Below are positions 1-64,000 of a stretch of DNA of 64,000 nucleotides, one piece after another (position 1 is the first letter of the stretch; the number at the start of each line of letters is the position of its first letter). The translations under genes and the position numbers were made by a program. The stretch spans positions 64,001 to 128,000 of the forward strand of contig CAVPSB010000002.1 in the NCBI GenBank assembly GCA_963708025.1, given 5' to 3'. The notes beneath the pieces are model-generated. The model worked only from the letters and a program-made list of their open reading frames with translations, was not told the origin of the DNA and made no database searches. The DNA comes from an uncultured Candidatus Rokubacteria bacterium. Its GTDB lineage: Bacteria; Methylomirabilota; Methylomirabilia; Rokubacteriales; DASRDR01.

Positions 1-242
1 TCAAGCGCGTCGAGGGTCAGATCCGCGGCCTCCAGCGGATGGTCGAGACCGAGGCCTACTGCGTCGACATCCTCCACCAGGTGGCGGCGGCCCGGGCCGC
101 ACTCCACGAGGTGGGCCGCGCGCTCGTGGGCGGGCACGTCGAGCGGTGCGTCGTGGACGCGGTCCGATCCGGGAGCCGCCGCGACCGCGAGCGCAAGGTC
201 GCCGAGCTGCTGCGGGTCCTCTCGCAGCTCGACGGGGGCTGA
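1..242 (+). CDS. csoR: CsoR/RcnR-family metal-sensing repressor (5'-truncated by window edge)
   Basis: Frame from nt 3 reads [34 protein letters not shown]...HVERCV, the CsoR C-H-C ligand pattern; directly upstream of a Cu P1B-ATPase. Confidence 0.9.
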
Positions 243-343
243 TGGGCATCCTGTTCGTGACCGGGGTGATGAGCCTCCTGCTGGCGCTCGTCGGGGGCGG
301 CCTCGTGGTGCTGGCCCGGGCGGCCGGGCTGGCGGGTCGCTGA
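242..343 (+). CDS. 33-aa hydrophobic single-TM peptide
   Basis: TGATG stop/start overlap with cso[34 protein letters not shown]; stops 2 nt before the copA ATG. Confidence 0.55.
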
Positions 344-345
344 CG

Positions 346-2817
346 ATGGCCGCCGAGACCCGGTCGACCGTTGATCTCCCGCTCCGCGGGATGAGCTGCG
401 CCGCCTGCGCGGCCCGGATCGAGCAGGGGCTGGCGACCCTCCCCGGCGTGACGAGTGCCGCGGTCAACTTCGCGGCGGAGCGGGCCACCGTGAGCTTCGA
501 TCCCGCCGCCGTCCACGTGGACCGGCTGATCGGCCGGGTCACCGAGCTGGGCTACGAGGTCCCGCTGGCCCGGCTGACGCTCCCGGTGACCGGGATGAGC
601 TGCGCCGCCTGCGTCGGCCGGGTCGAGAGCGCGCTGCGCCGGGTGCCGGGGGTCACCGAGGCGTCGGTGAACCTTGCCACCGAGCGAGCCCGCGTGGTCT
701 TCCCGGAGGGACGCGTCGCGTTGGCCGACCTCCGGCGGGCCGTGCGGGCGGCGGGGTACGACATCCCCGAGAGCGCGGAAGACGCCGCGGCCGCCACGGC
801 GCCGGACCGCGAGCAGGCGGCGCGCGCCCGGGAGATCGGCCGGCTCCGGCTCAAAGTGATCGTCGGCGCTGCCCTCACGGTCCCGGTGCTGCTCGGCAGC
901 TTCCCGCAGCTCTTTCCGTGGGTGCCGGTGGTCCTGGTCGACCCCTGGGTGCAGCTCCTCCTCACGCTCCCCATCCAGGCCTGGGTGGGCTGGGGCTTCC
1001 ATCGTGGCGCCCTCACCGCGCTCCGGCACGGCGCGGCCGACATGAACACGCTGGTCTCGCTGGGGACCAACGCCGCCTTCGCCTTCAGCGTGGCGGTGAC
1101 CGTGTGGCCCCACGCGCTGATGGCCGCCGGCGGCATGCCCTACTACGACACGGCGGCGGTCCTCATGACGCTGATCGTGCTCGGGCGCTACCTGGAGGCG
1201 CGGGCGAAGGGGAAGGCCTCCGCGGCCATCCGCGCCCTCCTCCACCTGGCGCCCCGGACCGCCCGGGTCGTCCGCGAGGGACGCGAGCTCGACGTACCGA
1301 TCGAGGACGTCGTCCCCGGCGACCTCGTCCGCGTGCGGCCGGGCGAGAAGGTCCCGGTGGACGGCGAGGTGGTCGAGGGCCGCTCGACGCTCGACGAGTC
1401 GATGCTGACCGGCGAGAGCCTCCCGGTGGCGAAGGGGCCGGGCGACCGGGTGATCGGGGCCACGCTCAACCGGACTGGCGGCTTCACCCTCCGGGCGCAG
1501 CGGGTCGGCCGCGACACCGTGCTCGCCCAGATCATCCGGCTGGTCGAGGCGGCGCAGGGCTCGAAAGCCCCGATCCAGCGCCTGGCCGACCGGGTGGCGG
1601 CGGTCTTCGTTCCGATCGTCCTGGTGCTGGCCGGTCTCACGTTCGCCGGGTGGTGGCTCGCGGGCCCGGCGCCGGCGCTCCTGTTCGCGCTCTCCAACGC
1701 GGTCGCGGTGCTGGTCATCGCCTGTCCCTGCGCGATGGGCCTGGCCACGCCGACCGCGATCATGGTGGGCACCGCCGCCGCCGCCGAGCACGGCATCGTG
1801 GTGAAGAGCGCGGGCGCGCTGGAGCTGCTCCACCGCGTGCGGACGATTGTCCTCGACAAGACCGGGACGCTGACCCGGGGCCGTCCCGAGGTCACCGACG
1901 TCCTCCCGCGGGACGGCACGACGGCGGCCGATCTCCTCCGGTGGGCCGCCGGGGTCGAGCGCGGCTCCGAGCACCCGCTGGCCGAGGCGATCCTGGCCCG
2001 TGCCGCCGCCGACGGCGTGACCCCGGCCGGGGCCGAGGACTTCGAGGCGCTGCCCGGACACGGGGTGACGGCGCGGGTCGAGGGCCGGCCGGTGGTGCTG
2101 GGTCACGCGCGGCTGATGACCGATCGGGGGCTCGCGCTCGACGCCCTGGCCAAGGAGGCGGAGCGGCTCGAGGCCGAGGGCAAGACCGCGGTGTTCGTCG
2201 CCGTGGAGGGCGAGGTCCGGGGCCTGGTCGCGGTCGCCGACGTCCTGAAGCCGGAGGCGGCGGCGACGGTGGCCGCGCTCCGCCGGCTCGGGATCGAGGT
2301 GCTGATGCTCACGGGCGACGCTCGCCGGACGGCGGAGGCGATCGGTCGCCAGGCCGGGGTCGATCGCGTGCTGGCCGAGGTGCTGCCCGAGGGCAAGGCG
2401 ACGGAGGTCGAGCGGCTCCAGGCCGACGGCCGGCTGGTGGCCATGGTGGGCGACGGGATCAACGACGCGCCGGCGCTCGCCCGGGCCGACGTCGGGATCG
2501 CGATGGGCTCGGGAACCGACGTGGCGCTGGAGGCGGCCGACGTGACCCTCCTCTCGGGCGACCTTCGGGCCGTCGTCGCCGCGATCGCGCTCTCGCGGGC
2601 GACGCTCCGCGTGATCAAGCAGAACCTCGGCTGGGCGTTCGGCTACAACCTCCTGCTGCTCCCGGTGGCCGCGGGCCTGCTCTACCCTCTGCTGGGCGAG
2701 GCCGGACTGCTCTCGCCGATCTACGCGGGGGCCGCCATGGCGCTCTCCAGCGTGTCCGTCGTCACGAACTCGCTGCGGCTCCGGCGGTTCCGGGCGCCGG
2801 CCGCCCGGCCGGCATGA
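346..2817 (+). CDS. copA: Copper-translocating P1B-type ATPase
   Basis: Two HMA domains (GMSCAAC), TGES, CPC, DKTGT, HP, GDGIND, YN and MxxSS motifs. Confidence 0.95.
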
Positions 2818-4401
2818 CGGCGGCGCTGGTCCGCGCCCTGCTGGTCGCGCTCGCCCTCACCCCGGCCGTCGTCGCCGACGCGTCCCACGTCGTCTACGAC
2901 GACTCGCTGCGCGGCCAGGTCACGCTGGCCCCGGTGGTGGCCGGCGGGGCCGGCGCCCCCGTGCGGGTCGAGGTCCGCTTCCCCGACGGCGCCCCGGCCT
3001 CGGGGCTCGCCGTGCGGGCCGAGGTGTTCCACGGCTTCGCCCGCCGGGTCGCGGTGGCGTTCCTCCCCGATGGTCCGGGCGGGTACGCCGCTCGCCTGCC
3101 GGTGGACGGCGCGGACGGGCTCTGGCAGGGGGTGATCCGCGTCGAAGGTGGGCGCCGCCCCCTCGTCGCCGACATCGCCTTCATTGTGCGGCGCGAGCTC
3201 GAGGCCGACGTCGCCGTGCTCCGGCGCCCGATGGGCTTCCGGCCGGCGGGGGTGTACACCTCGCCGCCCTGGGTCGATCACCTGGTGTGGGCCGGCGTCC
3301 TCGGCATCATGCTGGGCTGCGCGCTGGTCGTCTCCGTGCGGTGGCCGCCGCTGCGCCCGCCATCCTCCGTGCTCCAGCTCCCCGCGTGGGCGACCGCGAT
3401 CGGCGTGGCCGGGGCCCTGGCCGGCGCCGTCGGCGCGTACTGGGACGTCGCCTGGCACGTGGACCAGGGCCGCGAGACATTCTGGAGTCCGCCCCACCTG
3501 CTCCTCTACGGCGGCATCCTCTCGGTCGTGGCGTCGATCGGGCTCGCCCTCCTCCTGGCCCCCGGCGCCTCCCGGCGCGCGGCGCTCCGGCACCGCGGGC
3601 TCCGCTTCGCCGCGATCGCGGGCGCGGCGACGCTCCTGTCGGCGCCGTTCGACGAGGGGTGGCATCGCCTCTTCGGGCTCGACGTCTCGATCTGGTCGCC
3701 CCCCCACCTCGTGCTGCTCTTCGGGTCGGCGCTGGCGATCCTGAGCCTGGCCCTCCTTAACTGTCCGACAGGGGGGGAGTCCCAACGCACTCCCCCCCTG
3801 GACCCCCCCACCTGGGGGTCGGACGGCCCACGGTCACCCGTTCGCGCTCGTGCTCATGGGCGCCGTCGCGCTCCTGATCGTGAACATTTTCGTGCTGGAG
3901 TTCGAGTTCCCGAGCCTCGAGGGCTGGCACGTTCTCCTGGCGCGACCCCGCGGGCTCTACCCGCTGTTCACGACGGTGCTGGCCCTGCTCGTGCTCGGCA
4001 GCGTGGCGCGGGCGGGCGGGCGCTTCGCGGCCACGCAGGCGGCGGCCGCCGCCTGGCTCCTGCGCGCGGCCCTCGGGGTCGCGCTGCTCCCGGCGCTCGG
4101 CCGGAGCGCGCCGCTCTGGCCGCCGCTCTACGTCCTGCCCGCGCTGGCGCTCGACCTCGCGCTGGCGGCGGCGCCGGCGGCCTGGTCGCTCCGGCGGCGC
4201 TACCTGGTGGGCGGGCTGGCGGCGACCGCGGTGGCCTACCTCGGGCACAACGGCGTGGCCGCCCTGCTGCCGGCCCGCGGCGTCCCTCCCGCCGAGCTGT
4301 GGGCCTGGTTCCCGCTCGCGCTCCTCGCCGGCGCCGCCGCCGCGCTGCTGGGGCTCCGCATCGGGATGCTGGCACGGCCCGAAGCCGGGACGCCGGCGTG
4401 A
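2814..4401 (+). CDS. Signal peptide + YtkA/FixH-like periplasmic domain + polytopic membrane protein with PmoC-like D-x3-H-x12/13-H motifs; apparent +1 frameshift at ~3770-3810
   Basis: ATGA overlap with copA; WDVAWH..WSPPH and FDEGWH..WSPPH; hydrophobic reading continues in the next frame (3850..4401) after G7/C7 runs; GTGA overlap with next gene. Confidence 0.7.
3760..3826. repeat. Palindromic element inside a coding region
   Basis: GGGGGGGAGT-cccaacgc-ACTCCCCCCC perfect 10-bp IR, then GACCCCC..GGGGGTC hairpin, bounded by GTCCGAC/GTCGGAC; resembles the arms of the 12291-12579 element. Confidence 0.6.
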
Positions 4402-5925
4402 GCACCGTCCCGCTCGGTGGCGCCCTGAGCCTCGACGACGTCGTCGGGGTCGCGCGCGCCGGCTGGCCCCTCACGCTTCCCGACGAGGCGGAGCGGCGCG
4501 TGGGCCGCGGGCGGGCCTTCGTGGACCGGCTGGCCGACGGCGACGCGCTCGTCTACGGGATCACGACCGGCGTCGGGAAGCTGAAGGACGTCCGCATCCC
4601 GCCCGACGAGCGGCGCGCGCTTCAGCTCAACCTCCTGCGAAGCCACGCCGGCGGGCTCGGTCCCACGATGTCGGCGGCGGAGACGCGCGCCATGTGGTGC
4701 TGCCTCGCCGGGTCGCTCGCGCGCGGGCACTCCGGGGTCCGCCCCGCCGTCGTGCGGCTCCTCGTCGAGTGCCTGAATCGCGGCGTCACCCCGGTGGTGC
4801 CGGAGTGGGGCTCGCTCGGCGCCTCGGGCGACCTGATCCCGCTGGCGCACGCGGCGCTCGTCCTGGTCGGCGAGGGGGAGGCGTGGCACGACGGCCGGCG
4901 CCTGTCGGGAGCCGCCGCGCTCGCTGCGGCGGGCCTCAGCCCGCTCGTCCTCGAGACCAAGGAGGGCCTGGCCCTCCTGAACGGCACCCACCAGATGGCG
5001 GGCGTCGGGGCGCTTCTCCTCGCGGACGCGGTCGCCACGGCGCAGCTCGCCGACGTCACGGGATGCATGAGCCTGGAGGCGCTCATGGGGACCAACTCCG
5101 CGGCCGACCCGCGGATCCACGCTCTGCGGGCCCATCCCGGCCAGGTGGCGGCGGCCGCCAACGTTCGCCGGCTCACCGCCGAGAGCGAGATCATCGCCTC
5201 CCACGCCGACTGCCACCGCGTCCAGGACGCCTACAGTCTGCGCTGCCTGCCCCAGGTCCACGGCGCGACCCGCGAGGCGTGCAGCGTTCGCCCGCTCGAT
5301 CCTCGCCCGGGAACTGGCGAGCGTGACCGACAACCCGCTGGTCTTCGCGGACGACGAGCAGGTCCTCACCGGGGGCAACTTCCACGGCCAGCCGATCGCC
5401 CTCGCGTTCGATGCCCTCGCGCTCGCGCTCGGCTACCTGGCCGGCATCGCCGAGCGACGGATCGACCGGCTGGTCAACCCGCTGGTCTCGGAGCTGCCGG
5501 CCTTCCTCGCCGCCGACCCCGGGCTCGAGTCCGGCTACATGCTCGCCCAGGTCCAGGCGGCGGCGCTTGCCTCGGAGGTCAAGGTGCTCGCCCATCCGGC
5601 CTCGGCCGACTCGATCCCGACGTCCGGGAACCAGGAAGATTTCGTCCCGATGGGGGCGGCGGCGGTCCGGAAGTGCCGGGAGGTGCTGCAGCGGGTCCGC
5701 GCCGTGCTGGCGATCGAGGCGGTGTGCGCGGCCCAGGCCCTGGATTGCCGGGCCCCCCTCCGTCCCGGGCGGGGAAGCGCCGCCGCCCACGCCGCGCTGC
5801 GGCGCCGCGTCCCGCGCCTCGCCGGCGACCGCGTCATCCGCGACGACTTCACCGCCGCCCTCGCGCCGATCGAGGACGGCAGCCTCCTCGCCGCCGTCGA
5901 GGCGGCCGCCGGACCCCTGGACTGA
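4398..5925 (+). CDS. hutH: Histidine ammonia-lyase with apparent +1 frameshift near 5283
   Basis: YGITTGVG, LRSH (His-specificity residues), GSLGASGDL (MIO), QDAYSLRC; removing one A at ~5283 restores REAC-AFARSILARELASVTDNP..GGNFHG..NQED. Confidence 0.85.
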
Positions 5926-5990
5926 CGGCGCTTGGATTGATGGACTGGCCTCACTCCCGTTCGCCGATGACCCGGAGGGGATTCGTGCCA

Positions 5991-6383
5991 ATGAACATGC
6001 AGCGAGTCGCCGCGGCGATTACCGGGACCAATCTGGTGCTCCTGTTCGCCATCCTGGTGCAGGGAGGGCCGACGGCGGCGCAGACCGGCGCTCCGATTCT
6101 CCGCGGGCGTGCGCTGGAGCTGGTGGACGATCGCGGGCAGGTCCGCTCACGACTCGATGTGGAGTCGGACGGCGAAGTGGTCCTCCGGCTTCTCGACAGG
6201 AACGGGACCATTCGCGTCAAGCTGGGCGCCGGCGAGGGCGGCTCCGGGCTGCTCCTGCTCGACGAGGCGACGCAGCCCGGTGTCCAGATCATCGCGAGAC
6301 GGACCGGCGCGGCCGAGCGGCCGACCACCACCAGCGTCACGCTGACGGGGGTGGATGGCCAGCAACGAGTGATCAAGCCGTAG
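5991..6383 (+). CDS. Hypothetical exported/membrane-anchored beta-rich protein
   Basis: GGAGG upstream; N-terminal hydrophobic segment; repeated LELVDDRGQVR / LRLLDRNGTIR / LLLLDEAT units. Confidence 0.65.
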   Translation: MNMQRVAAAITGTNLVLLFAILVQGGPTAAQTGAPILRGRALELVDDRGQVRSRLDVESDGEVVLRLLDRNGTIRVKLGAGEGGSGLLLLDEATQPGVQIIARRTGAAERPTTTSVTLTGVDGQQRVIKP

Positions 6384-6412
6384 CGTTCCGGCGCTCACGC
6401 CGATCAGGGGAC

Positions 6413-6892
6413 ATGGACAAGGTCTTCTGGCTCCTTCCGGGGAGACTGGCCGGCCGCCCGGGGCCGGATCGGGAGCCCTGGGACCTCGGCTCGCTGCGCG
6501 AGGGCGGCATCGAGGCGATCCTGTCCGTGAACGATGGGCTCGCGTGCCATCTCGACGACTTCGCCGCGTTCGGCATCGCGTACGCCCGCGTGTCCCTGTC
6601 TCCCAATGCGCCGCCCCAGCCCGGCGACGACGAGGTCTGTCTGGGCGCACTGCCGCGGGCCTACGCGTTCGTGCAGGCGCAGATCGCCGAGGGGCGCGGG
6701 GTCCTCGTGCACTGCTCGTCGGGCAAGGATCGGACGGGCCTCTTCCTCTGCTATTTCCTGATGCGCCAGGCAGACCTGTCCCCCGTGGATGCGATCGAAG
6801 CGGTGCGTCGAGTGCGACCGATCGCCCTGAGCGCCGTCGGCTGGGAGGAGTTTGCCGTGCGGGTGCTGGCGTCCGCGGACTCACGCCTCTGA
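6413..6892 (+). CDS. Dual-specificity/tyrosine protein phosphatase family
   Basis: VLVHCSSGKDRTG (HCx5R) and VRRVRP motifs. Confidence 0.85.
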   Translation: MDKVFWLLPGRLAGRPGPDREPWDLGSLREGGIEAILSVNDGLACHLDDFAAFGIAYARVSLSPNAPPQPGDDEVCLGALPRAYAFVQAQIAEGRGVLVHCSSGKDRTGLFLCYFLMRQADLSPVDAIEAVRRVRPIALSAVGWEEFAVRVLASADSRL

Positions 6893-6902
6893 GCCCCGCG
6901 TG

Positions 6903-6940
6903 AGAAAAGCCGACGCCCCGGGGGGGCCGGGGCGCCGGTG
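6903..6940 (-). terminator. Intrinsic terminator oriented on the minus strand
   Basis: Minus strand reads CCGGCGCCCCGG-loop-CCGGGGCGTCGG followed by CTTTTCT; the stem has a G-U pair only on the minus strand. Confidence 0.55.
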
Positions 6941-7260
6941 ACCTGCCCGGTTTGCCGCGTGGTCGGGAACGCGTCAACGCGGGCAGGCGTTGCGGCCACG
7001 AACAGGAGCAACCGCCGTGCCGAGCGCGCTGCCGCCACCGGACCTCGGCGCGGCGCGCACTTGGCGATGGCCCTCCCGGCCGAGGCGCCGGCGAGCGGAT
7101 GGGCATCTGCCCCGCGAGGGGAAAAGCCCTCGAGTCGGTCGGAGCCGGGTGTCCAGAGCCTCGCGTGCGCTATACTGGGACCGCTCGCCGATCGGCCTCC
7201 CGCCGCCGGCCCCGATTGGGGACGCGATCGCAGCTTCGGCCACGAACGAGGACTCGGCTC

Positions 7261-8265
7261 ATGACGTTGCCCGTCGGCAAGCTCCGGGGAAGCTTCCTCG
7301 CGAGCCTCTTCGATAAACACGTCATCCTCGACCAGCGGGTCGTCCTCGGCCCCCGGGTCGGCGAGGATGCCGCCGTCATCGACATGGGCGACCGGTATCT
7401 GGTGGCCACGACCGATCCGATCACCTTCGTGACCGAAGACCTCGGCTGGTACGCGCTGGTGGTCAACGCCAACGACGTCGCCGTCCGTGGGGCGGCGCCC
7501 CGCTGGTTCCTGGCCACCTGCCTCCTGCCCGAGGGTGGCGCGAGCGAGGAGTCGGTCGAGGCGCTGTTCGCCCAGCTCGGCGCCGCCTGTCGCGAGCTGG
7601 GCGTCTCGCTGGTCGGTGGCCACACCGAGGTCACTCACGGCCTCGATCGGCCGCTGGTGATCGGGACGATGCTCGGCGAGGTCGGCCGGGACCGGCTGGT
7701 GACCACGAGCGGCGCCCGGGCCGGCGACGCGCTGCTCCTCACCAAGGGCATCCCGCTCGAGGGGACCTCGATCATCGCCCGGGCCCGGGCCGCCGAGCTC
7801 CGGGCCCGGGGTCACGCCGAGGCGCTCCTGGTCAGGGCTCGGGGCTACCTCACGAAGCTGAGCGTCGTCCCCGAGGCGCTTCTCGCCGTCGAGCTGGCAC
7901 CGGTCCACGCCATGCACGACCCGACCGAGGGTGGTCTCGCCACCGCGCTGTGGGAGCTGGCGGAGGCGGCCGGGGTCGGGCTCGCGGTGGAGGCCGAGCG
8001 GATCCCCGTCCTTCCCGAGGGTCGCGCGCTGTGCGCCGAGTACGGACTCGACCCGCTCGGCACGATCGCCTCCGGCTCGCTCCTGCTCGCGCTGGCGCCC
8101 TCCGACGCGGGGGTGGTATTGCACGCGTGCGCGCGCGACGGCATCGACTGCGCGTACATCGGGCGCGTCCAGCCGCGGGAGTCGGGCGCGACCATCGTGG
8201 TCGGCGGTCGGGCCCGCGAGCTGCCGCAGTTCTCCCAGGACGAGATCACCCGCCTGTTCGCCTGA
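7261..8265 (+). CDS. AIR synthase-related protein (PurM/HypE/ThiL superfamily)
   Basis: GKL, GEDAAV, TDPIT, NANDVA, GGHTE, MHDPTEGG, DEI motifs; TATACT at 7171. Confidence 0.85.
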   Translation: MTLPVGKLRGSFLASLFDKHVILDQRVVLGPRVGEDAAVIDMGDRYLVATTDPITFVTEDLGWYALVVNANDVAVRGAAPRWFLATCLLPEGGASEESVEALFAQLGAACRELGVSLVGGHTEVTHGLDRPLVIGTMLGEVGRDRLVTTSGARAGDALLLTKGIPLEGTSIIARARAAELRARGHAEALLVRARGYLTKLSVVPEALLAVELAPVHAMHDPTEGGLATALWELAEAAGVGLAVEAERIPVLPEGRALCAEYGLDPLGTIASGSLLLALAPSDAGVVLHACARDGIDCAYIGRVQPRESGATIVVGGRARELPQFSQDEITRLFA

Positions 8266-8271
8266 GCCGCG

Positions 8272-9888
8272 ATGGCCCAGCCCGGCTACGCGTATCGCCC
8301 GGTCGCCTACGGCGCCCAGGGTCTCGTCGCCGCCGCCCATCCCTCCGCCACGCTCGCCGGCCTCGAGGTGCTCAAGGGCGGGGGCAACGTCGTCGACGCC
8401 GCCCTCGCCGTGAACGCGGTCCTGGCGGTCGTGCAGCCGCACATGTGCGGCCTCGGCGGTGACCTCTTCGCGCTCCTGTACCACGCGCCGACCGGCGAGG
8501 TCGTCTTCCTCAACGGCGCCGGCCGGTCCGGCTCCGGCGCCGGCGTGGAGGCGATCCGGGAGCGCGGTCTCCCGGCCATCCCGTTCATCGGGCCTCTGGC
8601 GGTCTCGGTGCCGGGCTGCGTCGATGCCTGGGCTGCCCTCGGCGGCCGCTACGGCACCCTCGGCCTCGGTGAGCTCCTGAAGCCGGCGATCGCCCTGGCT
8701 GCCGACGGCTTCCCGGTGAGCGATCTCCTCGCCCAGACAATCCGCGAGCGTGCCCCGGTGATCGAGGATCCGGAGTGGCATCGCATCTACGCCCCGGGCG
8801 GCGAGGCCCCGAGGGCCGGGGACCGCCTGCGCCAGCCGGACCTGGCGCGGAGCCTGTCCCTCGTCGCCGAGGGCGGCGCCGACGCGCTCTACCGGGGGGA
8901 GCTGGGGGCGCGACTGGTCCACCACGTCGCCGCCGGTGGAGGCTTCCTCACGCCGGAGGACCTGGCCGGCCACGCGAGCCGCTGGCAGCCGCCGATCGCG
9001 ACGAACTACCGGGGGGCCACGGTCTGGCAGACACCTCCGCCGACCCACGGCCTGACCGTGCTCCAGGCGCTGAACCTGCTGGAGGGGTTCGACCTCGGCG
9101 CCATGACCCACCATTCGCCCGCGCACCTCCACCTGCTCGTGGAGGCGATCAAGGTCGCCTACGCGGACCGCGACCGCTTCATCGGCGACCCCGACCACGT
9201 GGAGGTTCCCGTCGCGGGCCTCCTCGACAAGGGGTACGCCGCGCGGCGGCGGGCCCTGATCGATCCCCGGCGGGCAGCGGCGGGCGTCGCGTGCGGCGAC
9301 CCGGTCGGGGACACGACCGGGTTCGTGGCCGCCGACGCGGGCGGCTCGGTGATCGCTGTTATCCAGAGCCTCTACTTCGGCTTCGGCTCCGGCGTGGTCC
9401 CGCCCGGCACCGGGATCACGCTCCACAACCGGGGCGCGGCGTTCTCGCTCGACGCGGCGTCCCCGAGCGTGCTCGCGCCTCGGAAGCAGCCGTTCCACAC
9501 GCTGATCGCGGCGCTCGTCGTCCGTGGCACGGCGCCGGTGGCGGCGCTGGCGACGATGGGTGGCCACGCCCAGCCGCAGACCCACGTCCAGGTCCTCACG
9601 AACCTCCTCGACTTCGGGATGGATCCCCAGGAGGCGATCGAGCGCCCCCGCTTCGTCCAGGGCCGGATGCGCCCGACAGACCCCGCCGACCGGCTGCGCA
9701 TTGAAGCGCGCGTGCCGGCGCGGGTGCGGGCGGCGCTGGCCCGGCGGGGCCACCTGCTCGACGTCGTGGCCGACCGGGCCGTGACGATGGGCCACGCCCA
9801 CGGGCTCACGGTGAGCGACCGGGCCGACGGCCGGGTCCTGGCCGGCGGCGCCGATCCGCGTGGCGACGGCCTCGCCCTCGGCTACTGA
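8272..9888 (+). CDS. ggt: Gamma-glutamyltransferase family protein
   Basis: GGNVVDAA, PHMCGLGGD, GDTT nucleophile, LHNRG, PFHT, GGADPR. Confidence 0.9.
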   Translation: MAQPGYAYRPVAYGAQGLVAAAHPSATLAGLEVLKGGGNVVDAALAVNAVLAVVQPHMCGLGGDLFALLYHAPTGEVVFLNGAGRSGSGAGVEAIRERGLPAIPFIGPLAVSVPGCVDAWAALGGRYGTLGLGELLKPAIALAADGFPVSDLLAQTIRERAPVIEDPEWHRIYAPGGEAPRAGDRLRQPDLARSLSLVAEGGADALYRGELGARLVHHVAAGGGFLTPEDLAGHASRWQPPIATNYRGATVWQTPPPTHGLTVLQALNLLEGFDLGAMTHHSPAHLHLLVEAIKVAYADRDRFIGDPDHVEVPVAGLLDKGYAARRRALIDPRRAAAGVACGDPVGDTTGFVAADAGGSVIAVIQSLYFGFGSGVVPPGTGITLHNRGAAFSLDAASPSVLAPRKQPFHTLIAALVVRGTAPVAALATMGGHAQPQTHVQVLTNLLDFGMDPQEAIERPRFVQGRMRPTDPADRLRIEARVPARVRAALARRGHLLDVVADRAVTMGHAHGLTVSDRADGRVLAGGADPRGDGLALGY

Positions 9889-9984
9889 GAAAGCCGCGGG
9901 GCGGCGGAGGGGGGCGGCGGCTCGGTTACGGACACGGAGCACAGGAAACAAGGACAGGAACAAGCACCGGGAACAAGTGAATGT

Positions 9985-10113
9985 TCTCCGGCTCCTCCTC
10001 CCCGGTGGCACCGGGGGGACGGGACGTGCGAGGGCGCGCGTCCTCCGAGCCGTCCCGGCGATCCTGGTCGAACAGGGGAGGGGGCTGGGGGGGTGGGCGG
10101 GAGGTCCCGAACG
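9985..10113 (+). repeat. Family-1 C-rich/G-rich repeat, copy 1
   Basis: ctccggctcctcctcccc...ggggagggggctggggggtgggcgggaggtcccgaacg-ATG. Confidence 0.75.
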
Positions 10114-10725
10114 ATGCTCTCGGTCCGCGACGTCATGTCCACGGATCTGGTGACGGTCGGCCCCGGCGAGTCAGCGCGCCGCGCCTACGAGGTGATGCGG
10201 GATCGGCGGATCCGCCATCTGCCGGTCGTCGACAACGACCGGTTGGTCGGCATCCTCTCCGATCGCGACCTCCGGCCGGTCCTTCTCTCGCCCGGGCTCG
10301 CCGGCGCCGCGGTGTCGGAGCTGATGAGCGAGCAGCCCACCACGATCGCCCCCGGGGCCCCGGTGGAGGACGCGGCGAGCGTGCTCGTCGTCCGGAAGAT
10401 CGGCTGCCTGCCCGTCGTCGAGGACGGCCGGCTGATCGGCATCGTGACCGAGACCGACCTCCTGGCCGTTCTCGTCGAGCTGCTGGGACTCTTGAGCCAT
10501 TCGACCCGCCTCGACGTCGTCGTGCCGGGCGGCCCCGACGCCTACGAGAAGGTCGTCGAGGTGATCCGGGGGCACCAGGGCCAGATCATGAGCGTCGGCG
10601 CCGTGCCCGGCTCGGGCGGCCAGACGATCTTCAGCGTGAGGCTCGAGCCCTGCGACACGCGGCCACTGGTCGTCGCGCTGAGCCGCGCGGGGTTCGAGGT
10701 GCTCTCGCCGCGGCCCGGGGCATGA
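10114..10725 (+). CDS. CBS-pair + ACT-like protein (AcuB-like)
   Basis: IRHLPVV..LVGILSDRDL, IGCLPVV..GIVTETDLL, C-terminal ACT-like segment. Confidence 0.85.
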   Translation: MLSVRDVMSTDLVTVGPGESARRAYEVMRDRRIRHLPVVDNDRLVGILSDRDLRPVLLSPGLAGAAVSELMSEQPTTIAPGAPVEDAASVLVVRKIGCLPVVEDGRLIGIVTETDLLAVLVELLGLLSHSTRLDVVVPGGPDAYEKVVEVIRGHQGQIMSVGAVPGSGGQTIFSVRLEPCDTRPLVVALSRAGFEVLSPRPGA

Positions 10726-10789
10726 GCCGAATGAGGCGCACGGTGTCGCCTCCCTCGTTCCGCCGACCTCGTGCCCCGTCGGGAGTGCG

Positions 10790-10929
10790 GGTCGCCCCCC
10801 CTCCCCCGGCCAGAGGCCGGAGGCCGTCGGCCAGAGGCCGGAGGCCGTCGGCCAGAGGCCGGAGGCCGTCGGTTGGTCGGGAGGGGTCGCCCAAGGCCGA
10901 AGGCCGTCAAAGGGTGGGGGTGGACTCGA
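10790..10929 (+). repeat. Family-1 repeat copy 2, containing a 3 x 21-bp tandem (10808-10870)
   Basis: GGCCAGAGGCCGGAGGCCGTC x3, then aaggccgaaggccgtc and gggtgggggtggactcga-ATG. Confidence 0.85.
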
Positions 10930-11808
10930 ATGACCGTCCGGCTGCGGCGAAGCCTCCTGTTCGTTCCGGGCAGCACCCCGGAGCGGATCGCCAAGGCGGC
11001 CGCCACCGAGGCCGACGGCATCATCCTCGACCTGGAGGACGCCGTGGCGCCCGGCGAGAAGGCGCGGGCCCGCGAATGGGTCGTCGCGGCGCTCCGCACC
11101 GTCGACTTCCGAGGGCGCGAGCGGATCGTCCGCGTGAACGCGCTGGACGGCCCCCACGGGGGGGACGACTTGGCCGCCGTGGTCCCGGGCGCTCCGGATG
11201 CCGTGCTCATCCCGAAGGTCGGGGCGCCGGACGAGGTGGCCCGCCTGGACCAGGCCCTGGCTCGACTCGAGGGGGCGGCGGGGCTCGAGGCCGGCCGGAT
11301 CCGCGTGCACCTGCTGATCGAGACCGTGGCCGGCGTGCTCAACGCCGTGGAGATCGCTCGGGCGTCGTCCCGGACGGTCGCGCTGCTCTTCGGCGCCGGC
11401 GACCTGATCCGCGAGACCCGGGGCCGTCTCGTCCCCGGCCGCGCCTCCGAGCTCTTCGCGCTGAGCCAGGTCCTCCTGGCCGCGCGCGCGGCGGGTCTGG
11501 CGGCCCTCGACACGCCGTACTTCGAGCTGGAGAACCCGGCCGGGCTCGACGTCCATACCCGGTTCGCGGCGGATCTGGGCTACGATGGCAAGGCGGTGAT
11601 CCACCCCAAGCAGATCGAGGTCGTGAACCGGCACTTCACCCCGTCGCCCGAGGCGGTGGCCGACGCCCGGCGGATCCTGGGGGCCTACGAGGAAGCGGCT
11701 GCTCAGGGGTCGGGGGCCCTGTCCCTCGACGGGCGGTTCATCGACGCGGTCCACGTGACCATGGCGCGCCAAACGCTCGAGCGGGCGCGTCTGGCCGGAG
11801 TGGCCTGA
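10930..11808 (+). CDS. CoA ester lyase, CitE/HpcH family
   Basis: RRSLLFVPG, ILDLEDAV, VRVN, LIET, GKAVIHPKQ. Confidence 0.9.
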   Translation: MTVRLRRSLLFVPGSTPERIAKAAATEADGIILDLEDAVAPGEKARAREWVVAALRTVDFRGRERIVRVNALDGPHGGDDLAAVVPGAPDAVLIPKVGAPDEVARLDQALARLEGAAGLEAGRIRVHLLIETVAGVLNAVEIARASSRTVALLFGAGDLIRETRGRLVPGRASELFALSQVLLAARAAGLAALDTPYFELENPAGLDVHTRFAADLGYDGKAVIHPKQIEVVNRHFTPSPEAVADARRILGAYEEAAAQGSGALSLDGRFIDAVHVTMARQTLERARLAGVA

Positions 11809-12287
11809 TGGCCCGCAGCCTCGCCGCCGCCGCCTCGGGGCTGGTGCTGCTGGCCTGGGCGGTCCTGGCGGGGGCGGCGGGCTGGGGGGGAATCACCCCC
11901 GGGCAGACGCTCCGGCGCGAGGTCGAGGCGCGCTACGGCAAGCCCAGCCGGGAGCGCACGGTCGCCGAGGAGGGCCGCACCACGGCCGAGTGGACGTATA
12001 CCGGCGACCAGGCCCCGCGGGGGATCGATCGCATGGTGGTGAGCTTCGGCCTCATCAAGAGCGGCCTCTTCCAGCCCGACGTCGTCCGCGCGCTCACCCT
12101 GCACACCCGGCGGGGAGTCTTCCCGATGAAGATGATCGCGGCGGGCTGGGGGAAGCCCGACGCCATCGGCACCGACGAGCAGACCGGCCGGCCGGCGTTC
12201 CGGTACGAGGCCAAGGGCCTGCTCGTCATCCTGGACAAGACCGGGGCGTGGGCGGAGATGATGGTGTTCGCTCCCGAGCGCCCCTAG
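11808..12287 (+). CDS. Hypothetical exported protein
   Basis: TGATG overlap; signal-peptide-like N-terminus; two G-K-P units (YGKPS, WGKPD). Confidence 0.7.
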   Translation: MARSLAAAASGLVLLAWAVLAGAAGWGGITPGQTLRREVEARYGKPSRERTVAEEGRTTAEWTYTGDQAPRGIDRMVVSFGLIKSGLFQPDVVRALTLHTRRGVFPMKMIAAGWGKPDAIGTDEQTGRPAFRYEAKGLLVILDKTGAWAEMMVFAPERP

Positions 12288-12290
12288 GAG

Positions 12291-12579
12291 CTTCGGGAGG
12301 GTGTCGGAACACCCCCCGATTCCCCCCCGCCGTTGCGCCGGCAAAGCCGGCGCTCGGACGCTCTTCGCGACTCCCCCGCCTGAACGCGACAGGGCATGCT
12401 CCGACAGATCCCCAGACCAAGGAGCCCGTCGGAGTATGTCGTGTCGCTGGCCGTGCGCCGTGAGCCATGAAGAGCCTCCGAGCGGCCACCCCACGCGGAG
12501 GCGCTTCGCGCCTCTGGCGTGGGTACCCCGGCTGCCGCCACGACGGGGGGATCGGGGGGTCTTCAGAGACCGCCCGAAG
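12291..12579. repeat. ~290-bp nested inverted-repeat element (MITE/REP-like or structured RNA)
   Basis: Imperfect long terminal IRs (CTTCGGG..CCCGAAG), ~130-nt internal rod 12352-12483, side hairpins GCGCCGGC-AAA-GCCGGCGC and GAGGCGC-TTC-GCGCCTC. Confidence 0.65.
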
Positions 12580-12650
12580 GATCCCCGGCGGGGCCCCGCG
12601 AGGCGCATTGTTCGCGGGTGGGTCGTGGTGATAGGCTGGAGGCGCCTTCT

Positions 12651-13547
12651 ATGACCCTCCCCCACGATCCGATCGAGAGCCTCTGTGCGCTCGACGCCGC
12701 CGGCCGCGGCATCGCGCGGCTCCTGGTCCCCGGCGACATGGCCGCCGCCGCGCGCAGCCTGGCGCGCGCCCGGCGGGTGGCGCTCGTCACCGGCTTCGTC
12801 CCCCGTGCGGAGTGGGCCGCCGAGACCGACGGGCCCTCCGGCACGGTCGTGCTCGGCCGCGCGCTCCGGCAGCTCGGGGCCGACGTCGTCTACGTGGCCG
12901 ATCCGCCGGTGCTGCCGCTCGTCGAGGCGTGCCTCAAGGCGCTAGGAGAGCCGCTCGACCTGGTCGCGGTGCCGGCCGATCCAGTCGCGGCGGTCGCCGC
13001 CGCCCGCCGGGCCCTGGGTGACTTCGGCCCCACGCACCTCGTCGCGGTGGAGCGGCCGGGGCGGGCGGCGGACGGCGGCTACTACAACGCCCGCGGCGGC
13101 TCCGTCGCGGCTCTCAACGCGCCCCTCGACGCGCTCTTCCGCGGGCGCCGCAACGGTGCGGTGACGGTCGGGGTCGGCGACGGGGGCAACGAGATCGGGA
13201 TGGGGCGGGTCCGGGCCCGGGTCGTGCGCGACGTCCCGCACGGAGCGAAGATCGGCTCGATCGTCCGCACCGACCACCTGGTCGTGGCCGGCACGTCGAA
13301 CTGGGGCGCCTGGGGCCTGGCCGCCCACCTCTCGCTCGGGGCCGGCCGGAGCCTGCTCCATGGCTCCGAGGAGGAAGCCCGGCTGACCCGGGCCATGGTG
13401 GCGGCGGGCGGTGTCGACGGGCTCACCGGCGGCGCGGTGCCGACCGTTGACAGCCTGCCCCTGACGCTGCACCAGACGTTCCTGGAAACGCTCCGCGAGC
13501 TGACCGCGTACCTCATCACCCGACGCGCTGAAAGGGAGACGACCTGA
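12651..13547 (+). CDS. DUF4392 / D-glutamate cyclase-like protein
   Basis: ETDGP, VERPG, GDGGNEIGMG, SNWGA, VDG motifs. Confidence 0.8.
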   Translation: MTLPHDPIESLCALDAAGRGIARLLVPGDMAAAARSLARARRVALVTGFVPRAEWAAETDGPSGTVVLGRALRQLGADVVYVADPPVLPLVEACLKALGEPLDLVAVPADPVAAVAAARRALGDFGPTHLVAVERPGRAADGGYYNARGGSVAALNAPLDALFRGRRNGAVTVGVGDGGNEIGMGRVRARVVRDVPHGAKIGSIVRTDHLVVAGTSNWGAWGLAAHLSLGAGRSLLHGSEEEARLTRAMVAAGGVDGLTGGAVPTVDSLPLTLHQTFLETLRELTAYLITRRAERETT

Positions 13548-14860
13548 TGGCCGAGACCGTGATCGAGCGCTACCGGAAAGCCTGTCCGGGCTCCTGGGCC
13601 CAGTGGGAGAAGGCCTGTCGCGTGATTCCCGGCGGCATCACCCATGACGGCCGCTACCTGACGCCGTTCCCGCTCTACGTGAGCCGGGCGGCCGGGCCGC
13701 GGAAGTGGGATGTTGACGGCCGCGAGTACGTCGACTACTGGATGGGGCACGGCGCCCTCTTCCTGGGCCACGCGCACCCCACGCTGGTCGAGGCCGTCAC
13801 CCGGCAGGTGGCGCGCGGCACGCACTACGGCGCCTGCCACGAGCTGGAGGTCGAGTGGGCGGAGTGGATCACGCGGCTCATCCCCTCGGCCGAGATGGTG
13901 CGCTTCACGATGTCGGGCACCGAGGCGACGCACCTGGCGCTGCGGCTTGCTCGTGCGGCCACCGCGCGGCCGAAGATCGTGAAGTTCACGGGCCACTTCC
14001 ACGGCTGGCACGACGGGGTCTCGACCGCGGTGAACCCGCCGTACGAGATCCCGATGTCGGCGGGGATCCCGGGCGCGGTCCTCGGCGAGGTCCTCGTCTC
14101 CCCGGCCAACGACATCGCGGCGCTGGAGCGCCTCCTGGGGGGCCGGCAGGACGTGGCCGCGGTCATCCTCGAGCCGAGCGGCGCCCAGGCCGGCACCGTC
14201 CCGGTCGATCCGGGGTTCCTGAAGGACCTCCGTCAGCTCACCGCCGACCGGGGCGTCGTGCTCATCTTCGACGAGGTCATCACCGGCTTCCGGTACGCGC
14301 CCGGCGGCGCCCAGGAGTACTACGGCATCACGCCCGACCTGACGACGCTGGCCAAGATCGTGGCCGGCGGTCTGCCCGGCGCGGCGGTGTGCGGGAAGCG
14401 GGCGCTGGTCTCCCTCATGAAGTTCGGCGATGACGCCGCGTGGAACCGGACCCAGCGGGTCGCCCAGAACGGCACCTACAACTCGAACCCGGTCGTTTCC
14501 GCCGCCGGCATCGCCATGCTGTCCCAGATCGCGGACGGCAAGCTCCACGAGCGGGCCAACGCGTTGGGCGCCGAGCTGCGGGGCGGTCTGAACGAGGTGT
14601 TCCGGAAGGCGGGCGTCCCCTGCGTCGCCTACGGCGACGTGTCGATCTGCCACATCTCGCTGGAGGGGCCGCCGGCCGCGGGCAAGGCGAAGAACCCCAA
14701 GCTCTACCACACCTGGCGGTGCGCGCTCATCCTCCACGGCGTGGACATGTCCGCGTACCACGGCTGGGTCTCGGCGGTGCACGGGGAGCGGGAGATCGAA
14801 GAGACCATCCATGCGGTAGCTGGGGCGGTGACCGACCTCCAGGCCGAAGGAGCCCTCTGA
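13547..14860 (+). CDS. Class III PLP aminotransferase (GSA aminomutase-like)
   Basis: WDVDG..YVDY, SGTEA, FHGWHD, FDEVITGFR, LAKIVAGG. Confidence 0.9.
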   Translation: MAETVIERYRKACPGSWAQWEKACRVIPGGITHDGRYLTPFPLYVSRAAGPRKWDVDGREYVDYWMGHGALFLGHAHPTLVEAVTRQVARGTHYGACHELEVEWAEWITRLIPSAEMVRFTMSGTEATHLALRLARAATARPKIVKFTGHFHGWHDGVSTAVNPPYEIPMSAGIPGAVLGEVLVSPANDIAALERLLGGRQDVAAVILEPSGAQAGTVPVDPGFLKDLRQLTADRGVVLIFDEVITGFRYAPGGAQEYYGITPDLTTLAKIVAGGLPGAAVCGKRALVSLMKFGDDAAWNRTQRVAQNGTYNSNPVVSAAGIAMLSQIADGKLHERANALGAELRGGLNEVFRKAGVPCVAYGDVSICHISLEGPPAAGKAKNPKLYHTWRCALILHGVDMSAYHGWVSAVHGEREIEETIHAVAGAVTDLQAEGAL

Positions 14861-14867
14861 GGCGGGG

Positions 14868-15185
14868 ATGCTCGCGGCCGACGACAAGCGACGCGAGCTC
14901 CGCCGAATCTACGAGCTGGCGCACCAGTCCGACGCCTTCGAGGGCGGTGTCACCTTCGAGGATGACTCCGAGATCCTGATCGTGGGAGACTGGGCCCTGC
15001 TCGCCTACGACGAGGAGGACGAGCTGGCGCTGTCGTTTCACCTGAACGCCCATCCGGTGGAGGTCGCCCGCTTCACGCGGTTTCTCGTCGAGCACGAGGT
15101 GGAGTTCGTCCTCTTCGAGGCGTTCGTCATCAACGACAAGGACGAGATCGTCTTCGAGTCCGACCTGGAGGGACGCGCGGGGTGA
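14868..15185 (+). CDS. Hypothetical acidic protein
   Basis: Typical codon usage; fills the gap in the operon; GTGA overlap with next gene. Confidence 0.75.
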   Translation: MLAADDKRRELRRIYELAHQSDAFEGGVTFEDDSEILIVGDWALLAYDEEDELALSFHLNAHPVEVARFTRFLVEHEVEFVLFEAFVINDKDEIVFESDLEGRAG

Positions 15186-16027
15186 GACGGCTGGCGGGCA
15201 TCATCGTGGGACTCCTGCTGGCGGGGCTGGTAGGAGGGAGCGCGACGCGGGTGATCGGGCAGCCGGCCAGGGCCATGGCGACGCATCCCGGGAAAGCCAC
15301 CTACGACCAGTACTGCGCGACCTGTCACGGCGAGACCGGCCAGGCCGACGGCCCGGGGGCCGGAAACCTCCCCATCAAGCCGCCCCCGTTCACCGACGGG
15401 CGGCTCATGAACCCGCTGCCCGACGAGTTCCTCTTCAAGGTCATCAGCGAGGGCGCCGGCTCGGTGGGCCTGGCCCCCCAGATGCCGGCGTTCCGCCCGC
15501 CGCTCACGGACCGCCAGATCCAGGATGTGATCGGCTACGTCCGGACGTTCGCCCAGCCGCCCTACCAGTCGCGGCCGGTCGCCGCCGTGAAGCCGTGGGC
15601 GGCGCCGCCGGCCCAGCCCATCGAGTTCAGCCACGTCGTCCACGCCGGCTCCTACCGGATCGAGTGCCAGTACTGCCACGCCGACGCCCGGCGCTCCACC
15701 TACGCCGGCCTGCCGTCCGTGGAGCGCTGTATGGGCTGCCACAAGATCGTCGCCGCCCAGGGCAATCCCGAGATCCAGAAGCTCCACGAGCACTGGAACC
15801 AGAAGCAGTCCATCCCCTGGGTCCGGATCCACAAGGTGCCGGGCTACGTGTACTTCCCTCACAAGCGGCACGTCGCGGCCGGCCTCGCCTGCCAGGAGTG
15901 CCACGGGCCCGTCGAGCGGATGCAGCGGGTGGCGCAGGTCTCGCCCCTGTCGATGGGCTGGTGCGTCGAGTGCCATGCCCGGCGCCAGCCGGCCGCTTCA
16001 CTCGACTGTGTGATCTGCCACCACTGA
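15182..16027 (+). CDS. Hexaheme cytochrome c (monoheme domain + ActA/QrcA-like pentaheme domain)
   Basis: Signal-like N-terminus; CATCH, CQYCH, CMGCH, CQECH, CVECH, CVICH; QPIEFSH, WVRIH, SMGWC. Confidence 0.9.
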   Translation: MRRLAGIIVGLLLAGLVGGSATRVIGQPARAMATHPGKATYDQYCATCHGETGQADGPGAGNLPIKPPPFTDGRLMNPLPDEFLFKVISEGAGSVGLAPQMPAFRPPLTDRQIQDVIGYVRTFAQPPYQSRPVAAVKPWAAPPAQPIEFSHVVHAGSYRIECQYCHADARRSTYAGLPSVERCMGCHKIVAAQGNPEIQKLHEHWNQKQSIPWVRIHKVPGYVYFPHKRHVAAGLACQECHGPVERMQRVAQVSPLSMGWCVECHARRQPAASLDCVICHH

Positions 16028-16044
16028 CAGCGTGTGAACGGATC

Positions 16045-16114
16045 GGGTCCTCCGGCCCCCCCTCCCCCCCGGTGGGTGGGGGAGGGGGTGGGGGGGTGGG
16101 CGGGAGGTTCCGAA
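16045..16114 (+). repeat. Family-1 repeat copy 3
   Basis: cctccggcccccctccccccc-ggtgggtgggggagggggtgggggggtgggcgggaggttccgaa-TTG. Confidence 0.8.
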
Positions 16115-16522
16115 TTGAGGCCAGTCATGAAAACGGCGGTTCGGCGCGGCGAGGGTGAGCTCCTGATGCTCGGTGGCCGGAGGCCGATCGAGATCCTGGT
16201 GGAGCGGGCGACCACGGCGACCCGGGCCTTCACCATGGGGGCGCAGACGATCGCCCCCGGCGCCGAGGTGCCAGAGCACAAGCACGCGGAGGAGGAGATC
16301 CTCTTCGTTTACGCGGGGAGCGGGCGGATCACGGTCGGCGGCGTCGCCCACGAGGTCACCCCGGAGACGGCGGTCTTCGTCCCCGGCGACACCTATCACC
16401 GGATCGAGAACACCGGCCCGGACGAGCTCCGGATGACCTTCACGCTCTCGCCCCCGGGCTACGAGGAGTTCTTCCGAAACCTCGCGCACACGCAGACCGA
16501 TCACGCCCCCACGCCGGCCTGA
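16115..16522 (+). CDS. Cupin domain protein (TTG start; alternative ATG at 16127)
   Basis: PEHKH..EE, G..VPGDTYHRIEN motifs. Confidence 0.85.
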   Translation: MRPVMKTAVRRGEGELLMLGGRRPIEILVERATTATRAFTMGAQTIAPGAEVPEHKHAEEEILFVYAGSGRITVGGVAHEVTPETAVFVPGDTYHRIENTGPDELRMTFTLSPPGYEEFFRNLAHTQTDHAPTPA

Positions 16523-16615
16523 CGCCACCCCGGCGTCGGCTCTGCACGGCGCCGGCTCGTGGACGTCTCCAGTGGAACGGAATGCGCCGGGTGGGGTCCC
16601 TCCGGGAGGCGACCA

Positions 16616-17974
16616 GTGAGCGTGGCCGAAGACGTCGCGCGATTCGTGCGTGACGCGACGCTGGACGGGCTGCCGCCGGTGGCGACCGCGCGGGCGAAGG
16701 AAGCGCTGGTCGACACCCTGGGCTGCGCGCTGGCCGGCGGCGAGACGCCGGCCAGCCGGGCCACGCTCGCCCTCCTCGACGGCGCGCCCACCTCCGGCGC
16801 CGCCACGGTCCTCACCACCGGCGGCAAGGCCTCCGTGGCGCAGGCCGTCTTCGCCAACGCGGTGATGGCGAGCGCGCTGGACTTCGACGACGGCCACTAC
16901 TGGTCGATGAACCATCCCGGGGCGGCGGTCGTCCCGGCGGCCCTCGCCGCGGCCGAGGCCCGGCGCCGCCCCGGGCGCGACCTGCTGGCGGCGGTGGTGG
17001 CCGGGTACGAGATCGCGATCCACGCGGGCGCGATCCTCAACGCCCACCCGCGCGAGCGCCTGTACGGCTCCGGCGCGTCGGGCGCCTATGGCGCCGCGGC
17101 GGCCGTTGCCCGGCTGCTCGGCCTCGACCTGACCCGGATCGTTCACGCCCTCGGCGTCGCCCGGTGCCACCTGCCGGTCTCCCCGGTGCTGGACAGCATC
17201 CCGCATGGGGCCGCGACCAAGGAGAGCCTCGGCTGGGGGGCCCTGACCGGTACCGTGGCCGCCCTCCTGGCCGAGAAGGGGTTCAGCGGCCCGCCGAACG
17301 AGCTCGACGAGCCGCACCGCGGAGCCGGATCGGGTGTGGAGGCGCTGGCCGGGCTGGGCCGCCGGTTCCGGATCACCGAGACGTACATCAAGCGGTTCCC
17401 GGCCTGTCTGTGGACGCATGCCGCCGTCGACGCGGCGCTCCAGCTTCGCGGGGACCATCGGCTGACGGCCGGAGACATCGGCGAGGCGACCGTGTGGACC
17501 CACCAGCGCGCGGTCGCCATCGACAACCCGGCGCCAAGGTCGATCGAGGCGGCCCAGTACAGCCTGCCCTACACGGTGGCCGCCGCGCTGGTGGACGGGG
17601 AGCTGGGGGTGGCCCAGATGCGGGACGAGCGGCTCCGCGATCCCCGGATCCTCGATCTGGCGGCCCGGGTGCGGCTCGCCCTCGACCCCCGGCTGGACAC
17701 GATGTATCCCGCCCGGCGCGCCGCTCGGGTCGAGATCCGGACGGTGGACGGCCGGAAATGCGAGCGGGAGGTTCTGGCGATCAGGGGATCGGCCGACGAT
17801 CCCCTGACCTCCCGGGAGGTGGACGACAAGTTCCGGCGACTGGCGGACCCGGTGCTCGGCGAGCCGGCGGCCCGTCGCGCGCTGGCGCTGTTGCGGGAGA
17901 TCGAGCACCACGACGACCTCGCGCCGCTCTGGGCCGCGCTGTCAGCGCGTCAAGCCGGCGCGGCGCGATGCTGA
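16616..17974 (+). CDS. MmgE/PrpD family protein
   Basis: DTLGCALAG, LDFDDGH, HPG, KRFPACLWTH, AQYSLPY. Confidence 0.9.
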   Translation: MSVAEDVARFVRDATLDGLPPVATARAKEALVDTLGCALAGGETPASRATLALLDGAPTSGAATVLTTGGKASVAQAVFANAVMASALDFDDGHYWSMNHPGAAVVPAALAAAEARRRPGRDLLAAVVAGYEIAIHAGAILNAHPRERLYGSGASGAYGAAAAVARLLGLDLTRIVHALGVARCHLPVSPVLDSIPHGAATKESLGWGALTGTVAALLAEKGFSGPPNELDEPHRGAGSGVEALAGLGRRFRITETYIKRFPACLWTHAAVDAALQLRGDHRLTAGDIGEATVWTHQRAVAIDNPAPRSIEAAQYSLPYTVAAALVDGELGVAQMRDERLRDPRILDLAARVRLALDPRLDTMYPARRAARVEIRTVDGRKCEREVLAIRGSADDPLTSREVDDKFRRLADPVLGEPAARRALALLREIEHHDDLAPLWAALSARQAGAARC

Positions 17975-17994
17975 GAACGCCCGAAAGACTCGCC

Positions 17995-18062
17995 GCTCCG
18001 ACTCCCCCCTCCCCCCCGGTGGGTGGGGGAGGGGGGTTGGGGGGGTAGGCGGGAGGTTCTCA
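17995..18062 (+). repeat. Family-1 repeat copy 4
   Basis: ctccgactccccctcccccc-ggtgggtgggggaggggggttggggggtaggcgggaggttctca-ATG. Confidence 0.8.
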
Positions 18063-19412
18063 ATGACCATCGAGGAGACGTTCATCCGGCAGTACCCCCG
18101 GTCGAAGGCGCTGTGGGAGCGGCAGTGCGGCGTGACCCCCGGGGGCATCACGCACACGGGGCGGGCCCTCGCCCCGTTTCCGCTCTTCATCACGGCCAAT
18201 CGCGGGTCCCACAAGTGGGATGCCGACGGCTTCGAATACGTGGACTATTGGCTCGGCCACGGCGCCATGCTGCTGGGGCACGCCCACCCGGCCGTGGTCG
18301 AGGCGGTGGCCAGCCAGGGGGCCAACGGCTTCCACGCCGGCGGCGAGTCGCCGCTGGCCGTCGAGTGGGGGGAGCTCGTGCAGTCGATGGTGCCGTCCGC
18401 CGAGCGGGTCCGCTTCGTCGCGTCGGGCGGCGAGGCGACGCAGATGGCGATCCGCGTCGCCCGCGCGCACGCCGGGCGGGACCGCATCCTCAAGTTCCAG
18501 GCGACGTATCACGGCTGGCACGACGCGGTCTGCCTCGGGGTCCTGCCGCCCTACGACGTGCCGTTCTCGCTGGGCGTGCCCAAGGCGATCCAGGAGACCG
18601 TGACCACCCTCCCGTTCAACGACCTGGACGCCGTGGCCCAGGCGCTCGACCGGTACGACGACGTCGCCGGCGTCATTCTCGAGCCGGGGGGCTGCTTCGA
18701 CGACACCATCCCGACCGACCCCGCCTTCCTCCGGGGGCTGCGGGAGCTGACCGCGCGGAAGCGCGTGCTCCTCATCTTCGACGAGGTGGTGACCGGCTTC
18801 CGCTACGCGCGGGGCGGCGCCCAGGAGTACTTCGGGGTGACGCCGGACCTCACCGCGCTGGGGAAAGTCGTGGCCGGCGGGCTGCCGGGCGGCGCCGTCG
18901 TCGGGAAGGCCGACGTCATGGAGGTCCTGGCCTGGCGCCCGGATCCCGAGTGGATCCGCTACCGGATGGTGCCCCACCCGGGAACCTGGAACTCGAATCC
19001 GGGGGTGGCCGCCGCCGGCATCGCGACGCTCAAGCTCGTGCGCGACACCGACGTCGTGGAGCGCGCCAAGGCGCAGACGCGGAAGCTCATCGACGGCTTC
19101 AACGAGGTCTGCCGGCGCCTCGGCGTCGAGGCGGTCGCGTACGGGCGCGCCTCCATCTTCAAGTTCCGCAAGGGGCCGGCGCCGCGGATGCTCTCCGGCG
19201 ACTACTCCGATCACCGCGCGGAGACGGACCGGCTCCTGGCCGGGTGGGGCGCGACCGCCGGGAAGATCCGCAAGGCGATGCTGTTCGAAGGCGTCGACCT
19301 GATGCGGACCGAGGGATTCCTGTCGGCGGTTCACGGAGACGACGACATCGAGAAGACCTGTCGCGGCCTCGAGCGCGCGCTCCAGCGGATCCGTGACGAA
19401 GGCGGAGTCTGA
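18063..19412 (+). CDS. Class III PLP aminotransferase (paralog of 13547..14860)
   Basis: PGGITH, WDADG..YVDYW, YHGWHD, FDEVVTGFR, LGKVVAGG. Confidence 0.9.
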   Translation: MTIEETFIRQYPRSKALWERQCGVTPGGITHTGRALAPFPLFITANRGSHKWDADGFEYVDYWLGHGAMLLGHAHPAVVEAVASQGANGFHAGGESPLAVEWGELVQSMVPSAERVRFVASGGEATQMAIRVARAHAGRDRILKFQATYHGWHDAVCLGVLPPYDVPFSLGVPKAIQETVTTLPFNDLDAVAQALDRYDDVAGVILEPGGCFDDTIPTDPAFLRGLRELTARKRVLLIFDEVVTGFRYARGGAQEYFGVTPDLTALGKVVAGGLPGGAVVGKADVMEVLAWRPDPEWIRYRMVPHPGTWNSNPGVAAAGIATLKLVRDTDVVERAKAQTRKLIDGFNEVCRRLGVEAVAYGRASIFKFRKGPAPRMLSGDYSDHRAETDRLLAGWGATAGKIRKAMLFEGVDLMRTEGFLSAVHGDDDIEKTCRGLERALQRIRDEGGV

Positions 19413-19435
19413 GCAGGGACACGGCCGGGCGGCGA

Positions 19436-19464
19436 TTGACACGCCTGCACGGTTGCCCTAGCTT
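19436..19464 (+). promoter_or_regulatory. Sigma-70-type promoter
   Basis: TTGACA-17 nt-TAGCTT. Confidence 0.65.
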
Positions 19465-19614
19465 CCTTGAAGCGCCACGGTCGTGTCAAAAGGGCGGGAC
19501 CGAGGAGCGAGCAGCGCTAGGACGCAGGGAGTCGCCGACCGCAGGCGTACTCCGAGTACGCCGAGGATCGGCGACGACCGAGGACGACGCGATGCGACGC
19601 TCATCGGCCCCGCC
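19459..19614 (+). repeat. Family-2 structured repeat, copy A
   Basis: GGGCGGGACCGAGGAGCG..CGCTCATCGGCCCCGCC terminal IR; GGCGTACT-CCG-AGTACGCC hairpin; matches 44247-44513 and 59436-59692. Confidence 0.8.
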
Positions 19615-19629
19615 ACGGGAGACGGAGCC

Positions 19630-20520
19630 ATGGTCGGTCCGGTCGGCTTCATCGGGTTCGGGGAGGCGGCGAAGGTCCTGGCGGGCGGGCTGAAGGAGGC
19701 CGGGCTCTCGCTGCTGGCGTACTGCCGCGGCACGCGGCACGCCCCCCCGTACACCGCGGAGTTCCGGCGGGAGGCGGCGGCGCTCGGGGTCCAGCTGGTC
19801 GACACGCTGGAGGAGCTGGCCCGGGACGCCGAGGTCCTGATCTCCGCCGTCTCGCCGGGGGCGGCGGGGACGGTGGCGGCGGAGAGCGCGCGGCTCCTGG
19901 GCCCTCGGCACCTCTTCGTCAACCTCAACGCCGTCGCGCCGGCGACGAAGGACGCCATGGCGGCCGGCGTCGCGGCGGTCGGCGCCCGCTTCGTCGATGC
20001 CGAGCTGATGGGGGCCGCCTCGCTCTACGGCGCGGCGGTGCCGCTGTACGTCTCGGGGAGCGGGGCGGAGGGCTTCAGACAGGCGTTCGCGCCGCTCGGG
20101 CTGAACGTCACCCTCGTTCCGGGGGCGCCGAGCGCGGCGGCCGCGCTCAAGATGCTGCGGAGCGTGGTCACCAAGGGCATGGAGGCCGTGATCGTCGAGG
20201 CGATGTTCGCGGCGTTCCGGGCGGGGGTGGCGCGGGAGGCCTTCGCGGCGATCACCGAGCCGATGGACGCCGTGAAGTTCTCGGACTTCGCCAAGATGTG
20301 CCTCACCTCGGACCCGATCCATTCCGGCCGCCGGGCCGAAGAGATGCGGAGCGTCAGCGAGGTGGTCCGCCGCCTGGGCGTCGAGCCCATCATGACGGAC
20401 GCCGCCCAGCGGCGGCTCGCGTGGTCGGCGGCCCTGGGGGGCCGGCCGGCGGCGCCGACGCCGGCGATGACCGACTACCTCGAGGTGCTGACCTGGTACG
20501 ATCGGTGGGACCGCCAATGA
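19630..20520 (+). CDS. NAD(P)-dependent oxidoreductase (HIBADH/6PGD-like with DUF1932-type C-terminus)
   Basis: GFIGFGEAA, LKMLRSVVTKG, RRAEEM. Confidence 0.8.
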   Translation: MVGPVGFIGFGEAAKVLAGGLKEAGLSLLAYCRGTRHAPPYTAEFRREAAALGVQLVDTLEELARDAEVLISAVSPGAAGTVAAESARLLGPRHLFVNLNAVAPATKDAMAAGVAAVGARFVDAELMGAASLYGAAVPLYVSGSGAEGFRQAFAPLGLNVTLVPGAPSAAAALKMLRSVVTKGMEAVIVEAMFAAFRAGVAREAFAAITEPMDAVKFSDFAKMCLTSDPIHSGRRAEEMRSVSEVVRRLGVEPIMTDAAQRRLAWSAALGGRPAAPTPAMTDYLEVLTWYDRWDRQ

Positions 20521-20582
20521 CCGGCGCTGGCCGCCACCGGCGCCGGCGCACATCCGAACCGCTTTCAGACAGGGGGCGTTTC

Positions 20583-21566
20583 ATGACCGGAAGATTCGTG
20601 ACGCTGGTCGTCCTGGCCGTCGCGGCGATGATCGGGGTCGGCACGATCGCCAACGCGGCGCCGAGCGTGGACTTCGCCGCCGCGTGCACCTGGTACGGGC
20701 ACGTGCCGATCATCACCGGCATCGAGAAGGGCTGGTTCAAGGAGGCGGGGGCCGACGTGAAGCTCCAGACCATCGTGAGCAGCGCCGACCGCATGCTCGC
20801 CCTCACCAGCGGGGCGATCGGTTGGACGAACACCGGGCAGCTGGCGACGATCGCCGAGATGGCCAAGGGGAACCGCACCTTCTACTGGGTCGGCATGATC
20901 GACGAGGTGGCCGGCCAGGAGGGGCTGGCGGTGCGGCCGGGGATCACCCGCGTCGAGGAGCTCCGGGGCAAGAAGATCGGGGTGCCGAGCAACTCGAGCG
21001 CCGAGGTCACCGCGTCCCTACTGCTGCAGGATGCCGGCCTCACCCGCAAGGACGTGGAGATCATTCCGCTCACCGTCACCGACATCACGACCGCCTTCGC
21101 CCGGGGCCAGATCGACGCCTACGCGGTCTGGCAGCCCACGCTGTCCTCGGCGCTGGCCGGGCAGCCGGGGGCGAAGATCCTGGCGACGAACGCCGACACC
21201 AACCTCTACAAGAAGGAAGGGACCATCGCCGCCGGCGACGTGGTGGTCATGCGGCGCGACCTCGTCAACGGCAACCCCCAGCTGGCCGGCGCCATCCTGA
21301 AAGGGCTGACGAAGGCGCTCGCCTACGTGAAGACCAACCCGGCGGACGCCGCCGCCGCCGTCGCCTCCTGCTACCGCACGGAGCCCGCGAAGGCGCTGGA
21401 GAGCCTCCGCACCTTCACGTACTACGAGGGCACCCGGCAGAAGACCATGGCGCCCAACGTGCTCCGGGTGCTGAACCAGCTGGTCGAGTGGGCGCACAGC
21501 TCGGGGCGCATCGCCACCCGACCGGATCCGGCCGAGTGGATGAACCCGAAGCTCTGGCCGGAGTAG
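20583..21566 (+). CDS. ABC substrate-binding protein, TauA/SsuA type
   Basis: Signal peptide, EKGWFKEAG, ELRGKKIGV, GQIDAYAVWQP. Confidence 0.85.
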   Translation: MTGRFVTLVVLAVAAMIGVGTIANAAPSVDFAAACTWYGHVPIITGIEKGWFKEAGADVKLQTIVSSADRMLALTSGAIGWTNTGQLATIAEMAKGNRTFYWVGMIDEVAGQEGLAVRPGITRVEELRGKKIGVPSNSSAEVTASLLLQDAGLTRKDVEIIPLTVTDITTAFARGQIDAYAVWQPTLSSALAGQPGAKILATNADTNLYKKEGTIAAGDVVVMRRDLVNGNPQLAGAILKGLTKALAYVKTNPADAAAAVASCYRTEPAKALESLRTFTYYEGTRQKTMAPNVLRVLNQLVEWAHSSGRIATRPDPAEWMNPKLWPE

Positions 21567-21610
21567 GCGGCGCTCCGGGCGCGGGGCGGGCGGGCCGGGG
21601 GGCGACCGGG

Positions 21611-22438
21611 ATGGGTGCCGTCGAGGCGGGAATCGAGAGAGCCACGCCGGCGCCCGGCGGGCGGGCGGGGAGTCAACGCTGGCGCTACGCCCTGGTCAGC
21701 GTCGCCTCGGCGCTCGGGTTCTTCGCGGTCTGGCAGCTGGTGACCGCCACCGAGCTGATCTCGCCGCTCTTCCTGCCCTCCCCGGCCGCGGTGTGGGCGG
21801 AGGCGCGGAAGCTGGCGGTGAGCGGGGAGCTGCCGACCCACATCCTGACCAGCGCCCGGCGCGTCTTCATCGGCTACCTCCTGTCGGCGGCGGCGGCGAT
21901 CCCGCTCGGCATCCTGATGGGCACCTCCCGCATCGCCAAGGCGATCGTGGACCCCGTGCTGTCGCTCATCCGGCCGCTCCCGTCGCTCTCCTGGATCCCG
22001 CTGAGCATCCTGTGGTTCGGGATCGGGGAGTCGCAGAAGTACTCGATCGTGTTCATGGGCACGTTCGCCACGCTCCTCCTGTACGTGGCCGAGGCGACCA
22101 AGCAGGTCAACCCGCTCCTGGTGCTGGCCGCCCGGAACATGGGCGCCAACAGCCTCGACGTCATGCGGGAGGTCGTGCTCCCGGGGGCGCTGCCGGGCAT
22201 CGTCAGCGGGCTCAAGGTGTCGCTGGCAGTCTCGTGGACCGTGGTGCTGAGCGCCGAGATGGTGGCGGCGAACCGGGGGCTGGGCGCCCTGATCTGGTTC
22301 GGCAAGGACTGGAACAACCTGGCGCTGATCATGGTCGGCATGGCGCTCATCAGCACGACGGTCTTCCTCATCGACGCCGCCGTCCGCAGCGTGGAGGACC
22401 GGATCATCCCCTGGGAGCGGCACCGGGTCAAGAAGTAG
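21611..22438 (+). CDS. ABC permease, TauC/SsuC type
   Basis: LPSPAAV, RPLPSLSWIPL, AARNMGA, AEMVAA..GLG. Confidence 0.9.
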   Translation: MGAVEAGIERATPAPGGRAGSQRWRYALVSVASALGFFAVWQLVTATELISPLFLPSPAAVWAEARKLAVSGELPTHILTSARRVFIGYLLSAAAAIPLGILMGTSRIAKAIVDPVLSLIRPLPSLSWIPLSILWFGIGESQKYSIVFMGTFATLLLYVAEATKQVNPLLVLAARNMGANSLDVMREVVLPGALPGIVSGLKVSLAVSWTVVLSAEMVAANRGLGALIWFGKDWNNLALIMVGMALISTTVFLIDAAVRSVEDRIIPWERHRVKK

Positions 22439-22442
22439 CGGC

Positions 22443-23237
22443 GTGCCCATCCTCTCCGCCGAGCACGTGACGAAGGTCTTCGCCGCCGGCCGGGGCCGCC
22501 AGGTGGTGGCGCTCCAGGACCTGAGCCTGACCGTCGAGGAGGGGGAGCTGGTCTGCCTGGTCGGCAGCTCCGGCTGCGGCAAGAGCACCTTTCTCTACCT
22601 GCTGGCCGGCTTCGTCCAGCCGACGGCCGGGCGGATCCTGCTCCACGGCCAGCCGGTCGTCGGCATCGAGCGGCGGTGCGGCATCGTGTTCCAGAGTTAC
22701 GCCCTGTTCCCGTGGAAGACCGTCCGCGGGAACGTCGAGTTCGCGCTGCGACTCAAGGGACTGCGGCCGCCGGCCGTCGCCGAGCGGTCGGCGCACTACA
22801 TCGCCATGGTGAACCTCCGCGGCTTCGAGGACCTCTACCCGGCCCAGCTCTCGGGCGGGATGCAGCAGCGGGTCGCGCTGGCGCGGGCCCTGGCCGGCGA
22901 TCCCGAGGTCCTCCTGATGGACGAGCCCTTCGCGGCGCTGGACGCGATGACCCGGCAGGTTCTCCAGCAGGAGTTCCTGAAGATCCATCAGCAGAGCCGG
23001 AAGACGACGGTGTTCGTCACCCACAACATCGACGAGGCGCTCCTCCTGTCGGACCGCATCATCGTGCTCCGCGCGAACCCCGGCCGGGTCCACGCCGTCA
23101 TCCCCAACGACCTCCCGTCACCCCGGAGCCTCGATCTGCAGGGCCACCCCGGCTACGCCAAGCTCAAGGGCATGGTCTGGGACGGCGTGGCCCAGGACGT
23201 CCACCAGCAGATCGAGGGCTCGCGGACGCCGTCGTGA
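22443..23237 (+). CDS. ABC ATP-binding protein, TauB/SsuB type
   Basis: [27 protein letters not shown]. Confidence 0.93.
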
Positions 23238-23254
23238 GAGCGTGTGAAGGAATG

Positions 23255-23331
23255 GGTTCTCCGACTCCCCCCTTCCCCCCGGCCAAAGGCCGAAGGCCGT
23301 CGGACAAATGGGGTGGGCGGGAGGTCGCGAA
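23255..23331 (+). repeat. Family-1 repeat copy 5
   Basis: ctccgactccccccttcccccggccaaaggccgaaggccgtc..ggggtgggcgggaggtcgcgaa-CTG. Confidence 0.8.
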
Positions 23332-24636
23332 CTGAGCGCCGCCGGCCCGCTCCCAGACCAGGCGGACGTCGTGATCGTCGGCGGCGGGATCACCGGGGCC
23401 GCCTGCGCGGCGGAGGCCGCCCGGCGGGGCGCGGCGGTCCTCCTCCTCGAGAAGGAAGGCGACCTGGCGGGGGAGGCGTCCGGCCGGAGCTTCGGCAGCC
23501 TGAGGCTCCAGGGGCGTCACCCGGCGGAGCTGCCGCTGGCGCTCGACGCCCTGGAGCTCTGGGCCCAGGCGTCGCGGGACCTGGGTGCCGACTTCGACTT
23601 CGTGCAGGGCGGGAACCTGTACGTCGCGGAGACCGCGGCCGAGGTCGCAGAGCTCCGGGAGCAGCTCGAGCGCGCCAAGGCGGCCGGGTTCACCGACGTG
23701 CGCCTGCTCGGTCCCGAGGAGACCCGGGAGATCATCCCGACGCTGGCCCGGGGGTTTGCGGGGGCCCTCTACAGCCCGCGCGACGCGCACTGCGACCCGG
23801 GCAGGGCGGTGCGGGCGTACGCGGGCGCGGCCGTGTGTCGCGGCGCGCGGATCGCCCTCGACACGAAGGTGACGGACGTCCGCGTGGCCGGCGGGGTGGT
23901 GCGGGGGGTGCGGACCGCGCGCGGCGACGTGACGGCGGCGCGCGTGGTCGTCGCCGCCGGGATCTGGACGCCCCGGCTGGTGCGCGATCTCGGGATCCGC
24001 ATCCCCATCACGCCGATCATCTACACGAACGGCGAGACGGCGCCGTTGCCGCCCTTGCTGACGGCCACCCTGCGGGCCTTCCGCTTCAGCTGCCGGCAGC
24101 GGCCCAGCGGCGAGCTGCTGTTGGGCGCCGGGCTCGACGCCCGGGTCGCGCACCGGCTGTCCCTCGAGGATCTCCGGGACCTCGGGCTTTGGCTGCCGCG
24201 CTACTGGGCCAACCGGCGCCAGATCCGGCTGCGGGTCGACGGCGCCGGGCTGTGGCGGGAGCTCCGGGGCCTGGGTCGGCCGTCAGCCTCGGGGATCCCG
24301 GTTGGCGCCCACCCCGCTGCCGACGCGCGCGTCCTGGCTCCCGCGCTGGCCGCGCTCCAGACATGGCTCCCGGTCGCCCGCGGCGCCTCGATCGCGCGCA
24401 GCTGGGCGGGCGTCCTCGACCTCTCCCCCGACGGCCTGCCGGTGATCGAGCGGACGGCGCGACCCGACGGCCTCGTGCTCCTCACCGGCCTCAGCGGCCA
24501 CGGCCTGGCGCTGGCCCCCGTGCTCGGGAAGATCCTGGCCGACCTCGCCCTGGATGGGCGCACGGGCCACGATCTGTCACCCTTCCGGCTGGCCCGGCTC
24601 GCGGGCGCCGTGCCGCTGCCGCCCCGCCTGGTGTAG
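23332..24636 (+). CDS. FAD-dependent oxidoreductase, DAO/sarcosine oxidase family (start uncertain: CTG 23332 or ATG 23308)
   Basis: VVIVGGGITG, ASGRSFG, VVAAGIW, WAG..D.SPDGLP, GLSGHG. Confidence 0.85.
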   Translation: MSAAGPLPDQADVVIVGGGITGAACAAEAARRGAAVLLLEKEGDLAGEASGRSFGSLRLQGRHPAELPLALDALELWAQASRDLGADFDFVQGGNLYVAETAAEVAELREQLERAKAAGFTDVRLLGPEETREIIPTLARGFAGALYSPRDAHCDPGRAVRAYAGAAVCRGARIALDTKVTDVRVAGGVVRGVRTARGDVTAARVVVAAGIWTPRLVRDLGIRIPITPIIYTNGETAPLPPLLTATLRAFRFSCRQRPSGELLLGAGLDARVAHRLSLEDLRDLGLWLPRYWANRRQIRLRVDGAGLWRELRGLGRPSASGIPVGAHPAADARVLAPALAALQTWLPVARGASIARSWAGVLDLSPDGLPVIERTARPDGLVLLTGLSGHGLALAPVLGKILADLALDGRTGHDLSPFRLARLAGAVPLPPRLV

Positions 24637-24646
24637 GAGGTTCCTC

Positions 24647-26851
24647 GTGGACGGAGCGGGAGCGCGGGAGCGCCGGGAGGGGATGGACGCGGAGGCGGGA
24701 GAGGCCTTCCCGCCGATGGTAGACGCGGCGGCGCGCTGGCCCGTCGTGGAGCGCGCGCTCGCAGAGGGCCGCCTGGTGCTGGCCGAGCCGGAGGCCGCCG
24801 AGCTGCTCGCCGCCTACGGCGTGCCCCAGCCCCGGGAGAGCCTGGCAACGAGCGGTCAGGCCGCCGTGGACGCGGCCCGGCGCCTCGGGTACCCCGTCGT
24901 CCTGAAGGCGTGCTCGCCCGACCTGCTCCACAAGTCGGATGTCGGCGCCGTGCGGCTCGGGCTCGGCGACGACCGGGCGGTGGCCGCGGCGTTCGAGGAG
25001 CTCCGGTCCCTCGTGGCGGCGCGCGGTGGCCGCTGGCTCGGCGGGCTCGTCCAGGAGCAGGTGGCGGCCGACCTCGAGCTGATCGTGGGCGCCCGCTTCG
25101 ACGTGACGTTCGGGCCGGTGGTCCTGGTCGGCTTCGGCGGGACGCTGGCCGAGCTCCTGGAGGACCGCGCGGTCCGGGTCGCGCCGGTCGGCCCGGGGAC
25201 GGCCCGGCGGATGCTGGCGGAGCTCCGCGGCTCGCGCCTCCTGACCGGGTATCGGGGGCGGCCCGCGGCCGACCTCGAGGCGCTCGCCCGGCTCATCGCC
25301 GCCACCAGCCGGCTCGTGAACGAGGTGCCGGTCGAGGAGCTGGATCTCAACCCAGTCCTGGTCCGGCTGGGCGCGCGCGGGGTGGTGGCCGTCGACCGCC
25401 GGGTGATCCTGAGACGGGCGGAGCCCGTGTCGGCGCCGCCTCGGCCCGGCGACGCGCGGGAGGCGGTCCGGCGCCTCCTCAATCCCGCGTCGGTGGCGGT
25501 AGTGGGCGCCAGCCGGGATGCCGTGAAGATCGGGAGCCGGGTGCTCCGCAACCTCACCCGGGCCGGGTTCCCCGGCCGGATCTTCGCGGTGAACCCGCGG
25601 GGGGAGGCGGTGCTCGATTCCGTCCCGACCGTGAAGTCGGTCGGCGAGCTGCCCCGGGACCTCGACCTCGCCTGCATCGCGGTGCCGCCCGAGGCGTGCG
25701 AGTCGGTCATCCGGGCCTGCGGGGAGCAGGGCATCCCGTCCGCGATCGTGTTCACCTCCGGGTTCGCCGAGGCCGGCCAGGCGGAGGCCGAGCGCCGGCT
25801 CGTCGAGGCCGCCCGCGGCGCCGGGGTGCGCTTCTGCGGCCCCAACACCCTCGGCATCCTGAACCCGGACGCCCGCTTCTACGGCACCTTCAGCGGGGCG
25901 CTCGCGATGACGCCGCCGACCGGCGGCGAGATCGCCTATCTGTCGCAGAGCGGCGCGCTGGGCGGTGCCTTCATGACCCGGTTGTGGGAGCGGGGCATCG
26001 GGATCTGCCGCTTCGTGTCGGTCGGGAACCAGGCGGATCTCGACCTGGCCGACTACGTGGACGCGCTCGTGGAGGACGCGGCGGTGCGGGTCCTCGCGCT
26101 CTTCGTCGAGGGCGTGGCCGACGGGCGGAAGCTCGGCCGGGCCCTCGGGCGGGCCCGGGACCGGGGCAAGCCGGTGGTCGTCTACAAGGCCGGCCGCACC
26201 CGGGAGGGCCAGTCCGCCATCCGCTCGCATACCGGCGCCCTCGCCGGTGACGACGTGGTGTGGTCGGCCGCGCTCTGGCAGGCGGGGGCGATCCGGGTGA
26301 CCGACATGCAGACCCTGTTCGATGCGGCGCTCGCGCTGGCGTGGCAGCCCCGCCCGGCCGGGCGGCGGGTGGGGATCGTCTCGACCTCCGGCGGCGCCTG
26401 CGGGATCCTCGCCGACGAGTGCCGCCTTCGCGGCTTCGAGGTGCCGGAGCTGCCTCCGGCCTCCCGGCAGCGGGTCGAGGCCGAGATCCCGAGCTTCGGG
26501 GCCTCGAAGAACCCGATCGACGTCACCGCGCAGATGCTCAGCCGGCCGGAGATGTTCCGGAACGTGCTCCGGATCCTGGGCGAGGAGCCGGAGATCGACG
26601 TCATCATCCTGATGCTGACCACACTGGCCGACCCCGTCGCCGAGGAGGTCGCCGAGCAGATCGCGGCCACGACCCGGGGCCTCGCCAAGCCGGTCCTGGC
26701 GAGCTGGATCATCGCGCGGTCCCTGGCGGCGAAGGGGATGGCCCGGCTGATGGACGCTCGCATCCCGCTCTACGACACCCCCGAGCGGGCCGTCGCGGCG
26801 CTGGCCGCGCTCGCCGACTGGCCGGGCCCGGGGGAAGGGGAAGGGGTCTGA
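24647..26851 (+). CDS. NDP-forming acyl-CoA synthetase (acetate-CoA ligase family), beta(ATP-grasp)-alpha domain order
   Basis: GYPVVLK..HKSDVG, ELDLNP, then PASVAVVGAS, GPNTLG, SQSG, SHTGALAG phospho-His, NPIDV; AGGAGG before GTG. Confidence 0.88.
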   Translation: MDGAGARERREGMDAEAGEAFPPMVDAAARWPVVERALAEGRLVLAEPEAAELLAAYGVPQPRESLATSGQAAVDAARRLGYPVVLKACSPDLLHKSDVGAVRLGLGDDRAVAAAFEELRSLVAARGGRWLGGLVQEQVAADLELIVGARFDVTFGPVVLVGFGGTLAELLEDRAVRVAPVGPGTARRMLAELRGSRLLTGYRGRPAADLEALARLIAATSRLVNEVPVEELDLNPVLVRLGARGVVAVDRRVILRRAEPVSAPPRPGDAREAVRRLLNPASVAVVGASRDAVKIGSRVLRNLTRAGFPGRIFAVNPRGEAVLDSVPTVKSVGELPRDLDLACIAVPPEACESVIRACGEQGIPSAIVFTSGFAEAGQAEAERRLVEAARGAGVRFCGPNTLGILNPDARFYGTFSGALAMTPPTGGEIAYLSQSGALGGAFMTRLWERGIGICRFVSVGNQADLDLADYVDALVEDAAVRVLALFVEGVADGRKLGRALGRARDRGKPVVVYKAGRTREGQSAIRSHTGALAGDDVVWSAALWQAGAIRVTDMQTLFDAALALAWQPRPAGRRVGIVSTSGGACGILADECRLRGFEVPELPPASRQRVEAEIPSFGASKNPIDVTAQMLSRPEMFRNVLRILGEEPEIDVIILMLTTLADPVAEEVAEQIAATTRGLAKPVLASWIIARSLAAKGMARLMDARIPLYDTPERAVAALAALADWPGPGEGEGV

Positions 26852-26853
26852 CG

Positions 26854-28032
26854 GTGGATTTCAAGTTCAGCGACGCGCAGGAGACGTTCCGGAAGGAGAT
26901 CCGGCAGTGGCTCGAGTCCAACCTGCCGGACGACCTGCGCCAGCGCGCCTTCGCGTCGTCCCGGTGCGATCCGGACGAGGTCCGGAAGCTCCGCGCGTGG
27001 CAGAAGCGGATGTGCGAGGCCGGCTACGTCGGGCTCGACTGGCCGCCCCGGTTCGGCGGGCGCGGCGCGTCGCTCGTCGAGCAGATCATCCTCTACCAGG
27101 AGATGGCGCGGGCGGGATCGCCCCAGTTCGTCAATCGTGGCGGGGTCTCGATGCTGGGGCCCACCCTCATGAAGCACGGCACCGCCGCCCAGCAGCAGCG
27201 CTTCCTGCCGCACATCCTCACCGCCGACGAGCTGTGGTGCCAGGGCTTCTCCGAGCCGAACGCCGGCTCCGACCTGGCGAACCTCCAGACCCGGGCCATC
27301 CGTCGCGCCGACGGCTTCGTCGTGAAGGGCCAGAAGGTCTGGACGAGCATGGCCCACGTCGCCGACTGGTGCTTCCTGTTGACCCGCACCGACCCCGGCG
27401 CCCCGCGCCACAAGGGCCTCGGCTTCCTCCTGGTCGACATGCGCTCGCCGGGGATCACGGTCCGGCCGCTCCGCCAGATCACCGGCGAGGCGGAGTTCAA
27501 CGAGGTGTTCTTCGACGACGTGGTGGTGCCGGCCGAGAACCTGGTCGGCGCCGAGAACGGGGGCTGGGGCGTCGCCCTGACGACGCTGGCCTACGAGCGC
27601 GACCTGCTCACCTTCATCCGCCACATCTCGCTGCAGAACGCCCTGCAGCGGCTCCTCCGCCTCGCGCGGGAGCGGGGCGCGGCCCGGGATCCGGTCGTGC
27701 GCCAGAAGCTCGCCGCGCTGGTGATCGGCGAGCAGGTGCTCCAGCTGAACGGGTACCGGAGCCTGACGAAGATCCTCCGCGGGGGCGAGCCGGGCCCGGA
27801 GGGGTCGACCTCCAAGCTCTTCTGGAGCCAGCTCGACCAGGACCTGGCCGAGCTGGCCGCCCAGATCCTCGGGCCCCACGGCCAGCTCCTCGGCACGCTG
27901 CCGTCCGCGCCGGACGGCGGGCAGTGGGCGTTCTACGAGCTCCTGGCGCAGGCCAGCGGCATCCGGGCCGGGACCTCCGAGATTCTCCGGAACATCCTCG
28001 CCGAGCGGCTCCTCGGCCTGCCGAAGGATTGA
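26854..28032 (+). CDS. Acyl-CoA dehydrogenase
   Basis: WCQGFSEPNAGSDLA, GQKVWTS, EFNEVFFD, AGTSEI. Confidence 0.92.
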   Translation: MDFKFSDAQETFRKEIRQWLESNLPDDLRQRAFASSRCDPDEVRKLRAWQKRMCEAGYVGLDWPPRFGGRGASLVEQIILYQEMARAGSPQFVNRGGVSMLGPTLMKHGTAAQQQRFLPHILTADELWCQGFSEPNAGSDLANLQTRAIRRADGFVVKGQKVWTSMAHVADWCFLLTRTDPGAPRHKGLGFLLVDMRSPGITVRPLRQITGEAEFNEVFFDDVVVPAENLVGAENGGWGVALTTLAYERDLLTFIRHISLQNALQRLLRLARERGAARDPVVRQKLAALVIGEQVLQLNGYRSLTKILRGGEPGPEGSTSKLFWSQLDQDLAELAAQILGPHGQLLGTLPSAPDGGQWAFYELLAQASGIRAGTSEILRNILAERLLGLPKD

Positions 28033-28044
28033 GAGTCACAATCG

Positions 28045-28134
28045 GGTTCCTCCGGCTCCCCCCTCCCCCGGCCAAAGGCCGAAGGCCGTCCATGGGTGGG
28101 GGAGGGGGGTTGGGGGGCGGGCGGGAGGTCCCAA
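28045..28134 (+). repeat. Family-1 repeat copy 6
   Basis: cctccggctccccctcccccggccaaaggccgaaggccgtc..gggggaggggggttggggggcgggcgggaggtcccaa-ATG. Confidence 0.8.
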
Positions 28135-28917
28135 ATGTCAGAGCTCCTCTACGACGTGGCCGATCGGATCGCGACGATCACCCTCAACCGACCGGACAAG
28201 CTGAACGCCTTCACCGCGGGCATGATCGCGGCGTGGGCCGAGGCCCTCGCCGAGGCCCAGCGGGACCCCTCCGTCAACGTGGTGGTGGTGACGGGGGCCG
28301 GCCGCGCGTTCTGCGCCGGCGGCGACGTGGGGCGGATGGGGGAGGGCCAGCCGAGTGCGCTCGAGCACAAGGACCAGCTCTGGGAGCACATCCACCGGAT
28401 CCCCAGGACGCTCGAGGCGATGGACAAGCCGGTCATCGCCATGGTGAACGGCCTCGCCGTCGGCGCCGGCATGGGCATGTGCCTGATGTGCGACGTCCGG
28501 GTCGCCTCCGACGCGGCGCGCTTCTCGACGGGGTATGTCGGGGTGGGGCTGGTCCCCGGGGACGGGGACACCTACTTCCTGCCCCGGCTGGTGGGCTCGG
28601 CCAAGGCCCTGGAGCTGTTCTGGACCGGGGACTTCCTCGACGCCCCCGAGGCGCTGCGCCTCGGGATCGTCAACCGGGTCGTCCCGCCGGCGGAGCTCCG
28701 GCCGGCGACCGAGGCGCTGGCGCGCCGGATCGCCGACGGGCCCCAGGTGGCGATCCGGATGATGAAGCGGCTCGTCTACCAGAGCGCGAGGCTCGACCTC
28801 CGGACGCACCTCGACCTCGTCTCCTCGCACATGGCCATCGTCCGCCAGACCGCCGACCACGCCGAAGGCGTGGCAGCCTTCCGCGAGAAGCGCCCCCCGC
28901 GGTTCCAGGGCCGCTGA
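28135..28917 (+). CDS. Enoyl-CoA hydratase/isomerase family
   Basis: ITLNRPDKLNA, FCAGGD, KPVIAMVNG.AVGAG, AFREKRPP.F. Confidence 0.92.
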   Translation: MSELLYDVADRIATITLNRPDKLNAFTAGMIAAWAEALAEAQRDPSVNVVVVTGAGRAFCAGGDVGRMGEGQPSALEHKDQLWEHIHRIPRTLEAMDKPVIAMVNGLAVGAGMGMCLMCDVRVASDAARFSTGYVGVGLVPGDGDTYFLPRLVGSAKALELFWTGDFLDAPEALRLGIVNRVVPPAELRPATEALARRIADGPQVAIRMMKRLVYQSARLDLRTHLDLVSSHMAIVRQTADHAEGVAAFREKRPPRFQGR

Positions 28918-29017
28918 GGCTTTCGCTCGCCCGGTGCGAGGGCTGGGATCGAGGAGCGAGCGCAGCCGAGAGTGACGATCGAGCCGAATGGGCGAGTGGG
29001 GGGCCGGGGAGAACCGA

Positions 29018-29046
29018 TGGACTTGACCCAACCGGTTCTATATACT
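29018..29046 (+). promoter_or_regulatory. TA operon promoter, probably leaderless, with palindromic operator candidate
   Basis: TGGACT-17-TATACT; ATG 7 nt downstream; AACCGGTT palindrome at 29030-29037. Confidence 0.55.
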
Positions 29047-29053
29047 GCAGGCA

Positions 29054-29299
29054 ATGAAGCAATTGCTGATCGAGATCGATGCCGAGACGGCGGCGCGGCT
29101 CGACCGGGTGGCGCCGTCCCGCTCGCGGCGCCGGTCCGAGTTCATCCGGGCAGCGATTCGCCGGGCGCTCTGGGAGATCGAGGAACGAACGACCGAGCAG
29201 GCATACCGGCACCAGCCCGACTCCGCCGATGACGCCCACGTCGATCCCGCCGTCTGGGAGAGCCAGGCGCCACGGCGCAAGCGAGGTCATCGGCACTGA
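29054..29299 (+). CDS. Ribbon-helix-helix (CopG-like) antitoxin
   Basis: MKQLLIEID..LDRVA..RSEFIRAAI; acidic C-terminus with AYR..P; directly upstream of a PemK toxin. Confidence 0.8.
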   Translation: MKQLLIEIDAETAARLDRVAPSRSRRRSEFIRAAIRRALWEIEERTTEQAYRHQPDSADDAHVDPAVWESQAPRRKRGHRH

Positions 29300-29625
29300 G
29301 GCAGTACGAGATCCGCTGGGCGAGCATGCCGGTTCCGATCGGTCGCCGCCCGGTTCTGCTGCTCACCCGGACGCCGGCGTACCAGTACCTCGCCAAGGTG
29401 ATCGTGGCGGAGGTGACGACGACGGTCCGGGGGATCCCGCAGGAAGTACCGCTCGGCCGCCGCGAAGGGCTGGCGCGTCCGTCAGTGGCGAACCTCGACA
29501 ACCTGCACGTCGTCGCCAAGGCCCGACTCGGCGACGTCGTTGGACACATCGACGCGAGCCGTCACCGGGAGATCAAGCGCGCGCTGGGCTACGCCCTCGA
29601 CTGGCCCGAGCTCAAGATCCTCTGA
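29296..29625 (+). CDS. mazF: PemK/MazF-family endoribonuclease toxin (probable CTG start; ATG at 29326)
   Basis: (L)RQYEIRWA..GRRPVLLL..VAEVTTTVRGIPQEV.LG..GL..SVANLDNL. Confidence 0.85.
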   Translation: MRQYEIRWASMPVPIGRRPVLLLTRTPAYQYLAKVIVAEVTTTVRGIPQEVPLGRREGLARPSVANLDNLHVVAKARLGDVVGHIDASRHREIKRALGYALDWPELKIL

Positions 29626-30015
29626 GTCGGCTCCTCGTGGGGCTCGGCGGGCGGCCAGCCAGACGTCCCAAGCCGGTCCGAGCACCGGACGACGGTCGAG
29701 AGACGCGGCGGATATCACACTGGCGAAGCAGGCCCAGTTGAAGCTGCCCATCGCCTTCCACCCGGGGCACTCAAGTACTTCGCGGAGAAGGGCGTGCGCA
29801 TCGGGATGTAGCTCCCTGGGCGCGCCGAACGGAGAATGGGCCTCTGTGTCAGCTACACGCCCAGGTTTGTTCGGAAGCCTACGGGGAGAGCATCATGGAG
29901 CGGCCCCGTCACCAGGAGATCAAGCGCGCCGGGCTACGCCCTCGACTGGCCCGAGCTCGAGATCCCCTGAGGCGGCTCCTCATGGGGTTCAGCGGGGGGC
30001 CAGCCAGACGTTCCA
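29559..30015 (+). repeat. ~110-bp imperfect direct repeat (29559-29670 and 29906-30015)
   Basis: ccgtcacc.ggagatcaagcgcgc..gggctacgccctcgactggcccgagctc.agatcc.ctga..cggctcctc.tgggg.tc.gcggg.g.ccagccagacgt occurs twice. Confidence 0.85.
29705..29811 (+). pseudogene. C-terminal remnant resembling a TAXI-family TRAP solute-binding protein
   Basis: AADITLAKQAQLKLPIAFHPG then (one G missing) ALKYFAEKGVRIGM*; the P..HPGA..Y..EKG tail is typical of TAXI SBPs. Confidence 0.5.
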
Positions 30016-31563
30016 GAAGAAGGGCCGGTAGCGGTTGGCGTAGCCCCCGACGCCCTTCTGCTTGATGCGCAGGCTGAAGAAGTCGCCGAACTTGACGACC
30101 GGGACCTCCTGCCAGAACCAGCCCTGGATCTCCCGCCAGAGGGCCATGCGCTTGGACGGGTCGGTTTCGGCGGCCAGCCGGGCCATCATGGCCTCGAGCT
30201 TCGGGTCGCAGGTCCAGCCCGGCCAGTCGCAGCTCAGGATGACCTTGAACGCGGGGTCGGCGTCGAATCCGATGCCGGTCGTGAAGATGTCGTAGAGCTT
30301 GGGATCGCTCCGGCGCTGGACGACGGTCGCCCATTCGAGGACCTGGAGGTCGATCGTGAACCCGACGTCCTCGAGCTGCTGCTTGGCGGCCAGCGCCGAC
30401 TTGTACATCCAGTCGTAGAACTGGGTGCACATCCACCGGACCGGCTCGCCCTTGTAGCCGGCCTCCTGCATGAGCCGCTTGGCCTTCGCCCGATCCGGGT
30501 GGTTGTAGACGTCCTTGCCGACGTCCGCCCACCAGACCTGCTCGCGGAACTGGAGGCTCGGGTCCAGCCGGTAGAACTCCGGCCGGCCGACGGCGGCCTT
30601 CATGATCGGCTCCATGTCGAGCGCGGCCACGACGGCCTGGCGGAGGGTGCGGTTGGCGAAGAGCCCCTGCTTCTTGTTGAAGACGCCGCTGATCCACTCG
30701 TTCGGCTTGACGATCATCACGTCGAGCCGGGGGTTCTGGCCGAGCCGCTCGTAGGAGTCGGGCGCGATCCAGTCGCTGAAGTGGTACTCGCCGGACTCGA
30801 CCCCGGCGGCCCGGGTGGCGACGTCGGGAACCGGGATGAACTGGATCTCGTCCACGTGGGCGGTGCGCTTCCCGCCGTAGCCGCTCGCCGGCTCGGGCCG
30901 GGCGGCGTAGCGGTCGAAGCGGGCCAGCCGGACGTGACGGTCGGGGATCCGCTCGACGAAGCGGAAGGGGCCGGTCCCGACGAAGTCCTTGATCTGCCCG
31001 TCGCCCGCCGCCTCCACGACCTCCTTCGGGTAGATGGCCGGGAACTGGCTGGCGTTGGCGAGCGCCGAGACCACGATGCCGGAGGGGCTGGCCAGGCGCA
31101 GCTCGACGGTGTAGCGGTCCTTGGCCTGGATCGACTGGACCGACTTGAAGAGGAGCTTGCCGACGGTGGCGATCCGGCCCCACCGCGAGAGGGACGCCAC
31201 GACGTCCTCGGCCGACAGCTCCTTGCCGTTGTGGAACGGCACGCCCCGCCGGAGGCGGATCGTGTAGAGCTTGCCCCCGTCGCCGACCGCGTGGCCCTCG
31301 GCCAGCATCGGCACGACCGCGTACCGCTCGTCGAGGGTGAACAGGGGCTCGTAGAGGTGCGAGGTGACGTCGTAGGTCAGGCTGGCCGTCGTCCAGTGGG
31401 CGTCCAGCGCCGGGGGCTCGCCGATGATCGCGACCTTGAGGACCCCGCCCGCGCGCGGGGCCTCCTGCCCCCGGGCGGCGCCGCGGAGCACGAAGGGCCC
31501 GGCGGCCGCCGCGGTGAGGGCGCCCGTGAGAAACGTCCGGCGTGAGGTGGCTGCGCTCGCCAT
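29989..31563 (-). CDS. ABC substrate-binding protein family 5 (peptide/nickel), Tat-type signal
   Basis: SRRTFL, LYEPL, LR.GV.FHNG..L.AEDV..S, GTGPF. Confidence 0.9.
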   Translation of the reverse strand: MASAATSRRTFLTGALTAAAAGPFVLRGAARGQEAPRAGGVLKVAIIGEPPALDAHWTTASLTYDVTSHLYEPLFTLDERYAVVPMLAEGHAVGDGGKLYTIRLRRGVPFHNGKELSAEDVVASLSRWGRIATVGKLLFKSVQSIQAKDRYTVELRLASPSGIVVSALANASQFPAIYPKEVVEAAGDGQIKDFVGTGPFRFVERIPDRHVRLARFDRYAARPEPASGYGGKRTAHVDEIQFIPVPDVATRAAGVESGEYHFSDWIAPDSYERLGQNPRLDVMIVKPNEWISGVFNKKQGLFANRTLRQAVVAALDMEPIMKAAVGRPEFYRLDPSLQFREQVWWADVGKDVYNHPDRAKAKRLMQEAGYKGEPVRWMCTQFYDWMYKSALAAKQQLEDVGFTIDLQVLEWATVVQRRSDPKLYDIFTTGIGFDADPAFKVILSCDWPGWTCDPKLEAMMARLAAETDPSKRMALWREIQGWFWQEVPVVKFGDFFSLRIKQKGVGGYANRYRPFFWNVWLAPR

Positions 31564-31566
31564 GAT

Positions 31567-32826
31567 CTATCCTCCCGTCGAGGTGAGCCGGCGGAGAAGG
31601 TCCTGCTGCCGGTCCAGCATCTCACGCACGCGACCGTCGAGATCGCGCCCCGCGGCGCGGCGGTCGCTCGCCACCAGGTCGAGCCACTGCCGCTCGCGCG
31701 CGGCCCACACCGCCTGCACGATGGGCGTCCGACCGGCGGGGTCGGTCATCACCGCGTCCCCGAGCGCTTTCATCCGCCACCAGGCCGACGCCGGGTCGGG
31801 CTCGCCGGTCCCGGTCGCCAGCGGCGCCGAAAGCGGCTCACCGAGCGGCACGGCGATGGGCACGAACAGGCTGGTGCAGGGCGTGGTGAGGCTGCACCAG
31901 GCGACGACCGGGAGGTGCCCGTCGCGGGGCAGCTCCGCCACCATGCCGGCCGCCGTGGCACCGGTGGCCGGCTCCGGGTGCATGCACACGGACCAGCCGA
32001 AGGGGTCACCGTCCTTGCGCCCGGGCCGGTGGACGGTGCCGCCGTCGTAGTGGTCGCGGAGGTGCCGCATGAGGTCCGCCACCGCCAGCCGGCCGGTGGC
32101 GGTCAGGAAGCGACAGCTCGCCTCGTAGCGGGCTTCCGCCCGGTAGCGCGGCTCGGGGTTCTCGAACGCCGCCCGGAAGTCGAAGCGCCGGCCGGGCGCC
32201 GGCTGCCACCAGCCGCGCTGGGCGGCGTAGGCCTCGATCCCGCCGGAGGCCTCGTCCCAGTCGTCGCCGATGGTGGCCAGGTTCGAGATCGCCGCGCGGC
32301 CCCGCACCCGCCGGGCCACCCAGTGGCGCGCGGACGTCTCGAGCACCCACGCTTCCTCGGGATCCGCGATGATCAAGCTGTTGTGGTAGCGCCGGGTACC
32401 CCCGTAGGCGGCGCTCCCGCCCTGCCCGAAGCGCTCGAGGTGCTCCGTGATCACCCGCTTCGCCTCGGCGGCCGTGCCCCCCCGCTCGAGGCCGAGACGG
32501 ACGAGGTCCATGCCGAGGAGTCCCGTCTCGGCCGGCTCCTCGCGCGTGTGGAGCGCCTCGTTGCCGATGGCCACGCGGCGCTCGTTCACCCCGTGCTCGA
32601 AGCCCCAGAGCCACCAGGGGCGGCTCCCCAGCACGGCCAGCGTCGCCGGCGCCTGGGGAACTTCCAGATACTGGCAGCGCACCGTGCTGCCGGACGGATG
32701 GGACGCCGCCGGGCCCCGGTAGAGCGGCTGGCACTCGGTCGCCGGGCGGTCGCTGTTCTTGGCGAAGAGGGTGTGGCCGTCGCGGGTGTGCGCGGCCTGG
32801 ACGACGAGGGTGTCGCAGCTGGTCAT
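31567..32826 (-). CDS. Peptidase C69 / secernin-like Ntn hydrolase
   Basis: SCDT N-terminal Cys, FAKNSDRP, WGFEHGVNE, GMDLVRLGLER, EAWVLET. Confidence 0.88.
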   Translation of the reverse strand: MTSCDTLVVQAAHTRDGHTLFAKNSDRPATECQPLYRGPAASHPSGSTVRCQYLEVPQAPATLAVLGSRPWWLWGFEHGVNERRVAIGNEALHTREEPAETGLLGMDLVRLGLERGGTAAEAKRVITEHLERFGQGGSAAYGGTRRYHNSLIIADPEEAWVLETSARHWVARRVRGRAAISNLATIGDDWDEASGGIEAYAAQRGWWQPAPGRRFDFRAAFENPEPRYRAEARYEASCRFLTATGRLAVADLMRHLRDHYDGGTVHRPGRKDGDPFGWSVCMHPEPATGATAAGMVAELPRDGHLPVVAWCSLTTPCTSLFVPIAVPLGEPLSAPLATGTGEPDPASAWWRMKALGDAVMTDPAGRTPIVQAVWAARERQWLDLVASDRRAAGRDLDGRVREMLDRQQDLLRRLTSTGG

Positions 32827-32873
32827 GGTCGCCTCACGGTGGTCGGCGGGGTCGCCCGAGCGCCGCCGCCGCG

Positions 32874-32903
32874 ACCATAGCCGGGCGGCGGCGCGGCTGT
32901 CAA
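32874..32903 (-). promoter_or_regulatory. Sigma-70-type promoter for the C69/SBP pair
   Basis: TTGACA-18-TATGGT on the minus strand. Confidence 0.55.
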
Positions 32904-33223
32904 GAGGCGCGGCGATCGTGACGGAGGAGGCGGGTCAGGCGCCCGATCAGGCGCCGGAAGGGCGTCTCGAGCAGGCCGGCCCGGCGCGCGACCCGCGGGT
33001 CGACGCGGATGCGCAGCGAGTGCAGCACGTAGGGCGAGCGCAGGACGTCGATGATCCGCTCCTGGGGGAGGCCCACCCGGCGGAGCAGCCGCTCGAGCGC
33101 CGCCGGATCCCGCACGCGGAGCGACTCGGCGGGACCGCCGTCCGCGGGGTGCGCGGGAACGAAGCGCACGTCGAAGGCGTCCGGCTCCTGCCATCGGATG
33201 ACGAGGTTCCCTTCGATCTGCAC
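32900..33223 (-). CDS. Hypothetical protein (start uncertain)
   Basis: VQIEGNLVIRWQEPDAFDVRFVP... globular-looking ORF filling the gap. Confidence 0.55.
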   Translation of the reverse strand: MQIEGNLVIRWQEPDAFDVRFVPAHPADGGPAESLRVRDPAALERLLRRVGLPQERIIDVLRSPYVLHSLRIRVDPRVARRAGLLETPFRRLIGRLTRLLRHDRRAS

Positions 33224-33331
33224 CTTCTGAGGATAGCACCCCCGGTTTCGCGCCCCACCGGAACGCGAGCGCCATACAATGAGACTCATGTGGGATTCTC
33301 AGACGGGCGCTTCACCGGAGATCTGAGGCGA

Positions 33332-34000
33332 ATGGCGAGCCGGCCGAAGCCACCGGGGAGCGCGATGCCACCGGTGCCGGACCGACCGACGCTCGAGAAT
33401 GCCCGCGAGGCCGCCCGGGCGTGCCGGGCCTGTGAGCTGTGGCGGACCGGGACGCAGACGGTCTTCGGCGAAGGGGCGCCTGACGCGGAGGTGATGCTGG
33501 TCGGGGAGCAGCCGGGCGACCAGGAAGACCTGACGGGCCGGCCGTTCGTGGGCCCCGCCGGAAAGCTCCTCGACCGGGCGCTCGCGGAGGCGGGGATCGA
33601 CCGCCGGCGCGTCTACGTCACGAACGTCGTCAAGCACTTCAAGTGGGAGCCGCGCGGCAAGCGGCGGATCCACGCCAAGCCGAGCGCGGCCGAGATCGCC
33701 GCCTGCCGACCGTGGCTCGAGACCGAGATCGCCCTCGTCAGGCCGCGGATCATCGTGTGCCTCGGCGCCACCGCCGCCCAGGCGCTCCTGGGAAAGGCCT
33801 TCAAGGTGACACGGCAGCGGGGCGAGTTCCTCGCCTCGCCGCTGGCCACGCTGGTGGTGGCGACGGTCCATCCCTCGGCAGTCCTCCGGGCGCCGGACGA
33901 GAAGACCCGTCGCGCGGAGACGCGGCGCTTCGTGGCGGACCTCGCGAAGGTCGCGGCGCGGCTCGCTGGCCGGTCGGGGGCGGCCCGCGCTAGGTCGTGA
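33332..34000 (+). CDS. udgX: UdgX-family uracil-DNA binding protein
   Basis: C..C.LW (Fe-S), GEQPG, KHFKW..GKRRIHAKP R-loop, HPSAVLR. Confidence 0.88.
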   Translation: MASRPKPPGSAMPPVPDRPTLENAREAARACRACELWRTGTQTVFGEGAPDAEVMLVGEQPGDQEDLTGRPFVGPAGKLLDRALAEAGIDRRRVYVTNVVKHFKWEPRGKRRIHAKPSAAEIAACRPWLETEIALVRPRIIVCLGATAAQALLGKAFKVTRQRGEFLASPLATLVVATVHPSAVLRAPDEKTRRAETRRFVADLAKVAARLAGRSGAARARS

Positions 34001-35657
34001 TCTGGCTGTAGATCCCGGCGGGGACGAGGCGGAAGACGCGGACCGGTTGCGCCACGTTCTTGAGCTGGTGCTCGCCGGTGTCCTCCAGCACGTAGTGGCC
34101 CTTGATCCGCTCGGCCGTCTCGGGGCCGATCTTGACCTCGCCTCCCTTGGTGAGGCCGGCGACGCGGGCGGCCAGGTTGGTGGTGGGGCCGGTCGCCGTG
34201 AAGGTCCAGCGGCCGCCGCCGGCGGCGTCGAGCTTCGTCGCCCCGACCAGGGCCGGCCCGCTGTTGATCCCCACGTGGATGGCGACCGTGGGGTAGATGC
34301 CGGTGAACGCCTGGTTGAGCTCGGTCACCTTGGCCAGGAGCTGGAAGGCCGCCCCGGCGGCGTTCAGGGCGTGGCGCGACCGGCTCCCCTCGCTCTGGAA
34401 GATCACCATCAGCCCGTCGCCGGCGGTCTCGTTGACGTCGCCGTGGTTGGCCCGGATGATCTCGAGGAAGGCCGAGAAGTAGTCCTGGATCATCTTGTTG
34501 AGCCGCTGGGTCGGGAGCTGCTCGGACAGCCGCGTGTAGCCTTCCACGTCCAGGAACACTACCGAGACGTCGGCCTCGCGCTTCTCCAGCTCCCGGGCGT
34601 CGGGGTGCTGCTCCAGCATGCGCTTCACCGACTCCGGCACGAACTTGGACAGCTCGCCCTTCACCTGCTCGAGGAGCGCGACCTTCTGCATCGAGTCTTT
34701 CAGGCTCTGGAGTGTCGCCGCCAGCTCCGTGTTCCGCGCTTCCAGGTCGGTGCGGGCCGTCTGGAGCCGCTCGGCCATGTCGTTGACGACCCGGCCGAGC
34801 TGGCCGATCTCGTCCTGGCCCGGCCGGGCGACCCGGGCGTCGAAGTCCCCGGCCCCGATCCGGCGGGCGGCGCCGGCAACGCGGCCGATCGGCTGGAGGA
34901 TGAGCCGGCCGGTGGAGACCACGAGGGCGGCGGCCACGCCTAGGATGGAGAGCGCGGCGATCAGGATCTGGCGCCAGCGGGCGGCGCGCAGCTCGGCGTC
35001 CAGCTTGTCGAGCCCCAGGCTGATGCGGACCACGCCCCGGACCTGGTGGTCCGTGCCGTGGCACTCCTGGCACTTAGGCTGGTTCCGGAGCGGGCGGAAG
35101 AGGGTCAGGGCCCGGAGCCCGTCCACCAGCTCGTCGGCCTCCTGGGGCTCGACCGTCTCGACCGCGCGGGTGAACAGCGGATGAATGATCCGCTCGCCCG
35201 GGTCCCGCTTCATCTTGGCGATCCGCTCGATGAGGGTCGTCTCCAGGCCGGCGTTCCGGTTCACCTCGTTCACGGTCTCGAGGTCGGTGAAGGCCTCCAC
35301 GCCGTTCCGGCGGTAGACATCGAGGCGTCGGACGTCCTTGATCTCCGCCTTGAGCTGCCCCACGAGCTGGCGGGTGATGTCCGGCCGGCCCTCGAGCATG
35401 CCGTTCTCGATCGCGGCGAAGATCGAGTCGCCGAGCAGACGCACGGCTTCCCGGTGCCGGGCGATCAGCGACTGGGCCTCGCGGCGGATGTTGAGGAGCA
35501 CCAGGATGCCGAAGCCCAGGATCAGGATGGCAACGATCAGCGAGATGACCTTGAAGCGGAGCTGCTGGCGGAACGGGGTGACGGAGCCGCCCGCGCCGCT
35601 CGACTGGGCGGGGGTCGCGCCCTCGCCCCCCGGGGGGTCGGCGTCAGGGCTCGTCAC
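33990..35657 (-). CDS. Membrane class III nucleotide cyclase with periplasmic CxxCH heme sensor and HAMP domain
   Basis: Two TM segments flanking CQECH; HAMP (GDF..R..DEIGQL..NDM); VFLDVEGYT, ETAGDG, GINSG, N.AAR. Confidence 0.88.
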   Translation of the reverse strand: MTSPDADPPGGEGATPAQSSGAGGSVTPFRQQLRFKVISLIVAILILGFGILVLLNIRREAQSLIARHREAVRLLGDSIFAAIENGMLEGRPDITRQLVGQLKAEIKDVRRLDVYRRNGVEAFTDLETVNEVNRNAGLETTLIERIAKMKRDPGERIIHPLFTRAVETVEPQEADELVDGLRALTLFRPLRNQPKCQECHGTDHQVRGVVRISLGLDKLDAELRAARWRQILIAALSILGVAAALVVSTGRLILQPIGRVAGAARRIGAGDFDARVARPGQDEIGQLGRVVNDMAERLQTARTDLEARNTELAATLQSLKDSMQKVALLEQVKGELSKFVPESVKRMLEQHPDARELEKREADVSVVFLDVEGYTRLSEQLPTQRLNKMIQDYFSAFLEIIRANHGDVNETAGDGLMVIFQSEGSRSRHALNAAGAAFQLLAKVTELNQAFTGIYPTVAIHVGINSGPALVGATKLDAAGGGRWTFTATGPTTNLAARVAGLTKGGEVKIGPETAERIKGHYVLEDTGEHQLKNVAQPVRVFRLVPAGIYSQITT

Positions 35658-35821
35658 GCCGGGCAGGATGGCATCCGATCCCCGGGGCTGTCAATGTCCG
35701 CCCGGCCGGATGCCCGCTCATCGTCCCAGGTGCCCTGGTTGACGTTACGGCCACACCACGGGCACTTCACCGTATCGGACGGGACGGGACTCCGACAGCC
35801 GGGGCAGAGCACGGGGATCAC
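35654..35821 (-). CDS. 55-aa zinc-ribbon-like protein (absent from ORF track)
   Basis: VIPVLCPGCRSPVPSDTVKCPWCGRN..; TAGAAT 6 nt before GTG; GTGA overlap with cyclase start. Confidence 0.5.
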   Translation of the reverse strand: MIPVLCPGCRSPVPSDTVKCPWCGRNVNQGTWDDERASGRADIDSPGDRMPSCPA

Positions 35822-35882
35822 GACCCGATTCTACCGTCGCCGCGCGCGATTGACCACCGGGCGCCGGCCCGCTCACCGCCAT

Positions 35883-35965
35883 CCTCCGACCCCCCTCCCC
35901 CAGTGGGTGGGAGGGGGCCAAAGGCCGAAGGCCGTCAACGGATAGGGTGGGAGGGAGGTCCCGAA
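35883..35965 (+). repeat. Family-1 repeat copy 7
   Basis: cctccgacccccctcccc..ccaaaggccgaaggccgtc..gggtgggagggaggtcccgaa, followed by TATAAT at 35971. Confidence 0.75.
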
Positions 35966-35992
35966 CAACCTATAATGCCGTCCCGTCGCGCC

Positions 35993-36847
35993 ATGCTGGT
36001 CGACTGTCACGCCCACCTCCTGCCGCCTGACCGGATGGCCAAGCTGATCCGGTGGACCCGGCGCTTCAGCCCGTCGCACCCGGTCCCCGACACGGTGACC
36101 CTGGACGCGCTGCTGGCCGAGTACCGGGCGGCCGGCGTGGACCGCGTCTGGAACTTCGCCCACGCCATCTTTCCCGAGGAGACCGAGCCGTTGAACGCGT
36201 GGAACTGGCGGCTCGGGCAGGCCCACCCCGAGGTCGTGCCGTTCGGGACCTGTCATCCCGAGACGCCGGCGCCGCTGGAGGCGATCGATCGCTGCTTCGA
36301 CGGATACGGCTTCGTGGGGATGAAGTTCCACCCGTTCGTCCAGCGCTTCACGCCGTGGGAGCCGCGGTTCTTCCCGCTCTGGGAGCGGATCGCCGGCCAC
36401 GGCGGGCTCGTCGTCTTCCACACGGGCTTCGAGGAGTTCTACGGTGGCGCGCTGCCGATCGGCGGCTTCGAGGCGATCCTCCGCGCGCTGCCGGAGCTGC
36501 GGGTCGTCTTCGCCCACGCCAACTACCCCTGGGTCGGCGCCGCCTTCGACCTCCTGGCCCGGCACCCGAACCTCTACCTCGACACCGTCCACGTCTTCGC
36601 GCGCGTCACCCAGGAGTGGGACCGCCGGGTGGACCAGCCCGCCGCCTGGGAGGGGCTCCGTGCGGGCCTGGCCCGGTTCCCGGACCGGGTGATGTTCGGC
36701 ACCGATCACCCCTCGGGGACCGGCACGCTGGCCGAGATGTACCACGAGGTCCGCGCCTTCGGCCTCCCCGAGGCGCTCGAGCGGCGGCTCCTCGGCGAGA
36801 CGGCCCTCGGGCTCGCCCGACCGGCACTGCCGCCGGCTTCTCACTAG
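35993..36847 (+). CDS. Amidohydrolase family protein (Amidohydro_2)
   Basis: DCHAH, GMKFHP, FHTG, AH, NLYLDT, FGTDHP. Confidence 0.87.
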   Translation: MLVDCHAHLLPPDRMAKLIRWTRRFSPSHPVPDTVTLDALLAEYRAAGVDRVWNFAHAIFPEETEPLNAWNWRLGQAHPEVVPFGTCHPETPAPLEAIDRCFDGYGFVGMKFHPFVQRFTPWEPRFFPLWERIAGHGGLVVFHTGFEEFYGGALPIGGFEAILRALPELRVVFAHANYPWVGAAFDLLARHPNLYLDTVHVFARVTQEWDRRVDQPAAWEGLRAGLARFPDRVMFGTDHPSGTGTLAEMYHEVRAFGLPEALERRLLGETALGLARPALPPASH

Positions 36848-36906
36848 CCGGTGGGGCGGTGCCGGGGTACAATACCTTCACCAATCGCTTGCCAAGGAGG
36901 CGACCC

Positions 36907-37200
36907 ATGGCCGAGGAGACCGGAACGAGCGTCCGCGACAAGGTGCAGGAACTGCTCGACACCTCCATCAATCCGGCGGTGGCGGGGCACGGCGGCTACA
37001 TCGAGCTGCTGGACGTCAAGGACAGCACCGTCTACCTCCGGATGGGCGGCGGCTGCCAGGGCTGCGGCGCCGCCGACGTCACGCTCAAGTCCGGGATCGA
37101 GCGGATGATCTTCGAGGAGGTTCCCGAGATCACCGAGGTCCTCGACGTGACCGATCACGCGTCGGGGTCCAATCCCTACTACGCGCCCTCCAAGGGCTAG
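36907..37200 (+). CDS. NifU/NfuA C-terminal-domain Fe-S carrier
   Basis: INPAVAGHGG..GGGCQGC..TLKSGIE..DVTDH..G.NPYY; AGGAGG RBS; TACAAT at 36868. Confidence 0.9.
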   Translation: MAEETGTSVRDKVQELLDTSINPAVAGHGGYIELLDVKDSTVYLRMGGGCQGCGAADVTLKSGIERMIFEEVPEITEVLDVTDHASGSNPYYAPSKG

Positions 37201-37261
37201 GCACCGCCGGCGCTGCTCCGCTGTCTGAGGCCCCGACCCGGCTGACGGGCCGGGGGTCGTC

Positions 37262-38539
37262 ATGTCGCGCCTGCTCCTGCTGATCCCGACCACGACCTAT
37301 CGCACCGAGGACTTCGTCGCCGCCGCCGAGAAGCTCGGCGTCGATCTCGTCGTCGCCTCGGAGCGTCCGAGCACCTTCGAGGCCGAGTTCCCCGACGGGC
37401 TGATGACCCTCGACTTCGCGGACCCCGGCAAGGCGGCGCGGAAGGTCGAGGAGTTCGCCCGCCGGCACCCGATCGACGCCGTGGTGCCCGTGGACGACCT
37501 CACCACGGTGGTCGCCGCCGCCATCGCGGGCGCCCTCGGGCTCCCCGCTTCCAACCCGGTCGGCGCCGTCGCCAGCGCGCGGAACAAGCTCGCGATGCGC
37601 GAGGCTCTGCGCCAGGCCGGCGTCCCGTGCCCCGCCTACCACCTCTTCACCGTCGGGGACGACCCGATGGCTGCCGCCCGGCGGGTCGGCTACCCGTGCG
37701 TGCTGAAGCCGACGATTCTCGCCGCGAGCCGCGGGGTCATCCGGGCCGATTCCGAGGCGGAGTTCGTCGCCGCCTTCCGGCGCATCGAGGCGATCCTGAG
37801 GACCCCCGAGGTGGCGGCGCACGGGGAGGGCGCGGAGCAGATCCTGGTCGAGGCCTTCGTTCCCGGCCGGGAGGTCGCCCTCGAGGGCCTGCTGGTGGGC
37901 GGGACCCTCGAGGTGCTGGCCCTCTTCGACAAGCCGGATCCCCTCGACGGCCCGTTCTTCGAGGAGACGATCTACGTCACCCCGTCGCGGCTGCCGGCCG
38001 AGGCCCAGGCGGCGATCGCCGGGGCCACCGCGGCCGCCGCCGGCGCGCTCGGGCTCCTGGAGGGGCCGGTGCACGCCGAGCTGCGGCTCGACGGCTCCCG
38101 GGCCTGGATCATCGAGATCGCCGCGCGCTCGATCGGCGGCCTCTGCTCGCGGACCCTGCGCTTCGGGACCGGCATGTCGCTCGAGGAGCTGATCCTGCGC
38201 CATGCCCTCGGCCTGCCGTTCACCACGGCGCGCGAGCGGCAGCCGGCCGGGGTGATGATGATCCCGATCCCGCGCAGGGGCGTGCTGGAGGCGGTCCGTG
38301 GCCAGGAAGCGGCCGCCGCCGTGCCCGGGATCGAGGCGGTCACGATCACGGCGCATCCCGGGCAGGAGCTGGTCCCGCTTCCCGAGGGCGCGCAGTATCC
38401 CGGCTTCATCTTCGCCCGCGCCGACACGCCGGACGCGGTGGAAGCGGCCCTCCGCGAGGCCCATCGCCGCCTGGAGCTGGTGACCTGTCGGGACCTCCGG
38501 GACCTCCCGCCCCCCCCAGCCCCCCTCCCCCACCGATAG
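37262..38539 (+). CDS. ATP-grasp domain protein
   Basis: RNKLAMR, GYPCVLKP..ASRGVIR, VEAFVPG.E, HAELR, IEIAAR. Confidence 0.88.
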   Translation: MSRLLLLIPTTTYRTEDFVAAAEKLGVDLVVASERPSTFEAEFPDGLMTLDFADPGKAARKVEEFARRHPIDAVVPVDDLTTVVAAAIAGALGLPASNPVGAVASARNKLAMREALRQAGVPCPAYHLFTVGDDPMAAARRVGYPCVLKPTILAASRGVIRADSEAEFVAAFRRIEAILRTPEVAAHGEGAEQILVEAFVPGREVALEGLLVGGTLEVLALFDKPDPLDGPFFEETIYVTPSRLPAEAQAAIAGATAAAAGALGLLEGPVHAELRLDGSRAWIIEIAARSIGGLCSRTLRFGTGMSLEELILRHALGLPFTTARERQPAGVMMIPIPRRGVLEAVRGQEAAAAVPGIEAVTITAHPGQELVPLPEGAQYPGFIFARADTPDAVEAALREAHRRLELVTCRDLRDLPPPPAPLPHR

Positions 38540-38580
38540 ACGGCCTTCGGCCTGTGGCGCGGGGGAGGGGGGTGTCGGAA
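38490..38580 (-). repeat. Family-1 repeat copy 8 (overlaps 3' end of ATP-grasp gene)
   Basis: Minus strand: ttccgacacccccctccccc..caggccgaaggccgtc..gggggaggggggctggggggggcgggaggtcccg. Confidence 0.8.
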
Positions 38581-38599
38581 GCGCGTATTCCTCACGGCT

Positions 38600-39661
38600 T
38601 TAGATGAGATCGCGGTCGACCAGCTCCTGCTTGGTGTACGCGTAGACGATCGGGGCGATGGCCACCCCGGCCAGCCCGAAGGCCACCTCGAATGCGAAGA
38701 GCGCGGCCAGGATCTCCCACGCCGCCGCCCGGATCTCGCCCCCCACGATCCGGGCGTTGACGATGTACTCGAGCTTGTGGATCACGACCAGGAAGACGAG
38801 CGAGGCGATCGCCACCCAGACCGAGACGCCGAGCGACATCACCACGATGACCGCGTTCGACAGGAGGTTGCCGGCGACCGGGAGGAGCCCGGTCACGAAC
38901 GTCACCGCGACCAGCGTGCCGGCCAGCGGCAGGTGGACGCCAAAGAGGGGAAGGGCCACGAGCAGGTAGATCGCCGTCAGGGCGGTGTTGACCGCCGAGA
39001 TCTTGACCTGGGCGAAGACGACGGCCTCGAAGGCGGCCTCGAGCCGCGCCAGGCGCTCCGCCAGCGCTCGGGCGAGGGGTCCTTGGGTGGCCGCCGGCGT
39101 GCGGAAGAAGACCAGGAGCCCGATGGCCATCCCGACCGCGACGTGGAGGAGGGCGCGGCCCAGCTCTCCTCCGGTCTTCCGGAGCGCCGCCGCGTGGGTC
39201 CGGAGCCACTCGGCGACCGTGCCCTTCAGCGACTCGGCGTCGCTGAGCGCCTCGGGAATGAGGGATGTGCCGGCCCGCTGCTCGAGCCAGAGGCGGGTCT
39301 CGTCGAGGATCTCGGCCATCTTCTGGAACAGCGCCGGGATGTCCCCGGCGTGGCCGCGGATCAGCCCGACGAGGAAGAGCACGACGCCGACCGCGATGCC
39401 GAGCGCCACCAGCGCGACCAGGCCGGCGGCGGCGAGCTTGGCCGAGCCGTGAGAGAGGCGCCGCCCGGTCAGCCGGCGGGCCAGCCGGTGCAGGAGCCCG
39501 TTGACGAGCAGCCCGGCCAGGAGCGCCGGTACCAGGTGGAAGACGAGGACGAAGAGCAGGCCAGCGGCCATCAGGACCCAGGCCGCGCGCTCCGGCACGG
39601 TCGTCGTCGGCCGGCGCGGGGCGTCCGCGAGGGGTGGAGCGGAGGGCCGGCCGCGGCTCAT
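38600..39661 (-). CDS. AI-2E family transporter
   Basis: Multi-TM; AQVKISAVN, LLPVAGNL, IHKLEY..NARIVG. Confidence 0.85.
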   Translation of the reverse strand: MSRGRPSAPPLADAPRRPTTTVPERAAWVLMAAGLLFVLVFHLVPALLAGLLVNGLLHRLARRLTGRRLSHGSAKLAAAGLVALVALGIAVGVVLFLVGLIRGHAGDIPALFQKMAEILDETRLWLEQRAGTSLIPEALSDAESLKGTVAEWLRTHAAALRKTGGELGRALLHVAVGMAIGLLVFFRTPAATQGPLARALAERLARLEAAFEAVVFAQVKISAVNTALTAIYLLVALPLFGVHLPLAGTLVAVTFVTGLLPVAGNLLSNAVIVVMSLGVSVWVAIASLVFLVVIHKLEYIVNARIVGGEIRAAAWEILAALFAFEVAFGLAGVAIAPIVYAYTKQELVDRDLI

Positions 39662-39668
39662 GGGCTGA

Positions 39669-39971
39669 TCAGACCGGAATCAGCATCCACAACCCCGCCG
39701 ACAGCAACAGGAGGCCCAGTCCGGCCAGGGCGCTGCCGGCCGGGGTCTGGAAGCCGAGCACGATCCACGCGTAGCCGATCCCGGCCAGGCCGGCCAGCGT
39801 CAGCGTCGTGCCCACGCCGTTCCAGTAGCTCCAGACCCAGCGCGCGGCCCGGCGCCGCATCAGGAGCCAGGCCAGCCCGTGGGCCACGACGCCGACGAGG
39901 AGCACCAGGCCCAGGATCCACGCCAGGGTGCCGATGGTCGAGACGACGGCGTCGAGGGCGCGCTGGAGCAC
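39669..39971 (-). CDS. Hypothetical 3-TM membrane protein
   Basis: Hydrophobic ORF co-oriented between two minus-strand genes. Confidence 0.7.
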   Translation of the reverse strand: MLQRALDAVVSTIGTLAWILGLVLLVGVVAHGLAWLLMRRRAARWVWSYWNGVGTTLTLAGLAGIGYAWIVLGFQTPAGSALAGLGLLLLSAGLWMLIPV

Positions 39972-39986
39972 GTGGCCGAGACGGTA

Positions 39987-41576
39987 CTACAGCTCCCGCC
40001 GGAACACCACCTCGCCGCCGACCAAAGTCAGCACGGGCGCGATCGCCGGGATCCGGCGCTCCGCGCACTCGAAGACGTCGTCCGAGCAGACGATGAGGTC
40101 CGCGCGCTTGCCCGGCGCGAGCGACCCGAGCTCGGCTTCCTGGTGGGCGCCGTAGGCCGCCCACGTCGTGAAGGCCCGGACCGCCTCCGCCCGAGTCATC
40201 CGCTGGCCGGGTTGCCAGCCGTCGCCATCGGGCTCGTCGCCGAGCGGCCGCCGGGTGACCGCCGCGTAGATGCCGTGGAACGGGTTCGGGTCCTCCACCG
40301 GGAAGTCCGAGCCGCCGGCGATCACCACGCCGGTCTCGAGGAGCGAGCGCCAGGCGTACGCCCCGCGGAGCCGCTCCGGCCCCAGGCGCTCGTCGGCCCA
40401 CGGCATGTCGGAGGTGCAGTGGGTCGGCTGCATGCTCGGCAGGACGCCCAGCGCCCGGAAGCGCGGGATGTCCTCGTCGGTCAGGATCTGGGCATGTTCG
40501 ACCCGGAACCGGTGATCGGGACGCGGGGCGCGGTCCAGCGCCGCGGCGAAGGCGTCGAGGGTGAGCGTGTTGGCGCGGTCGCCGATGGCGTGGACGCAGA
40601 CCTGGAAGCCGCGGGCGGCGCCGTCCGCCACCTCGCGCGCGAGTTCGTCGGGTGGGAGCAGGAGCAGACCGTGGTTCTCCGGGTCGTCGCAGTAGGGCCC
40701 GTGAAGCGCGGCCCCGCGGGAGCCGAGGGCGCCATCCGCCACCAGCTTGAGGGCGCCGACCACGAGGCGCCCGTCGCCGATCGCCTCGGGTCCGCGCTCG
40801 CGGTACTCGGCCCACGTCTCGGCGGAGGCACCCCGCACCGCGACGTAGTTGCGGAAGGGGAACTGTCCGCGCTCGACCAGCCGGCGGTAGGCGGCGAGGG
40901 CGTAGCCGTCGGCGCCCATCTCGTGGACGCCCGTGAGGCCCTTGGCGAGGCACTCGCCGATGGCCTCGCCCACTGCCTCCTCGAAGCGGTCCGCGGAAGG
41001 CCGCGGCGCAACGGCCTGCACCAGCCGCTGGGCGGTGTCGACGAGGAGCCCGCTCGGCTCGCCGTCGGACCCCTTCGTGATGCGGCCCCCCGGCGGGTCG
41101 GGGGTGTGCCGCGTGATCCCGGCCGCGTGCAGGGCGGCCGAGTTCGCCCAGATGGCGTGGCCGTCCACGCGGGTCAGCGCCGCCGGGTGGCGGGGCGCGG
41201 CCCGGTCGAGCGAGGCCTTCGTGGGGAACTGCCGGCCCGGCCACCGGTTCTGATCCCAGCCGCGGCCGCCGATCCACTCGCCCGGAGCCAGGCGGGCCGT
41301 GTGCTCCCGCACCCGGCCGGCGGCCTCGTCCTCGGAGCGGGCGCCGGCGAGGTCGAGGACCAGCCGGAGCCGGGCCAGGTGCATCAGGTGACCGTGGCAG
41401 TCGACGAGGCCGGGCAGGACCGCCCGCCCGCCGAGGTCGATGACGCGCTCCGCGGCCGGCACGCTCACGTCGGCCCGGCGGCCCGCGAACGCGATCCGGC
41501 CGTCCCTCACGACCAGGGTGTCGACGACCGCGTCCGCGCGGTCCAGCGTGTAGATCCGCCCGTTGGTCAGCAGCAT
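39987..41576 (-). CDS. Amidohydrolase 3 family (YtcJ-like)
   Basis: [41 protein letters not shown]. Confidence 0.9.
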
Positions 41577-41582
41577 GCGCCC

Positions 41583-41611
41583 ATCGTGGGCGGGGTCCGG
41601 TCCCCCGTCAA
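41583..41611 (-). promoter_or_regulatory. Sigma-70-type leaderless promoter candidate
   Basis: TTGACG-17-CACGAT, with ATG 6 nt downstream. Confidence 0.5.
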
Positions 41612-41658
41612 GCCCGCCCGGGGTCCCGAGAGGGAACTCACCCGAGAGGGGACTCGCC

Positions 41659-41688
41659 TTGACAGGGCGCGCGGTTCCCCCCTAGACT
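41659..41688 (+). promoter_or_regulatory. Sigma-70-type promoter of the ABC operon
   Basis: TTGACA-18-TAGACT. Confidence 0.6.
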
Positions 41689-41800
41689 CCGCCTGTTCCT
41701 CGCATCCAACCATTCCGGCTCTGGGCGAGGCAGCATGCCCCTGACACGTCGTGTCGTCGAATCGCTGGCCGGCCCGGCCGTCGCCGTCCTGGTCTGACCC

Positions 41801-42703
41801 GTGGCCGGCCAGGCCGCGGAGGTGGTCGGGGGGTCGGTCTCGGTCCCCCGGCGGGGTCGGGCTGGGGCCGCCGCCTGGCGGCGGTCGCTGCGGCTGGTCC
41901 TGCGCAGCGCGGCCGTGCTGCTGGGCACGGGCTTCGCCCTCCTCGTCGTTCTCATGGCCCTCTTCGCGGGCGTGCTCGCCCCCACGGCGCCCGACGAGCA
42001 GAACTTCGACCTGATCGAGACGCCGCCGGGGGCGCAGGCGCTCCTGGGCACCGACCGATTCGGCCGCGACGTCCTGAGCCGCGTGATCTACGGCTCCCGT
42101 ATCTCGCTCTACGTCGCCCTGGTCTCCGTCGGCACGGCGATGCTCCTGGGCGGCGGCCTGGGGCTGGTCGCCGGCTACGCGGGCGGCGGCTGGGACAACG
42201 CGATCAGCCGCGTAATGGACGTCTTCTTCAGCATCCCCGGCCTGCTGCTGGCGGTCGGGATCGCGGCGATGCGGGGCCCCGGGCTCAACAGCGCGGTCAT
42301 CGCCATCGCGATCCTGTACACGCCGATCTTCGTCCGGGTCATGCGGGCCCCGGTCCTCGGCGAGCGGGAGAAGGAGTACGTGGAAGCGGTCCGCGCCCTC
42401 GGCGCCGGTCGCTGGCTCGTGGTGGGGAAGCACATCCTGCCCAACGTCATCTCCCCGTTCGTCGTGCAGGGCACCGTCGCCTTTTCCCAGGCGATCCTGA
42501 TCGAGGCGTCGCTCAGCTACCTCGGGCTGAGCGTCCAGCCCCCGACCCCGTCATGGGGGAACATGCTCAACGAGGGACGCACGTACCTCGAGACCGCGCC
42601 CTGGATCTCCGTGTTCCCGGGCATCGCCATCATGCTGGCGGTCCTGGCCTTCAACCTGGTCGGCGACGGGCTGAGAGACGTCCTCGACCCCAAGTCACGT
42701 TAG
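41801..42703 (+). CDS. Peptide/nickel ABC permease, DppC type
   Basis: LGTDRFGRD, EYVEA.RALGA, HILPN, PSWGNML, GDGLRD.LDP. Confidence 0.92.
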   Translation: MAGQAAEVVGGSVSVPRRGRAGAAAWRRSLRLVLRSAAVLLGTGFALLVVLMALFAGVLAPTAPDEQNFDLIETPPGAQALLGTDRFGRDVLSRVIYGSRISLYVALVSVGTAMLLGGGLGLVAGYAGGGWDNAISRVMDVFFSIPGLLLAVGIAAMRGPGLNSAVIAIAILYTPIFVRVMRAPVLGEREKEYVEAVRALGAGRWLVVGKHILPNVISPFVVQGTVAFSQAILIEASLSYLGLSVQPPTPSWGNMLNEGRTYLETAPWISVFPGIAIMLAVLAFNLVGDGLRDVLDPKSR

Positions 42704-42713
42704 GAGGACACCC

Positions 42714-44246
42714 ATGATCACGCGTCGCGAGATGCTCAAGGCCGGCAGCCTCGGGCTCGGGGCCCTCGCCCTCGGCACGCCCGCCTTCGGCCAGACGCCG
42801 AAGCGGGGCGGCACCTTCATCTCCGCCCAGACCACGGAGGCCACCGGGCTGGATCCCCAGCTCGTCCCGGCCTTCTCGCGCAGCCGCCGGTCGCCGATGA
42901 TGTACAGCCAGCTCGTCCGCTTCGATCCCGACATGACCGCGGTCCCCGAGCTGGCCGAATCCTGGCAGGTGAGCCCGGACGGGCTGACCTGGACGTTCAA
43001 GCTCCGGGAGGGCGTGAAGTTCCACGACGGGCAGGAGATGACGTCGGCGGACGTCAAGTTCACCTTCGACCGCCTGTTCGAGAAGTCGCCGGGTAAATCG
43101 GATTTCATCGCGGTGGACAAGGTGGAGCCGTCCGGGAAGTACGGGGTCAAGTTCGTGACCAAGGAGCCGTTCGCCGGGCTCCTGGCCGCGCTCGGCGGCT
43201 TCTGGGGCTTCATCATCAGCGAGGCGGGGATCAAGAAGCACGGCGACCTCAACAAGACCGCGCTCGGTACCGGCCCCTTCGTGCTCGACGACTGGAAGGT
43301 GGAGCAGCAGATGGTGCTGAAGCGCCACGCCGGCTACTTCAGGAAGACCGTGCCCCTCGTGGACGAGGTGGTGCTGCGCATCATCCCGGACGAGGCCAAC
43401 ATCGTGGCCGCGCTGCGGACCGGGCAGATCCACCACGCCTTCATCGAGGACAACAAGAACTACAACCTCCTCAAGGACGAGAAGGCCTTGACCGGCTACC
43501 GCAGCTCGCGGCTCGGCTACGACTTCCTCAACATCAACGCGAGCCGCGGCCCCCTCAAGGACGTCCGCGTGCGCCAGGCGATCAGCTGGGCCGTCGACCG
43601 CGCCCAGGTCATGCGGGTGGCGGCGGCCGGGTTCGGCCGGCTGACCGCGCCGGCCACCGCGCCCATGAAGCAGTGGCAGCTCCCGGAAGAGGCGTGGATG
43701 AAGTACTACAAGCCTGACCTCGACAAGGCGAGGAAGCTCCTGGCCGAAGCCGGTCACGCCGGCGGCTTCACGGTCAAGCTCGGCGTCATCCCCACGTTCC
43801 CGACCATGGTCTCGGGGGCGCCGGTGGTCGCCGCCCAGCTCAAGAAGATCGGCATCACCGCCGAGATCGAGAACGTCGAGTACGCGGTCTGGATCAAGCG
43901 GTGGCTGGCCAAGGACTTCGACCTCACGATGAACACGACCCCGGGGTATGCCGATCCCGACACCGCGTTCTTCCGCGCGCTCCACTCGACCAAGGGGCAG
44001 AACTGGAACAGCTGGAGCGTGCCCGACCTGGACGGGCTCCTCGAGGAGGGGCGCCGGACGATGGACCAGAAGAAGCGCAAGGAGATCTACGACCGCGTCC
44101 AGGTCCTGATCCTGGAAAATGTGCCGCACCTCTGGCTGTTCTCGGCCGATACCATCGACTTCACCCAGGCCTCGGTGAAGGGCTTCAAGCAGCACCCGAC
44201 CACGCTGCTCTACGGGTTCGAGGGCGTCTGGCTCGACAAGGCGTAG
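42714..44246 (+). CDS. ABC substrate-binding protein family 5, Tat signal
   Basis: TRREML, LAESW, LREGVKFHDG, GTGPF, VRQAI. Confidence 0.92.
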   Translation: MITRREMLKAGSLGLGALALGTPAFGQTPKRGGTFISAQTTEATGLDPQLVPAFSRSRRSPMMYSQLVRFDPDMTAVPELAESWQVSPDGLTWTFKLREGVKFHDGQEMTSADVKFTFDRLFEKSPGKSDFIAVDKVEPSGKYGVKFVTKEPFAGLLAALGGFWGFIISEAGIKKHGDLNKTALGTGPFVLDDWKVEQQMVLKRHAGYFRKTVPLVDEVVLRIIPDEANIVAALRTGQIHHAFIEDNKNYNLLKDEKALTGYRSSRLGYDFLNINASRGPLKDVRVRQAISWAVDRAQVMRVAAAGFGRLTAPATAPMKQWQLPEEAWMKYYKPDLDKARKLLAEAGHAGGFTVKLGVIPTFPTMVSGAPVVAAQLKKIGITAEIENVEYAVWIKRWLAKDFDLTMNTTPGYADPDTAFFRALHSTKGQNWNSWSVPDLDGLLEEGRRTMDQKKRKEIYDRVQVLILENVPHLWLFSADTIDFTQASVKGFKQHPTTLLYGFEGVWLDKA

Positions 44247-44513
44247 CGGGCGGGGCCGATGAGCGTCGCAACGTTCATCTCGGTCGGGACGCGCTCGGCC
44301 TGCTTCATTGGACGGCCCGGCCGGGGGCGTCCGTCCCGACCTATGGTCGTCCTCGGTCGAAGCCCATCCTCGGCGTATGCGGCATACGCCTGCGGTGGGC
44401 GACTCCCTGCGTCCATCGGACGGCCTTCGGCCTGGGGGCGCTGCTCGCTCCTCGGCCCCGCCCTCGCGTGAGCGTGACGGATCTGCCATGACGGCAACGC
44501 TTCGACAAGCGTA
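44247..44513 (-). repeat. Family-2 structured repeat, copy B
   Basis: Near-perfect 18-bp terminal IR GGGCGGGGCCGA(G/T)GAGCG; GGCGTATG-CGG-CATACGCC hairpin; TACGCT -10-like box at 44508-44513. Confidence 0.8.
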
Positions 44514-44548
44514 AGACGGCGGAACCGGAGCGAAAGAGGGCGGTCGCC

Positions 44549-45499
44549 ATGGGGCGGTATCTCGTCGTCCGACTCTACTCGATGGCGCTGACCCTGGCCG
44601 GGCTGACGGTCCTGGTCTTCCTCATGCTGCGGCTCATCCCGGGAACCGTCGTCGAGCAGATGATCGGCGCCGACGCGGTCGTGAGCCCGGCGATGGTCGC
44701 CGAGTTGCGGCGGTTCTTCGGGCTCGATCGACCCTGGTACGTCCAGTACTGGAGCTGGCTCAGCGGCGTGGCCCGGGGCGACCTCGGGACGTCGTGGAGG
44801 ACCGGGATGCCGGTCACCCAGCTCATCCTCGAGCGGCTTCCGGTCACGCTCGAGCTGACGGCGCTGGCCGTCGGCTTCGCCCTCGTCATCGGCATGGCGG
44901 CGGGTATCGTCTCCGCGGTCCGCCAGAACCGGGCCATCGATCAGGTCACCCGGGTCGGCGCGCTCCTCGGGCTGTCCGTTCCCGTCTTCTGGCAGGGCAC
45001 GATGCTGATCCTCTTCTTTTCCCTCTACCTCCGGTGGATGCCGCCGGTGGTCTGGGTCGATCTCGTCACCGACCCCCGGCGGAACCTGACCATCATGCTG
45101 CTCCCGGCGATCTGTCTGGGCACCGCCAGCGCGGCCAACATCGCCCGCACCACGCGCGCGTGCATGCTGGACGTCCTGCGCTCCGAGTACGTCCGCACCG
45201 CGCTCGCCAAGGGCCTGGGCGGCCGGGCGGTGCTGCTCAAGCACGCGATGAAGAACGCGCTGATCCCGGTGGTGACGGTGGCGGGGCTGCAGGTGGGCGT
45301 GTTACTCGGCGGGACGGTCGTGGTGGAGGAGGTCTTCACGCTCCCGGGGATCGGCCGGCTGGTCCTGTGGTCGATCTACCAGCGGGACTACCCCCTGACC
45401 CAGAGCACGATCGTGTTCATCGGCGCGCTCTTCATGACCCTCAATCTGCTGGTCGACCTGCTCTACGGGTACCTGGAGCCGCGCATTCGCTTCGGCTAG
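44549..45499 (+). CDS. Peptide/nickel ABC permease, DppB type
   Basis: GLDRP..QY..W, GDLG.S, YVRTA.AKG, KHA.KNA, RDYP. Confidence 0.92.
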   Translation: MGRYLVVRLYSMALTLAGLTVLVFLMLRLIPGTVVEQMIGADAVVSPAMVAELRRFFGLDRPWYVQYWSWLSGVARGDLGTSWRTGMPVTQLILERLPVTLELTALAVGFALVIGMAAGIVSAVRQNRAIDQVTRVGALLGLSVPVFWQGTMLILFFSLYLRWMPPVVWVDLVTDPRRNLTIMLLPAICLGTASAANIARTTRACMLDVLRSEYVRTALAKGLGGRAVLLKHAMKNALIPVVTVAGLQVGVLLGGTVVVEEVFTLPGIGRLVLWSIYQRDYPLTQSTIVFIGALFMTLNLLVDLLYGYLEPRIRFG

Positions 45500-45576
45500 G
45501 GTCAGGCCTTTCATTCTATCAATCTGCCGTGCTGGGCGGCGCCGCTGCGAAATGTCAAGAATGAAAGGCCTGACCC
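45499..45576. repeat. REP-like 19-bp perfect inverted repeat
   Basis: GGGTCAGGCCTTTCATTCT (45499-45517) / AGAATGAAAGGCCTGACCC (45558-45576) between convergent genes. Confidence 0.8.
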
Positions 45577-46019
45577 CCGTCGGGCAGGACGAGCTGGGCG
45601 ATCTGGTCGTCGACCACCTCACCGGTCGCCTCGACCGTGAAGTTCGAGGTGATGAGCCCAGTGGCGCCGGCGAAGGCGCCGTCGCCCCCCGTCACCTCCC
45701 AGATCACCGCGCCCATGACCCGGCCCGGGATCCCGCTGGGCCCCCGCACGCCGTGGCCCACCGTGCGGAAGGTGAGGGACCCCGCGGCACCGTAGCGGAT
45801 CCAGCCCGACTCGACGAAGGTTCCGCTCCCGGTCAGCTCGACCTCGGCATCCAGGGTCGCGGTCTCCCCGCCGAGGGGCTCGACGCGCCCCTCGACACCC
45901 GCCGCCGCCAGCGTCGTCCGGAAGAGCTGGCTCTGGGCGGTGGTCGCGCCTCGCCGGCGCCCCGGGGCGACCTCGACTCCTCGACCCCGGAACCGGAGCG
46001 CGAAGACGAGCGGTTTCAT
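45555..46019 (-). CDS. Hypothetical beta-rich protein (dirigent/AOC-like barrel suspected)
   Basis: MKPLVFALRFRG..WEVTGGDGAFAGATGLITSNF. Confidence 0.75.
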   Translation of the reverse strand: MKPLVFALRFRGRGVEVAPGRRRGATTAQSQLFRTTLAAAGVEGRVEPLGGETATLDAEVELTGSGTFVESGWIRYGAAGSLTFRTVGHGVRGPSGIPGRVMGAVIWEVTGGDGAFAGATGLITSNFTVEATGEVVDDQIAQLVLPDGGQAFHS

Positions 46020-46135
46020 CGAGTCCACCCCCACCCTTCGGACGGCCTTCGGCCTGTGGCGCCGGCCTTCGGCCTTTGGCGACCCCTCCCCACCCGTTCG
46101 ACGGCCTTCGGCCTTCGGCCGGGGGGAGGGGAGAT
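46020..46135 (-). repeat. Family-1 repeat copy 9
   Basis: Several GGCCGAAGGCC units; ends gggtgggggtggactcg-ATG like copy 2. Confidence 0.8.
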
Positions 46136-46215
46136 GGCCCGATGTCCCTCCGAGGCGACAGGCAGCGGACAGGCCTTGCGTTGACCGAGGGTCCCTCATG
46201 ATCGGCTCGGGCCCT

Positions 46216-47569
<1,354 letters not shown>

Positions 47570-47608
47570 AGCTCCTCCTCCCTTCGGCCTCACGGGAAGA
47601 GTGGGCCA

Positions 47609-47637
47609 ACCTTAGCCCGCGACGGAGGTGGGGTCAA
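47609..47637 (-). promoter_or_regulatory. Sigma-70-type promoter
   Basis: TTGACC-17-TAAGGT upstream of the MBL gene. Confidence 0.55.
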
Positions 47638-47674
47638 GAGGCTTCCCCCTCGCCCGCGGGGTCAGCCCGATGGC

Positions 47675-50600
47675 CTACGGAGCGACCAGGAATCCCTGCG
47701 CGTCCCAGGTTGGCGGCGTTTGCCGGCGGCGCTCGTCGCGCCGGCGGTCGGGGGCCCCCGGATCGACCCGGTCTCGGCGTTCCTCGCGCCGGCGGTCCCA
47801 GATCACCTGCCGGAGGTTCAGAGCCTCGAGATGCTCCTGCAGGGTTGCGAACAGCTCGGCCTCGCCCCGCCGGACGATGGCCAACCCCGGCGGGATGGCC
47901 TCGTCGTCGAGGGAGACCGCCAGCTCGCGGGCCAGTCGCTCGGTCTCGGCGACGTAGTGGGGGATGCGCAGCATCCGGAACGCCGCGTAGGCCTCGCGGA
48001 GCTGGCGGGCGACCCCGGTCCGGTCGTTCCGGGCATGGGCGAGCCCGGCGAGCGACAGGCGTGTCCACGCCACCAGGAAGCGGGCGTAGGTACGCGTGAA
48101 GGTCTCCAGGGCGTCGGTCAGGTACGTGTCCGCCGCGGCCAGATCGCCGCTTGCCAGCGCGATCCGTCCCATGGCGTGCCGAGCCCAGCCAAGCCCATAC
48201 GAGTAACTCGCCTCGGCGGACAGCCGCATCCCCTCGCTCGCCAGTTCCCGGGCGGCTTCTACCTGGCCCCGTACGAGGTAAGCCTCGCCAAGAAACGTGG
48301 CAAAGCGGCCCTCGAGCTGGCGGAACCCGAACTGCCGCATCTTGGCCACCGCCTCATCGAGCAAGGTGACGGCGTCCGCGACCTCGCCCTTCCCGAGGTA
48401 GACGTAGCCGAGATGACCGAGGACGATCGCGGTGTTGAGAGGATCGGGCGACTGCCCGAGTGCGCGCCGGCAGGCCTCGATGGCCACCGCCCAGTTCCCG
48501 GTCAGCGCCTGGATCCACCCCGTGGTCCATGTCGCGTAGCTCTCGATCCGGCGATCACCGAGCGCCTCGCCGACGGCGAGCGCCCGGGCTTCGGCCTCCA
48601 GCGCAAGGTCGAAGGCGCCGATGGTGATGTAGTTGATGCCGACGATCCAGTGGGCCAGGCCGAGCCACCAGCGTTCGCCGGCCGCCGCGAGGAGATCGGC
48701 GGCCCGACGACCGCGGGCGATGCCGAGGATGGGCTGGCCGCCCCAGGAGGCGGCCTGCGCGAGGACCAGGTAGGCACGGCCCATGGTCGCTTCATCGTGG
48801 TGCCGGCCGGCCGCGTCCAGAGCCTGGTGGGCGTGCTGGGCCGCCCGCTCATACTCGCCGAGGTAGCTGAAGGTGTGGGCCAGCCAGAAGTGATAGGGGC
48901 CAACCAGCGCGGGCAGCGCCTCCCCCCGCTCGAGCTGTACCTGCTCGCCGAGTAGGAGGTCGCGGGTCTCGGGGAACCGCCCGAGGAACGACAGGCAGTG
49001 GGCCAGCCGCAGGACGAGGTCGAGCCGGCTGGCCTCCCGGGTGCCGGGCGGAAGCCGGTCGGCGTGCTCCAGGGCCTCCCGCAGCGCGGCGACCGCCTCG
49101 ACGTGGGCGTGCCTCCGGGCCGCCTTGTCGGCGAAGCGCCCGAGGTACTCGACGGCCTTGTCGGCCTGCTTGGCCTTGGCGTAGTGGTACGCCAGCCGTT
49201 CGTAGGCTTCCTCCAGGCGGTCCGCGTAGAACCCTTCTAGCGCCCGCCCGGCGGCCGCGTGAACGGCCTGGCGGCGGGCAACCGGCAGGCTCTCGCGCGC
49301 GACATCCCGGGTGAGGGCGTGCCGGAACACGTAGACGGGCTCGTCCCCGACAGGCCGATCGTAGAGGAACTCGAGCCGCATCAGCTCACGGAGCGCCGGC
49401 TCCAGGTCGCCCGGCCCCTCCCAGACGGCCGCCAGCAGGCGGCGGGGCACTTCACGCCCGAGCACGGCCACCGTCTGGACGAGCTGGCGCGGGACTTCGG
49501 GCAACCGGTCGATCCGGGTGACGAGGACCTCCTGGATCGTGTCGGGCACCAGCTCGTCCGGGCCCGGCTCTCCCTGGGCTCCCACGGTCCGGACCAGCTC
49601 CTCCAGGAAGAACGGGTTCCCCTCGGCCTTCTCGACCAGGCGCCGGGCGAGATCGTCCGGCACCGCGCCGGCGGGGACCACGGAGCGGACCACCGCGAAG
49701 CTCTCCTCGGGGGCGAGGGGCTGGAGCGAGATCTGGGTCGCGTACGACTTCTCGAGCCAGCGCGGGCGCGAGCCGGGCCGGTAGGTCAGCACCAGCAGAA
49801 TGGCGGCGCCCGCGAGGCTCTCCACCAGGGAGTCGAGGTACGCCTCGGACGCCCGATCGATCCAGTGGATGTCCTCGAGCGCCAGGATGAGCGGGCGCCG
49901 GCGACTGCCTTCCAGCGAGAGTTGCCACATGACCTGAAACGTCCGCGACGGGACCGCCTCGGGGGCCAGCTCCGCCAGCCGCTCGGTCCCTTCCTTCACG
50001 CCGAGCAGGTGGAGCAGGTACGGGGCGGCCGCGTCGGCGTCCATCCCGACCGCTCGCACGCCGGCCCGGACCTTCTCGGCGATGACCTCGGGGCCGTCAC
50101 TCTCGCCGATCCGGCAGTTCTGCCGAAGCATCTCGATGATCGGCAGGTACGGGATGGTCGTCCCGTACGAGAAGCAGTGGCCCTCGAGGTAGGTGACCGG
50201 CTCGCTGGCCAGTTGCTGGCGCAGCTCGAAGAGGAGTCGGGACTTGCCGATCCCGGTCTCGCCCCCGATGCCGACGATCTGGCCGTGACCGCGCTGGGCG
50301 GTCGCCAGCCGGCTCTGCAGCAGCGTCAGCTCGTCGCGCCGGCCGACGAACGCGGCCATCCGCTGGCCGAAGGCGGTGCGCTCGAGCCCCACCAGTCGAT
50401 ACGCGGGGCCAGCGGTCGGCGGCATGTCGAGGGGTACCAGCTCGAAGCGGCGCGTGAGGAAGGGCGCCGCCGCGGCGCTGACGGCGATCGTGTCGGGCGG
50501 GGTGTCGCGGGTGAGGGCGTCCAGCGTGGCCCACGCCTCCCGCCGCGCGTCGGCGTCGATCTCGGCCACGCCGCCCGCGTGGCCGACGGAGACCTCGGCG

Positions 50601-52024
50601 GTGTGGAGGCCCAGGCAGACGGCGGGACGTTCGGGGTTCGCTCGCCGCGCCCGCTCACCGAACCTCTGGATCGCCATCGCCGCGTGCGCGGTGCGCCGCG
50701 CGGTGTCCTCCAGGGGCTCGAGACCGAAGGCGGCCACCAGCCCGTTCGGGCTCAGCTCCTCCACGCGCCCGCCGAAGGTCTGCACCTTCTCGACCAGGAC
50801 CTCGAGCGCCCGGGTCGCGTCGGTCGCCGGATCGCGGCCCGATGGCGTGCCGAGGGCCGCCCGCAGGAACGTCAGGCGCCGTCGCGTCCAGCGCAGGCTC
50901 GGGAGCGTGGCCGGCGCCGTGGGGGCTGCCGCGGTCGCGGCCGGCGCCGCCTGGGAGGCGGGGGCGGCGGGGCTCGCCGGTGCGGGCTGGCGCCCCCCGC
51001 TCGGCCGGGGTGACTCCGAGGAGAGACGGTGCTTCGCGATGCGGTACCGGACGGTGTTGCGGGGCAGGCCGAGCCGGGCGGCCGCGCGCGAGATGTTCCA
51101 GTCCGTGTCGTGAAGCGCATCCAGCAGCTCGTCCCGCTCCCGCTCGAGACGCGCCACGGCGTCATCGGCGCCCCCGCCCGCCTCGGCGCGGGGGTGCCCC
51201 GCGCTCCCGGCGCTCCGGGCCGCCGGCAGACCCAGCAGATCGGCGGTCACCAGGGGCGCCTCGGCCAGGAGCGCCACCCGCTCCATCACGTTGGCCAGCT
51301 CCCGGATGTTGCCCGGCCACGGATAGGCGAGAAGCGCCTCGCGGGCGTCGGGGGCCAGGCCCTTGGGGGACAGCCCGTAGTCCGTGCAGGCGCGGCTCAG
51401 GAAGTGCTCGGCGAGCAGCAGGGTGTCCGGGCCCCGCTCCCTGAGCGGTGGGAGGGCAACGGTGAGGACCGCGAGCCGGTGGTACAGGTCCTCGCGAAAG
51501 CGCCCCTGGCGCGTGCTCGTGGCCAGGTCTTCGTTGGTCGCGGTGACGATCCAGACGTCAACCGGCTCGCTCCTCGTGCTACCGAGCCGCCGCACCGTGC
51601 GCTCCTCGATGACCGTGAGGAGCTTGCTCTGCAGGCCTTCGGGCAAGAGGCCGATCTCGTCGAGGAAGAGCATGCCGTGATGCGCGGTCTGGAAGAGCCC
51701 GGGCTTGGCCTGGCGGGCGTCGGTGAAGGCGCCCCGCTCGAAGCCGAACAGCTCCGCCTCGAGGAGCGTCTCCGGGATCGCCGCACAGTTGACGTCGACG
51801 AACGGCCCGGTCCGGCGGGGCCCGATCCGGTGGAGCAGCCGAACGAGGAGGCCCTTGCCCGTCCCGGTCTCACCCTGGATGAGGATCGGTGGCAGGCGTC
51901 CCGCGCTCCCCTGGCGGTGTACCAGCCGCGTGACGGTATCCCGGACGGCCCGGACTCCGGGGCTGTCGCCGAGGAGCTCGGCGAGGGGGGAGGGCGCTTC
52001 CGCATGCGGCCTGACCGACTCCAT
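47675..52024 (-). CDS. Sigma-54 enhancer-binding AAA+/Fis-HTH fused to degenerate cyclase-like, STAND (AAA_16) ATPase, TPR repeats and a C-terminal DRR/ERR domain
   Basis: GETGTGKG, ELFG.E.GAFTDA, LFLDEIG, FREDLYHRL, WPGNIREL, NISRAAARLG..RNT; then FVGR..EL, GETGIGKSRL, LEDIHWID, GNPFFLEEL; helical repeats. Confidence 0.9.
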   Translation of the reverse strand: MESVRPHAEAPSPLAELLGDSPGVRAVRDTVTRLVHRQGSAGRLPPILIQGETGTGKGLLVRLLHRIGPRRTGPFVDVNCAAIPETLLEAELFGFERGAFTDARQAKPGLFQTAHHGMLFLDEIGLLPEGLQSKLLTVIEERTVRRLGSTRSEPVDVWIVTATNEDLATSTRQGRFREDLYHRLAVLTVALPPLRERGPDTLLLAEHFLSRACTDYGLSPKGLAPDAREALLAYPWPGNIRELANVMERVALLAEAPLVTADLLGLPAARSAGSAGHPRAEAGGGADDAVARLERERDELLDALHDTDWNISRAAARLGLPRNTVRYRIAKHRLSSESPRPSGGRQPAPASPAAPASQAAPAATAAAPTAPATLPSLRWTRRRLTFLRAALGTPSGRDPATDATRALEVLVEKVQTFGGRVEELSPNGLVAAFGLEPLEDTARRTAHAAMAIQRFGERARRANPERPAVCLGLHTAEVSVGHAGGVAEIDADARREAWATLDALTRDTPPDTIAVSAAAAPFLTRRFELVPLDMPPTAGPAYRLVGLERTAFGQRMAAFVGRRDELTLLQSRLATAQRGHGQIVGIGGETGIGKSRLLFELRQQLASEPVTYLEGHCFSYGTTIPYLPIIEMLRQNCRIGESDGPEVIAEKVRAGVRAVGMDADAAAPYLLHLLGVKEGTERLAELAPEAVPSRTFQVMWQLSLEGSRRRPLILALEDIHWIDRASEAYLDSLVESLAGAAILLVLTYRPGSRPRWLEKSYATQISLQPLAPEESFAVVRSVVPAGAVPDDLARRLVEKAEGNPFFLEELVRTVGAQGEPGPDELVPDTIQEVLVTRIDRLPEVPRQLVQTVAVLGREVPRRLLAAVWEGPGDLEPALRELMRLEFLYDRPVGDEPVYVFRHALTRDVARESLPVARRQAVHAAAGRALEGFYADRLEEAYERLAYHYAKAKQADKAVEYLGRFADKAARRHAHVEAVAALREALEHADRLPPGTREASRLDLVLRLAHCLSFLGRFPETRDLLLGEQVQLERGEALPALVGPYHFWLAHTFSYLGEYERAAQHAHQALDAAGRHHDEATMGRAYLVLAQAASWGGQPILGIARGRRAADLLAAAGERWWLGLAHWIVGINYITIGAFDLALEAEARALAVGEALGDRRIESYATWTTGWIQALTGNWAVAIEACRRALGQSPDPLNTAIVLGHLGYVYLGKGEVADAVTLLDEAVAKMRQFGFRQLEGRFATFLGEAYLVRGQVEAARELASEGMRLSAEASYSYGLGWARHAMGRIALASGDLAAADTYLTDALETFTRTYARFLVAWTRLSLAGLAHARNDRTGVARQLREAYAAFRMLRIPHYVAETERLARELAVSLDDEAIPPGLAIVRRGEAELFATLQEHLEALNLRQVIWDRRREERRDRVDPGAPDRRRDERRRQTPPTWDAQGFLVAP

Positions 52025-52122
52025 CCTGCCCGTCGGTATCTTACTCCGGCTCGGCCCCTTCCCGCTGTCGAATCCGCCGAAAATTCCGTCACCACCACCA
52101 GTCGGACCGAATTGATAATGTC

Positions 52123-52167
52123 TAAGTGATTGAATTCACGGGACTTGGCGATGGCATTACAGTTGCC
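52123..52167 (+). promoter_or_regulatory. Sigma-54 (-24/-12) promoter with upstream IHF-like site
   Basis: TGGCATTACAGTTGC (52152-52166; GG-N10-GC); minus-strand ATTCAATCACTTA (52123-52135) is 1 mismatch from WATCAANNNNTTR; AT-rich patch. Confidence 0.75.
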
Positions 52168-52197
52168 CTTATTCCGGCCATGAGATGGGAGGACCCG

Positions 52198-52374
52198 ATG
52201 GGCGGGCCATGGAAGGTGCGAGATTTCGATCCCAGAAGGTGGCAGCGCCCGGTCCCCCGGGTCGAGCAGGTGGTCACCGCCCCGGTGGCGCACGAAGCCG
52301 CCATCGCCCTCGCCTGGCTGGTCACGGTTGTGGCGGCGGCGGGGGTCCTCATGGTCCTGGCGAGCGGCTGGTAG
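52198..52374 (+). CDS. Small protein with C-terminal TM helix
   Basis: GGAGG 5 nt before ATG; AAIALAWLVTVVAAAGVLMVLA. Confidence 0.55.
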   Translation: MGGPWKVRDFDPRRWQRPVPRVEQVVTAPVAHEAAIALAWLVTVVAAAGVLMVLASGW

Positions 52375-52400
52375 GGCAGGAAGAGAGTCGGAGGAGGCAC

Positions 52401-52943
52401 ATGTCCACGATGTCAGGCTCGCGCTGGTCGACGGTCCCGTGCGTAGTCGCCCTCGTCGTCATCGTCGTTGCGTTCCGTCTGGCCGACGTCGGGCCGGGTG
52501 CCGCGGCGGGCGCCGTATCCGCGGTGACCGTCGAGGCGCCGTGGGAGACGTCAGTCCGCTCCCTCGATGCGGCACTCCAGCGGGGCGACGCCAGCGCCGC
52601 GAACCTGGCCTGGCATGAAGGGTACACGGCGGCGCGCGCCAGCGGCCGCTGGGAGGGGTTCGTGGCGATGGGCGACGCGGTCCGGCGGATCGCCGACACG
52701 GCCGGATCCCGCTCGATCGGAGAGGCGCGGGCGCGCAGCCTGTACCTGACCGCGCTCTTCCGCGCACGGCAGCAGGGCGCCCTGGCCGGGGTCCTGCGCA
52801 CGGCCGAGGCCTTCGCCGGCCTGGGCGACCGCGAGGTGGTGGAACAGTGCCTCACCGTCGCCCGGGCCCTCGCCGCCCAGACCGGCGACGGGGAAGCCGC
52901 GGGACGCATCGGGGTTCTGACCGCGCAGCTGGCTGCGAAGTGA
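52401..52943 (+). CDS. Hypothetical exported/membrane-anchored helical (TPR-like) protein
   Basis: GGAGGAGG RBS; N-terminal hydrophobic segment; alanine-rich helical body. Confidence 0.75.
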   Translation: MSTMSGSRWSTVPCVVALVVIVVAFRLADVGPGAAAGAVSAVTVEAPWETSVRSLDAALQRGDASAANLAWHEGYTAARASGRWEGFVAMGDAVRRIADTAGSRSIGEARARSLYLTALFRARQQGALAGVLRTAEAFAGLGDREVVEQCLTVARALAAQTGDGEAAGRIGVLTAQLAAK

Positions 52944-52954
52944 GGAGGCCGATC

Positions 52955-53188
52955 ATGAGCGACCCGGTCACCGAGCGCGCGCACTACCTGGCCGTGGGAG
53001 TTGACGGGAGCGGGGACCTGTTCCTGATCCAGGAGGGCCGCGTGGAGCACCTCGGCCTCCTGCGGCTCGCCTGGCGGCGACCGCGGACCGAGCCCCCGGG
53101 GGACACCGGGCCGCCGCCGGAAGATCGGCCGCCTGGCGGCCTCCGCCGGCTGATCGCCACCGCCATCGCCCTCGCCCTCACGATCTGA
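52955..53188 (+). CDS. Small hypothetical protein with hydrophobic C-terminus
   Basis: GAGGAGG RBS; HYLAVGVDGSGDLFLIQEG..LIATAIALALTI. Confidence 0.6.
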   Translation: MSDPVTERAHYLAVGVDGSGDLFLIQEGRVEHLGLLRLAWRRPRTEPPGDTGPPPEDRPPGGLRRLIATAIALALTI

Positions 53189-53409
53189 CCGCCGTCCGCG
53201 GGCGCCCGACGCGGGCCTCCCGCGCGTACTCCCGGGGCCATCGGCGGCTCGACCTCTCCCGAGACGCAGCGACCGCGCTCAACACGGTAGTCCAGCCCCG
53301 CGGCGGCGAGCTTCGGCTCGAAGGCCGGCCCGATCACGAAGGCGATGAAAGGATCGGCCCTCGCCGGCGCCGCGCTCCGCGCGGCGAGACCGCGGTCGTG
53401 AAGTCGGCC

Positions 53410-53438
53410 TTGCCGCTCCTGCCGCGCTGGTCTATGCT
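53410..53438 (+). promoter_or_regulatory. Sigma-70-type promoter
   Basis: TTGCCG-17-TATGCT. Confidence 0.5.
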
Positions 53439-53474
53439 GCCGGTCGGCCCCGAAGGGGCGAGAGGAGGATCTCG

Positions 53475-54500
53475 ATGGCATCTGGATCGTACACGGTGGC
53501 GGTGCTCGGACCGCTGCTCGACGGGGACGCCGCCGCCGAGCGCGAGCGGCTCGCGAAGGTGGGGGCCAGCGTGGTGATGGCGCGAGGGGGGAGCGAGGAC
53601 CAGATCATCGCCACGTGCGCCGAGGCGGACGTGGTGATGGCCTTCGGCGGCTTCCCGTTCACCGACCGCGTCTTCGCCGGCCTGCCCCGGCTCCGCTTCC
53701 TGCAGCAGTGCTCGGTCGGCTACGACCGGGTGGACGTCGAGGCCGCGACCCGCCACGGCGTGATCGTCGCCAACAGCCCGCGCTTCTGCCTCGAGGAGGT
53801 GTCCGATCACGCGGCCATGCTGATCCTGGCCTGCGCCCGGAAGCTCCCGCAGCAGGTCCACGCGGCCGCCCGCCACGGCTGGGACCGGCCGGCCGCCCTC
53901 GCCCAGATGGGGTCGGTCTTCCGGGTCAAGGGGCAGACCCTCGGCTTCGTGGCGTTCGGCAAGATCGCGCGGCTCACCGCCGAGAAGCTCCGCGGCTTCG
54001 GGATGAAGTACGTGGCGTTCGATCCGTACCTGTCGGCGGCCGACGCGCGGCCGTGGGACGTCGAGCTGGTCTCGCTGGACGAGCTGTGCCGGCGTGCCGA
54101 CTTCGTCTCGATGCACGCCTTGCTCAACGCCTCCACGCGGCATCTCCTGGGCGAGGCTCAGTTCCGCGCGATGAAGCCGACCGCCTACTTCGTGAACACC
54201 TCGCGCGGCGCGACCGTGGACGAGGCGGCGCTCCTCCGCGCGCTGCGCGAGGGCTGGATCGCCGGGGCGGCGCTCGACGTGATGGAGACCGAGCCGCCGG
54301 CCCCGGACAACGCCCTGCTCGGGCTGCCGAACGTGCTGCTCACGCCGCACACCGCGGGCTACAGCCTGGATTCCCTTGCGCAGAACCGGCGCGAGACCAT
54401 CGACGAGGTGCTGCGGGTGCTGAGCGGCGAGTGGCCGACCGCGCTGGTGAATCCCGCGGTGAAGCCGCGAGCGCGCGGCCGGACTCCCGCGCCCGCCTGA
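53475..54500 (+). CDS. D-2-hydroxyacid dehydrogenase (CtBP/SerA-like)
   Basis: VGYDRVD, EEVSDH, FGKIA, VNTSRG, AALDV.E.EP, TPHTA. Confidence 0.9.
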   Translation: MASGSYTVAVLGPLLDGDAAAERERLAKVGASVVMARGGSEDQIIATCAEADVVMAFGGFPFTDRVFAGLPRLRFLQQCSVGYDRVDVEAATRHGVIVANSPRFCLEEVSDHAAMLILACARKLPQQVHAAARHGWDRPAALAQMGSVFRVKGQTLGFVAFGKIARLTAEKLRGFGMKYVAFDPYLSAADARPWDVELVSLDELCRRADFVSMHALLNASTRHLLGEAQFRAMKPTAYFVNTSRGATVDEAALLRALREGWIAGAALDVMETEPPAPDNALLGLPNVLLTPHTAGYSLDSLAQNRRETIDEVLRVLSGEWPTALVNPAVKPRARGRTPAPA

Positions 54501-54586
54501 GACCTTCCGGGGGGGTCTCGCCGCGCCGGGCCCGGCTCGAATTTCCCCGGGACCGATCGCGCCGTGCGTAGTACGCTGCGGACTGC

Positions 54587-55954
54587 ATGAGCCCGCGGCG
54601 CGTCTCCGGCCTGCTCGTGGCGGCGCTCGCGGTCTCGCTACTCGGCGCCGCCCACACGGCCGCCCAGGTCGAGGGGCCCTTCGAGCCCGCCGAGCTGGGT
54701 CCCTACGACCCGCTCCAGGGCATGGAGCCGAGCGGCCGGATTCCGAGAGTGCCCCTTCCCGTCGAGCTGCCCAACCCGCAGCGCTGGCGCTACATTCCCG
54801 AGGGCCGGATCAAGCCGGGGAACGTCTTCGAGCGGTTCCTGGTGACGAGCTTCGTCGCCCCCCAGTTCTTCTTCGAGCAGGCGGTGGGCGCCGGAGGTGG
54901 AATCGCGCTCACCGACATCGACTTCCGCGATCAGCGCCGGCGGGAGTTCCTGGGGGCCTTTCTCAGCTACACCACCGAGGGCCAGCAGAAGTACCGCCTG
55001 ATCTGGCGGCGGTGGCTCCATCACGAGGAGCTGCCGGGGGGCGGGGTCATCCTGGAGGAGCGGAGCTTCGTCAACGTCGCCGGCGGCTACCAGAAGACGC
55101 TGACCCGACGCTTTTTCGGCCTGGGTCCGGACACCCCGCCGTCGGCCGAGTCGAGCTACACCGACGAGGTGGCGGACCTCGCGGTGCGCGGTGATTTCTC
55201 GCTGCCGCATCCGGGGAGCGACTGGGTGCTGACTGTGGGGCTGCGCGGGGAGCACCACAACCTGGCACCCGGGCGTGTCTCGGGGGTGCCGACCACCAAC
55301 CAGGCGTTTCCCGTTCTGTTCGCCGACGGGGACGGCCGCGACAGCGTGACGGTGAGCGCCGGGCTCCGGTACGACACGCGCGACAGCCAGCACCAGCCGT
55401 ATGGCGGCTGGCGGGTCGGCCTCGGGGTGGACGCGCCGGTCTGGCAGAGCACGGGGAGCCCGGGCGCGGTCTACGGGCTCTACGCCAGCACGTCGTTCCG
55501 GCTGCCGCCGCTCTTCCACTCGGGCGGGGATCCGAGCGAGGAGAACCCGCCGACCGACAGCCTGGCCCTGGGCGCCTTCGTGCAGGACAGCGTCGGGGAT
55601 CTGGCCTTCTACGACCGGCCGTCGCTCGGCGGCACCCACACGCTGCGGGGGTACATCACGAACCGGTTCACCGACAATGCGGCGTGGCACGCCAGCGCCG
55701 AGTACCGCTTCTGGGTGGTGCCGCGTGGCTTCGCGGTGACGCCGACCATCCGGGTCGAGCGCATCGGCCTTGCTCTCTTCGGCGACGTGGGCACCGTCGC
55801 CGACAGCCTCGGGGACCTGCCGAGCGCCCGCATCCACACGAGCTATGGCATCGGGCTCCGCGTGAGCCTCGAGCGCACCGCGCTCTTCCGCGCCGACTTC
55901 GGCTTCTCGGGCGAGGGCCTCAACTTCACGCTCGCCTTCGGCCTGAGCTTCTGA
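54587..55954 (+). CDS. BamA/TamA (Omp85)-type outer-membrane beta-barrel
   Basis: Signal peptide, YDTRD, LGG..TLRGY..NRF, EYRF, GIGLR, C-terminal Phe. Confidence 0.8.
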   Translation: MSPRRVSGLLVAALAVSLLGAAHTAAQVEGPFEPAELGPYDPLQGMEPSGRIPRVPLPVELPNPQRWRYIPEGRIKPGNVFERFLVTSFVAPQFFFEQAVGAGGGIALTDIDFRDQRRREFLGAFLSYTTEGQQKYRLIWRRWLHHEELPGGGVILEERSFVNVAGGYQKTLTRRFFGLGPDTPPSAESSYTDEVADLAVRGDFSLPHPGSDWVLTVGLRGEHHNLAPGRVSGVPTTNQAFPVLFADGDGRDSVTVSAGLRYDTRDSQHQPYGGWRVGLGVDAPVWQSTGSPGAVYGLYASTSFRLPPLFHSGGDPSEENPPTDSLALGAFVQDSVGDLAFYDRPSLGGTHTLRGYITNRFTDNAAWHASAEYRFWVVPRGFAVTPTIRVERIGLALFGDVGTVADSLGDLPSARIHTSYGIGLRVSLERTALFRADFGFSGEGLNFTLAFGLSF

Positions 55955-56106
55955 TCGCCGCGGGTCGCGCCGGCGCGACCGTCGGGCCCGGTCACGCGGC
56001 TCCCGGGCCGGAGGGTTCGGGCCGCAGGAGCCGCCGGCACGCCGACCACGACGTCGAACCCCGACCGACACTCCTTGACGTAGTTTGTCAAGCCGCCGGG
56101 GGCGCG

Positions 56107-56934
56107 TCAGGGTGCGAGGGCTCGGGCCGCCGCGTGGATGCGGGTGGGGTCGTACGGGGGCTCGATCAGGAGGATGAGCCGGTCCACGCCGAGTCGCTCG
56201 AGGGCGGCGCGCGACGGTGAGTCTCGGCGCAGCCACGGGTCCCGCAGGCCGGCGAACACCGACACCGAGAAGCGCGCGGTGTCCCGCCCGGCGGCGGCGT
56301 GGGCCTCCCGGGCGACCCCGATCAGCTCGGCGAGCTTCGGGTGACCGGCCTGCGTGTTGAAGCCGTCGGCGACGCGGCCCGCGATCCCCGCCATGCGCGG
56401 GCCGAAGCCGCCCACGATGACCGGCGGCGGGGGATCGGCGCGCAGGTAGCCCGAGGGGCGCTCGAGCCGGTAGTGCGTCCCGTCGAAGCTCGTCCCGTCG
56501 CCCCGCCAGAGCCGCCGCATGACCTCGATCGCCTCCGCCACCCGGGCGGCGCGGACCGCGTCGGCCTCCACGGCCAGGCCGAGGGCCTCCTGCTCCACTG
56601 GGTACGGCGTGCGCCGGTTGCCGCCGGCGCCGAGACCCAGGAGGAGCCGGCCGCCGGAGACCTGCTGGAGCGTCGCCGCCATGTTGGCCAGGATGCCGGG
56701 ATGGCGGATGTTGACGTTGAGCACGAGGGGGCCGAGGGTGATGCGCCGGGTCACCTCGGCCAGCGCGGCCAGCGTCGTCCAGACCTCGGGCACGCCGACC
56801 GGGGAGCCGGCCGGGTCCCGCAGGTGGTCCCACGTCCAGAGGCCGTCGAAGCCGGCCTCCTCGACAGCCGTCGCGGCCGCCCGCATCTCGGCGTAGCGCG
56901 CGCCCATCGGGATCAAGAGGACGTCGGTCTTCAT
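56107..56934 (-). CDS. LLM-class flavin-dependent oxidoreductase
   Basis: GFDGLWTWDH, LAEVT.RI.LG, SGGRL.LGLGAG. Confidence 0.87.
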   Translation of the reverse strand: MKTDVLLIPMGARYAEMRAAATAVEEAGFDGLWTWDHLRDPAGSPVGVPEVWTTLAALAEVTRRITLGPLVLNVNIRHPGILANMAATLQQVSGGRLLLGLGAGGNRRTPYPVEQEALGLAVEADAVRAARVAEAIEVMRRLWRGDGTSFDGTHYRLERPSGYLRADPPPPVIVGGFGPRMAGIAGRVADGFNTQAGHPKLAELIGVAREAHAAAGRDTARFSVSVFAGLRDPWLRRDSPSRAALERLGVDRLILLIEPPYDPTRIHAAARALAP

Positions 56935-57045
56935 CGGGACCTCCCGCCTACCCCGATCCTTCGACGGCCTTCGGCCTTTGGCCCCCTCCCCCATCGATCG
57001 GACGGCCTTCGGCCTCTGGCGGGGGGGAGGGGGGAGTCGGAGGCC
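56935..57045 (-). repeat. Family-1 repeat copy 10
   Basis: Minus strand: cctccgactccccctccccccc..aggccgaaggccgtc x2..ggggtaggcgggaggtcccg-ATG. Confidence 0.8.
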
Positions 57046-57313
57046 AGTGAGCGCTCGAAGGCCCGGTGTCGGGGGTTCGCTCCACGACCAGCGTGACCTC
57101 GTCGTCCAGCGGCCGGCCGCGGTTACCGGGGCGCACGGTCCAGCCGGGATGCTGGCGGATCACGTCCACCGCGGCCTGGACGAGCCGCGGCAGGAGCCGG
57201 TCGTGAAACTCGCGGAGCCAGACGTAGCCGTCCTCCTCCCCCTCGTACTGCTCGGGGAACTCGCAGCGGAGATCCAGCCGCAGCGTGAAGTCCCGCTCCT
57301 CGACGTAGCGCAT
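56948..57313 (-). CDS. Hypothetical protein whose C-terminus runs into repeat copy 10
   Basis: AAGGAG RBS; MRYVEERDFTLRLDLRCEFPEQYEGEEDGY..NRGRP..EV. Confidence 0.7.
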   Translation of the reverse strand: MRYVEERDFTLRLDLRCEFPEQYEGEEDGYVWLREFHDRLLPRLVQAAVDVIRQHPGWTVRPGNRGRPLDDEVTLVVERTPDTGPSSAHWPPTPPSPPPEAEGRPIDGGGGQRPKAVEGSG

Positions 57314-57442
57314 GTCGGCTCCTTGCCCTCCCGGGCCTGGTCTGGGCCCCATGATACGTCGCCGCCGGGGCGGCTTGCGCGCGCCCGCCCGCCGGAGCCA
57401 GAATGGCGGGCGAGCCGCCTGGCGCCGAGAGGAGGACGCCGC

Positions 57443-58534
57443 ATGCACGTCGGCATGGCCACCATCTTCCAGAGTCCCGGCCGGGAGCGTCCGGACGCCG
57501 ACATCTACCGGGAGGAGCTGCGTCTGGCCGACCTCGCCGAGCCCCTGGGCTTCGAGTCGATCTGGGGCGTCGAGCACCACTTCACCGACTACACGATGTG
57601 TCCCGACGTGCTGCAGTTCCTGGCGTACATGGCGGGGCGGACCGAGCGGATCGGGCTCGGCTCGATGGTGGTCGTGCTGCCCTGGCACGACCCGATGCGG
57701 GTGGCCGAGGAAGTCGCGATGCTCGACGCCCTGTCCGGCGGCCGGGTGATCCTCGGGCTCGGGCGGGGCGCCGGGAAAGTCGAGTTCGACGGCTTCCGCC
57801 AGCCCATGGAGGAGTCACGGCCGCGCTTCGTGGAGGCGGCCGAGATGCTCCTCCGCGGGCTCGAGCAGGGCTACTGCGAGTATTCGGGCGCGTTCGTCCG
57901 GCAGCCGCGGGCGGCGATCCGGCCGGCGCCCTTCCGGTCGTTCCGCGGGCGCACCTACGCGGCGGCGGTCTCCCCCGAGTCGGCCCGTATCATGGCCGAG
58001 CTGGGCGTCGGGATCCTCATCATCCCCCAGAAGCCGTGGCCGGAGGTCGCCCGGGAGCTGGATGCCTATCGCACGGTCTACCGGGAGGTGAACCGGGCCG
58101 AGGCGCCGCCCCCGATCGCGGCCGGCTGGACGTTCTGCGACCGGAGCCCGGACCGCGCCCGCGAGCTGGCGGCCCGGTACATCGGCGGGTACTTCCAGTC
58201 CGTCCTCGACCACTACAACTTCGCGGGCGACCACCTCGGCAAGACCCGGGGCTACGAGTACTACGGCAAGATCGCCGACAAGATCGCGACCTACGGGGAG
58301 GCCAGCGTCACCGACTTCTTCCTGAGCCTGCAGGTTTGGGGCACGCCCGAGCAGTGCTACGAGCGGATTCTGGACACCCGGCGGCGCATCGGCAACGATA
58401 CCTTCGTCGGCGTCTTCAGCTACGGGGGTATGCCGGCGGCCGACGCGGAGCGGAGCCAGCGCCTGTTCGCCGCGGAGGTACTCCCCGCGCTCCAGGCCCT
58501 CGACCGGGCGCCGGTGCCCGCCGCGACGGCTTGA
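57443..58534 (+). CDS. LLM-class flavin-dependent oxidoreductase (luciferase-like)
   Basis: GFESIW.VEHHF, LPWHDP.RVAEE..MLD.LS.GR..LG.GRG. Confidence 0.9.
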   Translation: MHVGMATIFQSPGRERPDADIYREELRLADLAEPLGFESIWGVEHHFTDYTMCPDVLQFLAYMAGRTERIGLGSMVVVLPWHDPMRVAEEVAMLDALSGGRVILGLGRGAGKVEFDGFRQPMEESRPRFVEAAEMLLRGLEQGYCEYSGAFVRQPRAAIRPAPFRSFRGRTYAAAVSPESARIMAELGVGILIIPQKPWPEVARELDAYRTVYREVNRAEAPPPIAAGWTFCDRSPDRARELAARYIGGYFQSVLDHYNFAGDHLGKTRGYEYYGKIADKIATYGEASVTDFFLSLQVWGTPEQCYERILDTRRRIGNDTFVGVFSYGGMPAADAERSQRLFAAEVLPALQALDRAPVPAATA

Positions 58535-58566
58535 GACAGAGCCGGCTGGCGAGAGCCGGTCGCGGA

Positions 58567-59424
58567 TCAGGCGAGCCGCATCAGTCGGAGGGCGACCCGC
58601 GCGAGCAGGCCGTCCGGTCGGCCCAGGGTCTCCAGCATCTCGAAGTGGTTCAGATCGGGCCCCACGATCAGCCCGGCCGCCAGGCCTTTCGCGCGGAGGG
58701 CCGCGGTGAACTCGGCCGCCTGGCGCTTGAACTCGGGGCTCTCGCGCTCGCCGTGGGCGACCGCGATCGGGCAGCGGATGCGGTCGACGTGGCGTTGGGG
58801 CGAGAGCAGATCCTCCTCCTCCCGTGTCACCTGGACGTAGGCGCTGCGCGCGCTCAGGAGGGGGCCCCGGAGGTCGTACATCCCCCCGACGCAGAGGCCG
58901 GCCTGGATCGGTCGCTCGGGCAGACCCAGCGCGCTCCAGTCGGTGCTGAGGGCGACCGCGGCCAGGTGCGCGCCGGAGCTGTGACCGCAGAGGTAGAGGC
59001 GCTCCGGGTCACCGCCGAAGCTCCGGGCGTTGGCGTACACCCAGGCGATCGCTCGCCGGACCTGGGCGGCCATCTCCGGGAGCCGGGCGTCCGGGATGCT
59101 CGCGAAGCCGAGGGCCACGTAGTGGGCCCCGGCGCCGACGAGCGTTTCGGCCGGGAACGAGTAGTCGTCCTTGTGCCCGCCGCGCCAGGCGCCCCCGTGG
59201 ACGAAGACGAGGACGGGCGCGCTCCCGGCCGCCGCCGGGAACACGTCGAGCGTCTCGGCCTCGGTCGGACCATAGCGGAGATCGGCCTGGCGCCGCCGGC
59301 GGGTCCGGACTGCCGCGCTCGCGGTCGCGTAGCGCTGGATCACCTCGGCCGCGTTGGGCGCCCAGACCCGCTGGTCGTACGCTCGGTCGAGCTCGTCCTG
59401 GGTGTAGTCGAGGAAGACGTTCAC
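58567..59424 (-). CDS. Alpha/beta hydrolase (arylformamidase-like)
   Basis: HGGAW, GHSSGAHL, E..EF.RQ, NHF. Confidence 0.85.
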   Translation of the reverse strand: MNVFLDYTQDELDRAYDQRVWAPNAAEVIQRYATASAAVRTRRRRQADLRYGPTEAETLDVFPAAAGSAPVLVFVHGGAWRGGHKDDYSFPAETLVGAGAHYVALGFASIPDARLPEMAAQVRRAIAWVYANARSFGGDPERLYLCGHSSGAHLAAVALSTDWSALGLPERPIQAGLCVGGMYDLRGPLLSARSAYVQVTREEEDLLSPQRHVDRIRCPIAVAHGERESPEFKRQAAEFTAALRAKGLAAGLIVGPDLNHFEMLETLGRPDGLLARVALRLMRLA

Positions 59425-59435
59425 GCGGTGGCCGA

Positions 59436-59692
59436 AGTCTAGCGGGCAGGGCCGATGAGCGTCGGGTCGTCGATCTCGGTCGTGACGCGCTCGGCCTACG
59501 GCCTCGCGTCCGTCCCGACCTATGGTCGTCCTCGGTCGTCGCCGATCCTCGGCGTACTCGGAGTACGCCTGCGGTCGGCGACTCCCTGCGTCGATTGGAC
59601 GGCCTTCGGCCTGTGGGCGCTGCTCGCTCCTCGACCCTGCCCCGAGGAACTGGTCTCGTCTGCGGTCACTTTGGCGCTTCAAGGAGTCTAGC
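59436..59692 (-). repeat. Family-2 structured repeat, copy C, flanked by 8-bp direct repeat AGTCTAGC
   Basis: Core nearly identical to copy A; AGTCTAGC at 59436-59443 and 59685-59692. Confidence 0.82.
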
Positions 59693-59710
59693 ACGCCGCC
59701 CGGAGGCCCC

Positions 59711-60799
59711 ATGAGGATCACTCACGTCACCACCCGGGTGCTGAGCACGCCGGCCGACAACCCGCTCGTAGTCGGCCTGCCGGCGCCCACCGACACCCGC
59801 GAGTTCGTCACGCTCGAGCTGGGCACCGACCAGGGTCTCGTCGGCCTCGGCCTGACGTTCTTCGGCGGCGCCCTCACGCCGGCCCTCAAGGCCGCGGTCG
59901 ACGCGCTGGGCGGCCTCGTTGTCGGGGATGACCCCACGCAGGTCGAGGCCATCGCCGCCAAGCTGCGGCGCGCGGCGGGCAGCTCGGGCCCCGGTGGCAT
60001 CTTCACGCTGGCGCTCTCGGCCGTCGACCTCGCGTGCTGGGACCTCAAGGGCAAGGCGGTGGGCCAGTCGGTGTGCGCGCTGCTCGGCGGCCTGCGCGAC
60101 CGGGTGTCGACGTACGCCAGCGGCGCCCTCATGCGCGCGCATCCGGTGAAGTACCTGGCGGAGGCCGGGCCGCGCCTGGCCGCCCGGGGCTTCCGCCAGA
60201 TGAAGATGCAGTGCGGGAGCGAGCCGACGATGGCCGCGTCCGTCGAGCGGGTGCGCGTCCTGCGCGACGCCATCGGCGCCGACGTGGACCTGATGTGCGA
60301 CATCAACCAGCTCTGGAGCGTGAACCACGCCATCGAGGTCGGGCGCCGGCTCGAGCCCTATCATCTCTACTGGCTCGAGGATCCCGTCGCCCACGACGAC
60401 TACGCCGGGCTCGCCCGCGTCGCCGACGCCCTCGTCACGCCGATCGCCGCCGGCGAGTACCACTACGGCATCGTGCCGTTCCGCCATCTGCTCGAGGCGC
60501 GGGCCATCGACATCGTGATGATCGACCTCGTGCGGGTGGGGGGCATCACGCAGTGGATGAAGGTGGCCGGCATGGCCGAGGCGTTCAACCTGCCGGTGGT
60601 GAGCCACCTGGTGCCGGAGATCCACGTCCACATGGTCGCCGCCGTCCCCAACGGCCTCACCGTCGAGTACATGCCGTGGACGCTCCGCCTCTTCGAGGAG
60701 ACGCCGGCGATCGAGGGCGGTCAGCTGGTGGTGCCGAAGAAGCCGGGCCTCGGCCTGACCTTCGACCCCGCGACGATCAAGCGCTATCGGGTGGGCTGA
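59711..60799 (+). CDS. Mandelate racemase/muconate lactonizing enzyme family
   Basis: WDLKGK, MCDINQ, WLEDP, AAGE, GGIT, SH, PGLG. Confidence 0.9.
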   Translation: MRITHVTTRVLSTPADNPLVVGLPAPTDTREFVTLELGTDQGLVGLGLTFFGGALTPALKAAVDALGGLVVGDDPTQVEAIAAKLRRAAGSSGPGGIFTLALSAVDLACWDLKGKAVGQSVCALLGGLRDRVSTYASGALMRAHPVKYLAEAGPRLAARGFRQMKMQCGSEPTMAASVERVRVLRDAIGADVDLMCDINQLWSVNHAIEVGRRLEPYHLYWLEDPVAHDDYAGLARVADALVTPIAAGEYHYGIVPFRHLLEARAIDIVMIDLVRVGGITQWMKVAGMAEAFNLPVVSHLVPEIHVHMVAAVPNGLTVEYMPWTLRLFEETPAIEGGQLVVPKKPGLGLTFDPATIKRYRVG

Positions 60800-60851
60800 G
60801 GAATACTCAACACAAGACGAGCCGGGCCCGTGTATCATCAGCGAGGGCTCT

Positions 60852-61613
60852 ATGGGTGACCGCAGCGCGATCGAGTGGACGGACGCTACGTGGAATCCGG
60901 TCACGGGCTGCACCAAGATTTCCCCCGGCTGTAAGTTCTGCTATGCCGAGCGGCTTACAGAACGATGGGGTCGGGGCGACTTCCGGAAGGTGACATTGCA
61001 TCCAGACCGCCTCCAGTTGCCAATACGCTGGCGTACTCCCCGACGGATCTTTGTCAATAGCATGAGTGACCTGTTCCACGAACGCGTTCCCTTCGACTAC
61101 GTTGACCGGGTCTTCCACGTCATGACCGAGGCACGCCAGCACGTGTTTCAGGTCCTGACGAAGCGGCCGGATCGTCTGCTCGAATGGCACACGGGCCACG
61201 GCAAGACTCTTCTGCCTGGACACATCTGGCTCGGAGTCTCGGTTGAGTTGAGTGCATACCTCTGGCGAGTGGATCGTCTCCGTCAGGTCAATGTCCCGAT
61301 CCGGTTCGTTAGCGCCGAACCATTGCTCGGATCTCTCACGCATCTCGATCTGACCGGGATTGCCTGGGTGATCACAGGCGGGGAATCGGGTGGATCCGCG
61401 ACGCGCTCTCTCGTCACGAGAGAGCGGGGCGCTTGGAGTCCAAAGCCAGACGCGCTCGCCTGGGTCAGGGAGATCCGTGACCGGTGCGAAACGACGGGCG
61501 TCGCATTCTTCCATAAGCAGTGGGGCGGTCCAACGCCGAAAGCCGGTGGCCGCCAACTCGATCGCAAGCTATATGATGGATATCCCTTGACTGCAGAGCC
61601 ATCTGACATCTGA
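60852..61613 (+). CDS. DUF5131 (phage Gp37/Gp68-like, three-Cys motif) protein
   Basis: IEWTDATWNPVTGCTKISPGCKFCYA, FVNSMSDLFH, LTKRP, SAEPLLG, WVITGGESG, FFHKQWG. Confidence 0.92.
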   Translation: MGDRSAIEWTDATWNPVTGCTKISPGCKFCYAERLTERWGRGDFRKVTLHPDRLQLPIRWRTPRRIFVNSMSDLFHERVPFDYVDRVFHVMTEARQHVFQVLTKRPDRLLEWHTGHGKTLLPGHIWLGVSVELSAYLWRVDRLRQVNVPIRFVSAEPLLGSLTHLDLTGIAWVITGGESGGSATRSLVTRERGAWSPKPDALAWVREIRDRCETTGVAFFHKQWGGPTPKAGGRQLDRKLYDGYPLTAEPSDI

Positions 61614-61629
61614 CCCGATCGGGGGACAC

Positions 61630-62766
61630 ATGGTGGAGGGCACGCGATGGCTGCTCACACCGCACACTCGAGCAAAGCACCTCATCCTGAAGCGACACCT
61701 CGATGCGTGGCTGCCTATCATGACGCAGGTCAACTCGGAGTTGCTGTTCATTGACGGCTTCGCGGGCCCTGGTCGGTATGAAGGAGGCGAGGACGGTTCG
61801 CCAATCATCGCACTAAAGGCGGCGGTACTCAACGAGAGGTTTCGACGGCAGCCGCCAAGCTGCACGATTCAGTTCGTCTTCATCGAAGAAGACTCTTCCC
61901 GGGTTGCATCGTTACGTGACGAAGTGATCGCCTTCACGACGAGCCACCCGCTGCCATCGTGGGTGACATGTGACGTAGAGCATGCGGAGTTCGCATCCTA
62001 CCTGAGTGAAGAATTCGATAGGCTCGCCCGAGACGGGTCCCGCCCGCCATCGACCTTTGCGTTCGTCGATCCCTTCGGATATTCGGGGTTCCCGATGAGC
62101 CTGATTGCTCGAATTAGAGAGATCCCGAGTTCGGAATGCCTCATCAACTTTGCCTATCGGTCAATGAATCGATGGGTCGCCGACGATCCAACTCGCCAGG
62201 CCCTGCTCGATGACCTCTTTGGTAGTCCTGCCTGGCGGACGTTCTGGGGCAACGAGCGCGCCCTGGTAGACTTCTACGTAAGCCAACTTCATGACCGCGC
62301 CGCCTTCAAGTACGTCCGCACATTTCGGATGAAGGGGGATCTGGACATCACCGAATATTTCCTGGCATTCGCCACCAACAGCACTCGTGGCCTCAGTGTC
62401 TTCAAGCAGGCGGCCTGGAAAGCCGATCCGGCCAGTGGCAGCGTGTTCTCTGACGCATCTGACCCGAACCAACTGTTCCTGGTCGAGCCGTTACCGCCGC
62501 TGCGTGATCTCCTGCTGGCTCGGTTTGGTGGGGGCGAGTGGGTTGATATTGGCCTGGTCGAGGAATACGTGCTGGTGGAGACCGATTACTCTGAGAAGAG
62601 TCATCTCAAGAAGCGCACCCTCGGGCCGATGGAGCGTGAGGGCCCAGGCGTGCTGGACGCTCGGCGACCGCCCAACACCCGAAAGCGCATTGGCGAGTAC
62701 CCCACTGGGACGCTTCTGCGCTTTGGCGACGGCGGCTCCAGCGACTGTGGACAACTGCGTTTGTGA
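61630..62766 (+). CDS. tcmP: Three-Cys-motif partner protein TcmP (SAM-methyltransferase-like fold)
   Basis: HT.AKH.IL..L.AW, FIDGFAGPG.Y, GSP, FAFVDPFG; directly after DUF5131. Confidence 0.88.
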   Translation: MVEGTRWLLTPHTRAKHLILKRHLDAWLPIMTQVNSELLFIDGFAGPGRYEGGEDGSPIIALKAAVLNERFRRQPPSCTIQFVFIEEDSSRVASLRDEVIAFTTSHPLPSWVTCDVEHAEFASYLSEEFDRLARDGSRPPSTFAFVDPFGYSGFPMSLIARIREIPSSECLINFAYRSMNRWVADDPTRQALLDDLFGSPAWRTFWGNERALVDFYVSQLHDRAAFKYVRTFRMKGDLDITEYFLAFATNSTRGLSVFKQAAWKADPASGSVFSDASDPNQLFLVEPLPPLRDLLLARFGGGEWVDIGLVEEYVLVETDYSEKSHLKKRTLGPMEREGPGVLDARRPPNTRKRIGEYPTGTLLRFGDGGSSDCGQLRL

Positions 62767-62795
62767 GCCGCCCAAAGACTCTCTCGATAGCCGGG

Positions 62796-63240
62796 TCACT
62801 CCGTTCCGCCGTTCGAGCGTAGGGTGTCGGCCGCCTTCCGCCAATCCTCGAGGGTGGCGTCGGAGAACCGCACCCACTGGCCCTTCGTGCCCCCCACGGC
62901 GCAGCCGAGCGGCGTGAGGCCGTGCTTGGTCCGCTGGCTGGGCTGGGAGCCGGCCTCCAGCAGAACGGCCACGACGTCCGGGCGGCCGAAGAATGCCGCC
63001 CAGCAGAGGGCGATGGCGCCGTTCTCCGCGTCCAGTAGCGACACCTCCGCCCCGTGCCGCAGGAGCACTCGGGCGGCGTCCGCCTGACCGAACTCGGCGG
63101 CGACGTGGAGCGGAAAGGAAGCTCTCGGATCCGTCTCGCTCACGGAAGTTCGCCAGGTTCCTGTTCTCCGCGAGCAGCGCTTCGAGGCTTCCGAGGTCGC
63201 CGCGCCTGACCGCGTCGTGCAGGTTCGTGACGCTCGACAT
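62796..63240 (-). CDS. Ankyrin-repeat protein with apparent +1 frameshift near 63147
   Basis: MSSVTNLHDAVRRGDL..LAN joins SVSETDPRASFPLHVAAEFG..ALCWAAFFG..TPLGCA after removing one T. Confidence 0.78.
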
Positions 63241-63253
63241 CGGTCCTCCGGTG

Positions 63254-63799
63254 CTACCGGGGCGCCAGCGTGTGCGGCTCGACGACGCCCGACAGGGTCT
63301 CTCCACCGATCGTGAGATAGAGGTGGCGGTCGGTGACCGAGAGGCTGAACGCCATCCGGCGCTCCAGGCGCGCCACCAGCTCCGCCAGGAGCTGGCGATC
63401 GACGCCGTAGAACTCCAGCGCCTCGGCCCGGTGGATGCGCTCGCCGGCGAGCTGGCGGAGGAGCTGCCCGGGATCCTTGTGGGTGTACACGACCACCCGC
63501 CGAGCGGCCTTGCTCGCCCGGTGGAGCCGGGCGGCGTCTGGTGAGCCGACGTCGATCCAGGCCCGGAGCGCTCCGGTCAGATCGCGCACGGCGAGCGCCG
63601 GCTCGTCCGGGTCGGCCAGCCCCCGCGAGAAGCCGAGTCCTTCACCGAACTCGAGGCAGTAAGCGAGCACGCGCGTGAGCAGGTACTCTGCGGTCTCCGA
63701 CGGGTGTCGGGCGACGCGGAGGGCGATCGTCTCGTAGACGCCGCGGTCAACGTCGGCGAGCTGGATGTCGAACGTGTAGATCGTCGCGGTGAGCGTCAC
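63254..63799 (-). CDS. yaeQ: YaeQ family protein
   Basis: TATIY..LADVDRG.Y..ARHPSET..LAYCL..SRGL..DEP..WIDVG.P..RL.RA. Confidence 0.88.
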   Translation of the reverse strand: MTLTATIYTFDIQLADVDRGVYETIALRVARHPSETAEYLLTRVLAYCLEFGEGLGFSRGLADPDEPALAVRDLTGALRAWIDVGSPDAARLHRASKAARRVVVYTHKDPGQLLRQLAGERIHRAEALEFYGVDRQLLAELVARLERRMAFSLSVTDRHLYLTIGGETLSGVVEPHTLAPR

Positions 63800-64000
63800 G
63801 GGGGGGCCGGACCGCGGACGCGAGGGCCAGCGTGCATTCCCGAAGGATAGCACCCGCGTCCAGCTCGCGCTCGGTCCCCGCCCGCCGAGTGAGTGGCCGG
63901 GCCCGGTGCTCGCGCGGAGCGTGATAGGCTGGGACGGCCCGGAAGCGTCCACGCGCGTGGGCCTCCGGCGGCGGGGGGCCCGGAGCTCACGCGGTCTGAA

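Follow-up and report, generated by a model that had tools for sequence, protein, structure and literature searches.

The closest described counterparts of the protein reported here are PmoC/AmoC (PF04896) and PmoA/AmoA (PF02461) of the copper membrane monooxygenases, together with copper-homeostasis proteins of the CopC–CopD, YcnJ and CrdA types and with FixH/CcoH. FixH/CcoH belongs to the fixGHIS (ccoGHIS) cluster, beside the copper ATPase FixI. The copper ligands of PmoC are identified in PMC12576850, PMC11725843 places the active site of pMMO in the CuC/CuD pocket of that subunit, and AmoC is presented in PMC13058606 as a protein of six transmembrane helices. A G/C-tract pseudopalindrome is described as a CsoR operator type in PMC3902906. 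Here we analysed a window of 64,000 nucleotides from an uncultured Candidatus Rokubacteria bacterium, in which a gene at 2814–4401 on the forward strand, next to csoR and copA, encodes a membrane protein with likeness to PmoC in one half and to PmoA in the other. We found no paper in the literature on such a fused PmoC–PmoA-like protein. Our preferred reading, to which we assign a probability of slightly under 60%, is that the gene specifies a copper-linked envelope protein of about 528 residues that is a single-chain C–A relative of copper membrane monooxygenases.

Copper genes and a frame change at the locus

The gene order in the window is csoR–copA–fused gene, all on the forward strand. 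The 3′ part of csoR occupies positions 1–242 (Pfam Trns_repr_metal, E = 9.4e-24); its ATG lies 60 nt upstream of the window, at C2:63940 in the same genome, and it encodes a repressor of the metal-sensing kind that has the residues C...H-x3-C. copA (346–2817) encodes a P1B-type copper ATPase of 823 amino acids with two HMA domains and a CPC motif (Pfam E1-E2_ATPase, E = 3.1e-61; Hydrolase, 1.5e-38; HMA, 2.3e-32 in two stretches). As an earlier sequence-only reading had proposed, the fused gene overlaps copA, with its ATG (2814–2816) on the copA stop TGA (2815–2817). Its own stop (4399–4401) overlaps the GTG at 4398 that starts an aromatic amino-acid lyase gene (4398–5925, forward strand). This downstream gene is split by a frame change near 5280–5320, with Lyase_aromatic profile positions 1–287 (E = 4.2e-113) and 302–465 (E = 3.6e-59) in two frames, and gene maps show that it is not conserved beside orthologues of the fused protein. 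The fused gene is flanked by csoR, copA and the lyase gene, and not by the separate pmoA and pmoB genes of an xmoCAB cluster, and the earlier statement that pmoB is missing is true by sequence.

All the features of a CsoR-regulated copper efflux operon are present: a CsoR-family repressor, a P1B ATPase and a promoter pseudopalindrome. The last of these, TACCC-N5-GGGTA with G/C tracts (C2:63921–63935), stops 4 nt short of the csoR start codon ATG and is a predicted CsoR operator; it is kept before csoR in the orthologous loci L066 and L010, giving three loci in all. Gene order varies among close orthologues, being csoR–ppoB2–copA–fused gene in two genomes (G107 and G045) and ppoB2–fused gene in a third (G146), and copper genes (csoR, a PpoB2-type chaperone gene or copA) adjoin the orthologue in four of five distinct loci. 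No copper gene was seen in the 446 nt of upstream sequence of one close relative. The expected link between homologues and copper genes therefore holds for close orthologues but not for the wider family: the 28 loci checked there all lack both copA and csoR over about 7 kb, and their neighbours are heterogeneous. Because of this null result, copper is not established as the metal of the family.

The frameshift that the sequence-only reading had proposed to correct is real in the assembly, with frame A covering 2814 to roughly 3786 and frame B taking over at about 3788 and continuing to 4401, but it lies in a repeat element and not in plain coding sequence. A 67-nt copy of a palindromic repeat (3760–3826; core 3769–3819, with a 12-bp perfect hairpin at 3769–3800) occupies the predicted cytoplasmic linker between the PmoC-like and PmoA-like halves. 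The genome has about 34 copies of this element: one count gave 41 matches, itself included, blastn gave 34 hits, and the core matched 34 times at up to three errors. Comparison with these copies marks the G at 3787 (forward strand) as an extra base that causes a +1 frame change: the other copies read across this point have CCCAAC-CACTCC without it, one of them with a different base nearby, and its omission leaves a single open frame of 528 codons. The extra base falls in a repeat-element copy and should not be set aside as a plain error; the gene in this genome is either freshly inactivated or mis-assembled.

Were the G real, translation would leave the frame once past the PmoC-like half, and the organism would depend on its two intact membrane-only paralogues (C34:169113–169760 and C13:495606–496235). 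We treat such a loss as a serious contender, although we lean against it. The existence of the paralogues and the frame change in the assembly both speak for loss, as does P0003, at 83% identity the closest relative in the database, whose sequence likewise breaks off a little beyond the same linker loop. The frame-shifted lyase gene points the same way, yet indel errors of an assembly would look like this too: two changes of frame in a stretch of 1.6 kb, both outside long homopolymers. Both halves of the fused gene are otherwise free of stops and are 61–64% identical to the homologue P0009, like intact homologues, and the copies of the repeat that we read lack the G. Across four soil runs the G was absent in nearly all covering contigs, most of which are other repeat copies. 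Contigs of relatives about 97% identical, from four soil runs, pass into the repeat element at the identical position, so that the insertion predates this strain and seems to be tolerated.

The N-terminal domain and the ligand triads

The translation begins with a signal-peptide-like stretch, as had been claimed (residues 1–23, nt 2814–2882), that ends in A-D-A at the likely cut site. Ser24-His25 follow directly. Of 14 full-length sequences (alignment A1), 13 have a His at this predicted site or beside it, P0011 being the exception; the next domain probably starts at or beside this conserved His. We read that domain (nt 2883–3248) from the model of P0009, which shares 64% identity, as an all-β, Ig-like sandwich (strands within residues 33–145) with a predicted periplasmic location. 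A transmembrane helix (nt 3270–3335; residues 153–174 in the P0009 model) would then return the chain to the cytoplasmic side, ahead of a membrane core of ten helices, four PmoC-like and then six PmoA-like.

The β-domain had been described as YtkA/FixH-like. The β-fold is borne out by the P0009 model, whereas FixH (PF05751) stays below its cut-off (E = 0.029, 14.8 against 23 bits) and no YtkA match is listed; three proteins in all fell short of the FixH gathering score, with 14.8, 14.0 and 15.4 bits and E values of 0.019–0.05. FixH/CcoH is like the fused protein in having a membrane-anchored β-domain encoded beside a P1B ATPase, but no cbb3 oxidase genes were seen adjoining the fused gene. The best structural match of the β-domain is Helicobacter pylori CrdA (Z = 10.3, r.m.s.d. 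2.1, 91 aligned residues), a score approached by unrelated Ig-like domains (Z = 9–10). Foldseek also matched it to CopC/PcoC (E = 0.04–0.05) and to the cbb3-complex chain 9g6b_C (probability 1.0). Against four near-identical PmoB sequences, hhalign gave P = 0.08 and aligned the signal-peptide/His region alone, and no PmoB chain appears among the 50 structural matches listed. PmoB/AmoB has cupredoxin domains and binds copper through the His that begins the mature chain; in arrangement, a fused β-domain with a conserved His at the predicted cut site would be like the first domain of PmoB.

Downstream, the two ligand motifs proposed from the sequence are both present. WDVAWH-x12-H (nt 3441–3497) provides a CuC-like triad, D211, H215 and H228, together with R220, the counterpart of PmoC Arg165 (3444–3497), and FDEGWH-x13-H (3648–3707) a CuD-like triad, D280, H284 and H298 (3651–3707), with Asp first where PmoC has Asn. 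Conservation of the D/H residues, on which the earlier proposal depended, proved complete: across 69 aligned membrane-only relatives with a mean column identity of 18%, the six ligand columns are invariant in 69/69 and are the sole invariant columns, which argues that these positions are not there by chance. An Arg occupies the R220 position in 63 of the 69. The family comprises 2,558 clusters at 50% identity, most of whose members lack the β-domain. No model in Pfam or NCBIfam covers it, and a profile search of PDB sequences with the family returned zero matches at E values up to 10.

A β-sandwich joined to a polytopic His-bearing domain, encoded among copper-homeostasis genes, is also the layout of CopC–CopD and YcnJ-type proteins and recalls CrdA. 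The fused protein could accordingly be a passive copper handler without oxygen chemistry, an analogue of CopC–CopD, PcoC–PcoD or YcnJ for sequestration or transfer beside CopA, its periplasmic β-domain passing copper to the His-rich membrane domain or receiving it from there, in which case a PmoC/PmoA ancestry may be real and silent on activity. We think this unlikely. It would suit the operon with csoR and copA, the PpoB2-type chaperone of the orthologues and the copper proteins CrdA and CopC/PcoC as leading matches of the β-domain, but Ig-like domains unrelated to copper score nearly as well, Pfam gave zero CopC or CopD matches, and the membrane domain is PmoC/PmoA-like. Most family members, moreover, have neither the β-domain nor copper neighbours, and two adjacent invariant triads with an Arg seem more like an active site than a transfer site.

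Similarity to PmoC and PmoA

By hhalign and VIA, the counterpart of the first half of the core (nt 3384–3761) is the set of four helices that ends PmoC. Family profiles aligned with PmoC at P = 3.3e-4 (69 rows), 1.6e-4 (185 rows) and 5.7e-5 (N-terminal half alone), and the PmoC spacings D-x3-H-x12-H and x3-H-x13-H are kept, ligand on ligand, as anticipated: the CuC-like triad falls on PmoC D131/H135/H148 and the CuD-like triad on N202/H206/H220 of Methylomirabilota PmoC. At the CuD site both His and the spacing are kept, with Asp first against an Asn that is invariant in 36/36 PmoC/AmoC sequences. The likeness extends to an Arg five residues past the first His, to P-x-H before each distal His and to a duplicated helix hairpin whose ends bear both triads. 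Four helices alone correspond (PmoC columns 131–220 in hhalign), the N-terminal pair of PmoC being missing. In VIA, residues 1–144 of the P0074 model (pLDDT 92.2, pTM 0.91) aligned with residues 123–270 of chain 7yzy_C, the range that contains both PmoC copper sites, with Z = 9.2 and an r.m.s.d. of 3.2 Å over 141 residues; unrelated four-helix bundles reach Z = 10–13. The fused protein also differs from PmoC/AmoC in its A-like domain, an identity of about 15% and a location outside an xmoCAB operon. AmoC is the sole Pfam family matched by more than two of the 69 members, weakly and in nine of them (best E = 4.3e-4), but its gathering score of 26.7 bits is unreached throughout (14.8 bits for P0079). 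Neither half of the window protein matches AmoC at E values up to 1, and its genome has no PF04896 match.

The second half (nt 3826–4398, frame B) forms a six-helix domain whose profile aligns collinearly with PmoA/AmoA by hhalign, at P = 4.8e-4 (C-terminal half alone), 5.5e-4 (family) and up to 5.9e-4, with probabilities of 29–32% over 115–118 columns. The likeness to PmoA that had been seen by eye (GAT, P-A-x-x-L-D, GG) is in the same register. E-F-E (3898–3906), where helix 5 ends on the outer side, is placed on the invariant D-W-D of PmoA, an acidic-aromatic-acidic motif, and the Asp of P-A-L-A-L-D (4153–4155) on the invariant PmoA Asp of P-x-A-x-x-L-D; PmoA D127 is invariant in alignment A6. 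Unlike in PmoA, the acidic motif is only partly conserved, with E in 43/69 members and then E or D in 39/69, and the P-A-L-A-L-D position is D or E in 55/69. The 25 Pfam families listed at E values up to 10 for the 69 members do not include AMO (PF02461), and the C-terminal half in the window has zero Pfam matches. By VIA, the second half of the P0074 model aligned with 12 A-type pMMO/AMO chains at Z = 12.2–13.6, at best over 167 residues at 2.8 Å (7s4l_B, Z = 13.4); judging by the letter, length and numbering of each chain, we take these to be A subunits. The ECF S-component 5edl ties in Z (13.3 over 177 residues) at an r.m.s.d. of 5.0 Å.

Control alignments were negative. Crossing the halves, N-terminal against PmoA and C-terminal against PmoC as a pair, gave P = 0.017 and 0.77, reversed profiles gave 0.25 or more, and 40 block shuffles per template all stayed above 1e-3 (minima 0.027 and 0.03). 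The hhalign probabilities of the family matches themselves are only 30–66%. In a second structure comparison, 12 of the best 13 rows were pMMO/AMO chains; Foldseek E values for such chains in the P0074 model search were 0.2–0.5. The predicted fold aligns, as the sequence-only reading required, with A-type chains and the PmoC chain, but generic helical bundles score as high as PmoC and ECF S-components tie with PmoA. As the first four helices resemble PmoC/AmoC and the last six PmoA/AmoA, we read the protein as a single-chain C–A relative, a claim that gains support at the level of remote homology, with profiles collinear in the order C then A, and not proof. The likeness might instead be convergent or generic, the protein being an unrelated polytopic metalloprotein such as a membrane hydrolase dependent on zinc, or a transporter of metals or vitamins, with an ECF S-component-like C-terminal half and a chance D-x3-H...H on a duplicated helix hairpin. 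Such a reading would fit the scores of 5edl, RibU (Z = 10.7) and four-helix bundles of any origin (Z above the 9.2 of PmoC), the lack of threshold-level AmoC/AMO matches and the missing copper context in the wider family, but is quite unlikely given two independent profile matches to two subunits of one enzyme, the exact ligand register with the extra Arg and P-x-H, the negative controls, the closer fit of A-type chains (2.8 Å over 167 residues against 5.0 Å for 5edl) and AmoC as the only recurrent weak Pfam match.

A proposed copper-linked role

On the single-chain C–A reading, the first four core helices would be remotely homologous to the part of PmoC/AmoC that binds metal, with both triads and the nearby Arg kept, and the last six to PmoA/AmoA. 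The fused gene would share a transcript with csoR and copA, started at a promoter under CsoR control, and a rise in cytoplasmic Cu(I) would lead to synthesis of the protein. CopA would pump Cu(I) outward, and the fused protein may take one or two copper ions at its D/H/H sites in the outer leaflet, perhaps by way of the β-domain. It might then hold the copper or, with O2, act as an oxidase on Cu(I) or a membrane-soluble compound.

A bolder version, which we offer as quite unlikely, is that a single chain of this family makes up a copper membrane oxygenase that is minimal yet complete, in which a His-first periplasmic β-domain takes the role of the first PmoB domain next to a PmoC pocket and a PmoA-like substrate half. 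The family would be a deep sister or ancestral-type form of pMMO/AMO and, in the Rokubacterial csoR–copA clade, may serve as a copper-induced O2 oxidase at the outer face, acting on Cu(I) or a lipid-soluble substrate. If this were true, the fact that only the CuC/CuD pocket is conserved would speak for it as the ancient centre of catalysis.

A single-chain membrane protein in a csoR–copA locus

The window (G000:C2:64001-128000) lies in a genome of 8.17 Mb in 49 contigs, the phylum of which includes Methylomirabilis-like genomes with PmoC. Its order on the forward strand is csoR, copA and the gene in question: csoR starts 60 nt before the window and ends at 242 (Pfam Trns_repr_metal, E 9.4e-24), copA occupies 346-2817 (E1-E2_ATPase, E 3.1e-61, with two HMA stretches), and the gene in question opens with an ATG at 2814 and closes with a TGA at 4399-4401 that overlaps the GTG of the next gene. 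The sequence-only reading had placed its start over the copA stop, and the shared ATGA is indeed present in the sequence. Translation gave a signal-peptide-like N terminus followed by a predicted all-beta region and then membrane helices, within which both motifs were found exactly as claimed, WDVAWH-x12-H (D211, H215 and H228) and FDEGWH-x13-H (D280, H284 and H298). The frameshift that had been proposed is also real as sequence, the reading frame shifting between ~3786 and 3788.

We examined the copper-gene linkage among orthologues. In two genomes, G107 and G045 (the latter also collected as L010 and L086), csoR is followed by a 'copper chaperone' gene of family PF09948 (PpoB2; E ~1e-64), by copA and lastly by the gene in question, and in G146 (also L009) the chaperone gene immediately precedes the gene, with neither csoR nor copA. 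PF09948 membrane protein genes in these two positions, flanked by csoR and copA or immediately upstream of the gene, are at L066:3697-4530, L010:2047-2886 and L009:5081-5908. A contig of 2.5 kb, with 446 nt ahead of the gene, showed none of csoR, chaperone or copA. A copper gene thus stands alongside in four of the five distinct loci of close orthologues with the beta domain; a metagenome scan for the close clade yielded just a duplicate of one known locus, plus two short contigs. The PF09948 gene is absent from the window, and the genome has a 54%-identical copy at C10:220085-220831. The palindrome TACCCCCCGAGGGTA is placed 4 bases upstream of the csoR ATG, and it recurs, with another spacer, in both orthologous loci that carry csoR; the abstract of PMC3902906 describes the operators of CsoR as G-tract pseudopalindromes.

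The expected link to copper genes therefore held among close orthologues but not beyond them, as copA and csoR were absent within ~7 kb from all 28 wider-family loci, of which 10 came from public genomes and 16 from the phylum, the other two being paralogues from the genome itself. Neighbours of the wider family differ by locus (altronate dehydratase, PIN, sugar-nucleotide enzymes, Wzi, ADH, hydrolase), and those that recur look like shared synteny of related genomes rather than functional partners. In the window's clade, gene order and the palindrome assign the gene to a CsoR-type copper operon.

Probable relationship of the membrane domain to PmoC and PmoA

Two subunits of the copper membrane monooxygenases (CuMMOs), PmoC and PmoA, were compared with the family by profile–profile alignment (hhalign). 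For PmoC we used sequences from genomes of the phylum together with 34 diverse PmoC/AmoC sequences from the protein database. Aligned to seven PmoC rows the family gave P 9.3e-4, and to 36 rows 3.3e-4; enlarging the family side to 185 rows lowered P to 1.6e-4, and the N-half alone then gave 5.7e-5 (probability 66%). The register places D-x3-H-x12-H on PmoC D131/H135/H148 and D-x3-H-x13-H on N202/H206/H220, ligand on ligand, which bears out the match in spacing noticed earlier. The six D/H residues are the sole invariant columns among 69 membrane-only members, in which mean column identity is 18%, and 63 of the 69 have an Arg five residues beyond the first His. In an excerpt of PMC12576850, M. 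capsulatus CuC comprises Asp156, His160 and His173, CuD comprises Asn227, His231 and His245, and Arg165 is nearby; a passage of PMC11725843 describes the pocket with the CuC and CuD sites as the pMMO active site. The window triads align with both sets of M. capsulatus ligand positions, with the difference that the second site opens with Asp whereas PmoC has Asn. When the 69 members were scanned singly against Pfam, AmoC was hit weakly in nine (best E 4.3e-4) and every other family in at most two.

Against 36 PmoA/AmoA sequences the family gave P 5.5e-4 over 115 columns, and the C-half alone P 4.8e-4, in the same register as the PmoA pattern that had been picked out by eye in the distal half. 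An acidic-aromatic-acidic E-F-E at the end of helix 5 aligns with the invariant D-W-D of PmoA, and P-A-L-A-L-D with the invariant P-x-A-x-x-L-D. The acidic positions aligned with PmoA are less conserved than the triads, being kept in 43, 39 and 55 of 69 members. Crossed controls gave P 0.017 (N-half against PmoA) and 0.77 (C-half against PmoC), reversed profiles gave P of at least 0.25, and none of 40 block shuffles per template reached P ≤ 1e-3 (minima 0.027 and 0.03).

The model of a full-length homologue, P0009, had a pLDDT of 80.8. When the 512-residue model was compared with known structures the beta domain dominated the lists; among the matches listed there was no pMMO/AMO chain, and the sole match to the membrane part was an ECF S-component (5edl_A, Z 10.3). 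Because of this dominance we folded a membrane-only member, P0074, from 69 aligned sequences (pLDDT 92.2, pTM 0.91). Foldseek of this model against the PDB returned nothing at E ≤ 1e-3; it lists AMO/pMMO chains (9pxf_G, 9cl6_B, 9leg_A, 4phz_B and 7ev9_B) with probabilities of 0.97–1.0. On structural re-alignment of Foldseek's 1000 best chains, pMMO/AMO chains of 218–274 residues made up 12 of the top 13 rows (Z 12.2–13.6), seven of these 12 covering model residues 140–347 only. The best case was 7s4l_B (Z 13.4, rmsd 2.8 Å, 167 residues aligned, chain residues 24–244), and residues 123–270 of 7yzy_C superposed on model residues 1–144 (Z 9.2, rmsd 3.2 Å, 141 aligned). Chain letters, lengths and residue numbers suggest that the matched pMMO/AMO chains are A subunits and that 7yzy_C is PmoC. 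A Foldseek-independent search nevertheless placed unrelated four-helix bundles on the N-half at Z 10–13 and an ECF S-component on the C-half at Z 13.3 (rmsd 5.0 Å). Generic bundles thus reach at least the score of PmoC, and an ECF S-component equals the A-type chains.

The signal peptide would put the beta domain outside and the next helix would bring the chain back inside. With this orientation the model suggests that both triads and the acidic motif sit at the outer helix ends, with Arg-rich loops inside. PmoC sites likewise lie toward the periplasmic side. We conclude that PmoC (its last four helices) and PmoA most likely have in this membrane domain a distant relative, joined in a single chain, that keeps the whole PmoC metal pocket. 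We put the probability of homology to PmoC at about three in four; homology to PmoA is also likely, with somewhat less confidence. By every family threshold tested, the gene product is outside the known CuMMO families.

Beta domain, partner genes and family distribution

The best structural match of the beta domain was CrdA, a copper-resistance protein of H. pylori (Z 10.3, rmsd 2.1 Å, 91 of 108 residues), followed by complement, filamin and invasin Ig-like domains at Z 9–10; the Foldseek matches include CopC, PcoC and one chain from a cbb3 oxidase complex, and Pfam gave FixH only, below threshold. In 13 of 14 full-length sequences a His stands at the predicted signal-peptide cut or one residue beyond. 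No sequence similarity to PmoB was found for the beta domain by hhalign against four PmoB sequences of almost no diversity (P 0.08), and it resembles the N-terminal domain of PmoB in arrangement only.

A separate gene lies downstream of the membrane-only form in five of 12 public-genome loci, from Acidobacteriota and a proteobacterial MAG (L011:7157-8704, L018:7053-8624, L014:7104-8552, L013:7128-8552 and L012:6870-8522). In the products, of 474–550 aa, a signal peptide, a His and a beta domain are followed by two helices and a His-rich domain. Their first domain aligns weakly with the window beta domain (P 0.0016–0.004), and an acidobacterial partner gave P 0.26 against the same four near-uniform PmoB sequences. 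The L011 copy, the one scanned, had no Pfam match. The His-rich domain carries H-x-H-P-like motifs, and the domain arrangement recalls PmoB.

The family is large. A profile search of 1.84 billion cluster representatives (clusters at 50% identity) returned 2558 proteins at E ≤ 1e-3, 1193 at ≤ 1e-10 and 95 at ≤ 1e-30, in three architectures: the membrane domain alone (~320–400 aa), with an N-terminal beta domain as here, or with a C-terminal helix, beta domain and helix. Intact homologues of the window protein have 499–541 residues and 42–66% identity, and both window pieces align with them end to end. All are named hypothetical, as the family protein currently is everywhere, and none has a Pfam domain; the protein atlas held only unnamed 'hypothetical protein' clusters, none with a Pfam family. 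The window halves and seven relatives had no match in the NCBIfam library, no Pfam or NCBIfam model covers the membrane domain, and a profile search of PDB sequences with the full-length alignment (A1) gave no match at E ≤ 10. Searches of the openly accessible literature found no description of a fused or stand-alone PmoC/PmoA-like family.

Named relatives occur in Rokuibacteriota, Acidobacteriota, Chloroflexia and one proteobacterial MAG. Of the 201 genomes sampled in the phylum, 82 match the family at E ≤ 1e-10 (80 of 199 without the unpublished G058 and G101), distributed as 72 of 125 genomes in family f2, six of 16 in the window's own family f1 (its genome not counted) and none of 18 in f6, the source of nine of the ten PmoC-bearing genomes. 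The window's genome has two additional, membrane-only copies. In some genomes of the order two members stand in tandem or near each other (G134:C12:29943-32840, G002:C73:15734-19925, G024:C141:8705-12629 and G140:C108:78611-80724). One homologue of 612 aa, P0073, ends in a Polyketide_cyc2 (SRPBCC lipid-binding) domain (E 2.4e-8), which hints at a hydrophobic ligand. Separately, G028, which belongs to the window's order, has three fused-family members and a divergent pmoC–pmoA pair (L030, G028:C365:5680-6357, and L035, G028:C365:6592-7248; E 4.3e-48 and 4.1e-55), ~35% identical to Methylomirabilis-type ones.

The frame change and significance of the family

The frame changes inside a copy of a short palindromic repeat (3760-3826), in the loop joining the two halves of the membrane domain, a loop that the orientation argument would place on the cytoplasmic side. 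A 121-nt query around the repeat matched 41 places in the genome, its own copy included; blastn-short gave 34 copies, and, with three errors allowed at most, the 28-nt core was matched at 34 places. Copies are short (~51 nt) or long (~116 nt), other examples being G000:C18:366490-366557, C25:462274-462389 and C22:95426-95483. The family consists of G7/C7-rich palindromes with two tandem hairpins, at ~34 core copies in this genome, and is very abundant in contigs from four soil metagenome runs (summed depth 100–1000). The window copy forms a perfect 12-bp hairpin. At this point the other copies listed read CCCAAC-CACTCC, and that of the window carries one additional G, at position 3787; omitting this base gives a single open frame of 528 codons that ends identically to frame B, the frame after ~3787. 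The loop lacks the element in P0004 (89% identical to the window protein) and has only its outer arms in P0003 (83% identical), which is itself truncated soon afterwards; the full copy in the window is thus a third recorded state.

Contigs that match the gene at ~97% identity (nine differences in 337 nt) were recovered in four soil runs, each from a different study; they enter the element and end at 3786, so the insertion is common to relatives. Soil-run contigs break within the repeat, and those without G3787 are mostly other repeat copies (depth 100–1000); they are therefore uninformative on this base at this locus. Reads of the source strain were not found, no read run containing more than 0.45 of sampled words. 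The next gene, a HAL/PAL-type aromatic amino-acid lyase (4398-5925), is also split in two frames, near 5280-5320 (Pfam profile positions 1–287 and 302–465), and two frame changes only 1.6 kb apart at most make one ask whether the assembly contains indel errors. We consider an indel of the assembly and a genuine recent mutation about equally probable. A natural C/A split, with the C-half expressed alone from GTG 3850, was rejected as the main reading because frame A, the frame before ~3787, has no stop before 6383.

Aerobic oxidation of methane and of ammonia begins with a reaction catalysed by copper membrane monooxygenases; which of their sites is the active one was long disputed, and to our knowledge their origin is not known. 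The family described here is present in organisms that do not oxidize methane or ammonia. Since it keeps only the PmoC copper pocket and a PmoA-like half in one polypeptide, it would offer an outgroup for CuMMO evolution, and it lends the PmoC pocket independent support as the conserved core. Being encoded by one gene, the protein should lend itself to expression and mutation far more readily than an enzyme of three subunits. In the window's clade the protein probably binds copper at the outer face of the membrane, where it may act in copper handling alone or use copper for oxygen chemistry. The clade linked to csoR and copA points to an unrecognized component of bacterial copper stress responses.
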